From contig PEYT01000004.1 of the NCBI GenBank assembly GCA_002774285.1, positions 4,345-68,344 of the forward strand: a stretch of 64,000 nt of DNA. Direction: 5' to 3'. The notes beneath the pieces are model-generated. The model was not told the DNA's origin. It did no database searches and saw only the letters and a list, made by a program, of their open reading frames with translations. A program made the position numbers and the translations under genes. How positions within the stretch are numbered: the first letter of the stretch is position 1; every line of letters begins with the position of its first letter. The DNA is from a candidate division WWE3 bacterium CG08_land_8_20_14_0_20_40_13. GTDB lineage: Bacteria > Patescibacteriota > WWE3 > 0-14-0-20-40-13. This document shows positions 1 to 64,000 of the stretch, piece after piece.

Positions 1-943
1 AAAGAAAAGTTTTAAGAAGATCAATCTTTTCCGCGGGTTTTCCGCATAAAAGTTTGGCAATCTTTTTATTTGTTAGCGCTTTAATATAACCATCCTCCTG
101 CCCCATAATGTAATCTGCAATGAAAATCGGTTTTCCTAAGAGTCCTGCCTCCACAGACATTTGGGCAACGGAAAAGGCAAGAACGCATCTGCTTTTAGCC
201 ACCCAATCAGCCATTTCTTGTTCATTTAACCAACTTAAAAACCGCAAATTTCTTCTATTTTTAAACTCTTTTGATTTTTTTTCATAAAATTTTGTGTTTT
301 TTCCGCAGACAAAAACGAATGTGTAGGGAGTATCCTTAAATGTTTCCGACATGATTTTGATATATTTATCCGTTTTATGTATCCATCCGCCACCCGCTGT
401 GACAAGAATGATATTCTCCGTATTTGTTTTGGGGTTGAAATAAAAAGCCGGTCGGGCTAAAGGTCCCGAAAGAAAGATGTCGCTTTTTTTAACTCCCATC
501 TTTTGCACTTTGGAAAGGTCGTTTGGCCAGAAAGCCAAGTATTTATCGGCGCGCGGCTTTGCCATATATGCCATGTGAAGCACTGGGTCCAAAAGAACCA
601 TCATTGTTTTGGCGTGGCAAACTGGATGAATAAACGGATGTGTTGATATTACAAGATCGAATGATTCAAGGTTACACTTTAATTTTCCTAATCTTTTTTC
701 CAAGCCATGAGTTGCCGCTTCTATGTAAAGGTTGGCGACGGGCATTCTATCGGTAAGATTAAAAAGAGATCGGTAACTTTTTGGGGATTTGGTTAATATC
801 TTGTAAAGATCTCCGTTTACTTTGGGGATAACATCAAAAACCTGCGCCGAATGACCCCAGATTTTTATCCAAGATTCCAAAGCTGTCGCAACAGAAAAAT
901 GACCTTGTCCTCCGGTTCCGGTTAATACCGCAATTTTTTTCAT
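1..943 (-). CDS. GT28-family glycosyltransferase (MGDG synthase/UgtP-like), partial; the 3' end runs off the window
   Basis: Not in the ORF track because no stop lies in the window. The minus-strand ATG at 941-943 gives MKKIAVLTGTGGQGHFSVATALESW..., matching the N-terminal G-rich motif of MGDG-synthase/MurG-like GT28 enzymes. The frame stays open to position 1. Confidence 0.5.
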   Translation of the reverse strand, partial: MKKIAVLTGTGGQGHFSVATALESWIKIWGHSAQVFDVIPKVNGDLYKILTKSPKSYRSLFNLTDRMPVANLYIEAATHGLEKRLGKLKCNLESFDLVISTHPFIHPVCHAKTMMVLLDPVLHMAYMAKPRADKYLAFWPNDLSKVQKMGVKKSDIFLSGPLARPAFYFNPKTNTENIILVTAGGGWIHKTDKYIKIMSETFKDTPYTFVFVCGKNTKFYEKKSKEFKNRRNLRFLSWLNEQEMADWVAKSRCVLAFSVAQMSVEAGLLGKPIFIADYIMGQEDGYIKALTNKKIAKLLCGKPAEKIDLLKTFL

Positions 944-950
944 GCGCAAG

Positions 951-1730
951 TCACTTTAGCTCAAATGTTACAGTTACCGTTTTTTGAATATTTGTTGACC
1001 CGGGCTCCACAGGAACGCTTCCACCTCCGCCCATTCTGCCATAATCTGCTTTAAGCACAGGGTAGGGTGACGATGTTCCGCCTTCGGCCACATTTAATAC
1101 TTCACCAAGCCTTTTTCCCGAGGATCTAGCTATTATGTCGGCTTTACTTCTTGCATCATTTATCGCCTCTCCAAGCAAGGATTTTTCTATTTCTTTAGTA
1201 TCTTCTATGGAAAAGCTGGGGCCATATACATTGGTGGCTCCCGATCCTGCCAAGAGTGTTGCTAAATCGGAGGCTCTTTTTACATCTTTAAGATTTATGG
1301 TTACTGTGTTCAAAACATTCCATTGTCCGGGTTTATATTTTTGACGGTCTCCTTCGTACACATAATCCTGATTTTGATAAATACTTAAATTTTGCGTTTG
1401 GATATCCGTTTCCGCGATTCCAAAATCTTTAACCGCTTTGGTAATGGCAGAAATTTTGTCATTAACTTCCGCTATAGCCTTTTCTTTACTATCGTTGTAT
1501 GTGCTAACGCCGGCAGAATACGAAGCCACTTGATTGGCCTCCTTTTTCTCTGACATTCCAGAAACAGTTACCGATTTCTGATAGCTGTAAGTTAGGTTTC
1601 CCCAATTAATATTCCGCCACGGAAAAAGATATGAAAGAAGAAGAATGATAACCGTTGTAAATAAAACCAAAATCATTGCCTGCAGTGGAAGTTTTGAAAA
1701 ATTCATATTCGTATTATAGATATGAAACAA
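951..1730 (-). CDS. SIMPL/DUF541-like periplasmic protein with an N-terminal TM anchor
   Basis: 259-aa ORF with a TM helix followed by a soluble domain. The family call is from memory of the sequence pattern. It lies 5 nt downstream of the upstream glycosyltransferase start, so probably the same operon. Confidence 0.4.
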   Translation of the reverse strand: MFHIYNTNMNFSKLPLQAMILVLFTTVIILLLSYLFPWRNINWGNLTYSYQKSVTVSGMSEKKEANQVASYSAGVSTYNDSKEKAIAEVNDKISAITKAVKDFGIAETDIQTQNLSIYQNQDYVYEGDRQKYKPGQWNVLNTVTINLKDVKRASDLATLLAGSGATNVYGPSFSIEDTKEIEKSLLGEAINDARSKADIIARSSGKRLGEVLNVAEGGTSSPYPVLKADYGRMGGGGSVPVEPGSTNIQKTVTVTFELK

Positions 1731-1992
1731 ACTTAAGCTATTAATGATCTTATCGTATCAAAAATTAAAAAGAAAAGAAAATAGAAAAGCGGCATCCACA
1801 ATTATATTTGGACACCGCCTTCCTGGGGGTAATGGAAAGTGGTTACTTTTTGCCCTTCTTTGCTTTCTTCTTTTTTGCAGCCACAATTTCTCACCTCCTT
1901 GGGTAAATATATTGAGACGAAATTTAATCGATTCTCAATGATTTAAATTAAAGACTATTTATTTTGGGAGTCAATAGATACTTTGTCGGGAA

Positions 1993-2538
1993 TTATTCGC
2001 GGCAACAGTTTATGGCTTTTGTAACAAGGTTTCCAAGGGTATCAAAAATGGAAGACTTAAAAATAATTTTTGAAATTTTTTTATCATCTTTTAAAAAATT
2101 AATATTTGTATCGTCAATTTTTGGAAGGGATTTCTTATCGATAACTTTTAGATTTAATCCCCAAAAAAGACTATACAATTTGTAAGCCTTATCAAACATT
2201 CCTTGCGCCTCTTTATTGTCCCCTTTTCCTAGCATTTTTGTTCCAACTTCAATAAGGCGCATGGATCCGGCTAGGAGATGTTTGCTAATGCACCATATTT
2301 CCCCTTCGTAATCTTTAACAATTTTTGCTAAAAGTTCCTTGCGCATTTCACGAACCTCTCTTAAAATTTCATAATATCTTTCTTTTTTTGTTTTTTCCGC
2401 GGTAAAAAAAAGATGTTCCTCGATGCTGATTAAATTCATTATCCCGATAGATAAATCTTCATCAGAGGAAAGATCCAGCTTTCCACCGTTTTCTAATTTT
2501 TTCACTTTTTCCAGAAGCTCGTTTACATCGTTAGTCAT
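1993..2538 (-). CDS. hypothetical soluble protein (181 aa)
   Basis: Clean ORF with a 4-nt ATGA overlap onto the upstream membrane protein gene. I recognise no domain. Confidence 0.45.
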   Translation of the reverse strand: MTNDVNELLEKVKKLENGGKLDLSSDEDLSIGIMNLISIEEHLFFTAEKTKKERYYEILREVREMRKELLAKIVKDYEGEIWCISKHLLAGSMRLIEVGTKMLGKGDNKEAQGMFDKAYKLYSLFWGLNLKVIDKKSLPKIDDTNINFLKDDKKISKIIFKSSIFDTLGNLVTKAINCCRE

Positions 2539-3035
2539 ATTGTTAAGTATAACGCTAGGCTTAAAACAAGTAAAAGCGAAACTGGGACGATAACCTTTTG
2601 ATAAGGAAAATATACTGTGCCTTGGTTTTTTCTTCTCAAAAAATTCTCAATCCCTTGGGAAATAATGAAAGTTACTAGCCCTAGGAAGATTCCCAAGGCT
2701 AATTTGTCTACGCCAAGGACTTTATTTAACGGATTGCCAAAAAAATCTTTAAGATACAAGGGTGCTACGATCAAAATCAACATCGCAATGGTTGAAATTA
2801 CTTCTCTGTTTGGAACTGCAACTTTTTTTCTTTCCAAAAAAGTAGCCAGCCATAATCCGGAAGCTATTATCATGGCTCCAATCCATAATCCCGTGATAAT
2901 GTCATCAACTCCAAAATACCGAGAAAGTCCTATCCCCGCGCCAACGGCTAGTGTACAAACCGGACAGACAGCGAAAGCGCTTTGCGCAAAAAAGAAAAGT
3001 GAGAATAAGAGAAAGAAAAAAGCAACAGCAATCAT
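2535..3035 (-). CDS. polytopic membrane protein with a CPVC motif (DsbB/VKOR-like partner?)
   Basis: About 4 predicted TM segments, with CxxC (CPVC) just after TM1. The likely start is MIAVAFFF, not the upstream M of the track ORF. Immediately downstream of a thioredoxin-fold gene. Confidence 0.4.
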   Translation of the reverse strand: MIAVAFFFLLFSLFFFAQSAFAVCPVCTLAVGAGIGLSRYFGVDDIITGLWIGAMIIASGLWLATFLERKKVAVPNREVISTIAMLILIVAPLYLKDFFGNPLNKVLGVDKLALGIFLGLVTFIISQGIENFLRRKNQGTVYFPYQKVIVPVSLLLVLSLALYLTI

Positions 3036-3036
3036 A

Positions 3037-3444
3037 TTACGGCAACCCGGCCTTACTTCGTAAGTAATTTTTTGCTTCATCAATTCCTATAAAACATTTG
3101 CCATTGGCGAACAAAAAGGGAACCCCGACGGTTTCCATGCCTAGGTTGCAGGATTTTGCTACCTCAACGAGTTCTTTGGAATTTTTGGCATTGCCATAAA
3201 CTTCTTTTTCTTCGAAATTTACTTTTTCTTTAATTTTATTTTCTTCAATGTATTTTGCTAAATCTTTGCAATGGGGACAAGTATTACCAAAGTAGAGAAC
3301 AGTTTTCGAGGTATCTATTTTGGAAGCGGGTTTACCGGATAATGAGGATACTGCCAAAAAAGCTAATCCTGCCACAATAAAAATTAATCCGCTAAAGGTT
3401 AATTTCCCCATGCCGAGAAATCTATCAAATATATCGATGTTCAT
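3037..3444 (-). CDS. membrane-anchored thioredoxin/glutaredoxin-fold protein (CPHC active site)
   Basis: N-terminal TM helix, then a CPHC motif inside ...LYFGNTCPHCKDLAKY... The start is taken at MNIDIF (3444) rather than the track start at 3627, because the upstream 60 codons look like non-coding read-through. Confidence 0.5.
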   Translation of the reverse strand: MNIDIFDRFLGMGKLTFSGLIFIVAGLAFLAVSSLSGKPASKIDTSKTVLYFGNTCPHCKDLAKYIEENKIKEKVNFEEKEVYGNAKNSKELVEVAKSCNLGMETVGVPFLFANGKCFIGIDEAKNYLRSKAGLP

Positions 3445-3610
3445 CAATGACTTATCGTTTTTCAGTAAATAGGGGGGTTCCCGATTAGTACAGTTTGTTA
3501 TTGTAAAAAGCATCTTAAAGAGAGTAGTATACAGGAAGTGATACAATTTGGGGGGTTCGCACACAAGGATTTTATAAGATGAGTAGCCGTGTGAGGAACT
3601 CCTTAAATGT

Positions 3611-4882
3611 ATGAGTACAAGCACCAAAAATCAAAGCAAAATATTGGTGGATATAGGGTCTTCTACTGTTAAGGTCTACAAGCAGAAAGGAAGTGCTGTC
3701 AGCCCGCTTTTTACAAGGTCGATACCATTTAAGGAGCGGTTTGATCAAGATATAGGAATTTATGAGCCAAACAAGACCGAGCTTTTTGAACTTCTTAACG
3801 AGATTAAGGACAAACACCCAGATTCACAAATAAAGTTATACGCGACCGCTTTATATCGAAAACTTACCACAAAGGCAAAAACAGAATTGATATATGAGGT
3901 GTTTGTGAGAACTGGACTATTCTTTAACATAATCTCCCACGAGCTGGAGAACTTCTATTTAGAGATCGCCCTTGTAGGAAAATATACTAAAGATGAGCCT
4001 GTTTTGCTTGTCAATATCGGGGGTGGTTCCACGGAACTTGTCGCCATGTATGGAAACGAAGCGGTAGAAAAACGCAATATAGATTTTGGGGTTGGAACTA
4101 TACTTACAAATTTTCCAAAGTTAAACGAAAATTATTCTGGCCATGATTTGCAAGAAGTAGTTGAGAGCATCAAAGAAAAATTACCGGAACTGCAAAATGG
4201 GTTTAGTACCGCTATTTACAATGGTGGGGAATTGACCTATATGAGGCTTGCAAAATATAAATTAGATAAAAACTTAATTTTTTCGGATCCGAATCACCCA
4301 AATACAATCTCTGCCGAATATTTTCTCAAGAGGAATAGGGAAATCTATAGCGAAGTGTCAATTAACGACCTAAAAAACCTAATGCCCGACAATCCTAATT
4401 GGATGTTGGGATCCAGAGCTTGCTGTGCCATTGCGCAAGCCGTGTTCGATAAATACAATGTAAAAACAATCGTCCCGTCAGATTCGAATTTGATCGATGG
4501 TGTTGTAAGACAGGAGTTTAGGTATGTAACAATAAGCGGTAGCTTTAGAAAACATCTGCCCTACATCTTAGAAGCAAGAAAGAAACTTGTGGAAGGAAAG
4601 GTCCAAGTTTTAAGCTCACGTTTTACCGAGCCAAAGAATCCCGGGGAGGAATTTGTAGTTTTTACTGGGGAGGAGAACGCAACACCCTTGGAATTGGAAA
4701 GGCACCACCTAGATTCAATTAATAGGTCAGATGCTTTGATAGTATGCGATCCTGAAGGATATGTAGGAGCTTCTGCTTTAATCGAGATTGGATATGCGCA
4801 ATCAATTGGTAAAAGGATAATATTTACAGAAAAACCCGAAGAATTCATGCTCAACACTTTGCCACGGGAGGTTGGTTTGTAG
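3611..4882 (+). CDS. Ppx/GppA-type (ASKHA) phosphatase domain fused to a C-terminal nucleoside 2-deoxyribosyltransferase/DNPH1-like domain
   Basis: N-terminus ILVDIGSSTVKVY and LLVNIGGGSTEL are the two ASKHA phosphate-binding loops of the Ppx/GppA family. The C-terminus ...ALIVCDPEGYVGASALIEIGYAQSIGKRIIF matches the E-x-G-[YF]-A-x-x-x-G-K-P NDT-fold signature. Confidence 0.5.
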   Translation: MSTSTKNQSKILVDIGSSTVKVYKQKGSAVSPLFTRSIPFKERFDQDIGIYEPNKTELFELLNEIKDKHPDSQIKLYATALYRKLTTKAKTELIYEVFVRTGLFFNIISHELENFYLEIALVGKYTKDEPVLLVNIGGGSTELVAMYGNEAVEKRNIDFGVGTILTNFPKLNENYSGHDLQEVVESIKEKLPELQNGFSTAIYNGGELTYMRLAKYKLDKNLIFSDPNHPNTISAEYFLKRNREIYSEVSINDLKNLMPDNPNWMLGSRACCAIAQAVFDKYNVKTIVPSDSNLIDGVVRQEFRYVTISGSFRKHLPYILEARKKLVEGKVQVLSSRFTEPKNPGEEFVVFTGEENATPLELERHHLDSINRSDALIVCDPEGYVGASALIEIGYAQSIGKRIIFTEKPEEFMLNTLPREVGL

Positions 4883-5293
4883 GAAAGTGAGAATATGGGT
4901 CGTATCCGGGGTAGGCTTCAGTTTCTACGATAAGTAAACTAGTCACCAATCCGGAAAATTCCGTTTGCAACACACACCCGACAAGTTCTCTAGCAACTAC
5001 CAGAGAGGGACGAACAAAGAAATTTCGACCTAGGGGCGTAAATTGTCAGATTTTTTCCCATGATCCCCTCCAGTGATTTTTTGTGAACTCTCCACGCCCG
5101 CGTCAGACGCGGTGTGGCATCTTCCTCCGCTTTCGTCAAGTAGGACTTGACGAAAGTATTTATAGGATTCATCCACACCCCCCAGCAATGCTCGATGATG
5201 GGGCTTTCTCTAAATCTTGGAGAATCCATTGTGAATTTTATCACAACACTTCGCTAAACATAGGTTGGAAAAGTTGTTATAATAAAAGAGGAG

Positions 5294-5887
5294 GTGATGA
5301 TTATGATCTTTTTAATCCCGTTAATTGTTGTTATTGGCGTTGCTTTGTACGCTGTTTCGGTTTACAATTTTTTGGCTTCGGCTAAAGTTAGAATAAAAGC
5401 GGCCATTCAGGAGATTGGAAATCAGCTAAAGCGTCAGGCAGAGCTTATTCCAAATCTTATCGAAGCGACCAAAGGGTATATGAAGCACGAAAAGGAAATC
5501 TTTGAAATGCTTTCTAAGGCCCGCCAAAAAGTAGACTCCGCTGTAAAATCGGGAAAGGTTTCTGATATGGTTTTGGCAAACGACTCTTTGGTCAAGATGA
5601 TTCCGCAACTTACAGCAACATTTGAAAGTAATCCAGAAATTAAAGCCAGCGAAGTAGTAAAAGATTTAATGAGTAATCTTACCGATACTTCGGACAAGGT
5701 CTCTTACTCACGCAGACTTTTGATAGACTTGACTGCGGATTACAATGCAAAGCTTGTTACTGTCCCATCCAGCTTTGTGGCTGGTTTGTTTGGATTTAAA
5801 GCCGAAGAAGGGCTTAAGATGTTAGACGCAGGTTTGTCGCTAGAGGTTTCGGTAAACGAGGTAAAGACACCCAAAGTTAGTTTGTGA
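5294..5887 (+). CDS. lemA: LemA family protein
   Basis: N-terminal TM helix plus LemA-like helical domain (…NFLASAKVRIKAAIQEIGNQLKRQAELIPNLIEATKGYMKHE…). Confidence 0.7.
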   Translation: MMIMIFLIPLIVVIGVALYAVSVYNFLASAKVRIKAAIQEIGNQLKRQAELIPNLIEATKGYMKHEKEIFEMLSKARQKVDSAVKSGKVSDMVLANDSLVKMIPQLTATFESNPEIKASEVVKDLMSNLTDTSDKVSYSRRLLIDLTADYNAKLVTVPSSFVAGLFGFKAEEGLKMLDAGLSLEVSVNEVKTPKVSL

Positions 5888-5943
5888 TTAATAATTCGGG
5901 AGGATCCCGTTTCGGGATCCTCCCGAATTGGGATCCTCCCGGT

Positions 5944-6855
5944 TTTATGGCCCAAATAATCAATTTTTACGAACGGCAAAGTGAAAATATTGCCAAAACA
6001 TTTGGCCTTTTAATAGGTTTTGTGGTTCTTTTTTCTCTTTTCGCTTATTTTATAGGTTACATCTATAACGGCTCCCAGTATTTTTTGCCATTCGCTTTTC
6101 TTTTTTCGCTTGGCACTTCATTTGTCAGTTTCTATTTTAGTGAATCCATTGTTCTTGCCGCCTCCAAAGCACATAAAGCAAGTAAAAAAGAATATTTTAA
6201 TTTTTATACCGTGGTCGAAAACATCTCTCTTGGAACTGGACTTCCGATGCCAAAGCTATATGTGATAGATGATTCTGCCCCAAACGCCTTTGCAACCGGA
6301 AGAGATAAACATCACGCCTCGATCGTCGCGACAACGGGGCTTTTGGAATCACTTAATCGCCCGGAATTAGAAGGGGTCATGGCGCACGAACTTTCTCATG
6401 TAGGAAATAACGATATGTTACTTATGACGGTTGTCGCGGTTCTTGTCGGTACCGTTGTTATGGTCATGGATTGGTTTTGGCGGGTGCGGATTAGAGTGGG
6501 GGATGACGACGATAAAAAATCAGGCGCAATTTTTCTTGTTATCGCTTTAGTTTTCGCAATTTTAACACCCCTAATTGCCCAGCTTATTAAATTTGCGATT
6601 TCCAGACAAAGGGAGTTTTTGGCGGATGCAACGGCCGTTAAATACACAAGAAATCCTACCGGTTTAGTAAATGCTCTAATAAAGGTCGCAAGTTCAAAGG
6701 AACCTTTGGAAGTTGCAAATAAGGCGACCGCTCATTTATATTTTGAAAATCCCTTAGATAATGTGCAAGGAAGCGAAGGCGTCGGCTTTCTGAAGAATCT
6801 CTTTTCAACCCACCCACCGGTTTCCGAGCGCATCAAAAGACTTCAAGAAATGTAA
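5944..6855 (+). CDS. htpX: HtpX-like M48 zinc metalloprotease
   Basis: HELSH zinc motif, TM helices and an overall HtpX pattern. The start is taken at MAQIINF (5944). The 20 codons upstream in the track ORF (from 5884) are encoded by a palindromic repeat and are probably not translated. Confidence 0.7.
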   Translation, partial: FMAQIINFYERQSENIAKTFGLLIGFVVLFSLFAYFIGYIYNGSQYFLPFAFLFSLGTSFVSFYFSESIVLAASKAHKASKKEYFNFYTVVENISLGTGLPMPKLYVIDDSAPNAFATGRDKHHASIVATTGLLESLNRPELEGVMAHELSHVGNNDMLLMTVVAVLVGTVVMVMDWFWRVRIRVGDDDDKKSGAIFLVIALVFAILTPLIAQLIKFAISRQREFLADATAVKYTRNPTGLVNALIKVASSKEPLEVANKATAHLYFENPLDNVQGSEGVGFLKNLFSTHPPVSERIKRLQEM

Positions 6856-6881
6856 AGAATCCTTTAGCTGATACCATTTTC

Positions 6882-6910
6882 TCTTCCACTTCGGAAGTGG
6901 AAGATTTTTT
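6882..6910 (+). terminator. rho-independent terminator downstream of htpX
   Basis: 10-bp stem TCTTCCACTT / AAGTGGAAGA around a CGG loop, followed by TTTTTTGG. Confidence 0.6.
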
Positions 6911-6962
6911 GGTGCTACGAATCAAATCTCACCCAAAGGCAAGTCCTTGATTGTAGCAGGCG

Positions 6963-7226
6963 TCATAGACGATGTCTGTGATTTCTTCTTCTGGACGGCG
7001 TGGTGGTGGATGTCCGGTCTGTTGGAGTGATCCTCATGCCGTCCCAGCAAGCGAGCTTGAAGTTTACCCCGTTTGCTGTAGCAAGTGCTGACTGACCACT
7101 CACATCAAGAACCACCGCCTCAACATCCGTTTCCACATGTTGATCACTGGCGCCGGCGTGGATGATTACAACCTGTCCACGCTGTAGGTTTTCAATTACT
7201 GCCCCCCCCCGCGGCGTATCCGGTCA
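6963..7226 (-). CDS. small hypothetical ORF (87 aa), paralogous to 18996..19355; not in the supplied ORF track
   Basis: I translated it by hand: MTGYAAGGAVIENLQRGQVVIIHAGASDQ...NGVNFKLACWDG...; 88 codons with no in-frame stop. It shares the N-terminal M-x-x-x-AAGG and a VVLDVSGQSALATANGVNFKL ~ IVLGAITGHTCQGLGNLRVKI block with the 19355 ORF. It carries a C8 tract at 7202-7209. The region is GC-rich. Confidence 0.3.
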
Positions 7227-7317
7227 TTCCATGGCAAGGCATTTTAGTTCTCCTTTCTATCGGAAATATGAGATGAGCTGAAGCAGTGGTGGGACAAAGA
7301 TGATCCCAATTTGAGAT

Positions 7318-8322
7318 TTAAACTGTATTTATGGGATTGCCTTCGATAAAAGATTCAATATTCAAAACTGTAGTATCAAGAATTCTTTGCAACGCTTCTT
7401 TGGAATTAAAAGCGTTATGTGGGGTAACAATAACATTTGGCAAATTTACCAAAACATGATTTTGCGCCAATGTTAAAAGATTATGTCTTTCTGTTGTCCC
7501 TTTTGTTAATAGCTCCCGTTCCTCCGCCAAAAAAGATTCTTCCTCCAAGACATCAAGACCAGCTCCGGCGATCTTTCCTGATTTTAGAGCGTTAAAAAGA
7601 GCTTGCGTTTCAATTAGCCCTCCTCTTGCGGTATTTATCAAATACGTCCCGTCCTTCATTAAATTAATATTCTTGTCGTTTATTATATGTTTGGTTTCTT
7701 CACAGGAAGGGCAATGTAGAGTCACGATATCAGATTCCGCGAGAACTTCATTTAAAGATTTATAAGCAAAGCCTAGATATTTTTCTAAGTCCTTTTTGGG
7801 GAATGGGTCAAAGGCTATAGCATTCATGCCAAAACCTTTGGCAATTTTTATTACATTAACCCCAATTTTTCCGGTTCCAATAACTCCTAAGGTTTTTCCT
7901 TTTAGATCAAATCCTGTAAGACCGGTGGGATCAAACGATCCCATCTTGACCCGCATTGTCGATTCAATAATTCTTTTCATTAATGTCAAGATCAGGGCAA
8001 AAGTATGTTCAGCGACAGTATTAGATCCATACTCCGGTACATTGCAAACAGTAATGCCCTTTTTTTTGCAGTATTTAATATCAATATGATCAAACCCGGT
8101 AGATTGAGTAACAATAAGTTTTACTTTAGGAAGTTTTTCTAAGATCTCTTTGGAAAATTTGGAATAGACAAATCCCGAAAGTATTTCGCATTTTTCAACT
8201 AGTGTAATATCCACTTGGGAGACAGGTCTATCAAAAAGGACCAGTTCGCATTTATTGGGAAGCGCTTTTTGGAAAAACAATTTTTCTTTTTCGTCGGTGT
8301 CAAAAAAGGCAGTGCGGATCAT
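7318..8322 (-). CDS. D-isomer-specific 2-hydroxyacid dehydrogenase (D-lactate/phosphoglycerate dehydrogenase family)
   Basis: NAD-binding GxGxxG (GTGKIGVNV) and the catalytic-domain pattern of the D-2-hydroxyacid dehydrogenase family. Confidence 0.75.
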   Translation of the reverse strand: MIRTAFFDTDEKEKLFFQKALPNKCELVLFDRPVSQVDITLVEKCEILSGFVYSKFSKEILEKLPKVKLIVTQSTGFDHIDIKYCKKKGITVCNVPEYGSNTVAEHTFALILTLMKRIIESTMRVKMGSFDPTGLTGFDLKGKTLGVIGTGKIGVNVIKIAKGFGMNAIAFDPFPKKDLEKYLGFAYKSLNEVLAESDIVTLHCPSCEETKHIINDKNINLMKDGTYLINTARGGLIETQALFNALKSGKIAGAGLDVLEEESFLAEERELLTKGTTERHNLLTLAQNHVLVNLPNVIVTPHNAFNSKEALQRILDTTVLNIESFIEGNPINTV

Positions 8323-8346
8323 ATCAATTAGTATAGAATATATAGA

Positions 8347-8973
8347 ATGCGAAAGGAAATAGAAATTATAGAAATATTAAAAAAGCAAAGACCCGATGCT
8401 GTTTCAGAATTAAGTTGGATAACGCCTTTGGATTTTATGGTGGCGGTAATTCTTTCGGCGCAGGCGACAGATAAAGGTGTTAACAAGATTACCCCGAGAC
8501 TCTTTGAGAAATATAAAGCCGTTAATGATTATCTTAAGATATCGCTTGAAGAATTAGAGAAAGATATATCGTCGATTAACTTTTTTAGGACGAAAGCCAA
8601 AAGGATCAAAGAGGCCTGTAATGTCATCATGAATAAGTTTCATGGGAAAATTCCGCAAACAATGGAAGAATTATTGACGATTCCCGGACTTGGAAGAAAA
8701 AGCGCCAATGTCATTTTGATAAATGTTTTTGATAAAATTGAAGGTGTTGTAGTGGACACTCATATCACTAGAGTTTCTCAAAGATTGGGATTAACAAAAG
8801 AGAAAGACGCGGTAAAAATCGAAAGGGATTTAATGAAAATTTATCCCAAAATATATTGGGCAGCCGTCTCGCATTTGTTTGTGCTCCACGGGAGATATGT
8901 TTGTAAATCCAGAAAGCCGGATTGCGTGGGGTGTTTAATTAACAAGTATTGTCCTTGGTACAGGCCGAATTAA
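8347..8973 (+). CDS. nth: endonuclease III
   Basis: HhH-GPD fold with the C-terminal 4Fe-4S cluster loop C-x6-C-x2-C-x5-C (CKSRKPDCVGCLINKYC). Confidence 0.8.
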   Translation: MRKEIEIIEILKKQRPDAVSELSWITPLDFMVAVILSAQATDKGVNKITPRLFEKYKAVNDYLKISLEELEKDISSINFFRTKAKRIKEACNVIMNKFHGKIPQTMEELLTIPGLGRKSANVILINVFDKIEGVVVDTHITRVSQRLGLTKEKDAVKIERDLMKIYPKIYWAAVSHLFVLHGRYVCKSRKPDCVGCLINKYCPWYRPN

Positions 8974-8975
8974 AT

Positions 8976-9803
8976 ATGCTCACACCATCAGTTTCGGGTA
9001 TTTTAATATCGATTGGAATTTTAATCGCCATGCTTTTTTCCGAGTATTTATTAAGTACACATCCGCAGGAAAAAAGAATAGGGAACAAAAGATTAAAAGC
9101 CACCGACCGCGATATATTAAGATCGCTGATTACTATCGTTCCATTTTCTCTTGTTGGAGCAAGGTTGTACCATGCCGTTAACTATTGGAATTACTATACG
9201 AATAATCCTTTGGAGATATTAAAAACATGGAATGGGGGAATGGGATTTTACGGAGCTCTGTTAGGCGGGATTCTTGCTTTTTTGGTATTCTCGTTTATCA
9301 AAAGAGCCCCCGTTTTTAAATTCCGCTTTATTGTAATTTCTGACTTTTTATTTTTATCTCTGCCTTTGGCCTATGCCATTGGTCGTTGGGAAAGTTTTAT
9401 AACGCGCGATATCGTGGGAATTCCTACAAAAGTTCCGTGGGCGATTAGTGTTCCGTTTGCCTTTCGTCCTCAAGGATTTAAACTATACGATTCGTTTCAC
9501 CCTGTTTTTTTATACGAATCGTTTCTATGTTTGCTTTTGTTCCTTGGTTTATACTTTGTCTTTAGGTTTGTCAAAAGGTGGAAAGCCGATGGTTCCATTT
9601 CTCTCTTGTTTTTGCTTGGTTACTCTTTAATTCGTCTAGTTACTGAATCGATGAGAATTGGGATCTGGAAGATTGGTATTTATCCTACTGCTTCAATAAT
9701 CTCTATAACAATCCTTATTGTTTCAATAATACTTCTTGTCAAAATGTATCACCACCATTTCGCGAAGTTTTTCAGAAAAAGAATTAGGGCAACATCCCTT
9801 TAA
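8976..9803 (+). CDS. lgt: prolipoprotein diacylglyceryl transferase
   Basis: GARLYH and WNGGMGFYGALLGG motifs of Lgt. The start is moved to the ATG at 8976, just after the nth stop. Confidence 0.7.
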   Translation: MLTPSVSGILISIGILIAMLFSEYLLSTHPQEKRIGNKRLKATDRDILRSLITIVPFSLVGARLYHAVNYWNYYTNNPLEILKTWNGGMGFYGALLGGILAFLVFSFIKRAPVFKFRFIVISDFLFLSLPLAYAIGRWESFITRDIVGIPTKVPWAISVPFAFRPQGFKLYDSFHPVFLYESFLCLLLFLGLYFVFRFVKRWKADGSISLLFLLGYSLIRLVTESMRIGIWKIGIYPTASIISITILIVSIILLVKMYHHHFAKFFRKRIRATSL

Positions 9804-10388
9804 GGGCACCGCCCTATTAGGATTTTGTCTAAGAAGGTACTTTAAGCAAGAGCGTTGGCGGCGAGCGGCCCATTTTATGATAAGCCAAACCAAAAGGGGT
9901 TGACCGCGTTTTTCAAGACGCATTGTTCCAATATCAATAAATCCTAAATTGTTTTCCGGAGTTACGACAATATTTCCCACGCGGTCTTTATTTCCTAAAA
10001 ACAAACTCCAAGCACCAAAAAAATCCCAAGAGATTTTTTCTTTATCTTCCATGAGTTGGTTTAATTGGATCAATTTGACGAATTGGTCTTTGAGCTTTTG
10101 ATCGACCAGATCGCTTTTATGTAAAATCCTGCCCTCAACAAATTTCTGAAGTAAATCGAAAGATTTCTCATTATCTTTTACAATTACATGTACCTCAGGT
10201 AAAAAATCCTTAAAGTATTTTTTAAGAATTGGAAAATCCTCTACAACCTCTTTTACATATTTTTCTTTTCCAAGCCTAATTCTTATTCCAATTGGGGATT
10301 TTAAGAGATATCCCTCGTCGTATTTACGGATTAAATTTTCACCGCCGACTGCAAAAACTGGACCGATCTTTGAAGGATCAATTTGCAT
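9723..10388 (-). CDS. hypothetical protein, possibly a small atypical kinase-fold protein
   Basis: 221 aa. ...NIVVTPENNLGFIDIG... resembles the catalytic-loop/DFG arrangement of small lipid or sugar kinases. It overlaps the lgt 3' end convergently by 81 nt. Confidence 0.3.
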   Translation of the reverse strand: MQIDPSKIGPVFAVGGENLIRKYDEGYLLKSPIGIRIRLGKEKYVKEVVEDFPILKKYFKDFLPEVHVIVKDNEKSFDLLQKFVEGRILHKSDLVDQKLKDQFVKLIQLNQLMEDKEKISWDFFGAWSLFLGNKDRVGNIVVTPENNLGFIDIGTMRLEKRGQPLLVWLIIKWAARRQRSCLKYLLRQNPNRAVPLKGCCPNSFSEKLREMVVIHFDKKYY

Positions 10389-10447
10389 ATGAAACGGGAC
10401 ACTACCCCGAAAGGGGCAGTGCCCAGATGCTGTAAAATTCTCCGATC

Positions 10448-12655
10448 TTAAATTGATTGATGTTTCCTACCAAAACCCAATGAGCGCATTTTTAGTCTCA
10501 CAAGCCCAAAAATCACCATCAAAAGAGGTACGCCGACAAGGTTTCCGTATTTAACGGCGTTTTTCTCCGTTTCACTTTTAAATACCAAGGGCGATGGTAT
10601 ACTGGATTTTGCTCTTATGGCTACAAATCCTTTGTCGTTTGTGGCCAGATCAAAAAGATTTAAGGCAAAAGAAGAATTTGCCCCATAAAAATCTTTGGTA
10701 ATCATATCGTCGTTTGATATTACGATAACCTTCCCTCCGCTTTGATTTTCAGCTAGAACAGCGACACTTCTTTCTTTAAGATTGCTCTTGGAAAAATTTT
10801 TGTTGGGGGAAACATCAATTGTTGTTCCTTCGTCACTTCCAGCCGAGGACGAAGATTTTGCGATGACGGTTTGCTTTATTCCTTCCACATTCTTAAGTTC
10901 CAAATCGCTTCCCCAAGCAGTAAGAACAGGAGCGATATTTCCAAGTAAATTCTTTCCCTCTCCCGTCAAGGTAACTCTTGCAAAGTATGGGTAGGGAAGA
11001 ACATAAGTAAAGAATCCTTGGTTAAGGTTGATTCTCTCGTTGTTTTGCAAATCAAAAATAAGGTCTTTGTTCAACGAAATCCCGTATGGAGCTAGCGTGT
11101 CATCAATATTATTTTTATTTTCGGTAGGGGATAGGGTAGAAATCGATATATCATAAGAATCTCCAAAAACGATAAGCGCTTTTCCGGAGTCGACAAACTT
11201 TTTAATTTTCTCGTTTGTTCCGCTATCCAGCGGTTCCTTTGGGCCGGCAAGGACTAAAATGTCTGTATCAACCGGTATTATTTTTTCTTCCTTATCTTTT
11301 GGTTCTTTAACAAGTGACAGGGTGGTCGCTTGGTAGTATTTGGAAAGTTCGTCGCGGAATGTTGCCAAATCGGAATAAAGTCCAAGGCTTTTTGCGTCCT
11401 GTAAAAACGCCACTTTTTTGTTTGATCCACCAGATACTCTCTTAACTAAGGTAATCGTTTGATATTCTAATCCCTCTGTGGATTCCAAAAAGGCGATCGG
11501 TTCCTTATCCTCTCCGTTTTTGGCAACTATTCCCAAAAGTCCTTTTTTGGCTTGAAATTCATCATTTCTTACCGTGTTAAATTGCACTGGGGTTATCCCG
11601 TCGCTTAATGCGTTTTGCTCTTCTTCGGGAGAACTGGTTTCTTTATATTCTATTTTAAGCTTGTTTCCGGGAACCATGGAAAAATCCTTTAGTAGGTCCA
11701 TAAGGGCATCTTTTCTTTCGGCAAATTCTGGCGGAAGTTCTTTGGAATAATAAAAAACCAATAGGGTATTGCCATCCAATTTCCGCAAAATATCTTTGGT
11801 CGTTGGAGAAAGTGTATATACCTTATCGCGGGTTAGATCTAGGCGTATAAAAAGAGGTTTGACAAAGAAATTTAAAAGAACAACTCCAGCAAAAAGGGCC
11901 GCGACCGTTGTTTTAAGAGTGTAGGACAAAAACCTGCTACCTTTGGAAATTCGTCCTTGGGAAAGAATAAAAGCACTTAGGGCCAGAAAGAAAAGTGAGA
12001 AGCTTATAAAATATATTGCATCTCTTAAATCCAGAACCCCTTTATCAAATGAATTGATGCGGGAGAACGCGCCAAAAGAAGAAACGATGGAAGCGAAAAA
12101 CGGGGGAAGCCCCATGGTAACGGAATCCGATCCCAAAAGAACAAAAGAGATAATGGTCACGAGGGATATTACAAACGCCACGATCTGATTATCGGTAAGC
12201 GTGGAAATAAGAACACCGATAGAAACAAAAAGCATTCCAAGAAAAGCAAGTCCCAAATACGATGTTAAGACAACACCCCAATCAAATTTCCCGTATAGGG
12301 AAAGGGAAGTCGGAATAGTTAAAGTAATGGCGATCATCAAAAGATAAATAAAGAATGTGCCGACAAATTTTCCAATGATAAATTGTAACGGGGAAACAGG
12401 GGCAGTAATAACAGTTTCCAAGGTTTTGTTGCTTTTTTCTCCGGCCACTGTTGCCATAGTTAAAGCCGGGATGATTACGGCAAGAAGCATCGGGATATTT
12501 AAAGTGTATGGGCGAACAGAGGCGTAGCCAGAAAGAAATATCTGGCGGAAAAATAAAAAGTAAGAAACCCCAATAAAAGCGACAAAGAATATGTAACCTA
12601 CGGGCTGGTTAAAGAAGTTTAAGAACTCTCTTTTTGCTATAGTTAGGATTTTCAT
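10448..12655 (-). CDS. ABC-2 type permease fused to a large GldG-like extracytoplasmic domain
   Basis: N-terminal 6-TM ABC-2 permease-like region and a long soluble domain ending in a TM helix. The 4-nt ATGA overlap with the upstream ATPase gene suggests an operon. Confidence 0.5.
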   Translation of the reverse strand: MKILTIAKREFLNFFNQPVGYIFFVAFIGVSYFLFFRQIFLSGYASVRPYTLNIPMLLAVIIPALTMATVAGEKSNKTLETVITAPVSPLQFIIGKFVGTFFIYLLMIAITLTIPTSLSLYGKFDWGVVLTSYLGLAFLGMLFVSIGVLISTLTDNQIVAFVISLVTIISFVLLGSDSVTMGLPPFFASIVSSFGAFSRINSFDKGVLDLRDAIYFISFSLFFLALSAFILSQGRISKGSRFLSYTLKTTVAALFAGVVLLNFFVKPLFIRLDLTRDKVYTLSPTTKDILRKLDGNTLLVFYYSKELPPEFAERKDALMDLLKDFSMVPGNKLKIEYKETSSPEEEQNALSDGITPVQFNTVRNDEFQAKKGLLGIVAKNGEDKEPIAFLESTEGLEYQTITLVKRVSGGSNKKVAFLQDAKSLGLYSDLATFRDELSKYYQATTLSLVKEPKDKEEKIIPVDTDILVLAGPKEPLDSGTNEKIKKFVDSGKALIVFGDSYDISISTLSPTENKNNIDDTLAPYGISLNKDLIFDLQNNERINLNQGFFTYVLPYPYFARVTLTGEGKNLLGNIAPVLTAWGSDLELKNVEGIKQTVIAKSSSSAGSDEGTTIDVSPNKNFSKSNLKERSVAVLAENQSGGKVIVISNDDMITKDFYGANSSFALNLFDLATNDKGFVAIRAKSSIPSPLVFKSETEKNAVKYGNLVGVPLLMVIFGLVRLKMRSLGFGRKHQSI

Positions 12656-13521
12656 GTGGTTAGTTCTTTAAACACTTCATTCAAAGACTTTTTCTTTAAA
12701 TAAATTTCATATAACTCCCACTTATTTTTTGCAACAAGCTTCGTAATATCTGAACGAAGGTCTTTATTCTCTTTTGAGTGGATTAAGTAAGCACCGTCTT
12801 CCAATTTTTCTACATCGGAAACACCCTTTAGGAGTTTTAGGGATTTTATGATGTCTTTTCCATCAACTTTTACATAGATCGAAGTTCCTTGCCCAACCTC
12901 CAGTTTTTTAACTGGGGAATCGGCAACAATTTCTCCTTTGTTTATTATGATCACTCTCTCGCAGGTTTTTTGTACCTCATCTAATACATGGCTACTTAAC
13001 AAAACTGTTTTTTCCTTTCCAATTTGCTTAATTAAATTTCTAATATCTTCCCTTTGGTTTGGATCAAGTCCTTCGGTTGGTTCATCAAGTATTAATAAAT
13101 CGGGGTTGCCAAGGAGAGCTTGGGCAAGACCTACTCGTTGGCGGAACCCTTTGGAAAGAGTAGCAATTTCTTTGTAGAAGATTTCCTCAATAAATGTTTT
13201 TTTAACTACCTCCTCGATAGCATTTTTTAGATCTTTAACACCTTTTAGGTTTCCCACATAATTAAGATACTCTTCGCATGTTAAGTTTTGGTAAAGGGGG
13301 TTATTTTCCGGAAGATACCCTAAAAGAGCCTTGTCGCTTATAGATATGTTTCCTTCATCGGCGGTGTAGAATCCTGTTATTACCCGCATGCAGGTGGTTT
13401 TTCCGGCGCCATTTGGTCCAAGTAATCCTACAACTTCCCCGTGATCAATGGAAAAGGATACATTATCCAAGGCAACCGTACCCCCAAACTTTTTTGTGAC
13501 ATTTTCTACTTTAAGCACCAT
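12652..13521 (-). CDS. ABC transporter ATP-binding protein
   Basis: Walker A GPNGAGKTT, ABC signature LSKGFRQRV and Walker B LLILDEP. Confidence 0.85.
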   Translation of the reverse strand: MVLKVENVTKKFGGTVALDNVSFSIDHGEVVGLLGPNGAGKTTCMRVITGFYTADEGNISISDKALLGYLPENNPLYQNLTCEEYLNYVGNLKGVKDLKNAIEEVVKKTFIEEIFYKEIATLSKGFRQRVGLAQALLGNPDLLILDEPTEGLDPNQREDIRNLIKQIGKEKTVLLSSHVLDEVQKTCERVIIINKGEIVADSPVKKLEVGQGTSIYVKVDGKDIIKSLKLLKGVSDVEKLEDGAYLIHSKENKDLRSDITKLVAKNKWELYEIYLKKKSLNEVFKELTT

Positions 13522-13565
13522 ACAGTATTAGTTTATAAACGAATTTTAATCGTTTTTCAAGAGCC

Positions 13566-14759
13566 TTAATTGCATGCATCTCCTCTTTCCAAAACAAAAG
13601 GCGGAAGGCCGGGGATCTTTTCTATTTCTTGAAGCACTTTATATTGCGGGTAAGGTTTTTCATCTTTATCTAGAAACGAGAAATGGTCATTCGGAGCGGG
13701 ATACTTAATTGTAAAGGGCGCTACCGCGACGATTCTTTGATCGGGAAGCCAGATCTCTCTAAAAGCGATTTTGTAGAATTCCGCGACGGTCTCTTTGGAA
13801 AAATATTTAGTATTTTCATCTTCTCCCTCCTTGTGTGCCCAGCCTGTCTCGGTAATAAATATCGGAGGATCCTTAACATTAAAGTGCTTTGCCAAAAGCG
13901 CAAGTTCCCACTCGTAAGCCTTTATGGAATCTCTTCCGGAACTGTATGGACTTCCCCTATATTCCGGTTGGGGATAGGGGTGGGAGGCCCAGCCGTCCAG
14001 CTTTTTAAAAATTCCGGGGACAGCCTTGTCCATTTTAAGCAAAAACTCCTCTTCGTCAATATATCCCGGTCCGCTTCTTGCCGAAGCATTAAACGCTCCA
14101 TTTAGCATAAAAAAGTTTGGGTTAACTCTTTTAAAGGAATCAATCGTCGCTGACAATATTTCGGCGTATGCTATAGGATCAGCTTTACCCCGCCAAAATC
14201 TATCATCATTCACCTCGTTATAAACGCTAATGTAACGGTTTTTTGTAGGCCACGGGAGGGAGTTTAAGAAATAAGCTGATTGGGCGATTTGTTCCTCCTG
14301 CTCTTTTTTGGTCAGATCCCAAAGTTGGATAATAGGGATCAAATGTTTTTGGTTTAGAAGTTCGAATATTTTGGTCCATTTGGACGCTTCGTAATCTTTT
14401 ACATTTATGGGAAGAAGAACATATCCCCAATCGCCCCCGTTTGAGTTGACCATGTCACCGGCGTATTCCACATAATCCACCTCGGCGTAAATATACAAAC
14501 CAAACTTGTTGTTTTGGTAACCAATGTTTTGTTGAGGATTTCCAAGATTTCCGTTATATGTCATGGGTTTATCAAAGCAAGGCTTTTTAAAAATTCCGGA
14601 AGGGAGGTTTTGAATATCAAGGTTTTTTACGACAGATGGTTTCCCACTAATGGAAGGGGGGGAGAAAAGATTAAGAAACAAGGGCCTCTCAAGTGCGACA
14701 GTCAATGTAGCTGTCAAAAGGAGCGCAATAACGGTCAGGAAAAGAGTGGTTTTACGCAT
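13566..14759 (-). CDS. secreted glycoside hydrolase, (beta/alpha)8 clan GH-A-like
   Basis: Signal/TM N-terminus. NEV (acid/base) in ...YISVYNEVND... and the IFITETGW nucleophile motif are typical of GH5-like enzymes. Confidence 0.45.
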   Translation of the reverse strand: MRKTTLFLTVIALLLTATLTVALERPLFLNLFSPPSISGKPSVVKNLDIQNLPSGIFKKPCFDKPMTYNGNLGNPQQNIGYQNNKFGLYIYAEVDYVEYAGDMVNSNGGDWGYVLLPINVKDYEASKWTKIFELLNQKHLIPIIQLWDLTKKEQEEQIAQSAYFLNSLPWPTKNRYISVYNEVNDDRFWRGKADPIAYAEILSATIDSFKRVNPNFFMLNGAFNASARSGPGYIDEEEFLLKMDKAVPGIFKKLDGWASHPYPQPEYRGSPYSSGRDSIKAYEWELALLAKHFNVKDPPIFITETGWAHKEGEDENTKYFSKETVAEFYKIAFREIWLPDQRIVAVAPFTIKYPAPNDHFSFLDKDEKPYPQYKVLQEIEKIPGLPPFVLERGDACN

Positions 14760-14764
14760 TTGGA

Positions 14765-15556
14765 CTATTTAAGATATTTTTCTATGGTGGCTTCAAATAC
14801 CGACAGTGGTTGCGCACCGACTACAACCTCCCCTTGAATTTTTCCGGTGTCCGATGATTTTCCAATAAACGAGGTGGGGGTTCCACCAGCTCCGTAGGTT
14901 CCGGCTTCTGTTTTGTCGGCGAGAACTTCCTGTTTTTTATCTCCATTTTCCACACAAGTTTTAACTTTTGCAGAATCCGCACCAATTTGAGTGGCTAGCG
15001 CGTAAAGTTTTTCGTCTGTTATTCCCTGACCGTTTCCTGCGGAATTTTCAAAAAGCTTGCCATGAAATTTAAAGTAACCCTCATCTCCAAGTTGCGCCTT
15101 TACGCAGAGTGCCGCTTCTGCTTCTTTAGTTGCGGCGGGATCGTGAAAGGGAAGTGGGAGATTCCTAAAAACAAGCTTAACCTTTCCGGTGTCTATGTAT
15201 TTTGTCTTTAGTAGAGGCTCGGTTTCTAACGCGTGTCTTTTACAAAAAGGACACTCAAAATCGGCGAATTCCACAATGGTAACTGGTGCGTCTTTACTTC
15301 CAAGAACAGGGCTTTGACCTAGACTAACTTCCACAATGGAAGGTTGTTGTGGTTCTAGATTGTCAGGTTGCGTTGGGGTGGGGTTGTTAATGGTCGGCGC
15401 AGTGACCTCTTTTGCAAATTTAACACCTAGCATTTGGGGATTATCTTTGACCACAAGCCCTACCGCAACCAAAACCCCAGCCAGTAAAATTGCCATGGGA
15501 GTTAGATAGTTTGCTTTGGATTTTTGAGCAGTTTGAGTTGTTTGTTCGTCTGACAT
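14765..15556 (-). CDS. DsbA-like thioredoxin-domain protein (membrane anchored, Pro/Thr-rich linker)
   Basis: CPFC active site in ...FADFECPFCKRHA..., an N-terminal TM helix and a PTxPxQP linker. Confidence 0.65.
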   Translation of the reverse strand: MSDEQTTQTAQKSKANYLTPMAILLAGVLVAVGLVVKDNPQMLGVKFAKEVTAPTINNPTPTQPDNLEPQQPSIVEVSLGQSPVLGSKDAPVTIVEFADFECPFCKRHALETEPLLKTKYIDTGKVKLVFRNLPLPFHDPAATKEAEAALCVKAQLGDEGYFKFHGKLFENSAGNGQGITDEKLYALATQIGADSAKVKTCVENGDKKQEVLADKTEAGTYGAGGTPTSFIGKSSDTGKIQGEVVVGAQPLSVFEATIEKYLK

Positions 15557-15638
15557 AGGGATTTTGTAAAATCGGAATAAATATTAAGTATGTGGATCAT
15601 ACTAGAAGTTAAATATTTTTTCCATAGGCTTTTTTTCT

Positions 15639-15647
15639 TGGTACAAT
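15639..15647 (+). promoter_or_regulatory. extended -10 promoter (TGgTACAAT) giving a leaderless or near-leaderless pepS-like transcript
   Basis: The TGgTACAAT motif ends 6 nt before the ATG at 15654, and no SD fits between them. Confidence 0.35.
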
Positions 15648-15653
15648 GACACA

Positions 15654-16751
15654 ATGGCATATTCGTCTGGAGAGCAAAAACTTGCAAGGGTTATTTTAAA
15701 CCATTCCCTGTCAATTAAACCTCGCGAGAAAGTTTTGATTACTGCGGCAAATCTCGCATCGTATCCTTTGGCAAAGGAAGTTTTTGTAGAGGCGCTAAAA
15801 CTTGGTGCGTATCCTTTAATTGACGAAGCTAGTTTTCCCGGGCTTTCATACCAGTTTTTTTCTCTTGCCAACAACTGGCAATTAAACTATATTCCGCGGG
15901 AAATATTAAAAGCCAAAACGGAGTGGGCGGATGCCTATGTAAAAATATCTTCGCCGTTAAATTCCAAAGAATTAAATCAAATAGATTCAAAAAAGATTTT
16001 TGCCAGAGCGAAATTGACCAGACCTTTTGCTGATAAAATTATTGATTCCGACCGGTGGTTGTATACCGAATACCCAACGCCTTCAATGGCTCAAGATGCC
16101 GGGGTGTCTTTGGATTGGTTAATGGATTTTTACTTTAACGCCTGCCTTGTGGATTACAATAAAATGGAAAAAGAACTTTTGGCCTTGGAAAAGGTTTTAG
16201 ACAAAGGTCACCTTGTAAGAGTTGTTGGAAAGGATACAGATATCTCGTTTTCCGTTAAGGGAAGATTGGCCAAGGCATGTTTTGGCGAAAGAAACCTTCC
16301 GGACGGCGAAGTTTTTTCTGCTCCCGTTACGAGAACTGCCGAAGGCAGGATATATTTTGAATTTTCCGCGGAATATTTTGGAAAAGATGTCGAGGGAATT
16401 TACTTGGAGTTTAAAAAGGGTAGAGTAGTAAAGGCAAAAGCAGAAATGGGCGAAGAAATTTTAAATGAAGTTTTATCAAGCGATGCTGGAGCTAAATCTC
16501 TTGGGGAGTTTGCCATTGGTGCAAATTACAATATAAAAGTCGGGATGAAAAATGCTTTATTCGATGAAAAAATTGGCGGCACTGTTCATTTGGCTCTTGG
16601 GCGGTCATATAAAGAGGAGCGTGGTGGCGCACCAAGTTTTGGTAATGATTCCGCAGTCCATTGGGACTTAGTTAAAGACACAAGGACAAAAGGATCTTAT
16701 GTTGAACTGGACGGAAAGAAAATCTTAGTTGGCGGCAAAATTCTTTTGTAG
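15654..16751 (+). CDS. M29-family aminopeptidase (AmpS/PepS-like)
   Basis: The N-terminus and overall length match aminopeptidase T / PepS (thermophilic metalloprotease M29). Confidence 0.65.
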   Translation: MAYSSGEQKLARVILNHSLSIKPREKVLITAANLASYPLAKEVFVEALKLGAYPLIDEASFPGLSYQFFSLANNWQLNYIPREILKAKTEWADAYVKISSPLNSKELNQIDSKKIFARAKLTRPFADKIIDSDRWLYTEYPTPSMAQDAGVSLDWLMDFYFNACLVDYNKMEKELLALEKVLDKGHLVRVVGKDTDISFSVKGRLAKACFGERNLPDGEVFSAPVTRTAEGRIYFEFSAEYFGKDVEGIYLEFKKGRVVKAKAEMGEEILNEVLSSDAGAKSLGEFAIGANYNIKVGMKNALFDEKIGGTVHLALGRSYKEERGGAPSFGNDSAVHWDLVKDTRTKGSYVELDGKKILVGGKILL

Positions 16752-18146
16752 ATAACAGTACCATCATTTCTGTAGATTTCTTGGTACCCATATTTTTCTG
16801 GGTCGTCTTTCATTTCTAGATCAATAAATGTTCCAATGCTGACGAATATATAATTGGTTTGAAGAACCTCCAATTTTGTATTCCAGCTATCTTGCGCTTG
16901 CAAAATCTCAAGCCATGCCTGGTATGAGTTTTTTCCCTTCTCGGACTGCCATGCTGGCATCCTTCCGTCAATAAAAACTTTGGAATTTGGTATCTTCCAG
17001 TCTAAGAAACCCCCCCCATTCATACATATTAAAAATGTTCCCGCGGAAATCCTTTGCAAATTCAGTTGCTTTGCAAGGCAGTCTTACATACCCAGTTTCA
17101 CAATATACCCCCCAATTTGTAGAAAAATTGACTACTTTGTAGATATTTCCTGGAGTCGAAAGAACAATAAGAAAAACAATAATGGAGCAGGTCGTGATTT
17201 TAATTTGGGGATGTTCCAAGATACGGTTTAATTTTGGAAGATCCATTGGGAAGAGCGCAATGATGGACAGATAGAAAATTGGAAGGTTGCGTCGGGCTTT
17301 TAGTGCCAAAATTGCAAAAAAGATAATTGTTAGAATTTCGAAAGCACTGGTTTTGTGACTCTTTAAATACTTTACAGTGTAAAACAGCGATATCACTACT
17401 GCGAAAATAATAACAAATAAAGAATGGGGAAAAATTGTCGGTACCCATTCCGCTATAGAATTTTCCAATCCTCTGGTAGCGTGTCTTAGCACTTCTACCC
17501 ATACCCGCCAAAAGAATGGATTTACTAAAGTGGCAATAATTGTGCTTAAAAAAAGGGAGAACGAGAACAAGCTTTTTCTTGACCCTTCCAAAAAGAGTTT
17601 AGAGAGAAAAAAGAATAAAACAAGAACAGGCCCCAAGAAGAATCCTGCATGACTATTAGTTCAGATAATCATGAGGGGAATTATTATAATTTGTTTGGGT
17701 TCCCTGACTCTCTTTAGTATGAAGATGAATAAAGCCACAAAAAACATTGTTAAAAATTGGGAGCGGAATCCTAAAGATAGGACGGACCATGAGAAAAAAA
17801 TAGCCAAATAGCAAAGAGAAATTCTGGCAATAAAAGGTCCCCGGTTGGTAAAAAATGCTAAAAGAATTGTGCTAGCAGAAATAAAGGCTCCGACAATACT
17901 TAAGCCAAGAAAACCGTTTAAGGAAAAAATTATGGCTACAAGAGCATCATAGAGAAACGACGAGTAGGCCCATTTAAAATCTGGCAAAAAATAAGAATAA
18001 TGGTTTTTTATACATAAATTTCCGTTAAATAGATCTTGTCCGCATCTTAAATGCCAGCCAAAATCGTTGTCAGCGTGGGGGAGAAAGAAAATTAGAAGGA
18101 GAGAAAGAACAAATATTGCAAAAGAGGCGATCTTAATTTTACTCAT
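16697..18146 (-). pseudogene. GT-C-type polytopic membrane glycosyltransferase (ArnT/PMT-like), interrupted by an in-frame TGA and a frameshift at a poly-G(8) tract
   Basis: Three consecutive track ORFs (17661..18326, 16968..17636, 16697..17059) encode one multi-TM protein. Pieces 1 and 2 share a frame and are split only by the TGA at 17661-17663. Pieces 2 and 3 switch frame inside the G8 run (plus-strand C8 at 17010-17017). The real start is probably MSKIKIASF at 18146, because the upstream part of the track ORF is the RNase P RNA. Confidence 0.5.
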
Positions 18147-18165
18147 TACCCAATTGTATAGGATT

Positions 18166-18499
18166 TCGCAGGAAGCGAGTAAGCCAGATTCTGTTTTAGA
18201 CCTCAATCTATCTACGCTCCATCTTTCTGCCCATGTTGCTAAAAGCCAGCTTTTGAGGGCATATTCGTGGATTGCTACTGGTGGGATTGCCCGTTTCATA
18301 CCTTCGACATGCTTTCGCGAAGTCAAAGGGTCGTCTCTGTTGCTCTCAAGTCCTGTTAATTCAGAACTTGTTTTCCGCGCCTTTCGGTACGGGAACGCCA
18401 GCGGTTTTAACCGTCGGGGCTTGCGCCCCGTCCCATGCTTTTTTGTGTAGTCTGGACTTTCCTCCCGCCGTAGGCGGGTAGAGGCCCTGCTTCCTGCGG
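18166..18499 (-). ncRNA. rnpB: RNase P RNA (bacterial type)
   Basis: Minus-strand P4 5' strand GGGAGGAAAGUCCAGAC (plus 18454-18465) and P4 3' strand ACAGAAUCUGGCUUA (plus 18180-18194). P1 pairs 5' GCAGGAAGC with 3' GCUUCCUGC. P3 hairpin CCCGCCUACGGCGGG, a GGGGCGCAAGCCCC GNRA hairpin and the CAACAGAGA motif. The region is GC-rich and has no plausible CDS. Confidence 0.65.
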
Positions 18500-18503
18500 A
18501 GTT

Positions 18504-18514
18504 ATTTTAGCACA
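18504..18514 (-). promoter_or_regulatory. extended -10 promoter (TGcTAAAAT) for rnpB
   Basis: On the minus strand TGTGCTAAAAT sits about 7 nt upstream of the predicted RNase P RNA 5' end. Confidence 0.4.
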
Positions 18515-18555
18515 GTTTTGTTGTTGGTACGAGGATCAGACCCCAAACCTGATTT

Positions 18556-18933
18556 CTAGGAAACGAGTTTCTTAAAAAGGACCTCCACAGTTTTTGCGCA
18601 GACAACGCGGCGGCCAAAACATTTATGAGGAACAAGGGCACCGCTAAAGGTTTTCGGAATATGCAATAGCTCGTGAATTAATGTTTTATCTTGATCTTCT
18701 TTTTTAAGTTTAAAAAATTTCTCCGAAATTATTTCTATTACATAGCGAGGCGCTAGGTCAAAAGCGACTTGATGAATACGGGGGAAAGAATAAATGCGCG
18801 CAATTGCCCGCGTTTTTGTGCCGTGGCTGACAATCAACTTAACGAAATCTTTGTCAACATGGGGAAATGGGATTTTCCCAATTATTTCATCTAACCGGGA
18901 TTTAATTTGGGGATTTGCAAAATATTCAACCAC
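18556..18933 (-). CDS. small HExxH-motif putative zinc metallopeptidase (SprT/DUF45-like)
   Basis: 125 aa with LIHELLHIP. The family assignment is tentative. Confidence 0.4.
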   Translation of the reverse strand: MVEYFANPQIKSRLDEIIGKIPFPHVDKDFVKLIVSHGTKTRAIARIYSFPRIHQVAFDLAPRYVIEIISEKFFKLKKEDQDKTLIHELLHIPKTFSGALVPHKCFGRRVVCAKTVEVLFKKLVS

Positions 18934-18995
18934 GAAAGTATTCTAACAGAAACGCCCCCAGTTATCACACAAACTTATTGTGACAACAAGGGGCG

Positions 18996-19355
18996 TCAAT
19001 TTTGACTGGTGTTTCTGAACCTTCTGAACCCAAGTTCAATTCTTTCGTTTCGGATATACCTCGCTATGGCAAGTTTCATATCTTGCATTGTCCCGTGTTT
19101 TGGATAAACCCTTATGTCCTGTACGGCACCTTTCTGTGTTACCACAAGAAGAGCGCAACAGGATTCGCTTACGATTTTGACGCGCAAGTTCCCAAGTCCT
19201 TGGCATGTGTGGCCAGTTATTGCGCCGAGAACTATTTTCTCAACAAGGATATTCTCACTGAGAAAAACAACGAGTTCGGTGGCATGGTCGATGACAGTTG
19301 TGTGAGTTCCAGTGATCTTTCCCCCCGCGGCGTGATTTTTCATTACCCCCTCCAT
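18996..19355 (-). CDS. small hypothetical protein (119 aa), paralog of the 6963..7226 ORF
   Basis: MEGVMKNHAAGGKITGTHTTVIDH... It shares the AAGG N-terminus, an internal block and a 13-nt CCCCCCGCGGCGT with the other copy. A same-size ORF on the opposite strand (19002..19361) makes the strand call uncertain. Confidence 0.3.
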   Translation of the reverse strand: MEGVMKNHAAGGKITGTHTTVIDHATELVVFLSENILVEKIVLGAITGHTCQGLGNLRVKIVSESCCALLVVTQKGAVQDIRVYPKHGTMQDMKLAIARYIRNERIELGFRRFRNTSQN

Positions 19356-19417
19356 AATTAAAGAACAAAAGTGTTGCTATAGTAGCAAAAAGCCCACTTA
19401 ATTTCAACGATAGGATT

Positions 19418-21136
19418 TTAGTATTTTTGGGATTGGAGGTTCCAATATCTGGCGTATACGCTTTCGGGGTTTTGAGTGAGTATTTTGTGATTGCCTTCTT
19501 CTATTACAGTTCCTTTTTCTATCACAACAATTTTATCAGCACGCATTACGGTAGAGAGGCGGTGAGCGATAATAATTGTGGTTTTATTTTGCGCCGCTTT
19601 CCAAAATGCCTCCTGGATTTTGGCTTCGGTTTCGGAATCCAATTGGCTTGTCGCTTCATCAAAAATAATGATTTTAGGGTTTGCAAGCATTACCCGAGCA
19701 ATCGCCAACCGTTGTTTTTGCCCGCCAGAAAGTTTTACGCCTCGTTCTCCAACTTCTGTATCATATTTTTTTGGTAGCCCCTGAATAAATTTATCAAGGT
19801 TTGCCATTTTCGCCGCGGCCTCAATTTGATTCTGCTTGGCGTCATCAACTCCATACCCGATGTTAAACCCAATAGTGTTGTTAAAAAGAATTGGATCTTG
19901 GGGAACAACGCCGATTAAAGACCGTAAATACGATTTTTCCATATCTTTTAAATCAACCCCGTCAATTGTAATCCTCCCACCGCTGGTATCGTAAAATCTC
20001 ATCAAAAGTTTTGCGACCGTAGTTTTTCCCGCTCCCGATTCTCCAACCAACGCCACCGATTGTCCCGCACGGATTTTAAGACCGAAGTTTTTTAGGGCGC
20101 CTTTTTTTCCATCGGGGTAAGAAAAGGTTACATCTATAAATTCAATTTCTCCCTCAACTTCCTTTAGTCTTACCGGATTTGTGGGATCTTTTACCAAAGT
20201 TTCGTTTTCCAAAATGCCAAAATATTTTTTTAGGTCCGCCTGATTTTTTATGATGCTTCGCATTCGCCGGACAAAATCAAAAAACCGGCTATAAAACGCG
20301 CTTGTAAAACCAATTACTAGTATGAAATCTCCCGTTGAATAAATTCCAGCCAAGGTCTTTTTAACAGTTACAAAAAGCAAAATAAAAAAGGAAATATTGC
20401 CAAGTGTTCCAAGCGCAATCTCCAGAGCTCTAAATGAATTGGAATACGCCCAAAGTTTGGAAAGCCAAACAACAAAAGAATCTTTTAGTCTTTTTTCCTT
20501 GGCGAAAAGTTTTACCGTTTCGTAGTTTAAAAGATTATCGGTGATAAGTGCCGACAGTTTGTCTTCCTCATCGTTAAATTCTTGCCTTGTCTTTAGGTTT
20601 CTAAAAATAAGAGACTTAGCCACAAAGATATTGGCAAAAAAGGTAAATAAAGAAACAACAACAAACCACGGACTTATTTGGTTAAAAGCAAAAGCCATCA
20701 CGACAAGACTTACTAAAATCCGGATAATGCCAAAGTGAATATTTTCAAAAGTATCAAAAAAAGCGCTGTCGCCTCTTTTAATATTGCTTATTAAAGATCC
20801 TGTGCTTTTGGACAAATGAAAAGCCATATCAAGATCTTGTATTTTCTTAACCACTGATATCCTAGCATCGCGGGAAGAGGGAAGAAGCACGGTATCTCCG
20901 CTCCAGTGGGCAAGAGAAGTAGATATATTATGCGAAATTCTTACTACAAAATACCAAGCGAGAACTACAAATACAGTGCCTGAATTGGGGTTTGTTACCG
21001 CATCAACAAAGAGTTTATAAAAATAGGGTTGGACGCTTTCGGTAACGGACATCACAACAAGAAAAACAAGGAAAAGCCCGTAGCGGAGTTTGTACTTTAG
21101 CAAAAATCCATAGAATTTTTTATATTCATTAAACAT
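19418..21136 (-). CDS. ABC exporter, fused permease and ATPase (MsbA/lipid A export-like)
   Basis: 6-TM N-terminus, then Walker A GESGAGKTT, signature LSGGQKQRLAIARV and Walker B IIIFDEATS. Confidence 0.8.
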   Translation of the reverse strand: MFNEYKKFYGFLLKYKLRYGLFLVFLVVMSVTESVQPYFYKLFVDAVTNPNSGTVFVVLAWYFVVRISHNISTSLAHWSGDTVLLPSSRDARISVVKKIQDLDMAFHLSKSTGSLISNIKRGDSAFFDTFENIHFGIIRILVSLVVMAFAFNQISPWFVVVSLFTFFANIFVAKSLIFRNLKTRQEFNDEEDKLSALITDNLLNYETVKLFAKEKRLKDSFVVWLSKLWAYSNSFRALEIALGTLGNISFFILLFVTVKKTLAGIYSTGDFILVIGFTSAFYSRFFDFVRRMRSIIKNQADLKKYFGILENETLVKDPTNPVRLKEVEGEIEFIDVTFSYPDGKKGALKNFGLKIRAGQSVALVGESGAGKTTVAKLLMRFYDTSGGRITIDGVDLKDMEKSYLRSLIGVVPQDPILFNNTIGFNIGYGVDDAKQNQIEAAAKMANLDKFIQGLPKKYDTEVGERGVKLSGGQKQRLAIARVMLANPKIIIFDEATSQLDSETEAKIQEAFWKAAQNKTTIIIAHRLSTVMRADKIVVIEKGTVIEEGNHKILTQNPESVYARYWNLQSQKY

Positions 21137-21230
21137 TTTTCTATAATAACAGCTTGGAGAGCGACTTTAAATAGGAAAACACTCAATAAAATCTTTTAAT
21201 GCAATTTATTAAATGATATATTTTTAGGTA

Positions 21231-22766
21231 ATGTCCCTTGCCAGAGTTAACTGCGCCACTGTGGTTGGTTTGGATCCGTTTCCCGTTACGGTAGAAGTAG
21301 CTGTAGAAGAAAAAGGTTTTCCTAGTTTTACAATTGTTGGCCTCCCATCTCGCGAGATTGATGAGGCAAAAGAAAGAGTGCGTGCCGCGATCCAAAACGC
21401 TGGCGCGGAATTTCCCGACCACCGAATTGTTGTAAACCTCGCTCCTGCGGATCTTCCCAAAAAGGGTTCTGCTTTTGATGTGGCGATAGCTATTGGAATA
21501 TTAGCCGCTAGTGATCAAGGTATCTCCTGCGATTTATCAAAAAAACTGTTTCTTGGAGAACTGTCGTTGGATGGATCTTTGCGTCCAGCTTTTGGAGTTT
21601 TGCCTATTTCTCTTTATGCAAGAGGCGCTGGATTAAGTCACATGTATGTTCCAAAAGAGAACGCCAAAGAATCGGCGGTGGTAAAAGATATTCACACCAT
21701 TTCGGTTTCTGGAATCGGGGATCTTATTGAGCACCTTGAGGGGAGAAAATTGCTATACAGGGAAGATTATTTGGATTTTGAGGAAATGCTTGGCGCCACC
21801 GAAGAGTACGATGTCGATTTTTCCGATGTTATGGGGCAGGAAAAAGCAAAACGCGCTTTGGAGATTGCATCAAGTGGTGGTCACAATGTAGCGCTTTCCG
21901 GTCCGCCCGGGAGCGGAAAAACCATGCTGGCCCGCGCCCTTCCCTCAATTTTACCTCGGTTGACTTTAGACGAAGCGTTAGAGGTTACAAAAGTCTATTC
22001 CGTAACGGGAAATTTAAATTCTAAAACTCCTTTGGTTTATGCCAGACCTTTTCGGAGTCCCCATCACACAATATCAAGAGTTGGTCTTATCGGTGGTGGT
22101 TCCACAATTACTCCGGGCGAAATAAGTTTGGCACACCGCGGGGTTTTATTTTTGGATGAATTTCCCGAGCTATCGCGCAATGTTTTGGAGTCGCTCCGTC
22201 AGCCTTTAGAAGATGGTTTTGTTACCATAAGTAGGGCTTCCGGCACCTTAACATTTCCTTCGCGTTTTATTTTAGTTGTCGCGTCTAACCCCTGCCCTTG
22301 TGGAAATTTGGGAAGGCAAAAGGTTTCTTGTGTCTGCTCGCCTTCTCAGATAAGAAATTACAAAAGACGGGTAAGCGGCCCAATCTGGGATAGAATTGAT
22401 ATTCATGTTGATGTACCTCTTGTGGATGCGGAAGAGCTTACCAAAAGAAAAAATACCGGAGCCGTAAGTTCCAAAGAAATTAGAAACCGCGTGCAAAAAG
22501 CTCGCGATCTGCAAAAAGCCAGATTTATCGGAACGAAGATAGTATGTAATGCCGATATGGCAACCAAAGATATAAAAAATCTTTCCCAAATTACAAATGG
22601 GGCGCTCGATATTTTAAAAATGGCGGTTGGGAATTTTGGCCTTTCAGCAAGGAGCTATTTTAAGACTTTAAAGGTGGCGCAAACTATTGCTGATTTGGCA
22701 GATTCGAAAGAAATTCTTCCCGCTCATGTTTCCGAAGCCCTAAGTTTTAGATTAAAAGCGGATTAG
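21231..22766 (+). CDS. comM: Mg-chelatase-like AAA+ ATPase ComM/YifB
   Basis: Lon-like N-terminal domain, Walker A GPPGSGKT and a C-terminal ChlI-type domain. The 511-aa size is typical. Confidence 0.8.
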   Translation: MSLARVNCATVVGLDPFPVTVEVAVEEKGFPSFTIVGLPSREIDEAKERVRAAIQNAGAEFPDHRIVVNLAPADLPKKGSAFDVAIAIGILAASDQGISCDLSKKLFLGELSLDGSLRPAFGVLPISLYARGAGLSHMYVPKENAKESAVVKDIHTISVSGIGDLIEHLEGRKLLYREDYLDFEEMLGATEEYDVDFSDVMGQEKAKRALEIASSGGHNVALSGPPGSGKTMLARALPSILPRLTLDEALEVTKVYSVTGNLNSKTPLVYARPFRSPHHTISRVGLIGGGSTITPGEISLAHRGVLFLDEFPELSRNVLESLRQPLEDGFVTISRASGTLTFPSRFILVVASNPCPCGNLGRQKVSCVCSPSQIRNYKRRVSGPIWDRIDIHVDVPLVDAEELTKRKNTGAVSSKEIRNRVQKARDLQKARFIGTKIVCNADMATKDIKNLSQITNGALDILKMAVGNFGLSARSYFKTLKVAQTIADLADSKEILPAHVSEALSFRLKAD

Positions 22767-23030
22767 GTTGTACCACCGCGCTTGGGTTAAGTATAAAGCT
22801 ATAATTCCGGTGAAGAAAACAAAGGAGACAGCAAGAGATTTTTGGAAGTCGTGGACGATATAAGGGGTGTAGTCGGTGATTTCCGTGTCAAACTTTTCCG
22901 CTTTTGTAATTGCCAACGGCTCTTTTGAAATTCTTGGAGCGGTGGCTTTTGGGCTTCCAAGCTGGGCTTTTAAGATTTCAACTTGGGCACGGAGTCTTGC
23001 AATTTCTTTTTTGTTCTTTTTTTTCGCCAT
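22752..23030 (-). CDS. small hypothetical protein with a C-terminal TM helix
   Basis: 92 aa with a Lys-rich N-terminus and a hydrophobic C-terminus. Convergent 15-nt overlap with comM. Confidence 0.3.
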   Translation of the reverse strand: MAKKKNKKEIARLRAQVEILKAQLGSPKATAPRISKEPLAITKAEKFDTEITDYTPYIVHDFQKSLAVSFVFFTGIIALYLTQARWYNLIRF

Positions 23031-23081
23031 ACTCTTATGATAGCATGAATTGTATTACTCAGTTTAGTTTTAAATTCTTAA

Positions 23082-24338
23082 ATGCCCCAAATAAATTCTC
23101 TTTTAGATTCCCAAAATGTAAAAAACCCACTAGTTTCGGAAATATCGCAAACACTACAGGGACCAAAAGAGCCTCGGGATAAATTTGTTTTTATCGGAGT
23201 TCTGGTTTTGGGAATTCTTTTTGTTTTTTCGGGATTGGTTTATGCATTATCGTCTTTTGGCTATTGGCGAGGAAAGGAGCCGGTATCGGCGACAACTTCT
23301 ACTATAGGTTTGGTGTCAAAATCCAAAGAAGCGGGAAACATTACTGGAAATAATCTAGGAGACACCCCATCGTGGATAAATGGTTCTTACACTACAAAAG
23401 AAGAGGAAGCGATTTGGAAAAATCGGAGGCCTTTGGGAATTATGATAAATAACCACACCGAGGCCCGTCCGCAGTCGTGTTTGTACAACGCGGACATTGT
23501 GTACGAGGCGGTGGCGGAAGGCGGAATCACAAGGTTTTTGGCAGTTTATCAAACAAAAGATTGTGAAAAGGTTGGTCCGGTTAGAAGCGCCAGAGTTTAT
23601 TATGAAGATTGGAATGCGGAATATAATGGAATTTATGCCCATTGGGGAGCGGCATATCAAGATAAAAATAATCCCAGCGTAACATTTCCGGAAGCGGATG
23701 CTTACTTAAAAGTCAATGAACTTAACATGCCTGATTTGGATCAGATGTGGCTTGGTGATTTGGCGTATTGGAGGTTAGATAGACCGGGAAAAGCACCCGA
23801 GCATACAGGTTACACTTCAACAAAAAGGCTTTGGGATGCTTATACCATCAAATATCCCGAAAATGATTGGCGGATTGTTCAACCTTTTGACAGTTGGAAA
23901 TTTAAAGATGATGCGGAATCTTCAAAAAGGCCGCAAAAGGGGGCATTGGAATTTGATTTTTGGGAAACCACTCCGGGTTACAATGTAAAATGGGAGTATG
24001 ATTCTGCAACTAACGATTATAAAAGATATCAGGGTGGTGAGATGGTAAAAGACGCCGATACCGGAAAAGAAATCAGGGCAAAAAATGTAATTGTGCAGTT
24101 CCAGAAAGAGTCAAGCGTAGGGGATAAAAAGAATCATTTAATGTATCAAACATTGGGGACTGGAGAAGCACAGATATTTAGAGATGGGCAGAAAATTACT
24201 GCAGTGTGGTCCAAGCAATCACCAAGATCCCGCACAAAGTACTATGATTCTGCTGGAAACCCTGTAGAATTTGCTAGGGGGCAAATGTGGGTAGAGATAG
24301 TTCCATCTGGTAATACTGTCTCTTACCAGACAAACTAG
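23082..24338 (+). CDS. DUF3048-domain protein (YerB-like), membrane anchored
   Basis: ...RPLGIMINNHTEARPQSCLYNADIVYEAVAEGGITRFLAVYQ... matches the DUF3048 core. Confidence 0.55.
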   Translation: MPQINSLLDSQNVKNPLVSEISQTLQGPKEPRDKFVFIGVLVLGILFVFSGLVYALSSFGYWRGKEPVSATTSTIGLVSKSKEAGNITGNNLGDTPSWINGSYTTKEEEAIWKNRRPLGIMINNHTEARPQSCLYNADIVYEAVAEGGITRFLAVYQTKDCEKVGPVRSARVYYEDWNAEYNGIYAHWGAAYQDKNNPSVTFPEADAYLKVNELNMPDLDQMWLGDLAYWRLDRPGKAPEHTGYTSTKRLWDAYTIKYPENDWRIVQPFDSWKFKDDAESSKRPQKGALEFDFWETTPGYNVKWEYDSATNDYKRYQGGEMVKDADTGKEIRAKNVIVQFQKESSVGDKKNHLMYQTLGTGEAQIFRDGQKITAVWSKQSPRSRTKYYDSAGNPVEFARGQMWVEIVPSGNTVSYQTN

Positions 24339-24339
24339 A

Positions 24340-24918
24340 ATGTTAAAAGATCTAATAACATCTAATGTTCGGGTTAAAATCCTAGTGCTTTTCCTTTCTC
24401 ACCCTAAGGAAAGTTTCCATGTTAGAGATATTACGCGGAGGGTGGGGACGGAAATTAACGCCGTAAGACGCGAGTTAGACCGGCTTATAAAGGTGGGGCT
24501 TTTTAAAAGAGAGGCTCGGGGTAATCGTGTATATATCCGCCTCCGGAGCGACTATCCGTTTTTGGGAGATCTGTTATCTGCTTTTGATAAAGAGCACGGG
24601 CTTTCGGCAAATATCTTGGAAAACGAAAAGGGACTTGGGAAGGTTAAAATGGGGCTAGTCTCAAGTGAATTTTTACAAGGACGAATAAGCGGTTTGGAAG
24701 ATGTGGACTTGCTTTTGGTGGGAACGGTAGATCTAAAAGTATTAAAAGATATTGTGGAAAAATTTCAGGAGAAGTCTGGCCGCGAGGTAAATTATTCGGT
24801 AATGGGGGAAGAGGAGTTCGATTTTAGAAAGAAGAGAATGGATCCTTTTATTGTTAAAGTTCTGACCCAGTCAAGAATAATTTTTATCGGGGACAGCGAC
24901 AAAAATTGCAAACTATAA
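24340..24918 (+). CDS. winged-helix transcriptional regulator-like protein
   Basis: N-terminal wHTH-like segment (...VRDITRRVGTEINAVRRELDRLIKVGLF...). The C-terminal domain is unknown. Confidence 0.35.
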   Translation: MLKDLITSNVRVKILVLFLSHPKESFHVRDITRRVGTEINAVRRELDRLIKVGLFKREARGNRVYIRLRSDYPFLGDLLSAFDKEHGLSANILENEKGLGKVKMGLVSSEFLQGRISGLEDVDLLLVGTVDLKVLKDIVEKFQEKSGREVNYSVMGEEEFDFRKKRMDPFIVKVLTQSRIIFIGDSDKNCKL

Positions 24919-24930
24919 CCTCTACCAATT

Positions 24931-26268
24931 ATGAAGATAACACCTAGGCTTATATTACTCTTAGTTTCCTTTCTTACTTTTTGTTGTTTGCTAATTGATT
25001 TACCAAAAATCCCCGTTAAATTTACCTACGGTAATTTCCGTATCGACACAGAAATTGGCGGGTACAGTATAAATTTTTTTAACGGAAAGTTTACGCGGGA
25101 TTTAAATATCAAGCAGGGATTGGATATAAAGGGGGGAGTTAGAGTAACTTTGAATGCGGATATGTCAAAAGTAGATGCAAAAGACCGAGGTTCCAGTTTG
25201 GAGTCGGCGCGGTCAGTCGTAGATCGACGGATAAACTCCTTAGGGGTTTCGGAGCCTTCAATCATGACTGTATTAGCAAAAGATACCTTTAGGATAGTAG
25301 TGGAGCTTCCGGGAATTACCGATCCGCAAAAGGCGGTAACTGAGCTTTCACAGGTGGCTTATCTAGACTTTAGAGAGTTAAAAGAGGGGGTGAAAACGCC
25401 CCAAGCTTTAGAAGATTTTGTCGCGACCGATCTGTCTGGAAAAGATCTAAAAAGGTCGCTAGTTGAATTTGATCCAAATACAAGGAAACCGGTTATTTCT
25501 TTGGAATTTACCATAGACGGGGCAAGAAAGTTTGAGGAGATAACAGGGCGTAATGTAGATAAGCCCTTGGCTATATTTTTAGATAACAACATCCTGTCTT
25601 CGCCGCAGGTAAAAGAAAAAATCACCGGTGGAAAAGCTATCATAAACGGAGAGTTTACAATAGACGAAGTAAACTCACTTGTTAGGTTATTAAACGCAGG
25701 TTCGCTTCCTGTTCCACTAACCATTATCTCTCAGGAAAATGTTCCCCCATCACTTGGACTTGCGTCGGTGCAAAAAAGTTCCGTCGCAGGACTTATTGGT
25801 CTTGTTCTTGTTATGCTTTTTATGTTTTTTCTATATGGAAAACTTGGAATTTTGGCTAATGTAGCTTTGGTGATTTATGGGATTATTACTTTGGCTATTT
25901 ATAAGATTGTGCCTGTAGTTTTGACCCTACCCGGAATCGCTGGATTTATTCTTTCTATAGGCATGGCCGTGGACGCCAACATTTTGATCTTTGAAAGAAT
26001 AAAAGAAGAAGTGCGTACAGGAAAGCCTTTGACTTTGGCGCTTGAGGCGGGTTTCGGTCGAGCGTGGGATTCTATAAGAGACGCTAATGTTTGTACTCTT
26101 ATTACCTGCTTTATTTTGTTTAATCCTTTTGGCTGGTCTTTTTTACATACTTCGGGGCCTATTAGAGGATTTGCTTTAACTTTGTTTTTGGGGATTGTGG
26201 TTTCTCTTTTTACCGGAATTATCGTGTCCCGAAATTTAATCAGAGTTTTCTACCGAATCAAAAAATGA
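24931..26268 (+). CDS. secD: protein translocase subunit SecD
   Basis: SecD periplasmic domain plus the C-terminal 6-TM region. 4-nt overlap with secF. Confidence 0.8.
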   Translation: MKITPRLILLLVSFLTFCCLLIDLPKIPVKFTYGNFRIDTEIGGYSINFFNGKFTRDLNIKQGLDIKGGVRVTLNADMSKVDAKDRGSSLESARSVVDRRINSLGVSEPSIMTVLAKDTFRIVVELPGITDPQKAVTELSQVAYLDFRELKEGVKTPQALEDFVATDLSGKDLKRSLVEFDPNTRKPVISLEFTIDGARKFEEITGRNVDKPLAIFLDNNILSSPQVKEKITGGKAIINGEFTIDEVNSLVRLLNAGSLPVPLTIISQENVPPSLGLASVQKSSVAGLIGLVLVMLFMFFLYGKLGILANVALVIYGIITLAIYKIVPVVLTLPGIAGFILSIGMAVDANILIFERIKEEVRTGKPLTLALEAGFGRAWDSIRDANVCTLITCFILFNPFGWSFLHTSGPIRGFALTLFLGIVVSLFTGIIVSRNLIRVFYRIKK

Positions 26269-27143
26269 TCAATTTCATGCGGTTTAGATATTTTTATTTT
26301 GCGTTTTCTTTACTTTTTATTATCCTTTCAGTTTTTGGATTGGTATTTTGGGGATTAAAGCCTTCCGTAGAATTTACTGGAGGAACGCAGATTAAATTTG
26401 AAATTTTAAATTTTAAATTTGAAATTGAAGAAATAATTAATCTAACTAAAGAAAGCGGAATTGAAGTGTCAAATCTTACTAATGAGACAAATTCTTCTAA
26501 TTCCTATATTCTCCGGGCGAAAGAGATAAGCCAAGATAAATACTCAGAGTTTCAGAAGAAAATAATCGATGCTGGGGGGGAATATAAAGAGATTTCCTTC
26601 GAGTCGGTGGGACCCGTGGTTGGAAAGGAATTAGTGTTTAAAACGATTATTGCAGTCGTTCTTGGATCTCTGTTTATTCTTTTTTATGTGGCGCGCCAAT
26701 TTAAAAATCCTATGTTTGGAGTTTGCGCAATCTTAGCTATGTTTCACGACTCGATTATTTTGCTTGGAGTATTCTCTTTCTTAGGGCATTTTAGAGGTGT
26801 CGAGATAGACGTGCTTTTTGTGACGGCGGTCTTAACCATTCTTTCCTTTAGTGTTCACGATACTATAGTTGTCTATGATAGAGTACGCGAATCTATAAAA
26901 ACGACAAAGGGAATTTCATTTGTTGATTTGGTAAATAAAGCGGTAACGGAAACCCTGTCACGGTCTTTTAACAACTCAATGACAATTATTTTTATGCTTT
27001 TAACTTTATTTTTTCTTGGTGGCGACTCGATAAAATGGTTTGTACTGGCACTACTTGTTGGAACCATCTCTGGGACATATTCTTCCACTTTTACCGCCGC
27101 TCCGCTTTTGGTTATCTGGAATGAGCTTAAAAAGAGAAAATGA
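26265..27143 (+). CDS. secF: protein translocase subunit SecF
   Basis: SecF topology and conserved C-terminal TM block. Translationally coupled to secD. Confidence 0.8.
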   Translation: MINFMRFRYFYFAFSLLFIILSVFGLVFWGLKPSVEFTGGTQIKFEILNFKFEIEEIINLTKESGIEVSNLTNETNSSNSYILRAKEISQDKYSEFQKKIIDAGGEYKEISFESVGPVVGKELVFKTIIAVVLGSLFILFYVARQFKNPMFGVCAILAMFHDSIILLGVFSFLGHFRGVEIDVLFVTAVLTILSFSVHDTIVVYDRVRESIKTTKGISFVDLVNKAVTETLSRSFNNSMTIIFMLLTLFFLGGDSIKWFVLALLVGTISGTYSSTFTAAPLLVIWNELKKRK

Positions 27144-27694
27144 AACCCTTTGTATCCCGTGCTGGAGAAAAATTAGAATTCGCTTTAACCTCTTTTAACA
27201 TTAATCCAAAAGACAAGATTTGTGCTGATTTTGGTTCGTCCACTGGCGGCTTTACCGATTGTCTATTGCAACACGGGGTAAGCAAAGTTTATTCCGTTGA
27301 TACAGCTTATGGCTCACTTGACTGGAAATTAAGAAATGATAAAAGGGTGGTTGTGATGGAAAGGGAAAATGCCGTTTTTGTAACACTTCCAGAAAAAGTA
27401 GATTTAATAACAATTGATGTGGGGTGGACTCGGCAAAAAGACATTCTTCCAAACGCTTTAAAAAATCTAAAAGAAAATGGAATTATTATTAGCTTAATAA
27501 AACCCCATTATGAGGCGAGTAAATTCATGTTGACCAAAGGAGTTTTGGAAGAAAAATTTATCGACGAAGTGTTGCAAAAAGTTCTTAAGGATATCGAGGA
27601 CCTTGGGATAAAAGTTGTAAGACTTGTCAAATCCCCTTTGGAAGGATTAAAAGGCGGCAACAAAGAATTTCTTATATATTTGATACCACGATGA
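27140..27694 (+). CDS. tlyA: TlyA-like FtsJ-fold rRNA 2'-O-methyltransferase (no S4 domain)
   Basis: ...CADFGSSTGGFTDCLLQHGVSKVYSVDTAYG... is the SAM-binding motif of TlyA/FtsJ. Confidence 0.6.
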   Translation: MKPFVSRAGEKLEFALTSFNINPKDKICADFGSSTGGFTDCLLQHGVSKVYSVDTAYGSLDWKLRNDKRVVVMERENAVFVTLPEKVDLITIDVGWTRQKDILPNALKNLKENGIIISLIKPHYEASKFMLTKGVLEEKFIDEVLQKVLKDIEDLGIKVVRLVKSPLEGLKGGNKEFLIYLIPR

Positions 27695-29364
27695 AATGGG
27701 TAATAAAGAGTAAAGAAAAAGTTAAGGATGTCTCAAAACTGGAAGAAATACTTTTGGAAAATAGGGATGTAACAGATATCCCCAACTTTCTAAATCCCCC
27801 AGACCCCTTTACATTTTTGCAGGACGAAAAAAGCATCTTTGGAAAATTTTCAAAAGGTCTCATGGAAACAAAGGAGCTTATCAATAATGCAATAAGAGAC
27901 GATTCTCCAATAATTCTTCACGGAGATTACGATGTGGACGGAATATCAGCAACAGCGATATTATGGGATCTAATTTACAACCATTTAGGATATAAAAATT
28001 GTTTGCCTTTTATTCCCGATAGGTTCGAACATGGATATGGATTAACGGAGAAATCGGTTAGAGCGATTAGAGATACTAGGGGTGTTAGGAATGTTGAAGA
28101 GGAGAAAAATCCCTTACTGATTACATTAGATTGTGGGATCACTGCGGTTGACGAGATTAATTACGCAAAAAAAGAAGGGTTTACAGTTGCAATTGTAGAT
28201 CATCACGAGCTTCCAAAAAAATTGCCAAAAGCCGATGCGATACTTCACACAACAGATCTCTGCTCTGGAGGGATTTCCTATATGTTCTCATCATTTGTAA
28301 AGGGAAAAAGCGATGAAAGAAATTTGGATTTGGCGGCGTTTGCCACGATCGCGGATTTGCAACCACTTTTAGGGATAAATAGAAGTATTGTCAAATATGG
28401 TTTGGAGTTTCTAACCAATTCAAAAAGAGAAGGAATAAATGCTCTTAAAAAAGTTTCGGGAATTGAAGGTAAAAAAATTGGAACATACGAGGTTGGTTGG
28501 ATGTTGGCTCCAAGAGTAAATGCTTCGGGAAGAATTGCATTGGGAATCGAATCTTTACGACTCTTGTGTACCAAAAACGCTTCACAGGCTTTAGATATAG
28601 CTCGAAAACTTAATGAAATAAATACAGAGCGACAAAGTGCTACAGAGGAGATTTTTAGTTTGGCGGACGAAGAAGTAAAAAATATAACGGGGAAGAATTT
28701 AATAATCTCTTATGGGGAAGGTTATCATGAGGGGATTATTGGTTTGGTAGCGCAACGCCTTGTCCAGAAATATTTTAAACCGGCAATAGTTATCGCAAAA
28801 AAAGAAGGAATAAGTAAGGCCTCGGTTAGGTCCGTTCCGGGATTAGATATCACGGAGTTTTTGCGAAAAATGGAAGGTATTTTAGAGAGTGTCGGAGGTC
28901 ATAAAATGGCGGCGGGATTTTCCATTAGATCGGAAAATATCGATAAATTTATAAAAAAAGCAGAAAAGTTGGCGGATAAGGAAATATCTAAAGATCTGCT
29001 AGTTCCGTTTATAGAAGTTGACTTAGAAGTTGGTTTTGAAATCTCTCTTGAAAGTATTTTATCGGAAGTCACAATACTAGAACCATTTGGCCTTGGAAAT
29101 CCATCTCCGGTTTTTGCTGTAAGGGGAGCAGAGGTCTTAGAGACAAAATTGTTTGGAAAAGAAAATAATCACTTAAATATTTCTTTTCTCTTTATGGGAA
29201 AAAGATATTTGGCAAAGCTTTTTGGTGTTAAAAAGGAGGTTTTGGAAAAAGCCACCCAGGGTTCTAAAATAGATATTGCCTTTACTGTTTCAAAAAATAT
29301 CTTTAACGGAAACGAATACGTAAATCTAATTGCTAAGGATACTAATTTTGTTGGGAATCCTTAA
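27691..29364 (+). CDS. recJ: single-stranded-DNA-specific exonuclease RecJ
   Basis: DHH motifs (HGDYDVDG, DHH) and a DHHA1 C-terminal domain. Confidence 0.8.
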   Translation: MKWVIKSKEKVKDVSKLEEILLENRDVTDIPNFLNPPDPFTFLQDEKSIFGKFSKGLMETKELINNAIRDDSPIILHGDYDVDGISATAILWDLIYNHLGYKNCLPFIPDRFEHGYGLTEKSVRAIRDTRGVRNVEEEKNPLLITLDCGITAVDEINYAKKEGFTVAIVDHHELPKKLPKADAILHTTDLCSGGISYMFSSFVKGKSDERNLDLAAFATIADLQPLLGINRSIVKYGLEFLTNSKREGINALKKVSGIEGKKIGTYEVGWMLAPRVNASGRIALGIESLRLLCTKNASQALDIARKLNEINTERQSATEEIFSLADEEVKNITGKNLIISYGEGYHEGIIGLVAQRLVQKYFKPAIVIAKKEGISKASVRSVPGLDITEFLRKMEGILESVGGHKMAAGFSIRSENIDKFIKKAEKLADKEISKDLLVPFIEVDLEVGFEISLESILSEVTILEPFGLGNPSPVFAVRGAEVLETKLFGKENNHLNISFLFMGKRYLAKLFGVKKEVLEKATQGSKIDIAFTVSKNIFNGNEYVNLIAKDTNFVGNP

Positions 29365-29950
29365 TATAGATCTTAAAGGAGCTGTCAGTTTCAATATTAT
29401 TATCAACAAGGTCTCTGATTATCTTTGATCGACTTTTTTCGTACCTATTTTCTGCCCAATCGAGATAGTATTTTTGTTTCTTGGATAAAACAATATTATA
29501 CCGGTTGTTTCCTTCCTCTAAAGCAGAATATCCCAAAAACTCGTCAATAATTTCCTTATAGTTTAACTCATTGTAAAACTTTACGGATAGGTATGGGGAG
29601 TTAATTGCTTCAATATACGAATCAGGAAAAGTGTTGTCCCGCTTAAGCCGTAAAACTAGTGTTGGTTTTTTTAATTGAATGGAGTGAGTAATTTGGTGTG
29701 AGGTGCTAAAGTTTGGAACTGTAAATTCGATAATAGAAACACCCGCTTCTTGTACGGCTTTTATTACAGAGTTGTAGATTTCTCTAATATCTCTTTTGGA
29801 GTTAGGATTCTCCTCAATCCACTTTCCATAAGATCCAATCCAGTCGTCGGTTAGAACATGACCTTCGTCTAAAAGGTGTTGTCTTATCATTAGATAATAT
29901 TTTTTATATTCGTTATAGTGGAATGTTGTTGCGCCAAACCAAATTTTCAT
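29342..29950 (-). CDS. DNPH1/Rcl-like (nucleoside 2-deoxyribosyltransferase superfamily) protein
   Basis: MKIWFGATTF..VLTDDWI...IIEFTVPNFSTSHQITHSI parallels the DNPH1 motifs YFCGSIRGG / VLTEHV / EVTQPSLGVGYELG. The start is taken at MKIWFG (29950). Confidence 0.4.
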   Translation of the reverse strand: MKIWFGATTFHYNEYKKYYLMIRQHLLDEGHVLTDDWIGSYGKWIEENPNSKRDIREIYNSVIKAVQEAGVSIIEFTVPNFSTSHQITHSIQLKKPTLVLRLKRDNTFPDSYIEAINSPYLSVKFYNELNYKEIIDEFLGYSALEEGNNRYNIVLSKKQKYYLDWAENRYEKSRSKIIRDLVDNNIETDSSFKIYIKDSQQN

Positions 29951-30017
29951 GTGTGGATTATAGCATGTTATTGTGTAATGACTGCACAACGATACTATGG
30001 TATCTACTGGTTAATCT

Positions 30018-30521
30018 ATGAAACAGGAGAACGCACAAATGAAAGTAATCTATACGATCTGCTTGCTCGTCAGAGGAACCGCTAAGGGGAGGGAAATCTG
30101 TCTAGGAAGAAAGAAACGGGGATTTCTGGTTGGTAGGTTAAACGGCTCTGGTGGTAAGGTACTTCCGGGAGAGGACGTTGAAGATTGTGCAAAAAGAGAA
30201 ACATGGGAGGAGTTTAAAGTTGAAATATTGAAGATGAAAAAGTTCGGGGAGATCAATTTTTTTGATCCTGGGCTTACGCATCAGTGCCATGTCTTTGTTG
30301 TTACTAAATGGAGAGGGGAACCATCGGAAACCGAGGAGATGAATCCCGCTTGGTACGCCGTAGCGACTATTCCTTTTGAGGAAATGAATAGAGCAGATAA
30401 ATTTTGGGTTACTCCGATTCTTGAGGGGAGAAAAATAAAGGCTGATTTCTATTACGAAAACCTCGACGATTTGGGGGAGGTGACAAGAAAAAATGTCCGT
30501 ATTGTCAATTCATTTGAGTAA
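30018..30521 (+). CDS. NUDIX hydrolase
   Basis: Nudix box GGKVLPGEDVEDCAKRETWEEFKVE. Confidence 0.65.
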   Translation: MKQENAQMKVIYTICLLVRGTAKGREICLGRKKRGFLVGRLNGSGGKVLPGEDVEDCAKRETWEEFKVEILKMKKFGEINFFDPGLTHQCHVFVVTKWRGEPSETEEMNPAWYAVATIPFEEMNRADKFWVTPILEGRKIKADFYYENLDDLGEVTRKNVRIVNSFE

Positions 30522-30598
30522 ATCTATTGCGCTGGTTGGGGATCAAGAAAACGACCAGCGTTTTCTTTTTCTTCTAAAATCCTTTAATATCCATCTTA

Positions 30599-31762
30599 GT
30601 GGAAACATCAGATAAGAAAAAAGTGGTGGTGGGGATATCGGGCGGAGTAGATTCTGCGGTTTCGGCGTACCTTTTAAAAAAACAAGGTTATGAAGTTCTT
30701 GGTGTATATATGTGGTGTTACGGAAGTCATGACGAACATTGTCGGGCTCATCAAGACCGCGCCGATGCCATAAAAGTTGCCACGCATTTAGGAATTCCTT
30801 TTGAGATTTGGGATTTTGAAAAAGAATATTCCGAGAAAGTTTTAAAGTATTTTTATGATGAATATAATGCTGGATGTACTCCAAATCCCGATGTGGTTTG
30901 TAATAAAGAGATAAAGTTTGGAATGTTTTATAAAAGAGCGATTAAGAAGCGAGGTTTTGATTTTGTGGCAACAGGGCATTATGCTCGAGTGGTTGGGGGC
31001 ACATCGCAAATTAGGGCAGTGTCCGAATTCGGGCACTGCCCTAAATATCTGGCTTCTGGAAAAGATAAAACTAAGGATCAATCCTACTTTTTATATCGCA
31101 TTCGCTTGGAACAACTCTCCCACATCCTTTTTCCCGTCGGTGATTTAACAAAAAAAGAAGTCCGTCAAATTGCAAAAGAAGCAGGACTTCCCGTTTTTGA
31201 TAAACCCGATAGTCAAGGGGTTTGTTTTGTTGGGGAAGTATCAATGCGCGATTTCCTTAAAGGGAAAGTGGATTATAAAGAAGGGAATGTTGTTGATACA
31301 AAGGGGGAAGTGATCGGTCACCATACTGGTCTGCCGTTTTACACAATCGGTCAGCGCCGTGGGTTCACTTTGACGAAATATAAAGGATTGCCCATGTATG
31401 CGATTGGAAAAAATGCGGTGAATAACACCCTCATCGTTGGATGTGGGAAAGAGACTGAGGCGGAAAGTTTTAGAGTTGGAGATATTAATTGGCTCGTTTC
31501 TAATACGGGATCCTCCCGAAACGGGAGGATCCCGTATCAAAACTTAAGGGTTCGGATCAGACATCTTGGTAAATTAATCCCGTGTGATATATTATTTGAA
31601 AATTTGAAAAATAAAAATTCATTAAAAATTTCAAATTTGGAGGCCGTGCCCCCATCGCAGGTACGATGTAAATTAAAAATTCCCCAGCGGGGGGTAGCTC
31701 CTGGACAGTCAGCTGTTTTCTACCTTGATGACATTGTTATTGGCGGAGGCGTAATATTGTAG
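30599..31762 (+). CDS. mnmA: tRNA-specific 2-thiouridylase MnmA, with two in-frame palindromic insertions
   Basis: PP-loop SGGVDS, the KDQSYFLY motif and the C-terminal PGQSAVFY. The extra segments IRAVSEFGHCP and NTGSSRNGRIPYQ are encoded by perfect palindromes at 31011-31044 and 31503-31537. Confidence 0.8.
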   Translation: METSDKKKVVVGISGGVDSAVSAYLLKKQGYEVLGVYMWCYGSHDEHCRAHQDRADAIKVATHLGIPFEIWDFEKEYSEKVLKYFYDEYNAGCTPNPDVVCNKEIKFGMFYKRAIKKRGFDFVATGHYARVVGGTSQIRAVSEFGHCPKYLASGKDKTKDQSYFLYRIRLEQLSHILFPVGDLTKKEVRQIAKEAGLPVFDKPDSQGVCFVGEVSMRDFLKGKVDYKEGNVVDTKGEVIGHHTGLPFYTIGQRRGFTLTKYKGLPMYAIGKNAVNNTLIVGCGKETEAESFRVGDINWLVSNTGSSRNGRIPYQNLRVRIRHLGKLIPCDILFENLKNKNSLKISNLEAVPPSQVRCKLKIPQRGVAPGQSAVFYLDDIVIGGGVIL

Positions 31763-31901
31763 ATATGAGTGTTGGAAGACCATGGACTGTAAAATTTAAA
31801 GAAACATCAATCGAAGTTGTCAAATCGGTATTAGGTTTTATTGTGATAATAATCAAAGGTGTCGGCGAAGCCTTTTTGGGCGCTTTTAGTGGAAAATAAA
31901 T

Positions 31902-32240
31902 ATGATTACTTCTGGAAATGCAGACACAGAATCTCAACAGTTTAAAAATTGGTTAATCGGTAACTTTAGAGAAGATAGCTCACCTTTAAAGACTGATAAA
32001 TTTGAGCTCAAGTGGTCAAAAAGAGAGAAAGGTTACTTTGCTCCAGCTAAGGAAAAGGAACAGGAGGATCTAAGAAGCACACTGGGAATTTTAATTTACG
32101 GGAAAGTAAAAGTCTCTTTTTTGGACGAAGAGAAGAAGATTCTTTTAGAAAATGAGGGCGATTACTATTTTTGTAAACCTACATCAAGACACACAGTCGA
32201 AGTTTTTGAAGATAGTTTAGTTATTACAGTTCGTTGGTGA
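31902..32240 (+). CDS. cupin-fold small protein
   Basis: 112 aa with a beta-rich C-terminus typical of a cupin barrel. Weak. Confidence 0.35.
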   Translation: MITSGNADTESQQFKNWLIGNFREDSSPLKTDKFELKWSKREKGYFAPAKEKEQEDLRSTLGILIYGKVKVSFLDEEKKILLENEGDYYFCKPTSRHTVEVFEDSLVITVRW

Positions 32241-32649
32241 GTTGCGATTTAAAATACGAGGCAAAGAAACTGTTTGTTGCGGGCCAGAAGAGAGAGGGGT
32301 TAGCTAAAATATATTCTTTTTCTAACCACCTAACAGATGCGATTTCATTATCATCAATACCCATCTCAATTTCAAAAGGAACTTTCTCGCATTCCCACCA
32401 ATAAGTTTCTTGATTTGCAATATCGCTTCCGGTTTTAGCAAGTTCTCTAATTGGTTTTATTACAATTCCCAATTCCTCTTTTACTTCGCGGATCAAAGCT
32501 TGCTTTGGATTTTCTCCTTCTTCAACATGCCTGCCACAAGGATAAAACAATCCGGTATATTTTCCAAAATATTTCTTAGCAGTAATAAGAAGGTATTCTT
32601 TTACGCCGTTATTCTCTCTAAAAATTATTCCTAGTACTACTTGTCTCAT
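32224..32649 (-). CDS. NUDIX hydrolase
   Basis: Nudix box G-x5-E-x7-REVKEELG in ...GRHVEEGENPKQALIREVKEELGI... Confidence 0.65.
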   Translation of the reverse strand: MRQVVLGIIFRENNGVKEYLLITAKKYFGKYTGLFYPCGRHVEEGENPKQALIREVKEELGIVIKPIRELAKTGSDIANQETYWWECEKVPFEIEMGIDDNEIASVRWLEKEYILANPSLFWPATNSFFASYFKSQLTNEL

Positions 32650-32861
32650 ATCATTTTTCTCCTAATGCTCCCACCAACTTTAGCTAACCAGTGTTTAAAT
32701 GGTTCGGTTTTTGGAGAAGGAATAGACTGGACTATACGAAGAAGTCCTTCTGTCTTGGCACAATCAGTTTCACGCATTTTTCCATCTTCGGCTTGTAATT
32801 TCAACTGTTTCCATAATGATTTAATCATTCCATAACTAACCAGAATGTGCAAGAGGGGAAG

Positions 32862-32947
32862 TGGTGGGCGAGAGAGGATTTGAACCTCCACGGATTTTAC
32901 TCCACTGGCTTCTGAAACCAGCCTGGCTACCATTACAGCACTCGCCC
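32862..32947 (-). tRNA. tRNA-Leu (anticodon CAG), CCA encoded
   Basis: I folded it by hand: a 7-bp acceptor stem GGGCGAG/CUCGCCC, an anticodon stem CUGGU/GCCAG around the loop UUCAGAA (anticodon CAG), a long variable arm, a T-loop GGUUCAAAUCC and a 3' ACCA. Confidence 0.85.
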
Positions 32948-32969
32948 GTATCATTCATATTCTACCTTA

Positions 32970-32999
32970 TTGACAAACCCTTAGTAAATTATGTATGTT
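32970..32999 (+). promoter_or_regulatory. candidate rRNA promoter (TTGACA-N18-TATGTT)
   Basis: A consensus -35 element sits about 200 nt upstream of the 16S start. The spacer is 18 nt, so the call is tentative. Confidence 0.3.
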
Positions 33000-33170
33000 A
33001 CCGAGGTGACAGTAAAAGACTCCTGCAATGCAGGTGTGGTTTTTTTGTCTAATTTGATCTTTAAAAATTCAATATCAAAAATTTAGCTTACCGGCAGTTC
33101 AATTGTTTTGAAAAGGTGCGGGTTATAGCTATAAGTTAAAGTGAAGTTCAAAAATTAAGTGGTGGAAAGA

Positions 33171-34630
<1,460 letters not shown>

Positions 34631-34883
34631 CAAAGGAGATTTTCTTCGATGATTTTTATCATCGCGGAAGCTCATAAATGTTTTCTAAGTCGGAAAACTT
34701 TGGAGCATAAACATTTTCTTTTGCCCCTCACGGCAAAAGATCAGACAGCTTGGTTGGGTGAGGTTTAACCTAACAATGAATCTTTCCACCGCTTAGAATT
34801 TGAATCGCGTCAGACGCGACTTTGCTTTAACTTAACTCCTCAGCACTGTAAATTCCGCGCATTTTTTGTGCTATCATTTGAAT

Positions 34884-35708
34884 ATGGCAAACACCTCTGT
34901 CCTTTGCGCCCAAAACGGCTCTATAAAAATAGCTGCTCTTGACCATCGCGATTCCTTAAAAAAAATTCTTCCCGAGGATGAAATAAATAAGTTCAAAAGT
35001 CTGTGTGTCGAGGCATTTAGTCCTTTTGTGACCGCAGTTTTACTTGATCCTGAATATTTAGAAAAAACAGGGATTGGGGCAATGCCCCTAAAGGGGCACT
35101 GCCCCATTATTTCCGTCCCGTTTCTTGCCTCTTTGGAAAAATCAGGATACATAGACACTTCCGATGGCAGGATTACCGAAACTTATGGTGACTATTTTAA
35201 TGCAAGAACAGCTAAAAGAGTCGGAGTTATCGCCACAAAGCTTTTAATTTATTTTAATAATGACGCACCATCAAAGAATCACCAAATAGAGATTGCGAAA
35301 AGATGTTTTGATGAATCTCGTCAAGTGGGACTTCCCTTACTTTTAGAAATCGTTACTTATCCATATCAAAATAAGGTTTATAGCGAGAGTTTAGAAATCT
35401 CCCGTGCCGTCTCTCAACTTGCGGATTTCGGAGATGTTTTAAAGCTTAATTTTTGTGACAATCTTGATATTTTATCGGATCTAAAGCATTTGGAAAAACC
35501 TTGGGTTCTTTTGAGTCGGGGAATGCTCTTTCCGGAATACAAAAGATTGTTAATAAAAGCTAAAGAAATTGGTGGCGCGAGCGGCTTTGCCGTTGGACGG
35601 GCCTTATGGCAGGAAGTTGGCAATCTTAAAACTTGGGCAAAGAAAGAATTTTTTATCAAAACTACTGCAGTTTCGCGTCTAAAGGAATTAGCAGAAATTT
35701 TTAATTAG
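34884..35708 (+). CDS. class I aldolase of the LacD/tagatose-bisphosphate aldolase family, with an in-frame palindromic insertion
   Basis: The LLDPEY, LLLEIVTYP and GRALW blocks parallel LacD. The start is taken at MANTSV. The extra segment GAMPLKGHCPI is encoded by the palindrome at 35075-35106. Confidence 0.6.
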   Translation: MANTSVLCAQNGSIKIAALDHRDSLKKILPEDEINKFKSLCVEAFSPFVTAVLLDPEYLEKTGIGAMPLKGHCPIISVPFLASLEKSGYIDTSDGRITETYGDYFNARTAKRVGVIATKLLIYFNNDAPSKNHQIEIAKRCFDESRQVGLPLLLEIVTYPYQNKVYSESLEISRAVSQLADFGDVLKLNFCDNLDILSDLKHLEKPWVLLSRGMLFPEYKRLLIKAKEIGGASGFAVGRALWQEVGNLKTWAKKEFFIKTTAVSRLKELAEIFN

Positions 35709-35725
35709 GAATCCTGAATTACAAA

Positions 35726-36808
35726 ATGCATTTTCTTGGAAAAGAACCACCACTTTTGTTTATAAACAAAACCGTTTTTGTGCGTGTGGATTTTGATGTT
35801 TCTTTTAAGGAAGATGGTTCAATTGCCGACGATTACAGAATTAAGAGATGCCTTCCAACAATAGATTACCTTCTCTCAAAAGGGGCAAAACTTGTTTTGG
35901 GTACCAAAATCGGTGATCCTGAAAAGGATGGGGGAATTTCCTGTGAGAGGATTTTTCCTTACTTGAGTAACATAAGTAGCTTAAGTCACTTACGATTCTT
36001 GAGAGATTATCCGGGGTTGGAAGTTAAAAAATCCACCGGTGCTCTTACTGTTGGCGAAGTGTTGCTTTTAGAAAACCTTCGCCTTTTTCCTGAGGAAAAA
36101 GGAGACGAAAAATTTGCTAAAGAGTTTGCCAACAATTTTGATTTTTACATCCATGAAGCTTTCGCTATGTGTCATCGCACTGACACTTCAATTGCACTTC
36201 TTCCAAAATACTTAGTGTCATTTGTTGGATTTAATTTAGCGCAAGAAATAGAAACGCTCTCAAAAGTTTTAGAAAATCCTCAAAGACCCTTAATTTTTAT
36301 AGTAGGTGGTGCCAAAATAGAATCAAAACTTTTAACAATAAATAATTTTCTAAAAATCGCTGACAAGATAATCATTGGTGGAAAATTGCCACTCGATCCA
36401 ACGGTTCAAAAATTCGCCAAAGATAAAAAAGTTTTTTTGGCGGATTTGGATATCGGCGGTTTGGATATTTCCGAGGGGTCGGTGGAAGAAATTTTAAGTA
36501 TCTTAGGTAACTTAAGTAAAGGAGAGGGAAAAGGAACAATTGTCTGGTCAGGTCCCATGGGGCAGTTTGAAAACCCAGATCACCGAAAAGGGACAATGGA
36601 AATTGCCAAGGCGATCTCGGAAAGTTCTGCCTTTAAAATTGTTGGTGGAGGCAATACCGTGACGGCTTTAGATTTACTCGGTCTTGTCAAACAGTTCGAT
36701 TTTATCTCCACGGGTGGCGGTGCCATGCTGGAATTCTTGGCAGAGGGTAAACTTCTGGGAATTGATGCTTTAAATTACAAAACAAAATTGTTAGACTGGA
36801 ACACATGA
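35726..36808 (+). CDS. pgk: phosphoglycerate kinase
   Basis: N-terminal substrate-binding motifs (FVRVDFDV, KGAKLVLGTKIG) and the C-terminal GGGAMLEF. Confidence 0.8.
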   Translation: MHFLGKEPPLLFINKTVFVRVDFDVSFKEDGSIADDYRIKRCLPTIDYLLSKGAKLVLGTKIGDPEKDGGISCERIFPYLSNISSLSHLRFLRDYPGLEVKKSTGALTVGEVLLLENLRLFPEEKGDEKFAKEFANNFDFYIHEAFAMCHRTDTSIALLPKYLVSFVGFNLAQEIETLSKVLENPQRPLIFIVGGAKIESKLLTINNFLKIADKIIIGGKLPLDPTVQKFAKDKKVFLADLDIGGLDISEGSVEEILSILGNLSKGEGKGTIVWSGPMGQFENPDHRKGTMEIAKAISESSAFKIVGGGNTVTALDLLGLVKQFDFISTGGGAMLEFLAEGKLLGIDALNYKTKLLDWNT

Positions 36809-37383
36809 TAAAAAGATTCTTTGTTATAACAATTTTGTTGGTATTAGGTCTTGTCGTTTTGTATTTTTCCGTAAAAAGTAATGGTGATTCTGTTAAAGAT
36901 CAGGTTTTAAAACCCTCTCCATACGAACCTATTACAAGTATACAGGAGGAGAAAAATAAGCATTCGGGCTATATATTAAATACCAATAAGGGCGACATAA
37001 AAATTGTTCTTGATAGTACCGTTGCCCCTGAAACCGTGAAAAATTTTGATTCTAAAGTAAATTCTGGATTTTATGAGGGCTTGACTTTTCACCGCGTGGA
37101 AGATTGGGTTATTCAAGGTGGAGATCCTTTGGGAAATGGGACCGGTGGGGGGAATATGCCAACGGAACTTTCGCAGAAACCGTTTAAAGAAGGATCGATC
37201 GGTGTTGCAAGAGGGGGTAATATAGAAATAAGTAACGATTCTCAGTTTTTTATCTGCACAACAGACTGCTCTTTTTTAACTGGACAGTACACCAATTTTG
37301 GAGATGTAGTGGGAGGAATGGATGTAGCTAAATTGATAAGCATTGGTGATAAGATAAATGGCATTCAAACATTAAAATACTAA
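36805..37383 (+). CDS. ppiB: peptidyl-prolyl cis-trans isomerase, cyclophilin type
   Basis: FHRVEDWVIQGGDPLGNGTGG is the cyclophilin core. Confidence 0.8.
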   Translation: MIKRFFVITILLVLGLVVLYFSVKSNGDSVKDQVLKPSPYEPITSIQEEKNKHSGYILNTNKGDIKIVLDSTVAPETVKNFDSKVNSGFYEGLTFHRVEDWVIQGGDPLGNGTGGGNMPTELSQKPFKEGSIGVARGGNIEISNDSQFFICTTDCSFLTGQYTNFGDVVGGMDVAKLISIGDKINGIQTLKY

Positions 37384-37385
37384 AA

Positions 37386-38432
37386 ATGGATCAGGATTTT
37401 CCGCGAAACAAATATTTATTAGGTAAAAAGCATCTAAAATATTTTGGAATTATTATTGCGGTTTTAATTTTATTGTCGCCGCTTTTTTTCTGGTGGTACT
37501 ATAACGCCGCTTTAAACCGGCAAAATTATCCGGAAGAAACAATTGCCAAATCGCCAAATATACCGCTTGAGGCTGATGTAATTATTCCATCCGGAGCAAC
37601 AACCGACGAGATCTCCGATCTTTTGTATAAAAAGGATTTAATAAATAGCAAAACTCTTTTTAAGTTGTACCTTTTGCAAACCCAAAAAACCATCAAGGCC
37701 GGACATTACCGCGTCCCGTTTACCATAGATGTAAAAGATTTGGTGGAAGCTTTTCAAAAAGGGACATTCGATATTAGACTTACTTTTTTGGAGGGGTGGC
37801 GGGTGGAGGAATATGCCGATTACATAACTAAACAATTTAACGATCCGGTTCTTGGAAAAGAATTTTTAACTATCGCGAAGCCTTTTGAAGGTTACCTTTT
37901 TCCGGACACATATTTTATGCCAAAGCTTTCAAGCGCTCAGTTGCTTCTTGGCACTCTAAAAGCAAATTTTGATGAGAGAACAAAAAATATCAGAGCGGAT
38001 TACACACTAAAGTCAAAAGGCAAAACATCCGGTTTGAGTTTTGCCGATACGATTAATTTAGCCTCTATTTTAGAAAGAGAGGTGGCAAATGGCGCCGACC
38101 GTTCCGTTGTTGCTGGAATTTTAATAAAAAGAATCGAAAACGGATGGCCATTAGATGCCGATGCTACTGTGCAGTATGCCGTCGCTTCACCGGAAAATTG
38201 GTGGCCTTCCAAAATTACTCAAGATGGTTTGGACAAAGATTCTCCCTACAACACTAGAAAAAATCAGGGATTGCCGCCAACTCCCATCTGCAATCCCGGA
38301 CTTGCGGCAATATCGGCGGCAAGTGCCCCAGTTAGTAGTGAGTATTGGTTTTACTTAAGCGGAAAAGATGGAAAGACTCACTTTGCAAAAACTATCGAAG
38401 AGCATAATCAAGACATAGTTTTGTACTTGTGA
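37386..38432 (+). CDS. mltG: endolytic murein transglycosylase MltG (YceG family)
   Basis: N-terminal TM helix and the YceG-like domain with GLPPTPICNPG. Confidence 0.7.
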   Translation: MDQDFPRNKYLLGKKHLKYFGIIIAVLILLSPLFFWWYYNAALNRQNYPEETIAKSPNIPLEADVIIPSGATTDEISDLLYKKDLINSKTLFKLYLLQTQKTIKAGHYRVPFTIDVKDLVEAFQKGTFDIRLTFLEGWRVEEYADYITKQFNDPVLGKEFLTIAKPFEGYLFPDTYFMPKLSSAQLLLGTLKANFDERTKNIRADYTLKSKGKTSGLSFADTINLASILEREVANGADRSVVAGILIKRIENGWPLDADATVQYAVASPENWWPSKITQDGLDKDSPYNTRKNQGLPPTPICNPGLAAISAASAPVSSEYWFYLSGKDGKTHFAKTIEEHNQDIVLYL

Positions 38433-38569
38433 ATTTTAGGGGAGTTGACAACATTTAATGTCATGTGTTAAACTTCCGAAGTTCGTGTTGAGAAGTCAAA
38501 TTTAGCTTGGCTTGTTGCGTTGTTCTTGAAAATTTTAAAAAAGGATTTTTGGAATAATTCATAAACATA

Positions 38570-41500
38570 ATGCGCCTTTCGTTTTCCGAAGAAGGTTTTA
38601 AGTTTCCGTTGCCCAACCTTTCAGCCATTCAGCTGGACTCGTTTAACGCTTTTCTACGGGAAGGTGTTAATGATGTTCTAGAAGAAATTAACGATATAGA
38701 AGACTATACCGGGCGAGGCTGGGTTTTAAGTTTCTCCAATCCCAGATTTGATAAAGCTACAATATCTATTCAAGAATCCATAGAACGGGGAATGACATAC
38801 AGCGCTCCTTGGTACATCAAAGTTACTCTACTTGAGAAAGAATCCAAAAAATCGAAAACTCAGGATGTCTATATGGGCGAAGTTCCATTAATGACCCCCA
38901 AGGGAACATTTATTGTAAATGGAATTGAAAAGGTTATTGTTAACCAACTTATACGCTCCGAGGGCGTGTATTTTTTGCCCATAGAATATCCGGGAAATCC
39001 TAATCTTTTCGCAAGCGCTAAGTTGCTTCCAAAAAACGGCGCGTGGCTCGAAATAGAAACTTCAAAAACAGGAGTTCTTACCGTAAAAATTGACCGAAAA
39101 AGAAAAGTTGTGTTAACCGCGCTTTTAAGAATTTTTGGTTTAGAAAACGATAACGACATAAGGGAGGCCTTTAAAGAAGCCGAAAAGGGATCCGAAGTGT
39201 CTTATGTAGAAGCAACTTTAGAAAAAGATCCTTCGTCAAATTACAACGAGGCTTTAATAGAAATATACCGCAAAGTGCGTCCCGGGGAGCCTTTGATTTT
39301 GGATAATGCTAAAACTCTTATAGAAACCATGTTTTTTAATCCGCGTCGCTATTCACTTGGAAAGGTCGGCCGTTTTAAATTTAATCAGAAGCTAAAAACG
39401 GAGTTTCCTCAAGACAGTATGGGGCGTCTTTTACACAAAGAAGATCTAATAAAGGTCATAGAAAGAATAATCCTTTTAAACCGTAATATTGGTGAGGAGT
39501 ACGATGACATTGATCATTTAGGAAACCGAAGAGTGCGATCTGTGGGGGAGCTTTTGCAAAATCAAATTAGAATCGGGTTTTTGCAAATGGAAAGAAATAT
39601 TAAGGAAAGAATGTCATTGCAACCCCGTGGACAGCTCTGCGAGCCAAATACTCTTATTTCCACAAGACCTGTTGCCGCGAAGGTGCACTCTTTTTTTGCA
39701 TCTGGACAACTTAGTCAATATCAGGATCAATCAAACCCATTAACGGGTCTCGATCATTTAAGAAGGCTTTCCGTTATGGGACCCGGAGGGCTAACTAAAG
39801 AAAGAGCCAGCTTCTCTGTTCGCGATGCGCACTATACTCATTATGGAAAAATCTGTCCTGTTCGGACCCCGGAAGGTCCCAATATTGGACTTATTACATA
39901 TGTAGCGCTCTACGCTCGTGTAAATGAATATGGATTTTTGGAAACGCCTTACAGGAAACTTGATAAAGATGCTAAGGGAAATTATGTAGTTACCGATACA
40001 ATCGATTATCTTGCGGCCTATGACGAGGAGAAGTTTTTTATTACGGACGCTTCGGTAAAGGTTTCTAAAGACGGCGTTGTTTTGGATAAGCGAGTTCCGC
40101 TCCGTAAAGGGAAAGACTTCTTTATCGGAGATGTTTCGCAGGCAAGTTACATGGATATTAACTCCCAGCAAACTGTAGGCCTTGCCGCCTCCTTAATTCC
40201 GTTTATTTCTAATACCGATGTTATCCGTGCCCTCTATGGATGCCAGCAAGCCACTCAAGCGGTTCCTCTAATTATTCCCCAGAAGCCGTTTGTAGGTACT
40301 GGGATGGAGGAAATCGCGGCGTTAGGTTCTGGGGCTATTGTAATGGCGGAGGAGGACGGAGTTGTTTCGTTTTCCGATGCCACAAAGGTTATTGTAAAAG
40401 GGAAAAATACTACCGAATATAAAATCCTTAAATTTGTTCAGTCCAACATGGATACCTGTTACAACCAAAGTGTTGTGGTAAGCGCTGGGCAAAAAGTAAA
40501 AAAGGGCCAAGTTCTTGCCGAAGGACCAGCAGTATTGGACGGAGAATTGGCGATTGGAGCCAATCTTAAAGTAGCCTTTATGATATGGGGAGGGTACAAC
40601 TACGAAGACGCTATTGTGGTTTCCGAGCGCTTGGTGCGGGATGATGTTTTAACTTCTATTCATATTAAAGATCGTGCGGTGCAAGTTTTAGAAACAAAGC
40701 TTGGACCCGAAGAAATTACCCGCGATATTCCCAATGTTTCAGAAGAAGCCTTGCGCAACCTAGATGAGCGGGGCATTGTTGCAATAGGATCAGAGGTAAA
40801 ATCAGGCGACATTTTGGTTGGAAAAATTGCTCCAAAAGGGGAAACAGAGCTTTCGGCGGAGGAAAGATTACTTCGTGCTATCTTTGGAGAAAAGTCCCGC
40901 GATGTTAAAGATAACTCGTTGGTTTTGCCACATGGGGAGTATGGAACAGTAATTGGAATCACAGAGCTTACAAAAGAAAAAGGTGACGAACTTCCAATAG
41001 GTGTTGTAAAAGAAATCCGCATTTTTGTGGCGCAGCGGAGAAAAATTGTTGTTGGGGATAAACTAACTGGGCGTCAGGGGCAAAAAGGAGTAATCGCTCT
41101 TATTGCCAAAGACGAGGATATGCCTTTTATGACCGATGGGACAAGAGTAGATATTATTTTGCACCCCGCCTCCCTTCTTGGCCGTATGAATATTGGTCAG
41201 CTTCCGGAAACTCATCTTGGTTGGGTAGCCGAAAGAACAAATAAATATTTTCAAGTTCCCGTCTTTACAAAATTTGGCGAAGAGCAGCTTAAAGCGGCGT
41301 TAAAAGAAGCAGGTCTTCCCGAGGATGGGCGAACCGCTTTGTTTGACGGAAAATCTGGGGAGCCTTTTGCAAATCGTGTGGTTGTAGGAAATCTTTATAT
41401 TCTTAAACTGCATCATCTTGCTGAGGATAAAATGCACGCTAGAAGTACCGGACCATATTCTTTAATTACGCAACAGCCTCTTGGTGGAAAGGCTCAATTT

Positions 41501-41923
41501 GGCGGTCAGCGTTTTGGCGAGATGGAAGTTTGGGCGCTGGAGGGGTATAGCGCCGCTCATACTTTGCAAGAGATGCTTACAATAAAATCCGATGATATGT
41601 TGGGCAGGACTTTGGCATATCGCGCTATGATTCAAGGTGAAAAGATTCCGCCTGCGGCTATTCCGGAATCCTTTAAACTATTGGTACGCGAACTTAACGG
41701 ACTATGTCTTAAAGTAGATACAATTGGGGCTAAAGAAGAAGATGTCCAAGAGGTGGGAGGTGGGGCGGAACCCGGAGAAGTAAAAATGATACCGGCAGAG
41801 GGTTTAAAAATTACCGATCCAAAAAATGAAAAGGAAGAAGATGGGGTGGGAAAATCCGAAGAGGCGTCCGCGGAGGAAGATTTAACCGAAGAAGAAAAGG
41901 ATAAACCGGAAGTGGAGGAGTAA
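38570..41923 (+). CDS. rpoB: DNA-directed RNA polymerase subunit beta
   Basis: 1117 aa with conserved beta blocks (GNRRVRSVGELL, RMNIGQ, ...). Acidic C-terminal tail. Confidence 0.95.
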   Translation: MRLSFSEEGFKFPLPNLSAIQLDSFNAFLREGVNDVLEEINDIEDYTGRGWVLSFSNPRFDKATISIQESIERGMTYSAPWYIKVTLLEKESKKSKTQDVYMGEVPLMTPKGTFIVNGIEKVIVNQLIRSEGVYFLPIEYPGNPNLFASAKLLPKNGAWLEIETSKTGVLTVKIDRKRKVVLTALLRIFGLENDNDIREAFKEAEKGSEVSYVEATLEKDPSSNYNEALIEIYRKVRPGEPLILDNAKTLIETMFFNPRRYSLGKVGRFKFNQKLKTEFPQDSMGRLLHKEDLIKVIERIILLNRNIGEEYDDIDHLGNRRVRSVGELLQNQIRIGFLQMERNIKERMSLQPRGQLCEPNTLISTRPVAAKVHSFFASGQLSQYQDQSNPLTGLDHLRRLSVMGPGGLTKERASFSVRDAHYTHYGKICPVRTPEGPNIGLITYVALYARVNEYGFLETPYRKLDKDAKGNYVVTDTIDYLAAYDEEKFFITDASVKVSKDGVVLDKRVPLRKGKDFFIGDVSQASYMDINSQQTVGLAASLIPFISNTDVIRALYGCQQATQAVPLIIPQKPFVGTGMEEIAALGSGAIVMAEEDGVVSFSDATKVIVKGKNTTEYKILKFVQSNMDTCYNQSVVVSAGQKVKKGQVLAEGPAVLDGELAIGANLKVAFMIWGGYNYEDAIVVSERLVRDDVLTSIHIKDRAVQVLETKLGPEEITRDIPNVSEEALRNLDERGIVAIGSEVKSGDILVGKIAPKGETELSAEERLLRAIFGEKSRDVKDNSLVLPHGEYGTVIGITELTKEKGDELPIGVVKEIRIFVAQRRKIVVGDKLTGRQGQKGVIALIAKDEDMPFMTDGTRVDIILHPASLLGRMNIGQLPETHLGWVAERTNKYFQVPVFTKFGEEQLKAALKEAGLPEDGRTALFDGKSGEPFANRVVVGNLYILKLHHLAEDKMHARSTGPYSLITQQPLGGKAQFGGQRFGEMEVWALEGYSAAHTLQEMLTIKSDDMLGRTLAYRAMIQGEKIPPAAIPESFKLLVRELNGLCLKVDTIGAKEEDVQEVGGGAEPGEVKMIPAEGLKITDPKNEKEEDGVGKSEEASAEEDLTEEEKDKPEVEE

Positions 41924-41945
41924 AAATAATAATAGTTAAAAAAAT

Positions 41946-44900
41946 ATGAACAAACTATCCAGACTAAAAGATTTTACCGCGCTAAAAATTTCACTTGCTT
42001 CTCCGGAGGATATATTGTCATGGTCTCATGGCGAAGTTACCAAACCTGAAACAATTAATTACCGCACCTTTAAGGCCGAAAAGGGCGGGCTTTTTGACGA
42101 AAAAATATTTGGTCCTACTAAAGATTATGAGTGTTACTGCGGAAAATATAAAAGGATCAGATACAAAGGTGTCATTTGCGATAAATGCGGAGTAGAGGTT
42201 ACTCACTCCAGAGTTCGGCGCGAAAGAATGGGTCATATCACATTGTCATCTCCTGTTGCCCATGTATGGTTTTTTAAAGGCATACCTTCTAAACTTGCTA
42301 TGCTCTTGGACATTTCTCCCAGAAGTTTAGAAGCAGTTGTCTACTTCTCATCCTATGTGGTTACTTCTTGCGATCATGATAAGAAAGTCCATGTTTTATC
42401 TCATTTAGCGGAAGATTTGGAGAAGGAAAGAAAGACTTTTTTGGAGGAGTCCGAGGAAGAGGTTAAAAATCTTAAAAAGCAGGCGGAAACCGAAATAAAG
42501 GAAATAAAAAACGCAGACAAAGAAAAAGCAAAAATAATGGCGGGAGCAGTTTCCCTAAAATACAACCGTAAAGCCCAAGATTTAAGAGATAAGACGGTGG
42601 TAAAACAGGAAGAACTTGAGAAAAAATTTGCCGTTTTGGAAAAGAAGCTTGCTTCGGTAAAACATCTTTCAATTCTTACCGATTTGGAATATTTGGATTT
42701 ATCCAATTATATGGATCAATTTTGCGAAGTCTCAATTGGAGCTGAATCGATAAAAAATATTTTGGAAAAATTGGATTTAGTCGAAGAAATCAAAAAACTT
42801 AAAGCGAAAATTTCAAGAACAAAGGGACAGGCGCAATTAAAACTTAGCAAAAGATTAAAGGTTATGGAGGGCTTTAGGAAAGCGGGAATTAGTCCCACAT
42901 GGGTTATTTTACAACATTTGCCTGTTATCCCCCCGGATCTTAGACCCATGGTTCAGTTGGAAGGTGGACGATTTGCCACGAGTGATCTTAACGACCTTTA
43001 TCGGAGAATAATCAATAGAAATAGCCGTCTTAGAAGACTTCTAAATTTGGGAGCGCCGGAAATTATCATAAGAAATGAAAAAAGGATGTTGCAGGAAGCT
43101 GTTGACGCGCTAATTGATTCTTCAAAACAGAGATCTTCGTCCAGAGTTTTAAGAATGTCCAGAAAACCGCTCCGCTCAATTTCCGACATGCTAAAAGGAA
43201 AGCAAGGGCGTTTTAGACAGAACCTTTTGGGAAAGCGGGTTGACTATTCGGGACGGTCCGTTATTGTTGTTGGTCCAGACCTTAAACTTACGGAGTGTGG
43301 AATTCCAAGAGAAATGGCTTTAGAGCTTTTAAAACCGTTGGTACTACGCGAAATACTCCTTAGAGGCCTTGCTCCTAATGTTAAAAGCGCCAAATATATA
43401 TTGGATGCTAGAGGTGGAGAGGTGTGGGATATTGTAGAATCTTTAGCCAAGTCGCGGCCTGTTCTTTTAAACCGCGCCCCAACACTTCACAGACTTGGAA
43501 TTCGGGCATTTTTCCCCAGACTTATCGAAGGAAACGCCATCCAAATACATCCTTGTGTTTGTGATGGATTTAATGCTGACTTTGACGGCGACCAAATGGC
43601 AGTACATTTACCACTATCAGAAGAGGCTATTCAGGAATCTATAGACCTTATGCTTTCCGATAAAAATTTACTTAAACCTTCAAACGGCAATTTTATCGCC
43701 ATGCCTTCCAAAGATATGATTTTGGGAGTGTACTTTTTGACAACAGTAAATCCCGATTTGGAAAAACACAAAAGCAAATTTGGAAGTATTGACGAGGTTA
43801 CTTACGCTCTTTTCGATAACAAAATAAACCTAAGACAGAAAATTGATATGGTTTTGGATGGCAATATGACGGAAACTACCGCAGGAAGAGTGATTTTTAA
43901 CAGTCGGTTACCGCAGTCACTGGGATTTATTAACAAAAATGTTGGGAAATCCTCATCAGAAGACACGGTATCGCTTTCCGATCTTTTTGACAAAGTATTA
44001 AAGATGGAAGACACCAGAACGGTAGTGGAATTTATTGACTCGGTAAAAAGTTTGGGATTTGAATACGCAACAAAATCTGGTCTTTCCGTGTCGATTTTTG
44101 ACTTTAAAGAATCTCCGCAAAGAGGTCCAATTATGGATACTGCTAACAAAAAGGCTGAAGAAATAGATCTTAACTATAAGCGTGGTCTTATTACAAGAAA
44201 CGAACAAAGGTCCTTGTCTCAAACTTTGTGGCAAGAAACAACAGAAAAAGTTGATGAAGCAACTTGGAAAGAACTGGACGAGAAAGACATTGTTAAATTT
44301 ATGTTGCGCTCTGGAGGTGCCGGAAAAGCTTCCCGTGTTCAAATACGGCAGATTGCTGGAATGCGTGGTCTTATTGCCGATCCAACGGGAAGAATTATAG
44401 AAATGCCAATTAAAGGAAATTACAAAGAGGGTCTTTCGGGATTCGAGTATTTTGCAAGTTCCCGTGGTTCCCGTAAAGGGATTACCGATAAGGCTTTAAG
44501 AACAGCAGATGCTGGATATCTAACTCGTAGGCTTGTTGATGTGGCACAAGGTGTAATAACTAGAACTGATTTTTGCGGAACGGAAAATTATCGGCCGATA
44601 ACTATTAAAGACATTTTGCCGCTATCTTCTCTTTCCGATAAGATAAAGGGAAGATATTTGGCAAAGGATATCAAAGTAAAAAACAAAAAGATTGCGAAAA
44701 AAGGAGAATACCTAACTATTGAAAAAGCCAAGGAGATAGAAAAGGCTGGGGTAGAGGAAGTAGGAGTATATTCACCTTTAACCTGCGAAGCTCCTCACGG
44801 AATTTGCAGAAAGTGTTATGGCGAAGATTTAACAAATCTTAAAGAAGTGCAAATTGGGGTTCCTGTTGGGATATTGGCGGCGCAATCTATTGGAGAGCCG

Positions 44901-45671
44901 GGAACACAACTTACTATGAGAACTTTCCATACTGGAGGAATTGTCGGAAAAGACATTACACAAGGACTTCCGCGGATAGAAGAAATTTTGGAAGCACGGG
45001 CGCCAAAATCTCTTTCCATAATGAGCGAAATTACCGGAAAGGTTAGTATTGTAGAAGAAAAGGGTGGTAAGAGGACCATTATTGTCAAAGCAGTAGATAA
45101 AGATACTGAGGTTCCGGAAGTGCGGTATAATGTGGATCCAGTTTCTGAGATTGTGGTTAGCGAAGGAATGCTAATTGTTGCTGGGGAGCCTTTGACTGTC
45201 GGGAATTTGGATTTAAGCGAGCTTTTGGGTGTTGTAAGTGTAGTCCAAACGCAAAATTACATAATTAAAGAATTGCAAAAGGTTTATACTTCACAGGGAG
45301 TTAAGTTAAACGATAAGCATTTGGAAGTTATAGTTAGACAGACCTTTAACAAGGTGGAAATAGATAAGATTGGGGACGCCGACTTTTTGCAGGGTGAGGT
45401 TGTGACGAAAGATAAGTTTGATGAGGAGAATGCAAAGGTGGCGGCAGAAGGCGGGGAAATGGCGCAAGGTCACATAATTTTGCTTGGTATAACAAGGGCC
45501 GCTCTTGAAACGGATAGCTTTTTAGCGGCGGCATCGTTTATGAACACCAGCCGAATTTTGACTGATGCCGCTTCCGTGGGGGCAGTAGATAACCTGTTAG
45601 GTCTAAAGGAAAATGTGATTATTGGAAGACTAATTCCCGTGGGGGAACGGGCTAGAATGGTAGACAATTAA
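41946..45671 (+). CDS. rpoC: DNA-directed RNA polymerase subunit beta'
   Basis: 1241 aa with the zinc-binding CxC...CxxC N-terminus and the NADFDGD active site. Confidence 0.95.
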
Positions 45672-45672
45672 A

Positions 45673-46098
45673 ATGCCAACAATAAACCAGCTTGTAAGAA
45701 AGCGCAGAAAAAATTTAAAATCTCGAAAAGCTACACCAGCTTTAAAGTTGGTATATTCATCGTTACACAGGACAAAAAAGAGAGTAGCAAGTCCTTTTAA
45801 AAGAGGAGTGTGTCTTATTGTAAAGACGATGACGCCTAAAAAACCAAACTCGGCTTTAAGAAAAATTGCCAGAGTCCGTCTTTCCAATGGAGAAGAAGTT
45901 ACCACTTATATTCCCGGGGAAGGTCACGGACTTCAGGAGCACTCGGTAGTTTTGGTTAGAGGTGGTCGTGTTAAAGATCTTCCGGGTGTAAAGTACACTA
46001 TCGTCCGTGGGAAATACGATTTAGCAGGGGTTGCCAAACGAAAAACATCTAGAAGTATTTACGGTACAAAAAAGGATGCAGGAGTTAAAAAGATTTAA
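45673..46098 (+). CDS. rpsL: 30S ribosomal protein S12
   Basis: [10 protein letters not shown]...[10 protein letters not shown]...[12 protein letters not shown]. It starts 2 nt after the rpoC stop. Confidence 0.9.
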
Positions 46099-46103
46099 TC
46101 GTT

Positions 46104-46571
46104 ATGGCGAGAGGAGCAAAACCAACAAAAAACCCAATAGAAACCGACCAATTTTATAAATCAAAGGTCGTTACCCGCGTTGTTAACCGTCTTATGCTAG
46201 GCGGGGAAAAAAGCGTCGCCACAAAAATTATTTACGGGGTTTTGGAAAAAATTTCGGAGGATAAAAAAGAAGCCACCACAAAATTAGAAGAGGCGGTAAA
46301 AAATCTAATGCCTTCACAGGAAGTTCGGAGCCGTAGGGTAGGTGGTGCTACTTATCAAGTTCCGGTTCCTTTGCGTCATGATAGATCAGAAGCTTTGGCT
46401 ATAAGATGGCTGGTGGAAGCAGCACGCGCAAAAAAAGGAAAACCCATGGCCCAAAGACTTTTTGAAGAAGTAACACTTGCCGCTAAAAAAGAGGGAGTTG
46501 CTTACAAAAAGAAAGAAGATACTCTGCGTATGGCTGACGCCAACAAAGCCTTTGCGCATTTTAAGTGGTAG
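46104..46571 (+). CDS. rpsG: 30S ribosomal protein S7
   Basis: 155 aa with an S7 signature. Confidence 0.9.
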   Translation: MARGAKPTKNPIETDQFYKSKVVTRVVNRLMLGGEKSVATKIIYGVLEKISEDKKEATTKLEEAVKNLMPSQEVRSRRVGGATYQVPVPLRHDRSEALAIRWLVEAARAKKGKPMAQRLFEEVTLAAKKEGVAYKKKEDTLRMADANKAFAHFKW

Positions 46572-46698
46572 ACAGTTTCTTATCCAAAGTAATAGTTTGA
46601 CCAAGTCCTTTCTACCTTCAAATTTACCAATTAACAAACCTAATAAGTACCCCCCCCTCAATGTTCTGTGCTACTTGACAACCGCGTCTTGTTGCAAT

Positions 46699-46722
46699 AT
46701 CCTGTACATATATGTACAGGAT
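46699..46722 (+). promoter_or_regulatory. perfect 24-bp palindrome ATCCTGTACATATATGTACAGGAT overlapping the abiEi start codon; putative AbiEi autoregulatory operator
   Basis: The two 12-nt halves are exact reverse complements. The ATG of the 46712 ORF lies inside it. Confidence 0.4.
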
Positions 46723-47254
46723 AGACACTCTTATTAAGTTGGATAGGAAGCTGTATCATACAAACGATCTGGCTATATGTTGGAAAATAATTAACAAAAA
46801 TACCTTATACACGGCAATTAAGCGGTATATAAAGAGGGGAATTTTGATTCCGGTTAAAAAAGGTTTATACTCCACCATTCCTTTAGTGCAACTTGATCGG
46901 CAAAACCTTGGAATTGCTCTTATCCATAAGTATTGCTACTTAAGCACGGAATCTGTATTTGTTAAAAACGGGATCATCACCCAAAACAACTTTTACACAA
47001 CTTTTATTAGTAGTGTTTCTGCCAAAATAGCAGTTTCCGATTGGCAATTTCTTTATCGAAAATTGAAAGACGAGTTTCTTTATAACCAAGAGGGTATTTA
47101 TAGCGAGAACGGCGTTTATATGGCGACGACGGAAAGAGCCGTTGCCGATATGTTGTATTTTAATCCAACATACCATTTTGACCTTTTAGAAAATATCGAT
47201 TTTAACAAAGTAAAAGATATCCAAAAAAAGGTTGGTTATCCATGCAGTATTTAA
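46712..47254 (+). CDS. abiEi: AbiEi-family antitoxin (type IV TA, wHTH)
   Basis: N-terminal ...LYTAIKRYIKRGILIPVKKGLYST... matches the AbiEi_4 pattern (..L.RLV..G.L.RV.RGVY). 13-nt overlap with the downstream nucleotidyltransferase-toxin gene. Confidence 0.55.
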   Translation: MYRIDTLIKLDRKLYHTNDLAICWKIINKNTLYTAIKRYIKRGILIPVKKGLYSTIPLVQLDRQNLGIALIHKYCYLSTESVFVKNGIITQNNFYTTFISSVSAKIAVSDWQFLYRKLKDEFLYNQEGIYSENGVYMATTERAVADMLYFNPTYHFDLLENIDFNKVKDIQKKVGYPCSI

Positions 47255-47970
47255 GACCGGAAGATACAATTCACAAATCTTATTTAAATAGATTACTAAT
47301 AGAGATAGTAGATAATCCAATATTATCATCCAACTTAGCGTTTAAAGGAGGAACATGCGCACAAATGCTGCGCTTTTTGGATAGGTTTTCTGTGGATTTG
47401 GACTTTGATGTAATAACAATGACGGATGAATCTAAATTAAGAAACGAGTTCCGAAATATTTTTAATCATTTAGGGCTAACTATGATTAAAGAATCGACTC
47501 CAGCCCTATTTTTTCAGCTTAAATATGCAAGCGAAACTGGGAAACGAAGCGCAATAAAGACAAGTGCGAGTATTATAAAAATAAAAACCAACGAGTATAA
47601 AATTCAATATTTATCGGAAATTGATAGATTAGCTAACTGTCAAACAATAGAAGCGATGTTTGCAAATAAATTAGTTGCCATAATCGATCGGTACAAGTTG
47701 CATAAAAGTATAGCCGGGCGTGATATCTACGATACGCACCATTTTTTTATTCAAGGATATTCATACAAAGATGAAGTAATCCTAGAAAGAACGGGGCAAG
47801 AGCCAAAAGCATACCTAAAATATTTAATAGAATTTATAAAAGACAAGGTTACTCAAACAATTGTAAATGAAGATTTAAATTCCCTATTACCAGCAGATAA
47901 ATTTCAGCAAATTAGAAAGGTTTTGATTCCAGAAACTTTGTCTTTTCTTGCAAGAGAGGTCGGGAAGTAA
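47242..47970 (+). CDS. abiEii: AbiEii/AbiGii-family nucleotidyltransferase toxin (DUF1814)
   Basis: FKGGTCAQMLRFLDRFSVDLDFDV is the GGT...R.SeDlDf signature of AbiEii toxins. Confidence 0.6.
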   Translation: MQYLRPEDTIHKSYLNRLLIEIVDNPILSSNLAFKGGTCAQMLRFLDRFSVDLDFDVITMTDESKLRNEFRNIFNHLGLTMIKESTPALFFQLKYASETGKRSAIKTSASIIKIKTNEYKIQYLSEIDRLANCQTIEAMFANKLVAIIDRYKLHKSIAGRDIYDTHHFFIQGYSYKDEVILERTGQEPKAYLKYLIEFIKDKVTQTIVNEDLNSLLPADKFQQIRKVLIPETLSFLAREVGK

Positions 47971-48036
47971 TTAATCGTCGTCGGAAAAATCCGCGTTGAC
48001 ATCACATTTTATTTTATTTAGTATAGTTTTAAGGAG

Positions 48037-48396
48037 ATGAAAGAGGATTTACTGCAAACCAAATATCTTCTTGTTGTGCTAATTGTTCTTGTTGCTTTAG
48101 GTTTTATCGCTTTTTCATTTCAAACTAAACCCCCTTCCACACCAGCTATCACTCCCACCACAACCAAACCATCAAATTAAGTAGAACCATCTTCCGATCC
48201 AACTGCCAATTGGAAAACATATCAAAATGAAACATATAATTTTTCGGCGGTATATAAATTAAATAATGTATAATCATATACCATCTCTCCAATCTGGATT
48301 TGACGAGCAACTACTAGAAGAAAATGCTCGAACTTTTTTCGAAACTACCCTTTCTACCTTTCGTTTCCTAGATCCTCCGAAGCTTTAAGCGAAGGA
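48037..48396 (+). pseudogene. degraded gene for a small membrane-anchored/secreted Pro/Thr-linker protein
   Basis: SD AAGGAG plus ATG at 48037 gives MKEDLLQTKYLLVVLIVLVALGFIAFSFQTKPPSTPAITPTTTKPSN, then TAA. Protein-like sequence continues in frame (VEPSSDPTANWKTYQNETYNFSAVYKL) and then in a shifted frame (IPSLQSGFDEQLLEENARTFFETTLSTF). Confidence 0.3.
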
Positions 48397-48420
48397 GGAC
48401 AAATTTACCAATTAAAAAAC

Positions 48421-48675
48421 CTAATAAATATCTCCTCTATTGTCGATTAGATAGATGATTACTGTTTTGTTTCTGTCGTCTTTTACAAAAAGTACTATAA
48501 TATCTCCAATACGCAGTCTAAACATACCCTGATATTTTCCAGTAAGTTTTTTTATATCTCCGCGATAGGGAAAATAGGATAAATCCAAAATAGCATTTGT
48601 AATTCTAACAAAGGAGTTTTTATCAATCTTATCAAGGAATTTTTCTGCTTGTTTCTTTAAGATAACTTTGTACAT
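48421..48675 (-). CDS. relE: RelE/ParE-family type II toxin
   Basis: MYKVILKKQAEKFLDKIDKNSFVRITNAILDLSYFP..GDIKKLTGKYQGMFRLRIGDIIVLFVKDDRNKTVIIYLIDNRGDIY. The start is taken at the internal M of the track ORF. Confidence 0.7.
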   Translation of the reverse strand: MYKVILKKQAEKFLDKIDKNSFVRITNAILDLSYFPYRGDIKKLTGKYQGMFRLRIGDIIVLFVKDDRNKTVIIYLIDNRGDIY

Positions 48676-48970
48676 AGTCGACGCATAATTTTTCCGAAAC
48701 AAATTTTTCAAAAGCGATTCCCATATCGCTTGCGGTTTCCATTTCTTTTTCCAGATCTTTAGTATCAACAAAATCCATAAGTTTTTCGTAAGCAAATGAG
48801 GATTTTTCAAAATATTCAGGAGACACCATAACGGCTAAATACGCATTGCCTTTGGAGATAGCAATAGGGGTTCCTAAGGTTTTCATATGGGTCACTATTT
48901 CCTTGGTTTTATAACGCAAGTCGGTTGTAGTTGCAAGTTTCGTAAGTTTTTGAGTAATCATAATAGTCAT
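48632..48970 (-). CDS. Phd/YefM-family antitoxin
   Basis: ...TTTDLRYKTKEIVTHMKTLGTPIAISKGNAYLAVMVSPEYFEK... follows the Phd/YefM N-terminal pattern. It lies upstream of and overlapping the toxin gene. The start codon is uncertain (M25 or M28 of the track ORF). Confidence 0.55.
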   Translation of the reverse strand: MTIMITQKLTKLATTTDLRYKTKEIVTHMKTLGTPIAISKGNAYLAVMVSPEYFEKSSFAYEKLMDFVDTKDLEKEMETASDMGIAFEKFVSEKLCVDYVQSYLKETSRKIP

Positions 48971-49059
48971 AATTCCATACATAATTATGACTAAAATCAA
49001 TACCAAAAAATATCTGTTGACAGGGGTTTTGGGATAGTACAATATCTAATCATTATTGG

Positions 49060-49356
49060 ATGTTGTTATCTGCCCCTATGCCATCTAAGACTAGGAAAGT
49101 GGTCTCTAAAAAGAAGGTCGTAAGGAGAGTCCCCAAAGTAAAGTCTCCTTCGTGTTGTGTTAGTCAGGATGCGTTAACCAAGTACCTGCCGTTTATGGTA
49201 GGGTTAGCGTTTTTTGTGCTATTTTTGGCCGTAGTCGCCTATGCGGTTGCTTTAAAATCGCAGTGGCTTGCTAGCCAAGATAATGTGGGATTTTCCGCCC
49301 CAAGCGCGCCTGTAGTTAATACAGCAAAACCACTTCCCGCGCTTCCAAAGAAATAG
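49060..49356 (+). CDS. small Lys-rich single-TM membrane protein
   Basis: 98 aa with a basic N-terminus, one TM helix and a Pro/Ala-rich C-terminus. Confidence 0.35.
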   Translation: MLLSAPMPSKTRKVVSKKKVVRRVPKVKSPSCCVSQDALTKYLPFMVGLAFFVLFLAVVAYAVALKSQWLASQDNVGFSAPSAPVVNTAKPLPALPKK

Positions 49357-49850
49357 ATCCTATACAACCCTCTTTAAAAGAGAGACTTGGTATGGAATAA
49401 GTTGGTGAACTAGATTATTCGCCGATTTTTTCTATACCACCGCCGTGAGCAAAGAAAGGAGAGCATGCCTTGGGGTTTTGTAACCGCATCTTACCCAAGG
49501 CAAAAGGTCAAAAAATTCAACAAAGACCTTTCAAGAAGATGGTTTCAATGGCGCGTGCCGAAAGGGGGATTCGTGTCACGGAGATACATTGACAAACAGG
49601 GTTTGCAGGTTACAGTTTCTCCGAAGTGTGGATCTTCTGGGTTTTTCCGGAATAGCATTCGTGATGCCTTCAGTGGTTTTCTTTGTCACAGCTACTGGAG
49701 GCAAACTCACGAACGCCGCCAATGTCGTCTTGGAGCGGGTGGTTAGATTATAGGTGTTATACTTGAACATGGCGTTTTGAGGAAATGGAAATCCTCCGCC
49801 AGGTTGTTTTTTGTTACATTATTAACATGTGAAAAACCACATTTGACGCG

Positions 49851-50654
49851 ATGATATTTATGGAAAAAGTAGTAAAAGTTACAGCAACAGATAATCTCAA
49901 AGAATCAATTAAATCGGCTGTTGAAGGGCTTGGTGGGTTTAAGAAGTTTATCTCGGCTGGCGATGTGGTTTTTGTAAAACCAAACTGCAATACGACAGAT
50001 CCATTTCCCGCTTCCTCCGATCTCGAATTTTTAAAAGCCCTTACGGATCTTCTATATAAAAATGGCGCTAAGCTTGTGGCTATCGGCGATTCTTCCACAA
50101 TTACTTTAAATACCAGAAGGGTTATGGAACAAAAAGGACTTTTTAAACTTTTGGAAATGGAAGACCCTCCGCGGATTTGTGTTTTTGAAGAAGGAAAATG
50201 GATGGTAACAAAAATTAAAAATTCAAAGTTCAAATCTCAAGTATCCTTACCTGAAATTTTGACAAGGGTAGATAAGGTGATTTATGTACCGTGCTTAAAA
50301 ACTCACAAGCAGGCACGGTTTACAGGAGCGTTAAAATTATCCGTTGGCTTTGTAAAGCCTTTTGAGCGGATATCCATGCATTTAAAAAATTTAGAGGAGA
50401 AAGTTGCAGAAATAAATTCAGTTATAAAATGCGATTTGGTGATAATGGATGCAAGAAAGTGTTTTTTTAATGGCGGTCCAAGTGAGGGTGAAGTGCGGGA
50501 ACCAAATTTTATACTGGCTTCAAAGGGTCGTGTGGCAGTTGATATCGAGGGAATTAGAATAATTCAAGGTTTTAAGGGAAACTCGCTTTTGCATCTAAAA
50601 GATCCCAAAGATCTCCCTCAGATTAAAAGAGCTTTAGAAATGGGACTTAGTTGA
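49851..50654 (+). CDS. DUF362-domain protein
   Basis: VVFVKPNCNT... and the overall DUF362 pattern. Confidence 0.5.
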   Translation: MIFMEKVVKVTATDNLKESIKSAVEGLGGFKKFISAGDVVFVKPNCNTTDPFPASSDLEFLKALTDLLYKNGAKLVAIGDSSTITLNTRRVMEQKGLFKLLEMEDPPRICVFEEGKWMVTKIKNSKFKSQVSLPEILTRVDKVIYVPCLKTHKQARFTGALKLSVGFVKPFERISMHLKNLEEKVAEINSVIKCDLVIMDARKCFFNGGPSEGEVREPNFILASKGRVAVDIEGIRIIQGFKGNSLLHLKDPKDLPQIKRALEMGLS

Positions 50655-50699
50655 GAATGAAATCGGGTTCTACCTTTAAGGGTTTCACCCGAACCGTTT

Positions 50700-51419
50700 C
50701 TAAAGGCCTTTCGAATAAACATTGTTTAATGCAATTCCCACAGAAACTGCTAGGTTTAACGAATCAACTTTATCGGATTGCGGTATTTTTACTCGCGTTT
50801 TAAACCCCTTTTCAAGTTCTTCAAGACCGGATGATTCGTTTCCAAATACAAGGCTTGCGGGTTTTGCAAATTCGATTTTTGATAAATTTTCCGATCCAGT
50901 CGTTTGAAATGCGTAGAGGTTTCTTTCTGGAAAGAATTCTTTGTATTTTTTGAAACTTTCAAAAAGCTGAATGTTAAGACTAAATATCGCGCCCATAGAC
51001 GCTCTTATGGTCTCTGGTTTAAAAATATCTACAGCAGGAGTTATTATTGCAAGGTCAGAAAAATTAAATGCCAGCATTGACCGCGCTATCGTTCCCAGAT
51101 TTCCAGAATCTTTTGGATTAACTAAAACTATATGGTTACTCTGACCATCAAGAGACATAGTGTATTTTTTAAATACTCCAGCCACAAAGCAATTATCTTT
51201 AATGGAAATTTTTTGAATGAGTCTATCGTTTTGGTTAAGTTTTATTTTGTTTTCACCGGCTAATCTATGGATTATCTCAAAACCATTGCTACCTGATAAT
51301 TTTGAATGAGTAATTATTTTAATAACAGATGTTGGCCTGTTTTTAATAAGCTCAATTGTTGGATAGGACCCAAAGGTAAAAGAGTAGTCAAATTTTTTGT
51401 TGTACCTCGAAAATTCCAT
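50700..51419 (-). CDS. SpoU/TrmH-family RNA 2'-O-methyltransferase
   Basis: The C-terminal motifs LVFGNESSGL and IPQ..DSLNLAVSVGIAL match the SPOUT methylase signature. The start is taken at MEFSRY. Confidence 0.7.
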   Translation of the reverse strand: MEFSRYNKKFDYSFTFGSYPTIELIKNRPTSVIKIITHSKLSGSNGFEIIHRLAGENKIKLNQNDRLIQKISIKDNCFVAGVFKKYTMSLDGQSNHIVLVNPKDSGNLGTIARSMLAFNFSDLAIITPAVDIFKPETIRASMGAIFSLNIQLFESFKKYKEFFPERNLYAFQTTGSENLSKIEFAKPASLVFGNESSGLEELEKGFKTRVKIPQSDKVDSLNLAVSVGIALNNVYSKGL

Positions 51420-51484
51420 AGTGACATTGTACCAAAGATGCGACATTTTGTAGTATGTGAATCTTAAATTGAGATCCTCCCTTT

Positions 51485-52018
51485 TTAATTTAAATCTTTT
51501 TTTGGAAGACGGGAGAGGAGGTGAGTGTACAAAAGAAGATTAGAAAGGACGGACAGGGGCACAGTCACAATTAATCCAACACCAAGTGCGAGAACTCCCA
51601 AGATATTAATCCCTAAAATAGCAAGACCAAAAAGAATAAGTTGCCATTTAATTCCTTGCGTCATTTTTCCGCTTAGATTAAAAGCCTCTTTTATTCCAAT
51701 TTCTTTATCAATAAAAAGCAACTCGCTAAAACTATATTTGATTGCCCAGTAAATTCCGGGAACGACAAGAAGGATAAATCCAAAAGCCACAAGAAGCCCG
51801 TACAGAAAAGATACAGCAAAGTACCTAAGAAGATATTTAACAGTTAATTGGGGGAAAATTGTCTTCCACGAAAGTTTCTTCTCGCCTCGGACCAACGACA
51901 AAAGAGTCCGCATAAAGCCGATTTGAATAATACAGGATAGATAAATAGAAATTAAGACAAAACCGAATGACCAAAATCCAAAAAGGACTTTGCTTCCAAC
52001 ATTTCCGCTTTTGCTCAC
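51485..52018 (-). CDS. polytopic membrane protein (DUF975-like?); N-terminus uncertain
   Basis: The track ORF starts at a GTG. Protein-like TM sequence continues another ~40 codons upstream without ATG, GTG or TTG, so the gene may be 5'-truncated or use a rare start codon. Confidence 0.35.
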   Translation of the reverse strand: MSKSGNVGSKVLFGFWSFGFVLISIYLSCIIQIGFMRTLLSLVRGEKKLSWKTIFPQLTVKYLLRYFAVSFLYGLLVAFGFILLVVPGIYWAIKYSFSELLFIDKEIGIKEAFNLSGKMTQGIKWQLILFGLAILGINILGVLALGVGLIVTVPLSVLSNLLLYTHLLSRLPKKDLN

Positions 52019-52357
52019 CTCTTCAACAATATTGGAGATAACGCTTAACCCAAATTGGATTCCGATAAGTATTAAGAAGAACTTAATAAGAAATTTCCAA
52101 TTGGTCTTTAAAAGAATCCACGAATATGAAATTGTCTTTTTGACCTGTATTTTACGGTTTTTTGTGATTATGTCCTTGCATTATAATGCCATATCTGATA
52201 ATAATGCAATACCCCTTTAAGGGAGTTTTTTATAACAAGATTTAGAGAAGACCACGGGCTTGCCCGTGGATAAATTTTCCAATAAATTTCTTTCGCCAAA
52301 GGCGAAAGGCGTTATATAGTACCACGCGTTCGCGTGTGGGAGTCTATTGCATATAGT

Positions 52358-54466
52358 ATGGAAGACAAAGAATTTGGAGAAATTCCATTAGACAGAATTA
52401 GAAATATTGGTATTATTGCTCATATTGACGCCGGAAAAACTACAACTACCGAGGCGGTGCTTTTTCATACCGGAAAAACTCATAAAATTGGAAAAATTGA
52501 CGCCGGTGATACGCAGATGGATTGGATGGAGCAGGAAAGAGAAAGAGGAATTACAATAACTTCTGCCGCGACCACTTGTTTTTGGCGCCGCCGTTTTGGT
52601 TCATATCACGAGGTTTTTCGTATTAATATCATAGATACCCCGGGTCATGTTGATTTTACCGCAGAAGTGGAGCGGTCATTACGCGTTTTAGATGGCGCGG
52701 TTGTAGTATTTGATGGAAAAATGGGAGTAGAGCCACAATCCGAAACAGTGTGGCGCCAAGCCAATAAATATCGTGTGCCAAGAATTTGTTTTATTAATAA
52801 AATAAACCAGATCGGTGGAGATTTTAATAAAAGTCTGGCTTCAATAAGAGATCGCTTAAGCCCCAAAGCTTTTCCGATAGTTTTGCCTATCGGTTTTGAA
52901 AAGGATCTTCATGGATTAATAGACCTTACTCGGATGAAGGCATATACATACAAAGACTATCTTCAGGACGATCTTGAAGAAGAGGATATTTCGGAAGATT
53001 TAATGGAAATAGCTAAAAAAGCTAGATTGGAAATGATAGAAACAATTGCCGAATTTGACGACGCGGTTTTAGAGAAATTTTTAAATGGTCAAGAAATAAA
53101 TAATGAAGAAGTATTAAGAACTCTTAGAAAAGCAACTTTGTCCGGTCAGGTTTATCCGGTTTTTGGAGGAGATGGTCGTGGTGTTATTGTCAAAGCTCTT
53201 CTGGATTTTGTTGTAAACATTCTTCCTTCACCACTGGATCTTCCGCCTGTAAAGGGAATTAATCAAAAAACAGGGGCGGAAGAAATTAGGAAACCGGAAA
53301 CTAACGAGCAGTTTTCGGCGCTTGCTTTTAAAGTGCAAACGGATCCTTATGTAGGCCGCTTAACTTTTTTTAGAGTTTATTCCGGAACATTGCAATCGGG
53401 ATCTTATGTACTTAATGCAACAAGAGGGGAACGGGAAAGATTTAGCCGTATTGTTTTAATGCATGCAAATAACCGCGAGGATGTAACGCAGGTAAAGGCT
53501 GGGGAAATTGCCGCTGTAGTTGGACTTAAAAATACTTTTACCGGAGATTCCATCTGTAACGAAGAACACCCAATTCTACTTGAAGCGATCTCTTTTCCGG
53601 AACCAGTTATCTCTATGTCTATCGAACCAAAAACTAAACAAGATCAGGAAAAAATGGGGATGGCGCTTAAAAAGCTTTCGGAAGAAGATCCTACCTTTAA
53701 AATAAAATCAAATGCCGAAACCGGACAAACGCTTATTGCCGGAATGGGCGAGCTTCATCTTGAGATATTAGTTGATAGGATGAAAAGAGAATTTAAAGTA
53801 GAGGCCGCTACAGGCGCTCCGCAGGTGGCTTACAAAGAAACTATCAAAAAGACCGTGGAACAGGAAGGAAAATATATCAGACAATCCGGAGGTCGTGGTC
53901 AGTATGGTCATGTATGGTTAAGGCTGGAACCTAGAAATCCCGGAGAAGGTTTTATATTTGAAGACGAAATTGTTGGCGGATCCATTCCAAAGGAGTATAT
54001 TCCAGCCGTGGAAAAAGGAGTAAAAGAGGCTTTGGAAAGTGGTGTAATTGCAGGTTACCCGGTAATTGATGTGCTGGTTGCGCTTTATGACGGATCTTTT
54101 CATGAAGTCGACTCATCGGAAATTGCTTTTAAAATTGCCGCGATAGAAGCTTTTAAAGATGGGGCGCGGAGGGCAGATCCGGTGTTACAGGAGCCTATTA
54201 TGAAAGTGGAAGTAACGGTTCCGGATCAGTTTATGGGAGATGTCATTGGCGATTTAAGCTCAAAGCGTGGTAGAATAGAAGGAACTGAAAGCAAAGCAAA
54301 TCTAACTGTGATAAAATCCCTCGTGCCGCTCGCGGAGCTTTTTGGGTATTCCACGATTTTACGGAGTATTACACAGGGGCGGGGAAGCTTTAATATGGAG
54401 CCAAGTCACTATCAGGAGGTTCCGGGAAATGTTGCTTTAAAGATAGCAGAAGGAAGGAAAAAGTAA
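52358..54466 (+). CDS. fusA: elongation factor G
   Basis: [23 protein letters not shown] and the full EF-G domain set. The start is taken at MEDKEF, 8 codons inside the track ORF. Confidence 0.9.
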
Positions 54467-54574
54467 TCTACTTATTATAAGTTTTTAGTAAAAAGTTTTT
54501 GTGTTTTTTGTTTCAAGGGTCGATGTTCGCAATGACGCGCGTAAACACCGATTTTTGAACAAGATCTAAAAAAT

Positions 54575-55768
54575 ATGGCGGAATTTCAAAGAACAAAACC
54601 GCATGTAAATATTGGAACAATTGGTCATGTTGACCACGGGAAGACTACTCTTACCGCGGCAATAACCAAGGTCCTTTCTTCAAAAGGCCTTTCTCAATTT
54701 TATGCCTATGATCAAATTGATAAGGCACCCGAAGAAAAAGCCCGTGGAATTACTATTAATATTACCCATGTGGAATACGAGACCGAAAAAAGACACTACG
54801 CCCACATTGATGCTCCCGGTCACAGAGACTACATCAAAAACATGATTACCGGAGCCGCACAAATGGACGGAGCTATTTTGGTTGTGGCCGCAACAGATGG
54901 AGCAATGCCACAAACCAGAGAGCATGTTCTTTTGGCGCGTCAAGTTAATGTTCCGGCTCTTGTTGTATTTTTAAACAAAGTAGACGCATTGCCGGGATCC
55001 GACGCCGAAAAGAACGAAATGTGCGATCTTGTTGAAATGGAACTTAGGGACATGCTTAAAAAGTTTGAGTACCCCGGAGACGAAATTCCTATAATTCGCG
55101 GCTCCGCACTAAAAGCTTTAGAAGGGGATGCAACTTCCGTAAAGGCAATAGAAGATCTAATGAAAGCCGTTGATGACTATATTCCAACCCCTAAGCGCGA
55201 TCTGGACAAGCCCTTCTTGATGCCAATTGAGGATGTGTTTAGCATAAAGGGTCGTGGTACTGTTGTTACAGGAAGAATTGATCGCGGTATTGTAAAAGTA
55301 AATGACGAGGTAGAAATTGTTGGTATAAAAGCCACATCAAAAACCGTGGTTACTGGTGTGGAGATGTTTAAGAAATCCCTTAACGAAGGGCAGGCCGGAG
55401 ACAATGTTGGTATTCTCTTAAGAGGTGTGGAAAGAGATGGCGTAGAACGCGGGCAGGTTTTGGCAAAGCCCGGATCCATTACTCCTCACACAGAGTTTGA
55501 GGCCGGTGTTTATGTCCTCTCCAAAGAAGAAGGTGGAAGGCATACACCGTTCTTTACCGGATATAAACCGCAATTTTACATCCGAACTACCGATGTTACA
55601 GGAGAGACCGCGCTTCCAGAGGGTGTCGAAATGGCTATGCCTGGTGATAATGTAAAGCTTGTTATTAAACTTATTACTCCAGTTGCTATGGAAGAAGGTA
55701 TAAGATTTGCTATTCGTGAAGGCGGTCAAACAGTTGGAGCAGGAGTGGTTTCTAAGGTTATTAAGTGA
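54575..55768 (+). CDS. tuf: elongation factor Tu
   Basis: [18 protein letters not shown] and NKVD. 397 aa. Confidence 0.95.
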
Positions 55769-55786
55769 TAAGAGGTTATAGTTAAC

Positions 55787-55816
55787 GCGCGGGCTGTCGG
55801 CCCGCGCAAGTTTTTT
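55787..55816 (+). terminator. rho-independent terminator between tuf and rpsJ
   Basis: GCGCGGGC-TGTCG-GCCCGCGC hairpin followed by AAGTTTTTTG. Confidence 0.6.
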
Positions 55817-55819
55817 GTC

Positions 55820-56128
55820 ATGTCAAAAGGAAGAATAAGAGTAAAACTAAAATCGTACGATAGCCGAGTAGTTGATCAAAGCGCTACTAAGATTGTCGAT
55901 ACCGCAATAAGAACAGGCGCTAAAGTTTCTGGTCCTGTTCCTATGCCTACAAAAAGAGAGCGGATTACGGTACTGCGCGGTCCTCACATTGACGCTAGGT
56001 CTAGAGAACATTTTGATGTAAGAACACATGTACGGATTATTGATATTGACAACCCGACTCTAAGCACTATGGATCAGTTGTCTCATTTAACTCTCCCTGC
56101 CGGTGTCGGAATAGAGATAAAAGCGTAG
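55820..56128 (+). CDS. rpsJ: 30S ribosomal protein S10
   Basis: 102 aa, S10 pattern. Confidence 0.9.
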   Translation: MSKGRIRVKLKSYDSRVVDQSATKIVDTAIRTGAKVSGPVPMPTKRERITVLRGPHIDARSREHFDVRTHVRIIDIDNPTLSTMDQLSHLTLPAGVGIEIKA

Positions 56129-56148
56129 GTCCCACCCCTTTTAAAAAT

Positions 56149-56580
56149 ATGAAGCAAATTAAAGGAATTAAAAAAGAAATGGGAAGTTTTTTTGATACGG
56201 CCGGAAATGTGGTTTCGTGTACCACTGTTTCCGTTTCGGTATGGCCGGAGTTTGAAATAGTGGAAGGAACCAAAGTAAAAATAGTTGGAAAATCAAAAGG
56301 ACGGGGTTTTACTGGTGTTATGAAAAGATACGGACATAAAGGCGGCCCTGCTACACACGGACAATCAGATAGGCAACGAGCGATAGGTTCAACAGGACCT
56401 TCCACTCCGGGAAGGGTTTTTAAAGGTCTTAAAATGCCGGGGCGGTTTGGAGGAACACAGGTAACCGTGCTAGGTTCCAAAATTGTTGCAATGGACAAAG
56501 AGGCAGGTATAGTAAAAGTTTTGGGTGGAATCCCTGGGGCTTTTAATAGCAAAGTTTTGTTAAAAATATATGAGTCTTAG
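56149..56580 (+). CDS. rplC: 50S ribosomal protein L3 (reduced, 143 aa)
   Basis: The KGRGFTGVMKRYGHKGGPATHGQSDRQR block is L3. About 60 aa shorter than the E. coli protein (the internal loop is missing). Confidence 0.8.
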   Translation: MKQIKGIKKEMGSFFDTAGNVVSCTTVSVSVWPEFEIVEGTKVKIVGKSKGRGFTGVMKRYGHKGGPATHGQSDRQRAIGSTGPSTPGRVFKGLKMPGRFGGTQVTVLGSKIVAMDKEAGIVKVLGGIPGAFNSKVLLKIYES

Positions 56581-57214
56581 GGTTGATGTTATAAATACAA
56601 AAGGGGAAAAAGTGGGGGATCTTACTCTCCCCAAAGAGGTTTTTGGTGTAATACCTAACGAAACCGTTGTTTCGCAATATATTAGAGTTTATTTGACAAA
56701 TCAAACTCAGGGAACGCATAAAACAAAAACAAAAAGTGAGGTATCTGGGGGTGGTCGTAAACCTTATGCTCAAAAACACACTGGTAGGGCGCGTCGCGGT
56801 TCTACCAGATCTCCGGTTGTAGTGGGTGGTGGTGTTTCTCATGGACCGCTCCCTTTTACCAAAAGGTTAAAGGTTACAAAATCACAAAGAAAAGCGGCGT
56901 TGGCTTCGGTGCTTTCCGCCAAGGCCATAAGTCACGATATTATGGTGTTGGATAATCTAGGACTTACTAAATTTAAAACTTCCGCAATGCGAAGCGTTGT
57001 ATTGGATATAAAAGCCAAAGAGAAAAATCTGTTTATTCTGGATACCAAAAAAAGCAAAGACGAGACAAAGTTTGCATTAATTTCTTCTCGGAACATCCCG
57101 GGGGTAAAAGTGGTTGGCGTAAAAAATGTTAACACCTACGACATCTTAAACGCGCAGAGTGTAATTTTTGAAAAAGAGGCGGTGGGTCAGCTTAAAGAGA
57201 TGTTTACGGCTTAA
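56570..57214 (+). CDS. rplD: 50S ribosomal protein L4
   Basis: L4 pattern and position in the S10 operon. Confidence 0.85.
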   Translation: MSLRVDVINTKGEKVGDLTLPKEVFGVIPNETVVSQYIRVYLTNQTQGTHKTKTKSEVSGGGRKPYAQKHTGRARRGSTRSPVVVGGGVSHGPLPFTKRLKVTKSQRKAALASVLSAKAISHDIMVLDNLGLTKFKTSAMRSVVLDIKAKEKNLFILDTKKSKDETKFALISSRNIPGVKVVGVKNVNTYDILNAQSVIFEKEAVGQLKEMFTA

Positions 57215-57216
57215 TT

Positions 57217-57534
57217 ATGAATACTATACTCATAAAACCAATTATCACAGAGAAATCGATGAGGCTTGCAAAGACTGGAGTATTTTGTTTTTTTGTGGCA
57301 AACAAGGCTACTAAAGGGGCAGTTTCTGACGCTATTCACACACAATTTGGAGTAGATGTTACAGAAGTCAGGACTTCTAAAACATACCCAAAAATAAAAA
57401 GAAGCATGACCAAAACCAAAAGATCGTTTAAGACGGCGCCTTACAAGAAAGCGCTCGTTATGATTAAAAAAGGACAAAAAATACCATTATTTGAACTTGG
57501 AGAGGACAAAGAGTCCAAGGCAAAAAAGAGTTAA
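57217..57534 (+). CDS. rplW: 50S ribosomal protein L23
   Basis: Position and size, MNTILIKPIITEKS. Confidence 0.85.
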   Translation: MNTILIKPIITEKSMRLAKTGVFCFFVANKATKGAVSDAIHTQFGVDVTEVRTSKTYPKIKRSMTKTKRSFKTAPYKKALVMIKKGQKIPLFELGEDKESKAKKS

Positions 57535-57540
57535 TTTGCT

Positions 57541-58368
57541 ATGCCACTCATAAAACACCGTCCCTCAACGGCGGGTCTTAGAGGGAAAATTAGTTTTAAG
57601 AAAAAATACGCTAAAAGACAAAAGGTGCGTGGACTTATTGTTTCGCAAAAAGGCCCGGTTGCAAGATCTCGTGGGACGGTTAGTATGCGGCATCGCTCTA
57701 GGGGAGTAAAAAAATCCTATCGCGTAATTGACTTTAAAAGAGACAAATACGATATCGTGGGTAAGGTCGCAGGGATTGAATACGATCCAAATCGCGGTTC
57801 GTCCATTGCGCTTATTTTTTACAAAGATGGCGAAAAACGCTATATTTTGCACCCTAAGGGCTTGGAAATTGGGGATTTTGTGGTATCATCCAGAGGCGTT
57901 GTGGATCCAAAACCGGGAAATTCCGGTCCCCTTTCCAATTTGCCCCTTGGAGTTCAAGTTCATAATGTGGAATTACATCCGGGGCGCGGTGGAGAAATTG
58001 CGCGGGGAGCAGGAAACTTTGCTCTTATTACAGCAAAAGAAGGGAAATACTGTACGCTGAAACTTCCAAGTGGGGAGATTAAAAAATTGCAAGCGCATTG
58101 TCTTGCTACTGTTGGGGTATTGGATAACGAAGAGATAAAAAATATTAGCTATGGCAAGGCTGGAATTAAAAAATATTTAGGAAGAAGATCCAAAGTTCGT
58201 GGGGTAGCATACGGAAATCCAAGATCGCACCCACATGGTGGAAGTTACAAGACTTCCGGAGTGGGAAGAAAATCTCCGGTTTCTCCATGGGGACAGCCGG
58301 CGAAGGGATTTAAAACCAGAAGGCGTACGCACACCAATAAATACATTATTGAGCGGAGGAAAAAGTAA
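57541..58368 (+). CDS. rplB: 50S ribosomal protein L2
   Basis: 275 aa, with the conserved GRRSKVRG...HPHGGSYKTSG block. Confidence 0.9.
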   Translation: MPLIKHRPSTAGLRGKISFKKKYAKRQKVRGLIVSQKGPVARSRGTVSMRHRSRGVKKSYRVIDFKRDKYDIVGKVAGIEYDPNRGSSIALIFYKDGEKRYILHPKGLEIGDFVVSSRGVVDPKPGNSGPLSNLPLGVQVHNVELHPGRGGEIARGAGNFALITAKEGKYCTLKLPSGEIKKLQAHCLATVGVLDNEEIKNISYGKAGIKKYLGRRSKVRGVAYGNPRSHPHGGSYKTSGVGRKSPVSPWGQPAKGFKTRRRTHTNKYIIERRKK

Positions 58369-58374
58369 CAAATT

Positions 58375-58731
58375 ATGAGCAGATCACAAAAAAAAGGACC
58401 ATATGTGGATCCAAAATTAGAAAAAAAAGTAAAAGCTTTACGATCAAGTACAGCAAACCGTCAGATAAAGACATGGAGTAGACGATCTACTATTAGCCCG
58501 GAAATGGTGGGATTTACTTTTGAAGTGCATAACGGAAAGATATTTATTCCCGTATTTGTTACGGAAAGCATGGTAGGGCATAAACTTGGGGAATTTTCTC
58601 CAACCCGGACCTTTAGAGCGCACAGCAAAAAAGGATTAAAGAAAGAGGGAAGCGCGGATGCCCTCGCAAAGGCAACCGTTCCAACAGCACCCGCAACGCC
58701 TACTAAAGGATCTCAGCCTAAAGGTAAATAA
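58375..58731 (+). CDS. rpsS: 30S ribosomal protein S19 with a Lys/Ala/Pro-rich C-terminal extension
   Basis: KKGPYVD...[10 protein letters not shown]...GHKLGEF core, plus ~25 extra basic residues. Confidence 0.85.
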
Positions 58732-58733
58732 TT

Positions 58734-59114
58734 ATGAATGACGCAAAAGACAGTAAAAATAAAGATAGTAAAGATAAGATTATTACGGCGCGGCTTATGG
58801 GGGTTCGTACCGCCCCAAGGAAGGTTAGTCTTGTCGCAGATAGTATTCGGGGGATAGAGACTGGCGAGGCGGAAAGGCGGCTAAATTTTATGGTAAAAAG
58901 GTTTTCCGTTCCCATTTTAAAACTGTTAAAATCGGCCGTTTCTTCGGCAAGAAGTAAAGGTATTGGAGGACAATTAAAGATTTCAGAAATTCAGGTTGGG
59001 AAGGGGCAAACGCTTAAAAGATTTAGGGCGGGATCGCGCGGTTCGCCAAGATCAATATTAAAATACACATCAAATATTAAGCTTTCGTTAAAGGAATATG
59101 GGACAAAAGACTAA
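58734..59114 (+). CDS. rplV: 50S ribosomal protein L22
   Basis: Position and L22 pattern. Confidence 0.85.
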   Translation: MNDAKDSKNKDSKDKIITARLMGVRTAPRKVSLVADSIRGIETGEAERRLNFMVKRFSVPILKLLKSAVSSARSKGIGGQLKISEIQVGKGQTLKRFRAGSRGSPRSILKYTSNIKLSLKEYGTKD

Positions 59115-59736
59115 TCCTACCGGAATGAGGGTGGGAATATACAAAAATTGGAGTTCTTTGTGGTTCGGCGGAAAGCGCGAAATTCCAAGGTATGTCGTAG
59201 AAGATAAAAAAATAAAGGATTTTCTAATGACTAGGCTTGCTCCTGCCGGAATTGAAAAGGCAATTTTGGAAAGGTCGTTTGGCAATATTAAAATTACAGT
59301 TTTAATTTCTAGACCCGGCGTTGTTATAGGAAAAGGTGGGGCAGGTATAGCCTCTTTAAGAGAGGAGTTAAAAACATATACTCTTTCCAAAATCGATTTG
59401 GCAGTTGAGGAAATTAAGGAATTGGAGAAATCAGCGTATCTTACCGCTCGTGGCATTGCGGATCAGATAGAAAGACGAATTCCTTATAAAAGGGCGGTTA
59501 ACTCTGCTTTGCAAAAGGCGGTAGAAAGAAATGTTAAGGGGATAAAAATCGAAGTCTCGGGACTTTTGGGCGGAGCGTCGAGTATCGGAAGAGTGGAAAA
59601 ATTTGCTAGAGGGTCAATTCCAACACAGACTTTAAGAATAGATATAGATTATGCAGTTATAGAAACAAAGCCAAAATACGGGAGTATTGGAATTAAAGTT
59701 TGGATTAACAAGGGTGGGTTTGAGTCTGGAAAGTAA
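59098..59736 (+). CDS. rpsC: 30S ribosomal protein S3
   Basis: MGQKTNPTGMRVGI... and the KH-domain pattern. Confidence 0.9.
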   Translation: MGQKTNPTGMRVGIYKNWSSLWFGGKREIPRYVVEDKKIKDFLMTRLAPAGIEKAILERSFGNIKITVLISRPGVVIGKGGAGIASLREELKTYTLSKIDLAVEEIKELEKSAYLTARGIADQIERRIPYKRAVNSALQKAVERNVKGIKIEVSGLLGGASSIGRVEKFARGSIPTQTLRIDIDYAVIETKPKYGSIGIKVWINKGGFESGK

Positions 59737-59743
59737 AAAACCT

Positions 59744-60148
59744 ATGCTAATGCCAAAGAGAATGAAATACAGAAGGTCACACAAGATTCCAATGAAGGGT
59801 CTAAGTATCCGCGGCAGTGTGGTTGATTTTGGCGATTTTGGAATTAAAGCGATGGAGAGGGGATTTTTAACTTCAAGACAAATAGAGGCGGCCCGGAAAG
59901 CTATTACGCATTTTACAAAAAGAAACGGAAGATTGTGGATTAGAATTTTCCCAGATAAATCCGTAACAAAGAAACCTGCCGAGACAAGAATGGGTGGGGG
60001 TAAGGGCCTAGTGGATCATTTTTCTGCCTTGGTTCGTCCCGGTAAAGTTCTTTTTGAAATTTCTGGAGTTTCCGAGATTGTTGCAAAACAGGCATTGGGC
60101 CGTGCGGCAAGAAAGCTTCCTTTAAAAAGTTCTTTTGTTAAAGCTTAA
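59744..60148 (+). CDS. rplP: 50S ribosomal protein L16
   Basis: MLMPKRMKYRRSHK... The start is taken inside the track ORF 59687..60148, after the rpsC stop. Confidence 0.85.
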   Translation: MLMPKRMKYRRSHKIPMKGLSIRGSVVDFGDFGIKAMERGFLTSRQIEAARKAITHFTKRNGRLWIRIFPDKSVTKKPAETRMGGGKGLVDHFSALVRPGKVLFEISGVSEIVAKQALGRAARKLPLKSSFVKA

Positions 60149-60154
60149 CAATTT

Positions 60155-60355
60155 ATGGCGACAATAAGAGAGTACCGTGAAAAAAATGATGATATCTTAA
60201 CCGGAGATTTTAAAGCACTTGCCAAAAAGCTTCAGGATGCCAAATTTTCTCTTAATATGGGAAAGCTTAAGGACTTATCTCAGCTTTCAAAAATAAAAAA
60301 AGAAATGGCGCAGATACAAACAATTATAAGTGAAAGAAGAATTCTTAAAGGTTAA
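60155..60355 (+). CDS. rpmC: 50S ribosomal protein L29
   Basis: 66 aa, position in operon. Confidence 0.8.
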   Translation: MATIREYREKNDDILTGDFKALAKKLQDAKFSLNMGKLKDLSQLSKIKKEMAQIQTIISERRILKG

Positions 60356-60364
60356 ATTAAACTT

Positions 60365-60601
60365 ATGGCAAGAAAATCATTTATTGGCAAAGTAATTTCA
60401 ACAAAAATGGCGAAAACGGCGGTAGTTTCTGTGGAAATACCAAAGAAGGATCCGGTTTACGGAAAGAAAATCAGAAATACCGCCAAATTTAAAGCCCATA
60501 ATGAAAATATTGCCAAAATGGGAGATATGGTTTTGATTGAAGAGTGTCGACCTATAAGCCGTGATAAAAGCTGGATTATTAAGGAAATTTTAAATAAGTA
60601 A
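60365..60601 (+). CDS. rpsQ: 30S ribosomal protein S17
   Basis: 78 aa, S17 pattern. Confidence 0.85.
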
Positions 60602-60602
60602 T

Positions 60603-60971
60603 ATGGTGCAGGTAGGATCAAGATTAAAACTTGCGGATAATTGCGGAGCTAGGGAGCTTTTTCTAATAGGTATTCCCGGGGATTCGCGGCGCAGATTTGC
60701 CTTTATTGGCGATATGGTGACTTGCGTTGTAAAAGGAGCGGCAAGTGTTGGTGCGGTAAAAGATCATACGGTTGTTAAAGCGGTTATCGTACGATGCAAA
60801 AAGGAAACGGGTCGGAAAGATGGATCTTACATAAGATTTGATGATAATGCGGCCTGTGTGGTGGGAAAGGACAAGCTTCCCGTGGGAACGCGGGTTTTTG
60901 GTCCGGTGGCAAGAGAGCTTCGCGATGTGGGATATATGAAGATTATTTCGTTAGCCGAAGAAGTTTGGTAA
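60603..60971 (+). CDS. rplN: 50S ribosomal protein L14
   Basis: 122 aa, [16 protein letters not shown]... Confidence 0.9.
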
Positions 60972-60975
60972 CAAA

Positions 60976-61065
60976 TTATAGATTCTAGCCACATAAAATG
61001 TGTCTAGAATATATAACGCATTATAGATTCTAGCCACATAAAATGTGTCTAGAATATATAACGCA
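60976..61065. repeat. perfect tandem duplication of a 45-bp unit (TTATAGATTCTAGCCACATAAAATGTGTCTAGAATATATAACGCA), each carrying a nested ~13-bp-arm hairpin, in the rplN-rplX spacer
   Basis: Copy 1 at 60976-61020 and copy 2 at 61021-61065 are identical. Inside each unit ATTCTAG-C-CACAT-AAA-ATGTG-T-CTAGAAT forms an imperfect palindrome. A further small hairpin TTTCGCC-TTT-GGCGAAA follows. Confidence 0.85.
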
Positions 61066-61114
61066 TTTCGCCTTTGGCGAAATATAAATTTAGGATTTTT
61101 TCTTTAATCTTGTT

Positions 61115-61423
61115 ATGAAAATAAACAAAGGGGATAATGTAAAAATATTGTCAGGAAAAGAGAAGGGGAAAACCGCAGTGGTGGAAAAATCGTTTCCCCG
61201 TGAAGGTCTTATTGTGGTTAAGGGTGTTAATGTTGTTAAAAGGCACACAAAAGCGCAAGGCAAAGGAAAGCCCGGAGGAATAATTATTAAAGAAATGCCA
61301 ATTGCGGCATCCCGTGCCCTTTTGATTTGTCCTAGCTGTAACAAACCTTCAAGAATGGGTTTTAAAATAGTTTCTGGAAAGAAATACCGTCGTTGTACAA
61401 GATGCAACGAGGTTATTAAATAA
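61115..61423 (+). CDS. rplX: 50S ribosomal protein L24 with a C-terminal CxxC...CxxC zinc ribbon
   Basis: KOW-like N-terminus, then CPSC...CTRC. Confidence 0.85.
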   Translation: MKINKGDNVKILSGKEKGKTAVVEKSFPREGLIVVKGVNVVKRHTKAQGKGKPGGIIIKEMPIAASRALLICPSCNKPSRMGFKIVSGKKYRRCTRCNEVIK

Positions 61424-61425
61424 AT

Positions 61426-61992
61426 ATGAATAGTCTTTTGGAAAGATATCACAAAGAAATAAGAGAAAAATTGCAAAAAGAAATGGGCGTCAAAAATATC
61501 TTGGCGGTTCCAGAGATTAAAAAAATTACAGTAAATATGGGTGTTGGGCGTTTTAAGGGCGAAAAGGCTTATCGTGAGCAGGCTATGATGGATTTAACTA
61601 ATATTACTGGGCAAAAACCCAATTGGCGTCAGAGTAAAAAAGCAATTTCAAGCTTTAAACTTCGCAAGGGTGAAGATGTTGGATTGGCGGCAACTTTAAG
61701 AGGGGCTAGGATGTGGGATTTTATGCAAAATCTTGTTATGGTCGTGCTTCCCAGAATTAGAGATTTCCGCGGTCTTTCTCCGGATTCCTTTGACGGGTCA
61801 GGTAATTATAGTATAGGGATTAGAGAACATACGGTATTTCCTACGGTAGATACTGGAGAGGTAGATAAGATAAAAAGTTTGCAGGTTACAATTTGCACAA
61901 CAGCAAAAGATGACAAGAAGGCCCACCTTCTGCTAAAATCCTTGGGCGTTCCCTTTAATAAAAGAAAAGAGGAGTTAAAAGAAAAAAAGTAA
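61426..61992 (+). CDS. rplE: 50S ribosomal protein L5
   Basis: 188 aa, L5 pattern. Confidence 0.9.
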
Positions 61993-61993
61993 C

Positions 61994-62176
61994 ATGCCAA
62001 AAAAAGCGCTCATCTTAAAACAGAAAAAAACTCCAAAACATAATGTACAAAAGTACAACCGTTGCAAGCTCTGTGGACGGGACCGCGGGTATATTAGAAA
62101 GTATGGAATTTGCAGAATCTGTTTTAGGGAACTTGCATTAAACGGTAATTTGCCCGGGGTTACAAAAGTAGGTTAA
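61994..62176 (+). CDS. rpsZ: 30S ribosomal protein S14 type Z (zinc-binding)
   Basis: 60 aa with CKLC...CRIC. Confidence 0.85.
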
Positions 62177-62180
62177 AAAT

Positions 62181-62570
62181 ATGATATATAATTTCCTTTC
62201 ACAACTTAAAAATGCGGCACTGGCAAAAAATGGATATTTTGAAGCCCCCTTTTCTACATTCTCAGAAGGTGTTTGCAGGCTTCTTAAAAAAACCGGTTTT
62301 GTTAGCGATTACAAAGTGTTTAAAGAATCTGGCGAAACACGCAAAGGTTTAAGAGTGGATTTGTCTTATGATACCGAAGGAGTCTCCAAGGTGAAAGATA
62401 TAAAAATAATGTCAAGACCGGGTTTAAGAGTTTACTCTAAGGCTAAAAGGATATTTCCCGTTAAGGGAGGGCGGGGGATAGCGATAATATCTACCTCGCA
62501 AGGAATCATGGAGGGCCGCGATGCTAAAAAGAAATCATTAGGTGGTGAGGTTATTGCTTTTGTTTACTAA
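62181..62570 (+). CDS. rpsH: 30S ribosomal protein S8
   Basis: 129 aa, position in operon. Confidence 0.9.
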   Translation: MIYNFLSQLKNAALAKNGYFEAPFSTFSEGVCRLLKKTGFVSDYKVFKESGETRKGLRVDLSYDTEGVSKVKDIKIMSRPGLRVYSKAKRIFPVKGGRGIAIISTSQGIMEGRDAKKKSLGGEVIAFVY

Positions 62571-62578
62571 TCTAATAT

Positions 62579-63130
62579 ATGAGTAAGATTGGAAAGGTTC
62601 CTATTATAATTCCAGAAGGTGTCCAAGTTGAAATTTTTGATGGCGTTGTAACCGCCCATGGTCCGTTAGGACAAGAATCGCGAAAGACTACTGATGAGGT
62701 TGTTGTAACTGTTAAGGAGGATAAGGTTTTCGTGTCCTTAAAAGAGGGAAGCGTAAATAACGCCTTTTGGGGGTTAGAAAGAGCGCTTATTTCTAACATT
62801 GTTATGGGGGTAAAAGAGGGATTTACCAAAAAATTGGAGATGGTTGGAGTGGGGTTTAGGACAAGGGTGGAAGGAAATACTCTGGTTCTTTTGGCGGGGT
62901 ACTCCCATCCCGTAAAGATGGTGATTCCGGATGGTTTAAAGGTTACCGTAACAGACGATACAAAAATACAAGTTACTGGAACAGATAGACAAAAGGTTGG
63001 GCAATTTTCGGCGCTTGTCCGCAAGGTTCGTAAACCTGAGCCTTATAAGGGCAAAGGCATTAAATATTCAGGAGAAGTTGTAAGAAGAAAAGCAGGAAAA
63101 GCCGGAAAGGCTGGCGCTTCGGCTAAGTAA
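62579..63130 (+). CDS. rplF: 50S ribosomal protein L6
   Basis: 183 aa with two L6 repeats. Confidence 0.9.
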   Translation: MSKIGKVPIIIPEGVQVEIFDGVVTAHGPLGQESRKTTDEVVVTVKEDKVFVSLKEGSVNNAFWGLERALISNIVMGVKEGFTKKLEMVGVGFRTRVEGNTLVLLAGYSHPVKMVIPDGLKVTVTDDTKIQVTGTDRQKVGQFSALVRKVRKPEPYKGKGIKYSGEVVRRKAGKAGKAGASAK

Positions 63131-63141
63131 ATCCTTAAAAT

Positions 63142-63489
63142 ATGAAAGTAAAACAAAGATCACAAAAGGATAAACTAAAAACAAAAATCAGAAGCCGTAT
63201 TTCTGGTACCTCCGATGTCCCTAGAATATCGGTCTTTAGATCTAATAGATATGTGCTAATTCAAGCTATTGACGATCAAAAAGGGGTCACCATAGCTTCG
63301 GTTAACGATAGAAAAGGGGTTGAAGCAAAGGGAAAAACAGGAAAAGCGCAACTGGCTGGAAAAATGGTTGCGGAGGAACTTATTAAAAAAGGAGTAAAAA
63401 GGGCGGTTTTTGACCGTAACGGTTTTAAGTACCATGGGAGAGTAAAAGCCGTAGCCGAAGGGGCAAGAAGCGCTGGATTACAAATTTAG
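63142..63489 (+). CDS. rplR: 50S ribosomal protein L18
   Basis: 115 aa, position in operon. Confidence 0.85.
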   Translation: MKVKQRSQKDKLKTKIRSRISGTSDVPRISVFRSNRYVLIQAIDDQKGVTIASVNDRKGVEAKGKTGKAQLAGKMVAEELIKKGVKRAVFDRNGFKYHGRVKAVAEGARSAGLQI

Positions 63490-63504
63490 GTTTAAATTTT
63501 AGAT

Positions 63505-63954
63505 ATGCGAGATTTTGGACAAAAAAACGATTCTTTTGAAGAAAAGATAATTGATATAAAGAGAGTTTCCAAAAAAACTAAAGGGGGAAACAAGATTGCT
63601 TTTGCAGTTTTGACTGTTGTGGGAAATAGAAATGGAAAAATTGGTATTGCCGTTGGTAAGGCTGGGGATACTGCATCGGCTATTGCTAAATCCACAAGCA
63701 GAGCCAGAAAAAAAATGTTTCAAATCCCTTTTAAAGGATTGACGATTCCCTACGAGGTAACAAAAAAATTTGGCGCCTCTGTGGTTTTATTAAAACCTGT
63801 TCCAAAAGGAGCGGGAATTATTGCTGGAGGATCGGTACGGAAGGTAATTTATGTTTCTGGAATAAAAGATATCTCCGCTAAAATTTTAGGATCAAATAAT
63901 AAAATTAATAATGTTTATGCAACGGTTAAAGCATTAAAAAGTTTAAGCGATTAA
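63505..63954 (+). CDS. rpsE: 30S ribosomal protein S5
   Basis: 149 aa, with the S5 dsRBD plus C-terminal domain. Confidence 0.9.
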   Translation: MRDFGQKNDSFEEKIIDIKRVSKKTKGGNKIAFAVLTVVGNRNGKIGIAVGKAGDTASAIAKSTSRARKKMFQIPFKGLTIPYEVTKKFGASVVLLKPVPKGAGIIAGGSVRKVIYVSGIKDISAKILGSNNKINNVYATVKALKSLSD

Positions 63955-63957
63955 AAA

Positions 63958-64000
63958 ATGGATCTTTCTAGCCTTAAAAAAATTAAAAGAAGAAGCGCCA
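63958..64000 (+). CDS. 5' end of the next spc-operon gene (L30 or L15), truncated by the window edge
   Basis: ATG at 63958 gives MDLSSLKKIKRRSA. Identity not resolvable from 14 codons. Confidence 0.3.
   Translation, partial: MDLSSLKKIKRRSA

Follow-up and report, generated by a model that had tools for sequence, protein, structure and literature searches.

mnmA and its in-frame palindromes

Within the window (the whole 64,000-nucleotide stretch of DNA that was analyzed), the plus-strand gene at 30599-31762 was identified as mnmA, encoding the tRNA 2-thiouridine synthase, based on PDB matches with an E value of 1e-73 and the presence of all three Pfam MnmA domains. The invariant residues of MnmA, C101 and C209 among them, are kept in the window protein. 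The original prediction had placed a perfect 35-nt in-frame palindrome in this gene, and the sequence at 31503-31537 bears this out: it reads ATACGGGATCCTCCCG-AAA-CGGGAGGATCCCGTAT, a perfect 16+3+16 palindrome that lies entirely inside the ORF and folds as RNA at -31 kcal/mol. This element, which we refer to as family A, comprises two inverted 13-nt units, CGGGATCCTCCCG at 31506-31518 and CGGGAGGATCCCG at 31522-31534, with an AAA spacer between them and ATA/TAT flanks. Its core is free of stop codons in all six frames. It is translated in frame as TGSSRNGRIPY, past which the mnmA frame runs on into the conserved C-terminal barrel. An expected gain of about 12 residues could not be established, as MnmA gains about 7 residues at this site relative to the modal loop length of 10 in Patescibacteria (CPR), a value that depends on the reference used.

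Two further in-frame inserts of mnmA are also able to form hairpins, bringing the number in this gene to three. The first, which the original prediction had left unconnected with the family-A insert, is a palindrome of a second family (family B) at 31011-31044, consisting of TTAGGGCAGTGTCCGAA followed by TTCGGGCACTGCCCTAA with one mismatch and translated as IRAVSEFGHCPK; the corresponding site is empty in the orthologues on contigs L002 and L003. The other is an AT-rich hairpin at 31600-31638 (AAATTTGAAA...TTTCAAATTT), which sits in a third variable loop and, among the close relatives, was identified in the window organism only. In an AF2 model of MnmA with a pLDDT of 88.4, all three segments were predicted as coil with pLDDT values of 49-65: the family-A insert as a coil loop at residues of about 302-313 (pLDDT about 56), the family-B insert as a coil loop at residues of about 134-150 (62-65), and the AT-rich insert at residues 339-347 (below 50). 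As modeled, the inserts are low-confidence coil loops within a confident structure, and the surface-loop location expected for the family-A insert is borne out by this.

The lemA-htpX junction

A second family-A site fills the spacer between lemA (5294-5887, plus strand) and htpX (5947-6855, plus strand), which encodes an M48 peptidase; the two form a conserved gene pair. The array spans 5893-5945, has a predicted fold of -40 kcal/mol, and consists of three units with a 16-nt period (5897-5909, 5913-5925 and 5929-5941) whose centre triplets are GGA, TCC and TCC; 5893-5929 is a perfect 17+3+17 palindrome. It had been proposed that the mnmA arm recurs near 5895-5942 together with a half-copy. 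The arm does recur, with CGGGAGGATCCCG or its complement at all three units, and the supposed half-copy proves to be a complete unit carrying a single mismatch (TGGG...). The mechanical ORF for htpX begins at GTG 5884 and reads across the stop-free element. HtpX orthologues with 72-84% identity are 301-303 aa long and their alignment starts at ATG 5947, the true start, so that the 21-residue N-terminal extension MINNSGGSRFGILPNWDPPGF is a gene-calling artefact, as had been suspected.

The same array had also been proposed to serve as the lemA terminator, and a broader version of this idea is that the elements are hairpins acting at the RNA level as terminators, mRNA stabilisers or processing sites, with the lemA/htpX copy punctuating the lemA transcript and the intragenic copies being regulatory. 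The great stability of the hairpins (-31 to -40 kcal/mol) is in keeping with such a role, as are the seven tandem (same-strand) gene junctions at which non-coding copies sit exactly between the genes, and the T-runs that follow many non-coding copies (GTTTTAT in the case of the third unit, 5929-5941). Nevertheless, we consider it quite unlikely that this explains the family. The spacing between lemA and htpX in relatives is 1, 3, 27 or 75 nt, with no GC-rich hairpin at any of these junctions, and the 1-3 nt that separate the two genes in L070 and L072 leave no need for a terminator. A terminator scan placed a canonical hairpin of the intrinsic-terminator type, with TTTTTT after it, downstream of htpX (6882-6904, plus strand), which likely marks the end of the lemA-htpX transcript, but called none on the plus strand at the element itself. 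The lemA/htpX copy thus differs from an intrinsic terminator in the usual sense, a GC-rich hairpin with a U-run that ends a transcription unit. In addition, a search of Rfam returned no family for the element, only sub-threshold matches to generic hairpins, and housekeeping genes, in which termination would be harmful, contain over half of all arrays (see below), which makes a terminator role for the family doubtful.

A family of short interspersed palindromes

Matches to the CGGGAGGATCCCG type of unit, allowing up to 2 mismatches, numbered five in the window versus 0.78 expected, and five or more were found in none of 100 shuffled windows. When the most stable 50-nt hairpins of the window were ranked with the 16S rRNA excluded, the top four were both family-A sites and two family-B copies, at energies reached by no shuffled window. 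Two independent metagenome contigs with 99.8% identity to the window (L027 and L047) have the same elements, which are therefore not assembly artefacts. A third family-A site is located in a FemAB-family gene on L025/L058, contigs that also have family B and probably belong to the same genome as the window. Given this site and dozens of sister copies, the motif is not confined to two places, and the core of the original prediction, a repeat family that is in frame in mnmA and also present at the 5' end of htpX, is upheld.

Family B (GGGGCAnTGCCCC) has sites in the window at 10396, 31011 (in mnmA) and 35076. The last of these is a dimer at 35076-35105 (GGGGCAATGCCCC-TAAA-GGGGCACTGCCCC) in a deoC-like ORF (34866-35708), where its 30 nt, 10 codons in frame, coincide with 10 codons that are extra in the window gene; a decayed copy is present in the L005 orthologue, and 9-10 codons are missing from those of L003 and L007. 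The dimer at 10396-10424 (GGGACACTACCCC-GAAA-GGGGCAGTGCCC) separates two genes on the same strand; in L003 the orthologues of these genes overlap by 11 nt.

To describe the family beyond the window, the unit was generalised as CGGGA-nnn-TCCCG, a self-complementary 13-mer in which a stem of 5 bp closes a loop of 3 nt. Dimers of this unit were found in 58 low-GC metagenome contigs, versus one or two matches expected by chance for 20 fixed bases by our own rough estimate. The low-GC loci that were fetched, chosen because they carry the dimer, contain 135 units in 455 kb versus 0.12 expected from composition, and as the set was ascertained with CGGGA/TCCCG fixed, it does not report on the conservation of those ten positions per unit. 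Units repeat with a 16-nt period in arrays of 2-5, each followed by a 3-nt A/T-rich spacer, and whole elements span 29-45 nt. Inverted pairs, which form hairpins of 13-19 bp, predominate among neighboring units (35 inverted, 7 direct and 5 other). The centre triplets, which were left unfixed in the search, covary as four complementary types with a score above all 500 shuffles and all slid controls. These triplets constitute a dialect that differs by genome and is common to all copies within one, being GGA/TCC in the window genome, and several palindrome families coexist per genome. Arrays share an outward flank consensus, yCCAAwT. Stop codons were absent from all six frames in 34 of the 44 distinct dimers, a modest excess (77% versus 43% expected for GC-rich palindromes).

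Several other searches were set aside or gave little. The high-GC metagenome matches (L010, L015, L026, L029, L030, L040, L041, L062 and L063) are probably unrelated. A scan of a genome collection, from which the source genome is absent, with the family-A dimer in exact form and all orientations returned only L001, an unrelated 4-copy array from Roizmanbacteria. Three matches were obtained among viral contigs, all with other centre triplets and on contigs of higher GC (0.49-0.62), and hence there is no sign that phages carry the family. Our search of the literature on coding palindromes in CPR/Patescibacteria yielded nothing relevant, and as far as could be found these mini-palindromes are undescribed in that phylum.

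Copies inside genes

Twenty-three of 42 distinct arrays (55%) lie at least 10 codons inside long ORFs. Their host genes include those for MnmA, CysS, ProS, YchF, a MiaB-like protein, the CCA-adding enzyme and a GT39-like protein. Ten host genes were confirmed by Pfam, with domains flanking or spanning the elements in MnmA, YchF, MiaB-like, CCA-adding enzyme, CysS, ProS, GH18 and PMT-like proteins. All three reading phases occur among the intragenic copies, at a ratio of roughly 4:8:5 as read by hand from the peptides, the 16-nt period moving the phase by one per unit.

Turnover of elements at orthologous sites

The occupant of a given codon site differs between relatives. At the family-A site of mnmA, the window has the GGA dialect, L002 and L003 have GGGTTCGTCCC, three GTA units occur in L011, and in L007 the site is taken by a hairpin of about 130 nt. 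Reading the window and L002 sequences as related by two compensatory double substitutions, and so as evidence of selection on structure, was considered and rejected, because GGGTTCGTCCC is a separate dialect that is also present as three units in L070. At a site in the GT39-like gene, type-A triplets are found in L021, L028 and L014, and the syntenic L073 has a GGGGTCAGACC hairpin with TCCGCCAGCTGGCGGA in its loop. That same 16-mer is nested in the mnmA hairpin of L003 and occurs alone in L028. The presence of different families at the same codon site, some of them nested, points to insertion at hot spots or targeted to hairpins, or to conversion.

It has to be considered whether such palindromes arose in place by template switching during replication (quasi-palindrome correction), with no copying between loci. 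The arms are perfect, and there is apparent growth from the centre, the L003 hairpin being that of L002 with 12 nt added in the loop. This mechanism has been proposed for the coding inverted repeats of Nematomorpha mitochondrial genes, which reach 284 bp and are gene-specific (PMC6649704). The resemblance to the elements described here is that perfect inverted repeats lie in coding sequence and are translated over both arms, that they are gained and lost from species to species and share positions, and that active maintenance of arm identity has been suggested, but the Nematomorpha repeats are organellar and do not form an interspersed family with a shared unit. Template switching as the origin of the CPR elements seems to us highly improbable because of their multi-locus identity: 13-mers of identical sequence are found in many genomes and, within one genome, at loci that are not linked; two outer hairpins with no relation to each other, in different genes, enclose the same 16-mer; and the outward flank is consistent among the arrays. 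Such switching could still help to keep the arms perfect.

The degree to which some elements are retained is difficult to reconcile with passive junk. Between L021 and L028, third codon positions are only 50% identical while the elements match at 42 of 45 nt, and retention at one codon site despite near-saturated synonymous sites calls for a further assumption, for instance of reinsertion at a hot spot, of conversion or of function. If function is invoked, the 13-mer would be a DNA site bound by a dimeric protein (a signal for DNA uptake, say, or a site serving the nucleoid or segregation), retained by selection or by a drive from uptake plus recombination, in host bacteria that are presumably competent. 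The dyad symmetry of the unit is of the type bound by dimeric proteins, and this explanation would also accommodate the conservation of the elements at orthologous sites, which far exceeds that of the host gene, the single dialect common to the copies of a genome, and intragenic copies in all phases at tolerant positions. Known uptake sequences (Neisseria DUS, Pasteurellaceae USS) likewise have dialects and drive-based retention. In particular, the DUS are short motifs with lineage dialects, intragenic copies, retention beyond the neutral expectation and inverted pairs at gene ends, which the inverted pairs seen here would recall. They occur, though, at about one per kb as a single genome-wide motif arising mainly by substitution, whereas only 5 family-A units are present in 64 kb, a density about ten times lower, two or more unrelated families share one genome, and copies originate as insertions of extra codons, not by point mutation. 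We know of no uptake specificity in Patescibacteria. As syntenic relatives hold different families at the same site and copies have decayed in some lineages (L074, and deoC in L005), we regard a functional DNA site as an unlikely explanation of the family.

Comparison with other palindromic repeats

The original prediction had likened the mnmA palindrome to the Rickettsia palindromic elements (RPEs), which are described in the cited accounts as in-frame repeated palindromes in housekeeping genes that are tolerated in surface loops (Ogata et al. 2000 and 2002; via PMC10969869, PMC3733652). As an analogy this stands. RPEs and the CPR elements alike are inserted in frame into unrelated housekeeping genes, where they add a peptide that surface loops tolerate, have about half of their copies within ORFs, and comprise several families per genome; the CPR elements are, like RPEs, repeated, stop-free in frame and compatible with the protein fold. 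Membership does not follow, given a length of 29-45 nt versus about 100-150 bp for RPE-1-type elements and the lack of the CGTC tag, which the short RPE-4/6 bear in the cited accounts, a distinction drawn on length and tag. The host phylum is also different, one codon site can be occupied by different families, and the sequence of some copies is much more strongly conserved than that of the gene around them, whereas RPEs are described as losing their repeat identity with time (PMC6649704).

REP, BIME and REPIN sequences, which are GTAG- and CGTC-tagged and associated with RAYT genes (Di Nocera et al. 2013, PMC3733652), share other properties with the family: short GC-rich stem-loop units (with stems of 5-13 bp in REPs and of 5 bp here), a predominance of head-to-head dimers, clusters, species-specific variants and several families per genome. 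Occasional intragenic REP dimers encode 20-30 residues (PMC3733652). In contrast to these repeats, the unit described here is merely 13 nt with a regular 16-nt period, neither a GTAG nor a CGTC tag was found within 8 nt of the ends of any of the 45 distinct arrays, and the majority of arrays are intragenic while REPs are mainly extragenic. In a weak test, no RAYT or other transposase or mobilising gene was identified by phmmer, using an approximate IS200 TnpA query, among the ORFs of the window and of about 0.5 Mb of locus fragments. Nor do the elements resemble MITEs, which are 50-500 bp with terminal inverted repeats and a target-site duplication, since the whole element is a 29-45-nt hairpin whose flanks show extended palindromy rather than direct duplications.

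Origin and implications

Taking this evidence together, the mnmA palindrome probably belongs to a family of mini-palindrome repeats that are interspersed in a Patescibacteria genome and spread there by insertion, a reading to which we assign a probability of roughly 0.7. The elements are best read as REP/REPIN-like mini-palindromes that would behave like Rickettsia RPEs at a much smaller size. We infer that their mobility is duplicative. Copies would join the genome by insertion and survive at operon junctions or, inside genes, only where the frame is kept, no stop is introduced and a surface loop is tolerant. There they would be translated as G/S/P/R-rich coil, the peptide being a by-product and not the object of selection. 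On this reading, the mnmA copy extends a loop of the C-terminal barrel, and that of lemA/htpX was inserted between two cistrons that normally have very little sequence between them, where it misleads ORF callers. New copies may aim at existing hairpins, at hot spots or at both. The most natural candidate enzyme would be a transposase of the Y1/HUH (RAYT-like) type that works on hairpins in single-stranded form, and gene conversion between copies could provide an alternative route to homogenisation. Signs of recent mobility were absent, with no evident target-site duplication and no presence/absence polymorphism at the strain level. A segment of ~1.95 kb between two arrays (L022, L033) was considered as an autonomous element and ruled out as no transposase is present; judging by ORF translations, it encodes a nucleotidyltransferase/HEPN-like toxin-antitoxin pair, next to an ORF-free stretch with no Rfam match.

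A more far-reaching possibility, which we put forward tentatively and think somewhat doubtful, is that Patescibacteria harbor an active system in which several mini-palindrome families home to permissive codon positions and existing hairpin loops, with occupants replaced between relatives and the surface loops of essential proteins (MnmA, CysS, glycosyltransferases) continuously rewritten by hairpin-targeted insertion or conversion. The turnover and nesting are compatible with hairpin or hot-spot targeting, with conversion between copies, or with repeated independent insertion. If targeting is confirmed, it could be studied as a way in which reduced genomes generate new protein loops, and co-occurrence with the repeats might allow the enzyme to be identified.

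In-frame coding palindromes have long been treated as a peculiarity of Rickettsia, and here they appear at a far smaller scale in the CPR, a very large and little-understood part of bacterial diversity whose genomes are minimal. The elements inflate the apparent loop variability of conserved proteins and can break alignments. They also seed spurious N-terminal extensions and antisense ORFs, examples being the 323-aa HtpX call (P0121 in public protein sets) and the minus-strand ORFs at 31241-31540 and 5740-5979.

Family-A palindromes in mnmA and at the lemA–htpX junction

The palindrome in mnmA (31503-31537) has the form ATACGGGATCCTCCCG-AAA-CGGGAGGATCCCGTAT, a perfect 16+3+16 structure lying within ORF 30599-31762, which was identified as MnmA based on its best PDB matches, all MnmA structures (E about 1e-73), and on the presence of all three Pfam MnmA domains. 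The frame is uninterrupted across the palindrome, reading N-T-G-S-S-R-N-G-R-I-P-Y-Q and then the conserved VRIRHLG...GQSAVFY...GGG C-terminus. The 13-mer CGGGAGGATCCCG or its complement recurs every 16 nt at 5897, 5913 and 5929, and 5893-5929 is a perfect 17+3+17 palindrome. The copy at 5929, first read as a half-copy, is a full unit with one mismatch. Since the 13-mer has the self-complementary form CGGGA-nnn-TCCCG, and so is a small palindrome in its own right, the "orientation" of a unit is set by its centre triplet alone, GGA or TCC. There were five matches to the 13-mer in the window at ≤2 mismatches, versus 0.78 expected, and no shuffle reached five. In a folding-energy scan of the whole window, five windows of 50 nt fell below -25 kcal/mol (none in the shuffled control), and these corresponded to the 16S rRNA, the mnmA palindrome, the lemA–htpX array, 31011 and 35066.

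Homologues of the window MnmA and HtpX were from Patescibacteria/CPR (WWE3, Parcubacteria, Woesebacteria and Shapirobacteria). Two JGI metagenome contigs (L027 and L047) that are 99.8% identical to the window carry the mnmA and htpX elements unchanged, which rules out an assembly artefact. The MnmA cluster representative from the window organism (P0001) has NTRSSRNGRIPY where the window has NTGSSRNGRIPY; this difference is confined to one arm and the peptide of the other arm shows no compensating change, indicating that the hairpin is imperfect in some strains.

HtpX orthologues (72-84% identity) are 301-303 aa long and align from the ATG at 5947, and a 323-aa HtpX is found solely in the window organism's own public gene call. 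The N-terminal extension was thus rightly suspected of being spurious, an artefact of the stop-free element lying immediately next to the lemA stop codon. The lemA–htpX spacer of relatives is 1, 3, 27 or 75 nt and has no GC-rich hairpin, from which it follows that the pair is normally tightly coupled and that the 59-nt spacer of the window is essentially the inserted array. A role for the element as the lemA terminator was not borne out, given that the terminator scan called no + strand terminator there, that the spacers of relatives lack a GC-rich hairpin, and that a canonical terminator (hairpin plus TTTTTT, 6882-6904) is situated 3' of htpX. The element may have some effect on the transcript.

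A repeat family of hairpin-forming units

The generalised dimer CGGGAnnnTCCCG-nnn-CGGGAnnnTCCCG was identified in 58 contigs in a metagenome scan, where by our own rough estimate its 20 fixed bases would give one or two matches by chance. The majority of these contigs are low-GC (0.34-0.49), like the window, and the low-GC loci, chosen because they bear the dimer, contain 135 units in 455 kb versus 0.12 expected from base composition. Arrays comprise 2-5 units, and the most frequent variant is CGGGATACTCCCG-AWT-CGGGAGTATCCCG; part of the apparent constancy of CGGGA/TCCCG over this set stems from ascertainment, the search having fixed these bases. Loci L025/L058, which do not overlap the window and are most likely a further part of its genome, have an in-frame three-unit family-A array in a FemAB-family ORF as well as a dimer of the second palindrome family, B. 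The motif is therefore a repeat family, as had been proposed, and is not limited to the two window sites, given this third site and the metagenome copies.

The hairpin is real. Of the pairs of neighbouring units, 35 are inverted, seven direct and five otherwise arranged. The centre triplets, which were free in the search, pair in 33-38 of 44 sequences, with changes on both sides in 5-14, and the complementary types are GTA/TAC, TAA/TTA, GGA/TCC and CAG/CTG. The covariation score of these triplets exceeded all 500 shuffles and every slid control. An outward flank common to the arrays, yCCAAwT|CGGGA, extends the stem and looks like a degenerate half-unit.

Two further arrangements were observed. 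A Roizmanbacteria MAG (L001, 4003-4066, and L052, about 2791-2854) has at least four direct tandem copies of GGGATCATCCCGAAAC, one every 16 nt, in the gap separating convergent genes; here units of this type all point the same way. In L022 (674-2681) and L033 (76-2087), about 1.95 kb is bracketed by two arrays of the unit (type A) with identical right flanks; judged from ORF translations, this segment encodes a nucleotidyltransferase/HEPN-like toxin–antitoxin pair, and about 850 nt of it are devoid of ORFs and matched nothing in Rfam.

Location in genes and reading frame

Among 42 distinct arrays of at least two units, 23 lie 10 or more codons into a long ORF, seven between same-strand genes, two between convergent and three between divergent neighbours, and seven in an unclear context. 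All ten host ORFs checked against Pfam are real genes, with domains spanning the element or on both its sides (MnmA, YchF, a MiaB-like radical-SAM enzyme, CCA-adding enzyme, a PMT/GT39-like glycosyltransferase, CysS, a FemAB-family protein, ProS, a GH18 protein and a PMT_2 protein). Since the 16-nt period is not a multiple of three, successive units are read in successive phases. By first unit, all three phases are used (roughly 4:8:5), giving the peptides RD.PESG.SR, GILPNREYP and SG.SR.G.IP, so no particular peptide is under selection. No stop occurs in any of the six frames in 34 of 44 distinct dimers, compared with 2% of random 29-mers of window composition and 43% of random palindromes of element composition; given the latter figure, the stop-free property is mostly a consequence of GC-rich palindromy. 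Two mechanical antisense ORFs, 31241-31540 (-) (99 aa, MIRDPPVSGGSRIR...) and 5740-5979 (-) (79 aa, ...GRIPIREDPETGSSR...), begin in or traverse stop-free elements and are almost certainly spurious, though callable as genes.

In an AlphaFold2 model of MnmA built on 66 sequences (pLDDT 88.4, pTM 0.88), three variable segments are low-confidence coil in an otherwise confident fold: residues about 134-150 (family B), 299-315 (family A) and about 335-352 (an AT-rich hairpin insert). In the model the family-A segment connects two strands of the C-terminal barrel, 288-298 and 316-319, consistent with the surface loop that had been expected. Invariant residues, C101 and C209 among them, are kept. Across 120 CPR homologues the family-B and family-A loops are hypervariable, with modal lengths of 18 and 10 residues and inserts reaching 68 and 45 residues, respectively. 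In the L007 orthologue, two long imperfect hairpin inserts (10436-10590 and 11009-11143; about 120-135 nt, folds of -55 and -41 kcal/mol, common motif ATCCAGCATCCA) occupy loop sites 1 and 2, and a homologue, P0096, has at site 2 a peptide, WKLEA...SSIQH, similar to those of the L007 inserts. These inserts look like coding palindromes of the size of Rickettsia palindromic elements (RPEs), in the same phylum as the window.

Family B and turnover at fixed sites

The family-B dimers, of the GGGGCAnTGCCCC type, have an A/T-rich spacer of 3-6 nt and lie at three window sites. The dimer at 10396-10424 is between two same-strand genes whose L003 orthologues overlap by 11 nt, and the second in-frame palindrome of mnmA (31011-31044, site 1) has an empty counterpart in L002 and L003. 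The third (35076-35105) is in frame in a deoC-like ORF, whose 10 extra codons are exactly the 30-nt dimer. Presence and absence form a clean series for this gene: in L005, the closest relative, the copy (GGGGCAGTGCC...GGGGCATTATTCC) is decayed, and the genes of L003 and L007 are without the segment.

At the mnmA codon position after NWLV, the window has a dimer of the GGA dialect (dialects being genome-specific centre triplets), L002 has CGGGTTCGTCCC-GATTA-GGGACGAACCCG, L003 has the arms of L002 around a loop in which TCCGCCAGCTGGCGGA is nested, L007 has an imperfect hairpin of about 130 nt and L005 has no hairpin. The distant L011 (16S region about 78% and MnmA 54% identical to the window) has three direct GTA units in the same starting codon phase. 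GGGTTCGTCCC did not arise by drift from the window arm; it is a separate dialect, with three units also in L070. In the GT39-like glycosyltransferase gene, L021, L028 and L014 share three type-A units at one codon (protein 62-69%, third codon positions 41-50% identical), and the element differs at just 3 of 45 positions between L021 and L028. L073 shares synteny with L028 (nucleotide identity about 76%) and has at this codon a GGGGTCAGACC/GGTCTGACCCC hairpin in which the 16-mer TCCGCCAGCTGGCGGA is again nested; the copy in L075 is degenerate, the segment in L074 is decayed and shorter, and distant orthologues are about 8 codons shorter. The 16-nt palindrome TCCGCCAGCTGGCGGA, with a CAGCTG core, stands alone in L028 (11043-11058), whereas in L003 (10874-10889) and L073 (6527-6542) it occupies hairpin loops, the outer hairpin and the gene being different in each. 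These comparisons show that several mini-palindrome families coexist and that the occupant of a site changes between relatives. Such turnover fits repeated hot-spot insertion, the insertion of copies into hairpins already in place, or conversion templated by other copies, and argues against selection for one fixed sequence.

GGGGTCAGACCCC/GGGGTCTGACCCC is a third family of mini-palindromes; its dimers have TAAA or a similar spacer (L028 7716-7760 and 8323-8365; also L009, L017, L022, L033, L049, L050, L055, L064 and L073), and the family shares contigs with type-A arrays; GGGGTCAGACCCC dimers recur in more than 10 loci.

Relationship to known palindromic elements

The central proposal of an in-frame palindromic repeat family was right and the finding is real. 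Functionally, the nearest analogue is the RPE, a repeated palindrome that housekeeping genes carry as an in-frame insertion and accommodate in loops (PMC10969869), with a length of 100-150 bp; the short RPE-4/6 bear a CGTC tag (PMC3733652). The elements resemble REP/REPIN doublets in being short GC-rich stem-loops, mostly head-to-head dimers, with clusters and species-specific variants, and intragenic REP dimers are documented (PMC3733652). However, they lack a GTAG or CGTC tag, the unit is just 13 nt, and copies are mostly intragenic. Rfam has no family matching the element. No Y1 transposase was detected in ORFs of the window and ~0.5 Mb of loci in a weak phmmer test using an IS200 TnpA query. 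The literature searched yielded no account of such elements in CPR/Patescibacteria, but its coverage was incomplete, which leaves novelty unproven. The most fitting place for the element is among interspersed palindromes of the REP/RPE kind, as a new and very small variant distinguished by an unusually high intragenic fraction and site-specific turnover; we infer mobility and a responsible enzyme.

Other features of the window and relatives

A perfect 26-nt AT-rich palindrome, TATCCTGTACATA|TATGTACAGGATA (46698-46723), lies over the start of ORF 46712-47254 and may be an operator; it has no relation to families A and B. The RNase P RNA at 18168-18497 (-) was called in this bacterial (CPR) genome through the archaeal Rfam model RF00373, at 86.9 bits, just over the gathering score of 84, in a listing without lower-scoring overlapping matches of the same clan. 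The 16S rRNA gene (33172-34630, about 1459 nt) is flanked by an opposite-strand tRNA-Leu(CAG) within 32862-34866, and the deoC-like ORF is next, from 34866; a 23S rRNA gene is absent downstream, so the rRNA genes are apparently unlinked. In the window rpoB, at 38570, directly follows a yceG-like ORF. Relative to this arrangement, L005 has a cassette inserted between yceG and rpoB (17102-20273) that encodes two N6_N4 methyltransferases, a BsaWI-family restriction enzyme and an HNH protein.

Follow-up and report, generated by a model that had tools for sequence, protein, structure and literature searches.

The 64,000 nucleotides analysed here (the window) contain short GC-rich palindromes of two families, B and A, copies of which have reached unlinked sites. 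In our view these are probably dispersed repeats of a WWE3 genome that are non-coding by origin and would have spread by a process depending on their hairpins. Judging from the reading frames, the copies in genes would be translated as passenger peptides. Since the B and A cores are free of stop codons in all six frames, copies that keep the frame survive inside genes, in tolerant surface loops and linkers, and the peptides read from them are rich in Gly, Pro, Ala and Ser. The window has a GC content of about 39%, carries a stand-alone 16S gene and comes from a member of the Patescibacteria (CPR) close to WWE3; the host replicon is a bacterial chromosome with 16S rRNA, rpoBC and ribosomal protein genes.

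The first family B copy, B1 (31011-31044), is the 34-nucleotide palindrome TTAGGGCAGTGTCCGAATTCGGGCACTGCCCTAA, which has arms of 17 nucleotides with a single mismatch, a U.G wobble in the mRNA sense. B1 is located in frame in mnmA (30599-31762, plus strand), the gene for the tRNA 2-thiouridine synthase, which forms one uninterrupted open reading frame around it. The stretch is translated as IRAVSEFGHCPK, with RAVSEFGHCPK as the peptide of the element, and directly upstream lies GGGCACATCGC, a possible degenerate third arm. The second copy, B2 (35073-35108), is located in frame in a gene for a DeoC/LacD-family aldolase (PF01791; 34884-35708, plus strand), the start of which is the ATG at 34884 and not the TTG at 34866 from which the ORF listing runs. 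B2 is the 36-nucleotide string ATTGGGGCAATGCCCCTAAAGGGGCACTGCCCCATT; it encodes IGAMPLKGHCPI, the aldolase reading frame running through it as GIGAMPLKGHCPI, and it is the top match of the B covariance model, with 54 bits. The preliminary description had reported in-frame palindromes with a common core in these two genes, and both are indeed present at those sites and share GGGCA(C/G)TGCCC. The coordinates it gave for the aldolase copy, 35075-35106, are those of the perfectly complementary core of the longer element. Coordinates of all elements are given here without a strand.

The palindromes are far more frequent than expected by chance. With at most one mismatch and on both strands, GGGCACTGCCC has 10 matches in the window against 0.32 expected, a number not attained in any of 100 shuffles. 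The window has five GC-rich hairpins of nine or more pairs, compared to 0-1 in Markov shuffles, and the layout GGG-N5-CCC, 2-8 nucleotides, GGG-N5-CCC gives eight overlapping matches at five loci, compared to 0-1 in 20 shuffles. The predicted hairpins have energies of -27 to -41 kcal/mol and folding z-scores of -4 to -8 (the RNA folding z-scores of the two palindromes first described are -6.9 and -4.2). Three to four independent assemblies (ENA, Logan, JGI) with 99.8-99.97% identity to the window contain identical palindromes, which are thus no assembly artefact. A scan against Rfam at gathering thresholds found no family at the elements.

A typical element consists of two arms of 11-13 nucleotides with the pattern (T/C)(A)GGG-N5-CCC, placed 3-6 nucleotides apart and flanked by AT-rich sequence. 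The arms are often nearly palindromic in themselves, as 5+1+5 units with a fixed spacing of 16-17 nucleotides. The elements are 29-36 nucleotides long, or 48-58 nucleotides when nested, and their GC content of 47-70% is set against 36-44% for the genome.

Two further family B copies were found in the window. B3 (9785-9819; 42.9 bits) is degenerate and lies where the 3´ ends of two convergent genes overlap, lgt (8949-9803, plus strand) and an ORF at 9723-10388 (minus strand). Read on the minus strand it gives RAVPLKGCCPN; the minus-strand ORF exceeds its orthologue in L005 by 33 residues, and that orthologue ends just short of the position of B3. B4 (10396-10424) is intergenic, between two minus-strand genes; some pairs of its stem are G.U in the sense RNA, and a weak T-rich tail comes after the stem. 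Family A, with the core CGGGAGGATCCCG, is represented twice. A1 (5893-5945) has three arms, CGGGAGGATCCCG, CGGGATCCTCCCG and GGGATCCTCCCGG, and lies in the intergenic region between lemA and an htpX-like gene with TTTT directly after it. A2 (31503-31537) is in frame in mnmA, where it encodes TGSSRNGRIPY, so that a second loop of MnmA contains a palindrome. A third family, C (GAGTGAAACCC), is located just downstream of the window, in L075; it contains stops and was seen only between genes. B4, A1, C1 and a copy downstream of hisS make up the intergenic copies. An intrinsic terminator was considered for the coding copies and rejected: B1, B2 and A2 are gene-internal and have no T-run, and the true terminator of tuf has TTTTTT. 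T-rich tails are present only on A1 and, weakly, on B4.

That the palindromes form a dispersed family, as proposed in the preliminary description, is borne out by more copies on other contigs. JGI metagenome contigs were scanned for the two-arm B pattern; the scan recovered the copy in mnmA of the window and revealed perfect B palindromes on other low-GC contigs, in which GGGGCAGTGCCCC and GGGGCACTGCCCC are separated by three or four nucleotides. With a B covariance model based on eight copies, additional ones that are interrupted were then detected. Together, pattern scan and covariance model gave six further B copies in the contigs L178, L133 and L123. Two of them are in frame in YchF (peptides GGSAPQGHCPD and NWATAP...GQCPD), one is read in another frame in CysS (GSAPAGALPQ), one reads WGSAPKG...AGALPQ in Pth, one is in frame in RF1 and one is intergenic, downstream of hisS. 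Some of the likeness extends beyond the core, since B2 and B7 also have identical extended flanks (GGGATTGGGGCA...TGCCCCATTA). The census amounts to about 10 B copies per approximately 110 kb examined, 7-8 of the 10 being located in coding sequence.

The three contigs probably belong to the same genome as the window, because they share an ENA sample with contigs identical to the window and because the JGI sample that yielded the sister of the window, L007, also contains their closest relative, with the same protein identity of 72-74%. The annotation of YchF names candidate division WWE3 bacterium CG08_land_8_20_14_0_20_40_13. When the L128 and L133 contigs were compared with the window by tblastx, no genes in common were found, a result that cannot show whether they are one genome. 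The two-arm B scan of the GTDB representatives, among which the source genome is not included, gave 65 matches, all apparently unrelated: seven that were inspected are GC-rich and/or direct-repeat arrays, and the others carry titles of GC-rich taxa. In viral contigs the B scan gave two GC-rich, unrelated matches and the A scan none, so that nothing in these data points to a phage vector.

Comparison with orthologues agrees with the proposal that the palindromes were inserted into the genes. The closest MnmA orthologues, P0003 from L004 (72% identity in the search table, 77% in the alignment of 12 sequences) and P0004 from L005 (70% and 75%, respectively), are 15 residues shorter at the B1 site, and their DNA contains no palindrome there; opposite VVGGTSQIRAVSEFGHCPKYLASG of the window they have VVNNLLASG and KIQSLGTG. 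In the aldolase, 34 codons lie between PEY and SGY in the window and in the sister L007, compared to 24 in L074 and 25 in L005, the aldolases of which are 10 and 9 codons shorter and lack the palindrome. The idea that the extra peptide is ancestral protein sequence, present in orthologues without a DNA palindrome, was not borne out. One site is different: at YchF site 1 the palindrome segment is no longer than in relatives and is thus a replacement and not a net insertion. MnmA (which is hit twice), the aldolase, YchF (also twice), CysS, Pth and RF1 are all single open reading frames that can be aligned on either side of the element.

The suggestion that the inserts fall in surface loops fits the structural models. 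In the AlphaFold models of MnmA and the aldolase, with mean pLDDT values of 88 and 94, the three inserts of the window are found in loops of low confidence, in hairpin turns or coil. The B1 loop comprises residues ~134-149 (pLDDT 65-69), between the strands 129-133 and 149-153, the A2 loop residues ~300-313 (pLDDT 58), and the B2 segment, residues 61-79 of the aldolase, is predicted as coil (pLDDT 54-69). In the alignment with the solved MnmA structure 9hlv, the B insert falls on a gap of 10 residues, in the loop that follows the conserved motif GHYAR.

The preliminary description had also pointed to an 11-bp direct repeat around B2 and interpreted it as a target-site duplication. Both copies exist where they were described, GAAAAAACAGG at 35061-35071 and GAAAAATCAGG at 35136-35146 (both plus strand), but they do not represent such a duplication. 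The first encodes LEKTG, and the PEYLE codons are present in the orthologues with an empty site. The second lies 27 nucleotides downstream of the palindrome; it is ancestral sequence that codes for the conserved LEKSG, part of the motif LEKSGY, the E85 of which is invariant among 13 aligned sequences and nearly invariant among 56. The palindrome-free aldolases of L074 and L005 have counterparts of both repeats as well as of the 27 nucleotides in between (ISVPFLASL vs FSIPLITSL). Furthermore, the sequences bordering 20 elements, taken from this genome and from its relatives, show no consistent direct repeat and no conserved target. About six of the 20 are bordered by TA...TA, which is indistinguishable from an extension of the palindrome.

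The MITE-like insertion that had been proposed on this basis has to be given up as well. Bacterial MITEs such as Correia, ERIC and QMITE1 have 50-500 bp, terminal inverted repeats matching those of an IS, and target-site duplications. The elements described here resemble them in being non-autonomous and in forming in-frame fusions with host ORFs, but they have only 29-36 nucleotides, show no target-site duplication, and no transposase or IS with matching ends was found in the fraction of the genome covered. A Pfam search of the 20 unassigned ORFs of the window revealed no transposase, and the only IS seen, an IS5-like element at the sister locus L180, has AT-rich ends that are unrelated to the palindromes. 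REPs, which are extragenic by definition, have a conserved 5´ tetranucleotide (GTAG in gamma-proteobacteria) and are mobilised by RAYT, a Y1 enzyme of the HUH type, the gene of which typically has REPs on its flanks. REPs and REPINs share with the elements described here the imperfect palindromes of 20-40 nucleotides, the genome-specific families, the lack of a target-site duplication and the single-strand hairpin as the likely substrate. In contrast to REPs, most B copies are intragenic, GTAG is absent, and no RAYT (Y1/HUH) gene turned up in the sequence looked through, about 200 kb. Strains that are 99.8-99.97% identical show no presence/absence polymorphism; they contain the same elements throughout and are hence uninformative. 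With neither a polymorphism nor an enzyme found, present-day mobility is therefore unproven.

The age of the copies differs. The aldolase copy and the first YchF copy are common to the window and the sister genome, whereas those in mnmA, CysS and RF1 are not. In the aldolase of L007 (74% identical) the orthologous B2 copy is retained in a decayed form, GGGGCAGTGCCACAAAAGGGGCATTATTCC, with HYST in place of HCPI in the protein, and therefore this insertion is older than the split between the window and L007. In other copies the symmetry has been kept. The YchF copy of the sister differs at five positions, and four of these substitutions make up two complementary pairs. Site A2 of mnmA holds a palindrome with a different core in L004 and L005, where GGGTTCGTCCC takes the place of the window's GGGATCCTCCC and the other arm is compensated, and no palindrome in L007. 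The covariation score calculated from eight copies was equalled in just 10 of 500 shuffles.

Such compensatory changes could alternatively mean selection on a structure, and the palindromes would then be functional cis-elements: stabilisers or processing sites of mRNAs, terminators or attenuators, or tandem binding sites for a dimeric DNA-binding protein (GGGCA-N-TGCCC). B3, B4 and A1 lie between genes of the same direction or where 3´ ends converge, a position that would suit such a function, as would the weak T-rich tails of B4 and A1 and the self-palindromic arms with their fixed spacing. However, the energies of the hairpins in sense and antisense orientation are balanced, with 7 against 7. 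Because hairpin energy has no bias for the transcribed strand, it looks as if a constraint or mechanism acts on the symmetry of the DNA and not on the structure of the mRNA. In addition, most B copies are located within coding loops of unrelated housekeeping genes, most copies are lineage-specific and the aldolase copy has decayed in the sister. Genuine terminators in this genome look different, with T-runs, and the elements match no Rfam family. Altogether, we consider a selected regulatory function unlikely as the explanation for the families.

Some palindromes are nested in others. In L005, CCGCCAGCTGGCGG is located inside the mnmA palindrome, and YchF-2 and Pth contain a nested CTGCCTG...CAGGCAG element. 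The architecture can also be the same with another core, as in TAGGGAGTCTCCCT-AAA-AGGGAGACTCCCTA from L007 and TAGGGATTATCCC-AAATTT-GGGATAATCCCTA from L005. Unrelated hairpin inserts of 120-260 nucleotides (z-scores -8.1, -5.2 and -5.3) occupy these MnmA loops in other CPR genomes; in the related genomes L074 and L183, inserts at the same loops have the size of the Rickettsia palindromic elements (RPE). It might be argued from this that the palindromes were generated locally, by hairpin-primed or template-switch synthesis at break-prone regions coding for loops, and that the likeness between sites is convergent or due to conversion alone. The presence of quite different palindromes in the same loops across lineages would be accounted for, template switching is a process that gives rise to nesting and to symmetric paired changes, and a target-site duplication is missing. 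But identical cores of 11-13 nucleotides at at least 10 unlinked loci with unrelated surroundings cannot arise independently, the extended flanks shared by B2 and B7 go beyond the core, and the families span coding as well as intergenic sites. A purely local origin is thus improbable.

Selection on the protein was a further option. The preliminary description had noted that both window proteins gained the same peptide, G-H-C-P, and MnmA chemistry uses cysteines; the added Cys and His might accordingly have been taken for a metal or redox site in thiouridylase and aldolase. The peptide is present in both proteins, but it merely reflects the same DNA read in the same frame, and with other frames used in CysS and Pth, intergenic copies, HYST instead of HCPI in the sister aldolase and inserts confined to low-confidence loops away from conserved residues, this explanation is largely refuted and hardly credible.

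If the palindromes are indeed dispersed repeats, their dispersal would depend on the hairpins and leave no target-site duplication behind. Candidate routes are a single-strand transposition of the HUH/Y1 type, like that of REP elements, or an exchange between copies through recombination and gene conversion. The tips of the hairpins may be preferred points of entry or breakage, and preferred entry there would account for palindromes nested in the loops of other palindromes. The symmetry of the arms could be kept by correction of one arm templated by the other (quasipalindrome template switching), or else other copies could restore it by conversion; selection on RNA structure would then not be what keeps it. 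Once a family has become extinct in a lineage, its copies would decay in place.

Similar elements have been described in two other settings. The RPEs are hairpin repeats of about 100-150 bp that form several families and are found only in Rickettsia (Ogata et al. 2000, summarised in PMC10969869). Like these, the palindromes of the window are dispersed hairpin repeats in a reduced genome, found between genes as well as in frame in unrelated housekeeping ORFs; they too give translated extra segments at tolerant positions, with several families per genome and no known transposase. They differ from RPE-1 to RPE-10 (about 100-150 bp, Rickettsia) in having 29-36 nucleotides with two GGG-N5-CCC arms and in being GC-rich elements of an AT-rich genome from the Patescibacteria; a relatedness in sequence to the RPEs would not be expected. 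The GC clusters of yeast and fungal mitochondria are known for in-frame insertions in var1 and otherwise mostly intergenic positions, for merging and shuffling, and for fast evolution (PMC8811140). Of all known systems they come closest in size and composition. They, too, are short palindromes rich in GC within an AT-rich genome, are inserted in frame into coding sequence, evolve fast and merge or nest to form new clusters. The GC clusters differ in being organellar. Moreover, they have terminal AG/TAG repeats that are taken as target-site duplications, and none is consistent here. For var1, a unidirectional conversion has been demonstrated; the elements described here showed no polymorphism. 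We found no description of such elements in CPR/Patescibacteria in the full-text literature, the coverage of which was incomplete, and this is absence of evidence only.

The genomes of CPR bacteria are tiny and densely packed with genes; they leave hardly any intergenic space and contain few recognised mobile elements. If the palindromes are selfish or semi-selfish inhabitants of essential genes, they would be the third independent case of protein-coding palindromes in reduced AT-rich genomes, after Rickettsia and fungal mitochondria, and a third case would point to a general consequence of genome reduction. We tentatively extend this to the possibility that WWE3 and other CPR harbour a new class of GC-rich palindromic mobile elements of about 30 nucleotides, which may enter essential genes in any frame, nest at hairpin tips, keep their symmetry by templating and be moved by a hairpin-specific enzyme, and which, with the RPE-sized inserts, might be a main source of the lineage-specific insertions in loops of CPR housekeeping proteins. 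If this were true, many lineage-specific loop insertions in CPR proteins would have their origin at the DNA level. The advance would be modest, since elements of this kind are known, and would involve no new principle unless a new mechanism of mobilisation were found.

For practical work, it is advisable to mask these segments when phylogenies are built or structures predicted, and the hairpins are likely break points for assembly and for polymerases. In addition, the cores are specific for the genome, with a family GGGAGTCTCCC in L007 and GGGATTATCCC in L005, and could thus mark strains or lineages.

Family A, with the core CGGGAGGATCCCG, is the second palindrome family in the window, and one of its copies (31503-31537) lies in frame in mnmA, in a loop other than that holding the copy of family B. 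The same two MnmA loops carry long in-frame inserts of 120-260 nt with hairpin-forming potential in other CPR genomes, at 10436-10558 and 11009-11140 in the related locus L074 and at about 10385-10645 in L183, the mnmA locus of another CPR genome (folding z-scores of -8.1, -5.2 and -5.3). In the L183 protein, the LLRGxDxKKD..QSYF motif flanking the insert is apparently duplicated. A third variable MnmA segment, ENLKNKNSLKISNLEAVPPS (residues about 340-348; window 31616-31700), is missing in close orthologues and modelled with very low confidence (pLDDT below 50); an AT-rich inverted repeat is located at 31594-31636.

Some palindromes are nested within the loops of others. A CTGCCTG..CAGGCAG element is found in the loops of the B copies in YchF and Pth (10618-10674 and 927-984 of L178, a contig probably from the same WWE3 genome), and CCGCCAGCTGGCGG lies within the hairpin at MnmA site A, the position of the family A copy, in the related locus L005 (10855-10905). 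This nesting suggests that hairpin tips are hot spots for insertion or breakage. The motif GGGCACTGCCC also occurs as direct repeats: the unrelated contig L157 (JGI Ga0123355_10115391, 46% GC) has, at 1410-2800, an 18-nt unit with this motif repeated many times in a long tandem array, and direct two-copy versions are present in the low-GC contigs L085 and L098.

Palindromes were likewise located at gene ends and between genes. At B3, a degenerate B copy, lgt (+) and the convergent ORF 9723-10388 (-) share 81 nt (9723-9803). Compared with its orthologue in L005, the ORF product has 33 additional residues; the orthologue ends just ahead of the B3 element. A three-armed A copy (5893-5945) between lemA and htpX is followed by a TTTT tail immediately ahead of the htpX ATG, so that a role in termination or attenuation is possible. 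How true terminators look in this genome is exemplified by the canonical intrinsic terminator directly 3´ of the EF-Tu gene (55787-55807), consisting of GCGCGGGCTG-T-CGGCCCGCGC followed by AAGTTTTTTG.

Immediately upstream of an ORF pair whose last member (47242-47970) encodes an AbiEii toxin, a TTGACA-type promoter is overlapped by TATCCTGTACATATATGTACAGGATA (46698-46723), a perfect AT-rich palindrome of 26 nt. This palindrome probably serves as the operator through which a type IV toxin-antitoxin system regulates itself.

The RNase P RNA gene (18168-18497, minus strand) matches the archaeal Rfam model RF00373 with 86.9 bits (threshold 84), the reported model being the archaeal and not the bacterial one. 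The 16S rRNA gene (33172-34630) stands alone without an adjacent 23S gene and is preceded, in the region 32646-34630, by a tRNA-Leu(CAG) gene on the opposite strand and by a short Bro-N-like ORF (32646-32954) overlapping this tRNA; one ENA assembly stops about 0.6 kb before the 16S gene.

Follow-up and report, generated by a model that had tools for sequence, protein, structure and literature searches.

The question raised by this locus is why rpsG and fusA are separated by about 5.8 kb in a CPR bacterium belonging to WWE3, and whether the intervening DNA was brought in as one mobile element or was inherited as a gene cluster. The whole stretch of DNA analysed, referred to as the window, comprises 64,000 nucleotides, and loci used for comparison bear L numbers. 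A first-pass annotation had described the insert as one accessory island, and all the insert features mentioned in it were found again at or near their reported positions.

The rpsG–fusA gap in the window and in relatives

The anchors of the insert and the genes of its right-hand part are as follows.

45673-46098: rpsL, 5' of the insert
46104..46571, + strand: rpsG, ribosomal protein S7, left anchor (open reading frame)
49060/49078..49356, + strand: small membrane protein; single transmembrane helix, N-terminal tail rich in Lys/Arg, KSQW motif conserved
49860..50654, + strand: DUF362 protein, 264 aa (Pfam 8e-37)
50700..51419, - strand: SpoU/TrmH-family RNA 2'-O-methyltransferase, convergent with DUF362 (Pfam 1.6e-33)
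51485..52171, - strand: DUF975/UPF0259 membrane protein (homology to L081)
52252-52269 and 52290-52308: two perfect GC-rich hairpins in the DUF975–fusA spacer
52358..54466, + strand: fusA (EF-G), right anchor

As in the canonical str operon, gene order and orientation are kept here (rpoB-rpoC-rpsL-rpsG ... fusA-tuf-rpsJ-rplC), with rpoC, rpsL and rpsG on the 5' side of the insert and fusA, tuf and rpsJ on the 3' side. Unlike in that operon, rpsG and fusA are 5.8 kb apart, a separation inherited in the subclade, and genes on both strands lie between them, which precludes the usual co-transcription of fusA-tuf with rpsL-rpsG. For fusA, a start at ATG 52358 is more likely than at GTG 52334, because the resulting 702 aa equal the length of the closest homologues; the insert would therefore span 46572-52357, and the separation of about 5.7 kb noticed earlier is real, amounting to 5.8 kb by coordinates. 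In a survey of 72 diverse bacterial loci, counting only those with enough downstream sequence, fusA was found no farther than 400 nt from rpsG in 60, with a median gap of 40 nt and a maximum of 3.7 kb. The direct adjacency assumed for most bacteria was thereby borne out, and by the same figures a 5.8-kb gap is unusual among bacteria generally.

In four related lineages, whose EF-G is 83-90% identical, fusA likewise either stands apart from rpsG or lacks an rpsG beside it. In L081 (EF-G 90%), rpsG is followed by a 574-aa gene, the small-protein gene, a 450-nt spacer, DUF362, SpoU (-), three extra genes, DUF975 (-) and fusA. The L085/L086 loci (EF-G 83%) carry rpsG, a 169-aa gene, NYN (-), a 48-aa gene (-), a 194-aa gene, the small-protein gene, a 415-nt spacer and DUF362, and then SpoU (-), PaaX_M (-), a 208-aa gene (-), DUF975 (-) and fusA. 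In the L118/L115 lineage (EF-G 85%), the small-protein and DUF362 genes stand directly 3' of rpsG, and in the MAGs concerned, GenBank accession numbering puts EF-G at a distance of eight genes from the small protein. In the L116/L117 lineage (EF-G 71% identity), no rpsG occurs within 10 kb of fusA. The small Lys-rich membrane protein gene and DUF362 are common to all four related lineages and the convergent SpoU and DUF975 genes to three of them; tblastn confirmed the small-protein, SpoU and DUF975 genes as orthologues. Given the shared split and core genes, the rpsG–fusA split can therefore be regarded as ancestral to this WWE3 subclade.

These data bear on the earlier proposal of one accessory or mobile island, comprising all 5.7 kb and possibly connected with phage defence, that recently entered an intact rpsL-rpsG-fusA-tuf operon. 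It draws on the typical adjacency of rpsG and fusA, on the presence of two toxin–antitoxin (TA) modules, whose genes have the lowest GC of the window (33-34%; window mean 39.8 +/- 3.0%), and on the mixed strands and pseudogene debris of the insert. However, the SpoU and DUF975 genes have a similarly low GC and are nevertheless conserved, the right-hand 3.3 kb is orthologous and in the same place in L081 and L085/L086, with the small protein and DUF362 also in L118, and rpsG and fusA are unlinked altogether in more distant relatives. Moreover, no integrase, transposase, tRNA or element-wide terminal repeats were found in the insert, and no insert-free variant of the locus among the population contigs. 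As a whole, the proposal is improbable: it is largely refuted for 49.06-52.36 kb and survives for 46.6-49.05 kb, in the form of a variable slot that acquired TA cassettes. Likewise, the view of the insert as the variable part of the window appears to hold for these left ~2.4 kb, which are lineage-specific, and fails for the right-hand 3.3 kb shared by relatives. In our opinion, the gap is rather probably an old subclade-specific gene cluster whose backbone is conserved and which contains one or more variable slots, the RNA considered below being a leader that gates DUF362.

The DUF362, SpoU, Lys-rich small membrane protein and membrane protein genes reported previously are all present. The small membrane protein is represented by only five protein clusters among 5.8 billion proteins, all from the WWE3 subclade. 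DUF362, which shares a Pfam clan with the LarA N-terminal domain (PMC11770544), is here 58-73% identical to the listed top matches, several of which are named as CPR bacteria. The best NCBIfam match of the SpoU protein is RlmB, below cutoff. The DUF975 protein shows 58% identity to its L081 homologue over 228 aa; this homology runs 153 nt past the first canonical start, with no ATG, GTG or TTG before 52018. The hairpin at 52290-52308 has a near-twin at 61066-61082.

The variable slot and its toxin–antitoxin modules

In the window, the slot contains both TA modules together with the decayed genes of two secreted-protein paralogues. Relatives have different cargo at this place, and the cargo of their slots includes NYN, PaaX-like, NUDIX and unknown proteins.

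46596..46634, + strand: remnant of a first secreted-protein paralogue, consisting of its 12 final codons (FDQVLSTFKFTN*) and matching the C-terminus of the L085 169-aa and 194-aa proteins
46650-46657: C8 homopolymer tract, read in the sequence
46675..46723, + strand: abiE promoter-like site TTGACA-17-TATCCT with an overlapping palindrome
46712..47254, + strand: abiEi, type IV antitoxin and transcriptional regulator, 180 aa (PADLOC AbiEi 2.7e-26)
47242..47970, + strand: abiEii, DUF1814-type nucleotidyltransferase toxin, 242 aa (Pfam PF08843 3.5e-17; PADLOC 3.2e-25)
48037..48412, + strand: pseudogene of a second secreted-protein paralogue (tblastn with the L085 169-aa and 194-aa proteins, three-frame translation)
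48421..48675, - strand: parE/relE-family toxin, 84 aa (Pfam PF05016 7e-6, 26.9 bits against a 23-bit cutoff)
48632..48961, - strand: Phd/YefM-like antitoxin candidate (Pfam PF02604 1.4e-3, 18.8 bits, below the 29.8-bit cutoff)
48947..49010: imperfect inverted repeat (I2), arms of 28 nt with 79% complementarity, covering the phd promoter region and start

The remainder of the first secreted-protein gene is deleted, and its relic lies in direct repeat D1. The second one, correctly recognised before as a degraded secreted-protein gene, follows a promoter-like site at 47996-48024 and keeps a signal peptide and a Thr/Pro linker; its reading frame is interrupted by a stop at 48178 and, internally, by a deletion or frameshift, and its C-terminal 'LSTFRF...KFTN*' is broken by a small palindromic insert. 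A 36-nt direct repeat (46619-46654 and 48400-48435) was rejected as a target-site duplication, since it is the common 3' end of the two paralogous genes. The C8 tract is present as reported; no phase variation was seen, the near-identical population contigs spanning it (L121-L123) all having a tract of the same length. It would seem that the slot between rpsG and the small-protein gene decayed in the window lineage, reducing two secreted-protein paralogues to relics, and that two self-contained TA cassettes settled in it. Both cassettes were found in every population contig covering their positions (L121-L126, 99.6-99.9% identity) and are absent from L081, L085 and L118.

The AbiEi/AbiEii assignment, proposed earlier and supported by the PADLOC and PF08843 values above, can be regarded as firm. 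For AbiEi, the NCBIfam TAA_AbiEi match (2.4e-11) is below cutoff and Pfam PF13338 gives only 0.099; AbiEii matches PDB 4o8s and 4ok0 at ~5e-4, the KGGT...RFS.DLDFD and RD.YD motifs being aligned. Like the known AbiE systems of Lactococcus and Streptococcus agalactiae, which are related to DUF1814 MenT toxins, the pair is bicistronic with the antitoxin gene first, the reading frames overlapping by 13 nt; AbiEi has the family-typical size, and AbiEii shows the KGGT...DLDFD motif and belongs to the DUF1814 nucleotidyltransferases. It differs from them in the divergence of both proteins (Pfam AbiEi_4 non-significant, NCBIfam below cutoff), in an operator candidate formed by a single perfect palindrome over the start codon, and in its CPR host and site inside the str locus.

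This palindrome of 26 nt (46698-46723, TATCCTGTACATATATGTACAGGATA), already noticed as operator-like at the left edge of the insert, covers the abiEi ATG at 46712. It overlaps both the start codon and the site TTGACA-17-TATCCT and is plausibly the AbiEi operator; promoter-like sites as a set show no enrichment (18 found, 18.3 expected in shuffled sequence). The abiE mRNA is probably leaderless. If this pair behaves like known members of the family, the palindrome would serve AbiEi as a binding site at its own promoter and start codon, in agreement with the negative autoregulation of the family, and AbiEi would neutralise the AbiEii nucleotidyltransferase.

The second module, described before as a RelE/ParE-Phd/YefM pair, stands in part: the ParE assignment is firm, the toxin scoring above the PF05016 cutoff (TIGR02385 RelE_StbE of NCBIfam, 0.014), and the Phd-like one is weak, below the PF02604 cutoff, but fits the gene context. 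As in other modules of this kind, the antitoxin gene lies directly 5' of the gene of the 84-aa toxin and overlaps it, its product has a Phd-like N-terminal region, and an inverted repeat occurs in the promoter region. In contrast to them, the antitoxin is below the Pfam cutoff, its start is uncertain (48961, 48970 or farther upstream), and the overlap of 44 nt is longer than usual. The inverted repeat at 48947-49010 is a putative operator, at which phd-like/parE may repress itself. As to the toxin type, the sequence fits either ParE (gyrase poison) or RelE (mRNA interferase). TA activity is presumed for both modules.

AbiE was originally defined as an abortive-infection system. Together with the strong matches to the AbiE models of PADLOC and the intactness of both TA operons, present in every covering population contig from six samples, this would agree with active anti-phage systems selected at this site. 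On the other hand, further defence genes are absent nearby, the slot cargo of relatives carries no clear defence signal, and the pseudogenised surroundings suggest a low-constraint landing pad. Such a role of both modules is therefore doubtful, as compared with a chance arrival of selfish addiction cassettes in a slot that tolerates them, and a 'defence hotspot' is not established because the slot-1 cargo of relatives is without clear defence function.

A structured RNA ahead of the DUF362 gene

The most unusual element of the locus is the GC-rich non-coding stretch of ~500 nt (49357-49859; GC 0.43-0.46, window mean 0.40), which is real and had previously only been inventoried.

49388..49812, + strand: unannotated structured RNA, ~425 nt (fold z-score; homology in L081/L082 and L085/L086)
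49388..49543, + strand: 5' domain of the RNA (covariation, Alifold)
49766..49812, + strand: intrinsic terminator (hairpin 49766-49805 and U6 at 49807-49812)

The + strand folds with a z-score of -6.0 and the - strand with one of -3.0, and homologous RNA is found in three lineages (window, L081/L082 and L085/L086). In the searched collections, these independent lineages of one WWE3 subclade are the only ones known to have it, so that the family is tiny, with 3-4 distinct sequences, and the statistics are thin. Nucleotide identity between the window and L081 is 74.5% for the RNA, 77.8% for rpsG, 77.5% for fusA, 70.7% for DUF362 and 61.5% for SpoU; the RNA is thus conserved like rpsG and fusA and above the DUF362 and SpoU genes. 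No match was obtained in Rfam 15, even at E <= 10, and no homologue in viral contigs. COT49_00650 and COT49_00655 follow one another directly in the GenBank numbering of locus tags, and therefore no annotated RNA gene lies between them.

The 5' domain (~160 nt) consists of the P1 hairpin (49388-49439), a closing stem (49442-49446 with 49539-49543), the P2 hairpin (49466-49502), whose loop of 19 nt is almost invariant, and the P3 hairpin (49503-49531). Its 43 pairs are formed in 98.2% of cells, and both sides are changed in 16 of them against 1-2 in slid controls, a result reached by 0 of 500 shuffles. In P2, 7/9 stem pairs are swapped and 16/19 loop bases kept. G-U pairs such as 67-162 and 125-153 identify the RNA strand as the + strand. 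In the 3' 250 nt, no covariation-supported structure was obtained on the available alignment (tested helices with 0 double changes and 72% pairing). L081 and L085 have an equivalent terminator hairpin with U6, ending 2-4 nt before the DUF362 ATG and thus leaving no room for a promoter or SD; the hairpins are wholly different in sequence between clades.

It might be supposed that the stretch is non-functional, i.e. a decaying protein gene or a neutral spacer, its structure being an artefact of GC-rich sequence and few genomes. The small number of distinct sequences, the 3' helices lacking covariation and a 93-codon ORF of the window (49465-49746) behind an SD-like AAAGGAG could be cited in favour. 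Yet L081 and L085 are without the start codon of this ORF, and no conserved ORF was found across the window, L081 and L085. The compensatory changes in the 5' domain, conservation at the level of rpsG and fusA, and terminators retained by different sequences in two clades also argue against this explanation, which we consider highly improbable.

Leader or stand-alone RNA

Our best guess is that the RNA is an intercistronic leader gating DUF362 expression. A promoter-like site with TTGACA (49017), a 15-nt spacer and TACAAT (49038) precedes the small-protein gene and probably drives an operon of this gene, the ~425-nt RNA and DUF362, which would thus be co-transcribed, with the RNA as spacer; the backbone continues with the convergent SpoU gene and the DUF975 gene, followed by fusA. 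The 5' domain, a predicted three-way junction in which the sequence-invariant P2 loop can pair with an invariant downstream AAGAUG, would decide whether the terminator abutting the DUF362 start codon forms, setting the amount of DUF362 relative to the upstream gene in a riboswitch- or attenuator-like manner. Gene content, synteny, terminators and both the conservation and the 5' structure of the RNA are shown, whereas co-transcription, any switching and any ligand we infer. An invariant block GAACGYCG can form 8 bp with the terminator 5' strand UGGCGUUU in the window and L081 and is a possible antiterminator, which was not found in L085.

Riboswitch and attenuator leaders resemble this RNA in having, on the coding strand and immediately 5' of a gene, a folded domain with covarying pairs and invariant loops, a terminal hairpin and U-tract beside the start codon, and an alternative pairing with the terminator 5' strand, found here in two lineages. 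Unlike them, it is ~425 nt long, several times the typical aptamer-plus-platform length, lies between two operon genes and not at the 5' end, has no SD between terminator and ATG and no Rfam match, and its antiterminator is not conserved in L085.

The L118 lineage and further CPR lineages have DUF362 but lack the RNA, which is therefore dispensable and could equally be a stand-alone stable RNA. It would then act in trans or in a ribonucleoprotein, with its own terminator and without controlling DUF362 in cis, and the Lys/Arg-rich cytoplasmic tail of the small membrane protein might bind it, a parallel to OLE RNA and OapA. Its size, its high GC in an AT-rich genome, the z-score and the terminator are typical of stable non-coding RNAs, the invariant loops suggest tertiary or protein contacts, and wherever the RNA occurs, the gene of the small basic membrane protein adjoins it in the same orientation. 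However, the 25-35 nt between the stop codon of this gene and P1 contain no separate promoter, DUF362 transcription must cross the RNA because the terminator abuts the ATG, the L118 lineage keeps the small protein without the RNA, and similarity to OLE or any other Rfam family is absent. A stand-alone function is thus conceivable but rather unlikely, and the leader is preferred. From OLE, ROOL, GOLLD, raiA and HEARO, the RNA differs in its lack of sequence or structure matches in Rfam 15, its occurrence in only three lineages and its absence from viral contigs. It shares with them a length of hundreds of nucleotides, a GC content high for the genome, a structure that is both complex and conserved, and a phylogenetically narrow distribution, and, like OLE with OapA, it adjoins a small membrane protein gene.

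The divided str locus and its conserved backbone

The ORF listing of the window places the following genes around and within the interval between rpsG and fusA, a stretch that the first-pass annotation had described as an accessory island of 5.7 kb:

45673-46098, rpsL, downstream of rpoC
46104-46571, rpsG
49860-50654, DUF362 gene (Pfam, 8e-37)
50700-51419, minus strand, SpoU methyltransferase gene (Pfam, 1.6e-33)
from GTG 52334, fusA, then tuf, rpsJ and rplC

Since the closest homologues of EF-G have 702 aa, the probable start of fusA is ATG 52358, and the gap therefore spans 46572-52357, or ~5.8 kb. For the usual spacing, 80 matches to the rpsG protein outside the CPR (~50% identity) were listed, 72 of them with sufficient downstream sequence. 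In 60 of these 72 loci, fusA was found ≤400 nt from rpsG, and the median gap was 40 nt. The separation in the window had been called unusual, and rightly so, since the largest gap of the baseline is 3.7 kb. The genes and features described between rpsG and fusA are indeed present, including the DUF362 and SpoU methyltransferase genes, which profile searches recovered.

Contigs of four related lineages were reached through homologues of DUF362 and EF-G. The name of the window's source is attached to the 100%-identical clusters of DUF362, the small membrane protein and EF-G.

Gene order from rpsG in related WWE3 lineages (contig handles; identity to the window in brackets; (-), minus strand)
L081 (EF-G 90%): rpsG, 574-aa unknown, small membrane protein, 450-nt spacer, DUF362, SpoU(-), PGA_cap fragments, NUDIX(-), 131-aa(-), DUF975(-), fusA
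L085/L086 (EF-G 83%): rpsG, 169-aa gene, NYN(-), 48-aa(-), 194-aa gene, small protein, 415-nt spacer, DUF362, SpoU(-), PaaX_M(-), 208-aa(-), DUF975(-), fusA
L118 (DUF362 70%): rpsG, small protein, DUF362

In L115 (EF-G 85%), rpsG was not found in the 3.1 kb upstream of fusA, the full extent of the contig there. The L115-type EF-G and the L118-type small protein are encoded eight genes apart in the same MAGs, as identified by GenBank accession numbers, and L115 and L118 therefore represent one lineage. In the more distant L116/L117 (EF-G 71%), fusA follows cofD and rpsG was not found within 10 kb.

The view of the whole 5.7 kb as a single island thus does not survive the comparison of synteny: close relatives carry the same genes at the same place over 49.06-52.36 kb, fully in L081 and L085/L086 and partly in L118. 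As the variable part of the locus, only 46.6-49.05 kb stands, being absent from the same site in relatives. The orthology of the small protein, SpoU and DUF975 was confirmed by tblastn, and the small-protein family comprises only five clusters among 5.8 billion proteins. Because relatives share synteny and orthologues here, the split of the str locus is, judging from the sequences, ancestral to this subclade of WWE3, and 49.06-52.36 kb is its conserved backbone. The locus represents a variant str operon that one WWE3 subclade carries in permanently split form. The apparent toxin-antitoxin (TA) island within the str operon is better described as an inherited cluster, specific to the subclade, in which a single tolerant slot has received TA cassettes; the most conserved translational operon can break permanently even in reduced CPR genomes and then serve as a landing pad.

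Signs of an integrated element were sought as well. Pfam and NCBIfam scans revealed no integrase, recombinase or transposase among the ORFs, no element-wide flanking repeats bounding the insert were found, and no tRNA or tmRNA gene lies beside it. The sole tRNA gene of the window, tRNA-Leu(CAG) at 32862-32947, is situated just upstream of a complete 16S rRNA gene (33172-34630, plus strand) and on the opposite strand from it. Neither 23S nor 5S was found in the remaining 29 kb downstream, and the rRNA genes appear to be unlinked.

Several minor features of the locus can be mentioned. The DUF975/UPF0259 gene extends beyond its listed ORF: homology to the L081 protein runs from 52171 to 51488 (58% identity over 228 aa). 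No ATG, GTG or TTG occurs upstream of 52018, and the homology reaches 153 nt further upstream, so this gene (51485-52171, minus strand) either no longer has a start codon, starts at a non-canonical one or encodes an N-terminally shortened protein. The spacer between DUF975 and fusA contains a perfect hairpin, TTTCGCC-WWW-GGCGAAA (52291-52307), beside another perfect GC-rich hairpin (52252-52269). A second copy of the former lies at 61066-61082 (0.05 expected by chance), and in the fusA leader such hairpins may serve as insulating terminators or represent repeat elements. Ribosomal protein L3, ~210 aa in typical bacteria, is only 141-143 aa long in the window (56149-56580, plus strand), L081, L085 and L116, and in L115 the 458 nt that separate rpsJ from rplD contain no called L3 gene. 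In L118 (5093-8657), rpoC was called as two overlapping ORFs of 577 aa and 624 aa, which could reflect a frameshift, an assembly error or a truly split beta' subunit.

The variable slot and its toxin-antitoxin cassettes

The stretch between rpsG and the small-protein gene differs in every lineage compared. In the window it contains:

46596-46634, relic of a first secreted-protein paralogue, last 12 codons kept
46712-47254, AbiEi (PADLOC, 2.7e-26 over residues 8-170; NCBIfam TAA_AbiEi, 2.4e-11, under the equivalog cutoff)
47242-47970, AbiEii (Pfam PF08843, 3.5e-17, 63.6 bits against a 22.5-bit cutoff; PADLOC, 3.2e-25)
48037-48412, pseudogene of a second secreted-protein paralogue, interrupted by an in-frame stop at 48178 and lacking a large internal part
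48421-48675, minus strand, ParE/RelE toxin of 84 aa (PF05016, 7.2e-6, 26.9 bits against a 23-bit cutoff; profile positions 1-88 of 89)
48632-48961, candidate Phd-like antitoxin (PF02604, 1.4e-3, 18.8 bits against a 29.8-bit cutoff)

The history of the slot can be read against L085, which encodes two paralogous secreted proteins, both with the C-terminal end ...LSTFKFTN*. Against these proteins the degraded secreted-protein gene, already noticed in the first reading, is recognisable as the pseudogene 48037-48412. The abiE operon is placed between the two relics, and the phd-like/parE operon between the second relic and the small-protein gene. A 36-nt direct repeat, D1 (46619-46654 and 48400-48435, 89% identity), bounds only 46619-48435. 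It was rejected as a target-site duplication or footprint of transposition, as it is the shared 3' end of the secreted-protein paralogues.

The kilobases carrying the TA genes have the lowest GC content in the window (33-34% vs 39.8 ± 3.0%). From other samples, seven contigs match the window at 99.6-99.9% identity, and those covering the TA positions carry the same cassettes, which are fixed in the population sampled by these contigs. Relative to the window, population contigs show single-A insertions in homopolymer runs. One, at 49004 (A-run 49000-49009), falls within the phd-like ORF or upstream of it, so that the called length of this ORF shifts from 136 to 140 aa, and the other, at 48271, is inside the secreted-protein pseudogene.

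The AbiEi/AbiEii assignment is upheld by PADLOC for both proteins and by Pfam for AbiEii; the Pfam match of AbiEi (AbiEi_4, 0.099) is not significant. AbiEii has the AbiEii/DUF1814 nucleotidyltransferase domain according to Pfam and PADLOC, and in the alignment to PDB 4o8s and 4ok0, where hG[GS] ... [DE]x[DE] was sought, its KGGT...DLDFD nucleotidyltransferase motifs are intact. The abiEi gene lies immediately upstream of abiEii in the same operon and overlaps it by 13 nt. Both features reported at the left edge, a C8 tract (46650-46657) and a perfect palindrome (26 nt, 46698-46723), were located. The palindrome overlaps a promoter-like site (TTGACA-17-TATCCT) with its -10-like hexamer and the abiEi ATG, and is a putative operator of the kind expected from the autoregulatory inverted repeats of AbiE promoters. 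The C8 tract was considered as a phase-variation switch and rejected, its length being unchanged in the three population contigs that cover it.

In the second module, said to be a RelE/ParE-Phd/YefM pair, the toxin scores above its Pfam cutoff and the antitoxin falls under the cutoff for Phd/YefM, with no match in NCBIfam or PADLOC searches. As a candidate it is backed by its context: the phd-like gene lies upstream of the toxin gene with a 44-nt overlap, and an imperfect, operator-like inverted repeat (48947-48974 / 48983-49010) covers the phd promoter region. By the established mechanisms of these families, AbiEi would repress its own operon at the palindrome and neutralise the AbiEii nucleotidyltransferase, and the Phd-like protein would neutralise ParE and repress at the inverted repeat 48947-49010. 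Although divergent, both TA pairs are ordinary representatives of known families.

In relatives, the cargo of the variable slots consists of an NYN nuclease, a protein with a PaaX/Cas2-like domain, a NUDIX protein and proteins without assigned function. It is not recognisably defensive, and the reading of the site as a defence hotspot was dropped. A second variable slot, between SpoU and DUF975, is empty in the window.

A small family of palindromic elements built on GGATCCTCCCGAA (7 matches at ≤2 mismatches vs 1.4 expected) was also found at 5895-5943 and 31508-31532, with a related copy at ~48348-48392. The related hairpin breaks into the 3' end of the secreted-protein pseudogene. In this reduced genome they resemble REP- or MITE-type repeats.

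A structured RNA upstream of DUF362

The GC-rich stretch of about 500 nt, listed earlier as non-coding, does lack a conserved ORF, and the present analysis adds that it is a conserved structured RNA of ~425 nt:

49388-49812, plus strand, the whole RNA, between the small-protein gene and DUF362
49388-49543, 5' domain with a long hairpin P1, a 5-bp closing stem and hairpins P2 and P3
49766-49805, hairpin of an intrinsic terminator followed by U6, 47 nt before the DUF362 ATG

The fold of 49357-49850 on the plus strand has an energy of -165 kcal/mol vs -132 kcal/mol for shuffled sequences (z = -6.0), the minus strand giving z = -3.0; the strand of the RNA is taken as plus because of conserved G-U pairs. 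GenBank has no gene annotated between locus tags COT49_00650 and COT49_00655. Homologous spacers are present in L081/L082 and L085/L086. Nucleotide identity between the window and L081 is 74.5% for the RNA, compared with 77.8% for rpsG, 77.5% for fusA, 70.7% for DUF362 and 61.5% for SpoU. The 93-codon ORF of the window within this stretch has no start codon in other lineages, and coding for a protein was rejected, since the ORF is not conserved.

On alignment A4, used for counting covariation, the 43 pairs of the 5' domain are 98.2% paired and 16 of them are changed on both sides, compared with 1-2 double-changed pairs in each of six slid controls; none of 500 shuffles reached the observed value. 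In P2, seven of nine pairs are swapped between clades and the 19-nt loop keeps 16 of its 19 bases. The closing stem encloses a purine-rich, nearly invariant strand (CCACCGCCGYGAGC...AAAGGAG). The 5' domain as a whole is thus a conserved structured domain with covariation support, as expected of the sensor of a riboswitch or attenuator. The CAUCUU of the P2 loop can pair with AAGAUG after P3, giving a putative pseudoknot that would partly compete with the closing stem; both segments are invariant, and covariation is uninformative on this pairing.

Within the 3' 250 nt, conserved blocks (UCUCC, UAGCAUU, CACGARCG.CG.CAA, CGU.UUGGA) occur together with many mutually compatible purine-rich and pyrimidine-rich segments. 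Its structure was approached with 36 MAFFT parameter sets combined with RNAalifold, pairwise alifold and an anchor-based helix matcher; the candidate helices P4, P4b, P5 and Ha and the aligned terminator gained no support from covariation on the alignment, with 72% pairing and 0 double changes, and are not proposed here. As a candidate antiterminator linking sensor and terminator, GAACGYCG can form an 8-bp pairing with UGGCGUUU, the 5' strand of the terminator, in both the window and L081; nothing equivalent was found in L085.

Searches for known relatives of the RNA were negative. Against Rfam 15 there was no match at the gathering threshold and none at E ≤ 5 over 6.1 kb; at E ≤ 10 the window, L081 and L085 copies gave only noise (12-18 bits, E = 1.8-9). 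The families left unmatched include tmRNA, T-box, riboswitches, group I/II introns, OLE/ROOL/GOLLD/raiA/HEARO and leaders of ribosomal proteins. A metagenome scan with the invariant block and nhmmer yielded 24 loci, of which four are contigs of the three lineages described above and 20 are GC-rich chance matches, and no true homologue was found in IMG/VR. By sequence comparison, the RNA is without a match among described families. For the RNase P RNA of the window (18168-18497, minus strand), the best Rfam match was the archaeal model (86.9 bits, gathering score 84) and not a bacterial type, lower-scoring matches of the same clan being suppressed.

Individual candidates were also rejected. A tmRNA, its permuted form included, was dismissed because neither a T-arm nor a CCA end is present, and ARAGORN found neither tRNA nor tmRNA in this stretch. 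The T-box reading relied on 'GGGUGGU', which occurs in the window copy only, and Rfam was negative. A tRNA with a group I intron was described for Patescibacteria (PMC13011429); here the features of tRNA exons are absent. An rRNA fragment or a mimic of a ribosomal protein-binding site was dismissed for lack of similarity to the 16S gene or the rest of the window. Finally, a CsrB-like GGA sponge was rejected: about 10 GGA motifs were seen by eye in the window copy, which is near chance, and 4-5 are conserved.

Possible roles of the RNA and the distribution of DUF362

The position of the RNA bears on its function. In all three lineages with the RNA, an intrinsic terminator lies directly upstream of DUF362 on the same strand; the hairpins of L081 and L085 differ in sequence, each has U6, and they end 2-4 nt before the DUF362 ATG, leaving no space there for a promoter or SD. 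DUF362 shares its strand with the RNA and the small-protein gene, and the 25-35 nt from the stop codon of the small gene to P1 contain no promoter-like site. In L118, which lacks the RNA, the small-protein ORF and the called DUF362 gene overlap. The three components would form one operon, in which transcription of DUF362 would have to pass the terminator, and the RNA would act as an intercistronic attenuator or riboswitch-like leader setting DUF362 output. This reading is tentative. In position the RNA is similar to terminator-type leaders; in size it resembles the large 'orphan' non-coding RNAs, and an independent, stable RNA or RNP, perhaps involving the basic membrane protein in the manner of OLE/OapA, is a rather unlikely but serious alternative. 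In our opinion, it is possible, if short of probable, that the RNA is the first of a new class of large structured RNAs, confined to a WWE3 (Katanobacteria) subclade and placed in an operon inside the str locus, which either senses a signal and thereby gates DUF362 expression or assembles with the basic membrane protein encoded next to it into a membrane-associated RNP.

The order of EF-G distance from the window is L081, then L115/L118, then L085, and because of this order the simplest explanation for the absence of the RNA from L118 is that it was lost secondarily, in keeping with a role that is regulatory and dispensable.

A full-text literature search found no paper pairing WWE3 with 'noncoding RNA', DUF362 with 'RNA motif' or Katanobacteria with 'toxin-antitoxin', and nothing on this locus or RNA among works on 'candidate phyla radiation' and 'structured RNA'. 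To our knowledge, almost no regulatory RNAs are known experimentally from the phylum of WWE3, and here a conserved, covarying RNA of this size, without an Rfam family, stands directly upstream of DUF362. If it is a sensor, it offers a route to the function of DUF362; if it belongs to a stable RNP, the few large non-coding RNAs known from bacteria gain a further member. Its distribution over three lineages is very narrow, which limits its general importance.

DUF362 belongs to the same Pfam clan as the N-terminal domain of LarA (PMC11770544), and no solved structure is detectable by sequence. The homologues listed are 58-73% identical, with many closely similar ones in other CPR genomes. Those at 62-65% identity represent other CPR lineages (L083, L084, L087, L088, L090), where the gene has a different neighbourhood without the RNA. 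There it always lies directly behind an uncharacterised ORF of 104-173 aa and is often followed by DUF4258 and PD-(D/E)XK proteins, an indication that DUF362 belongs to a conserved module not tied to the str locus.
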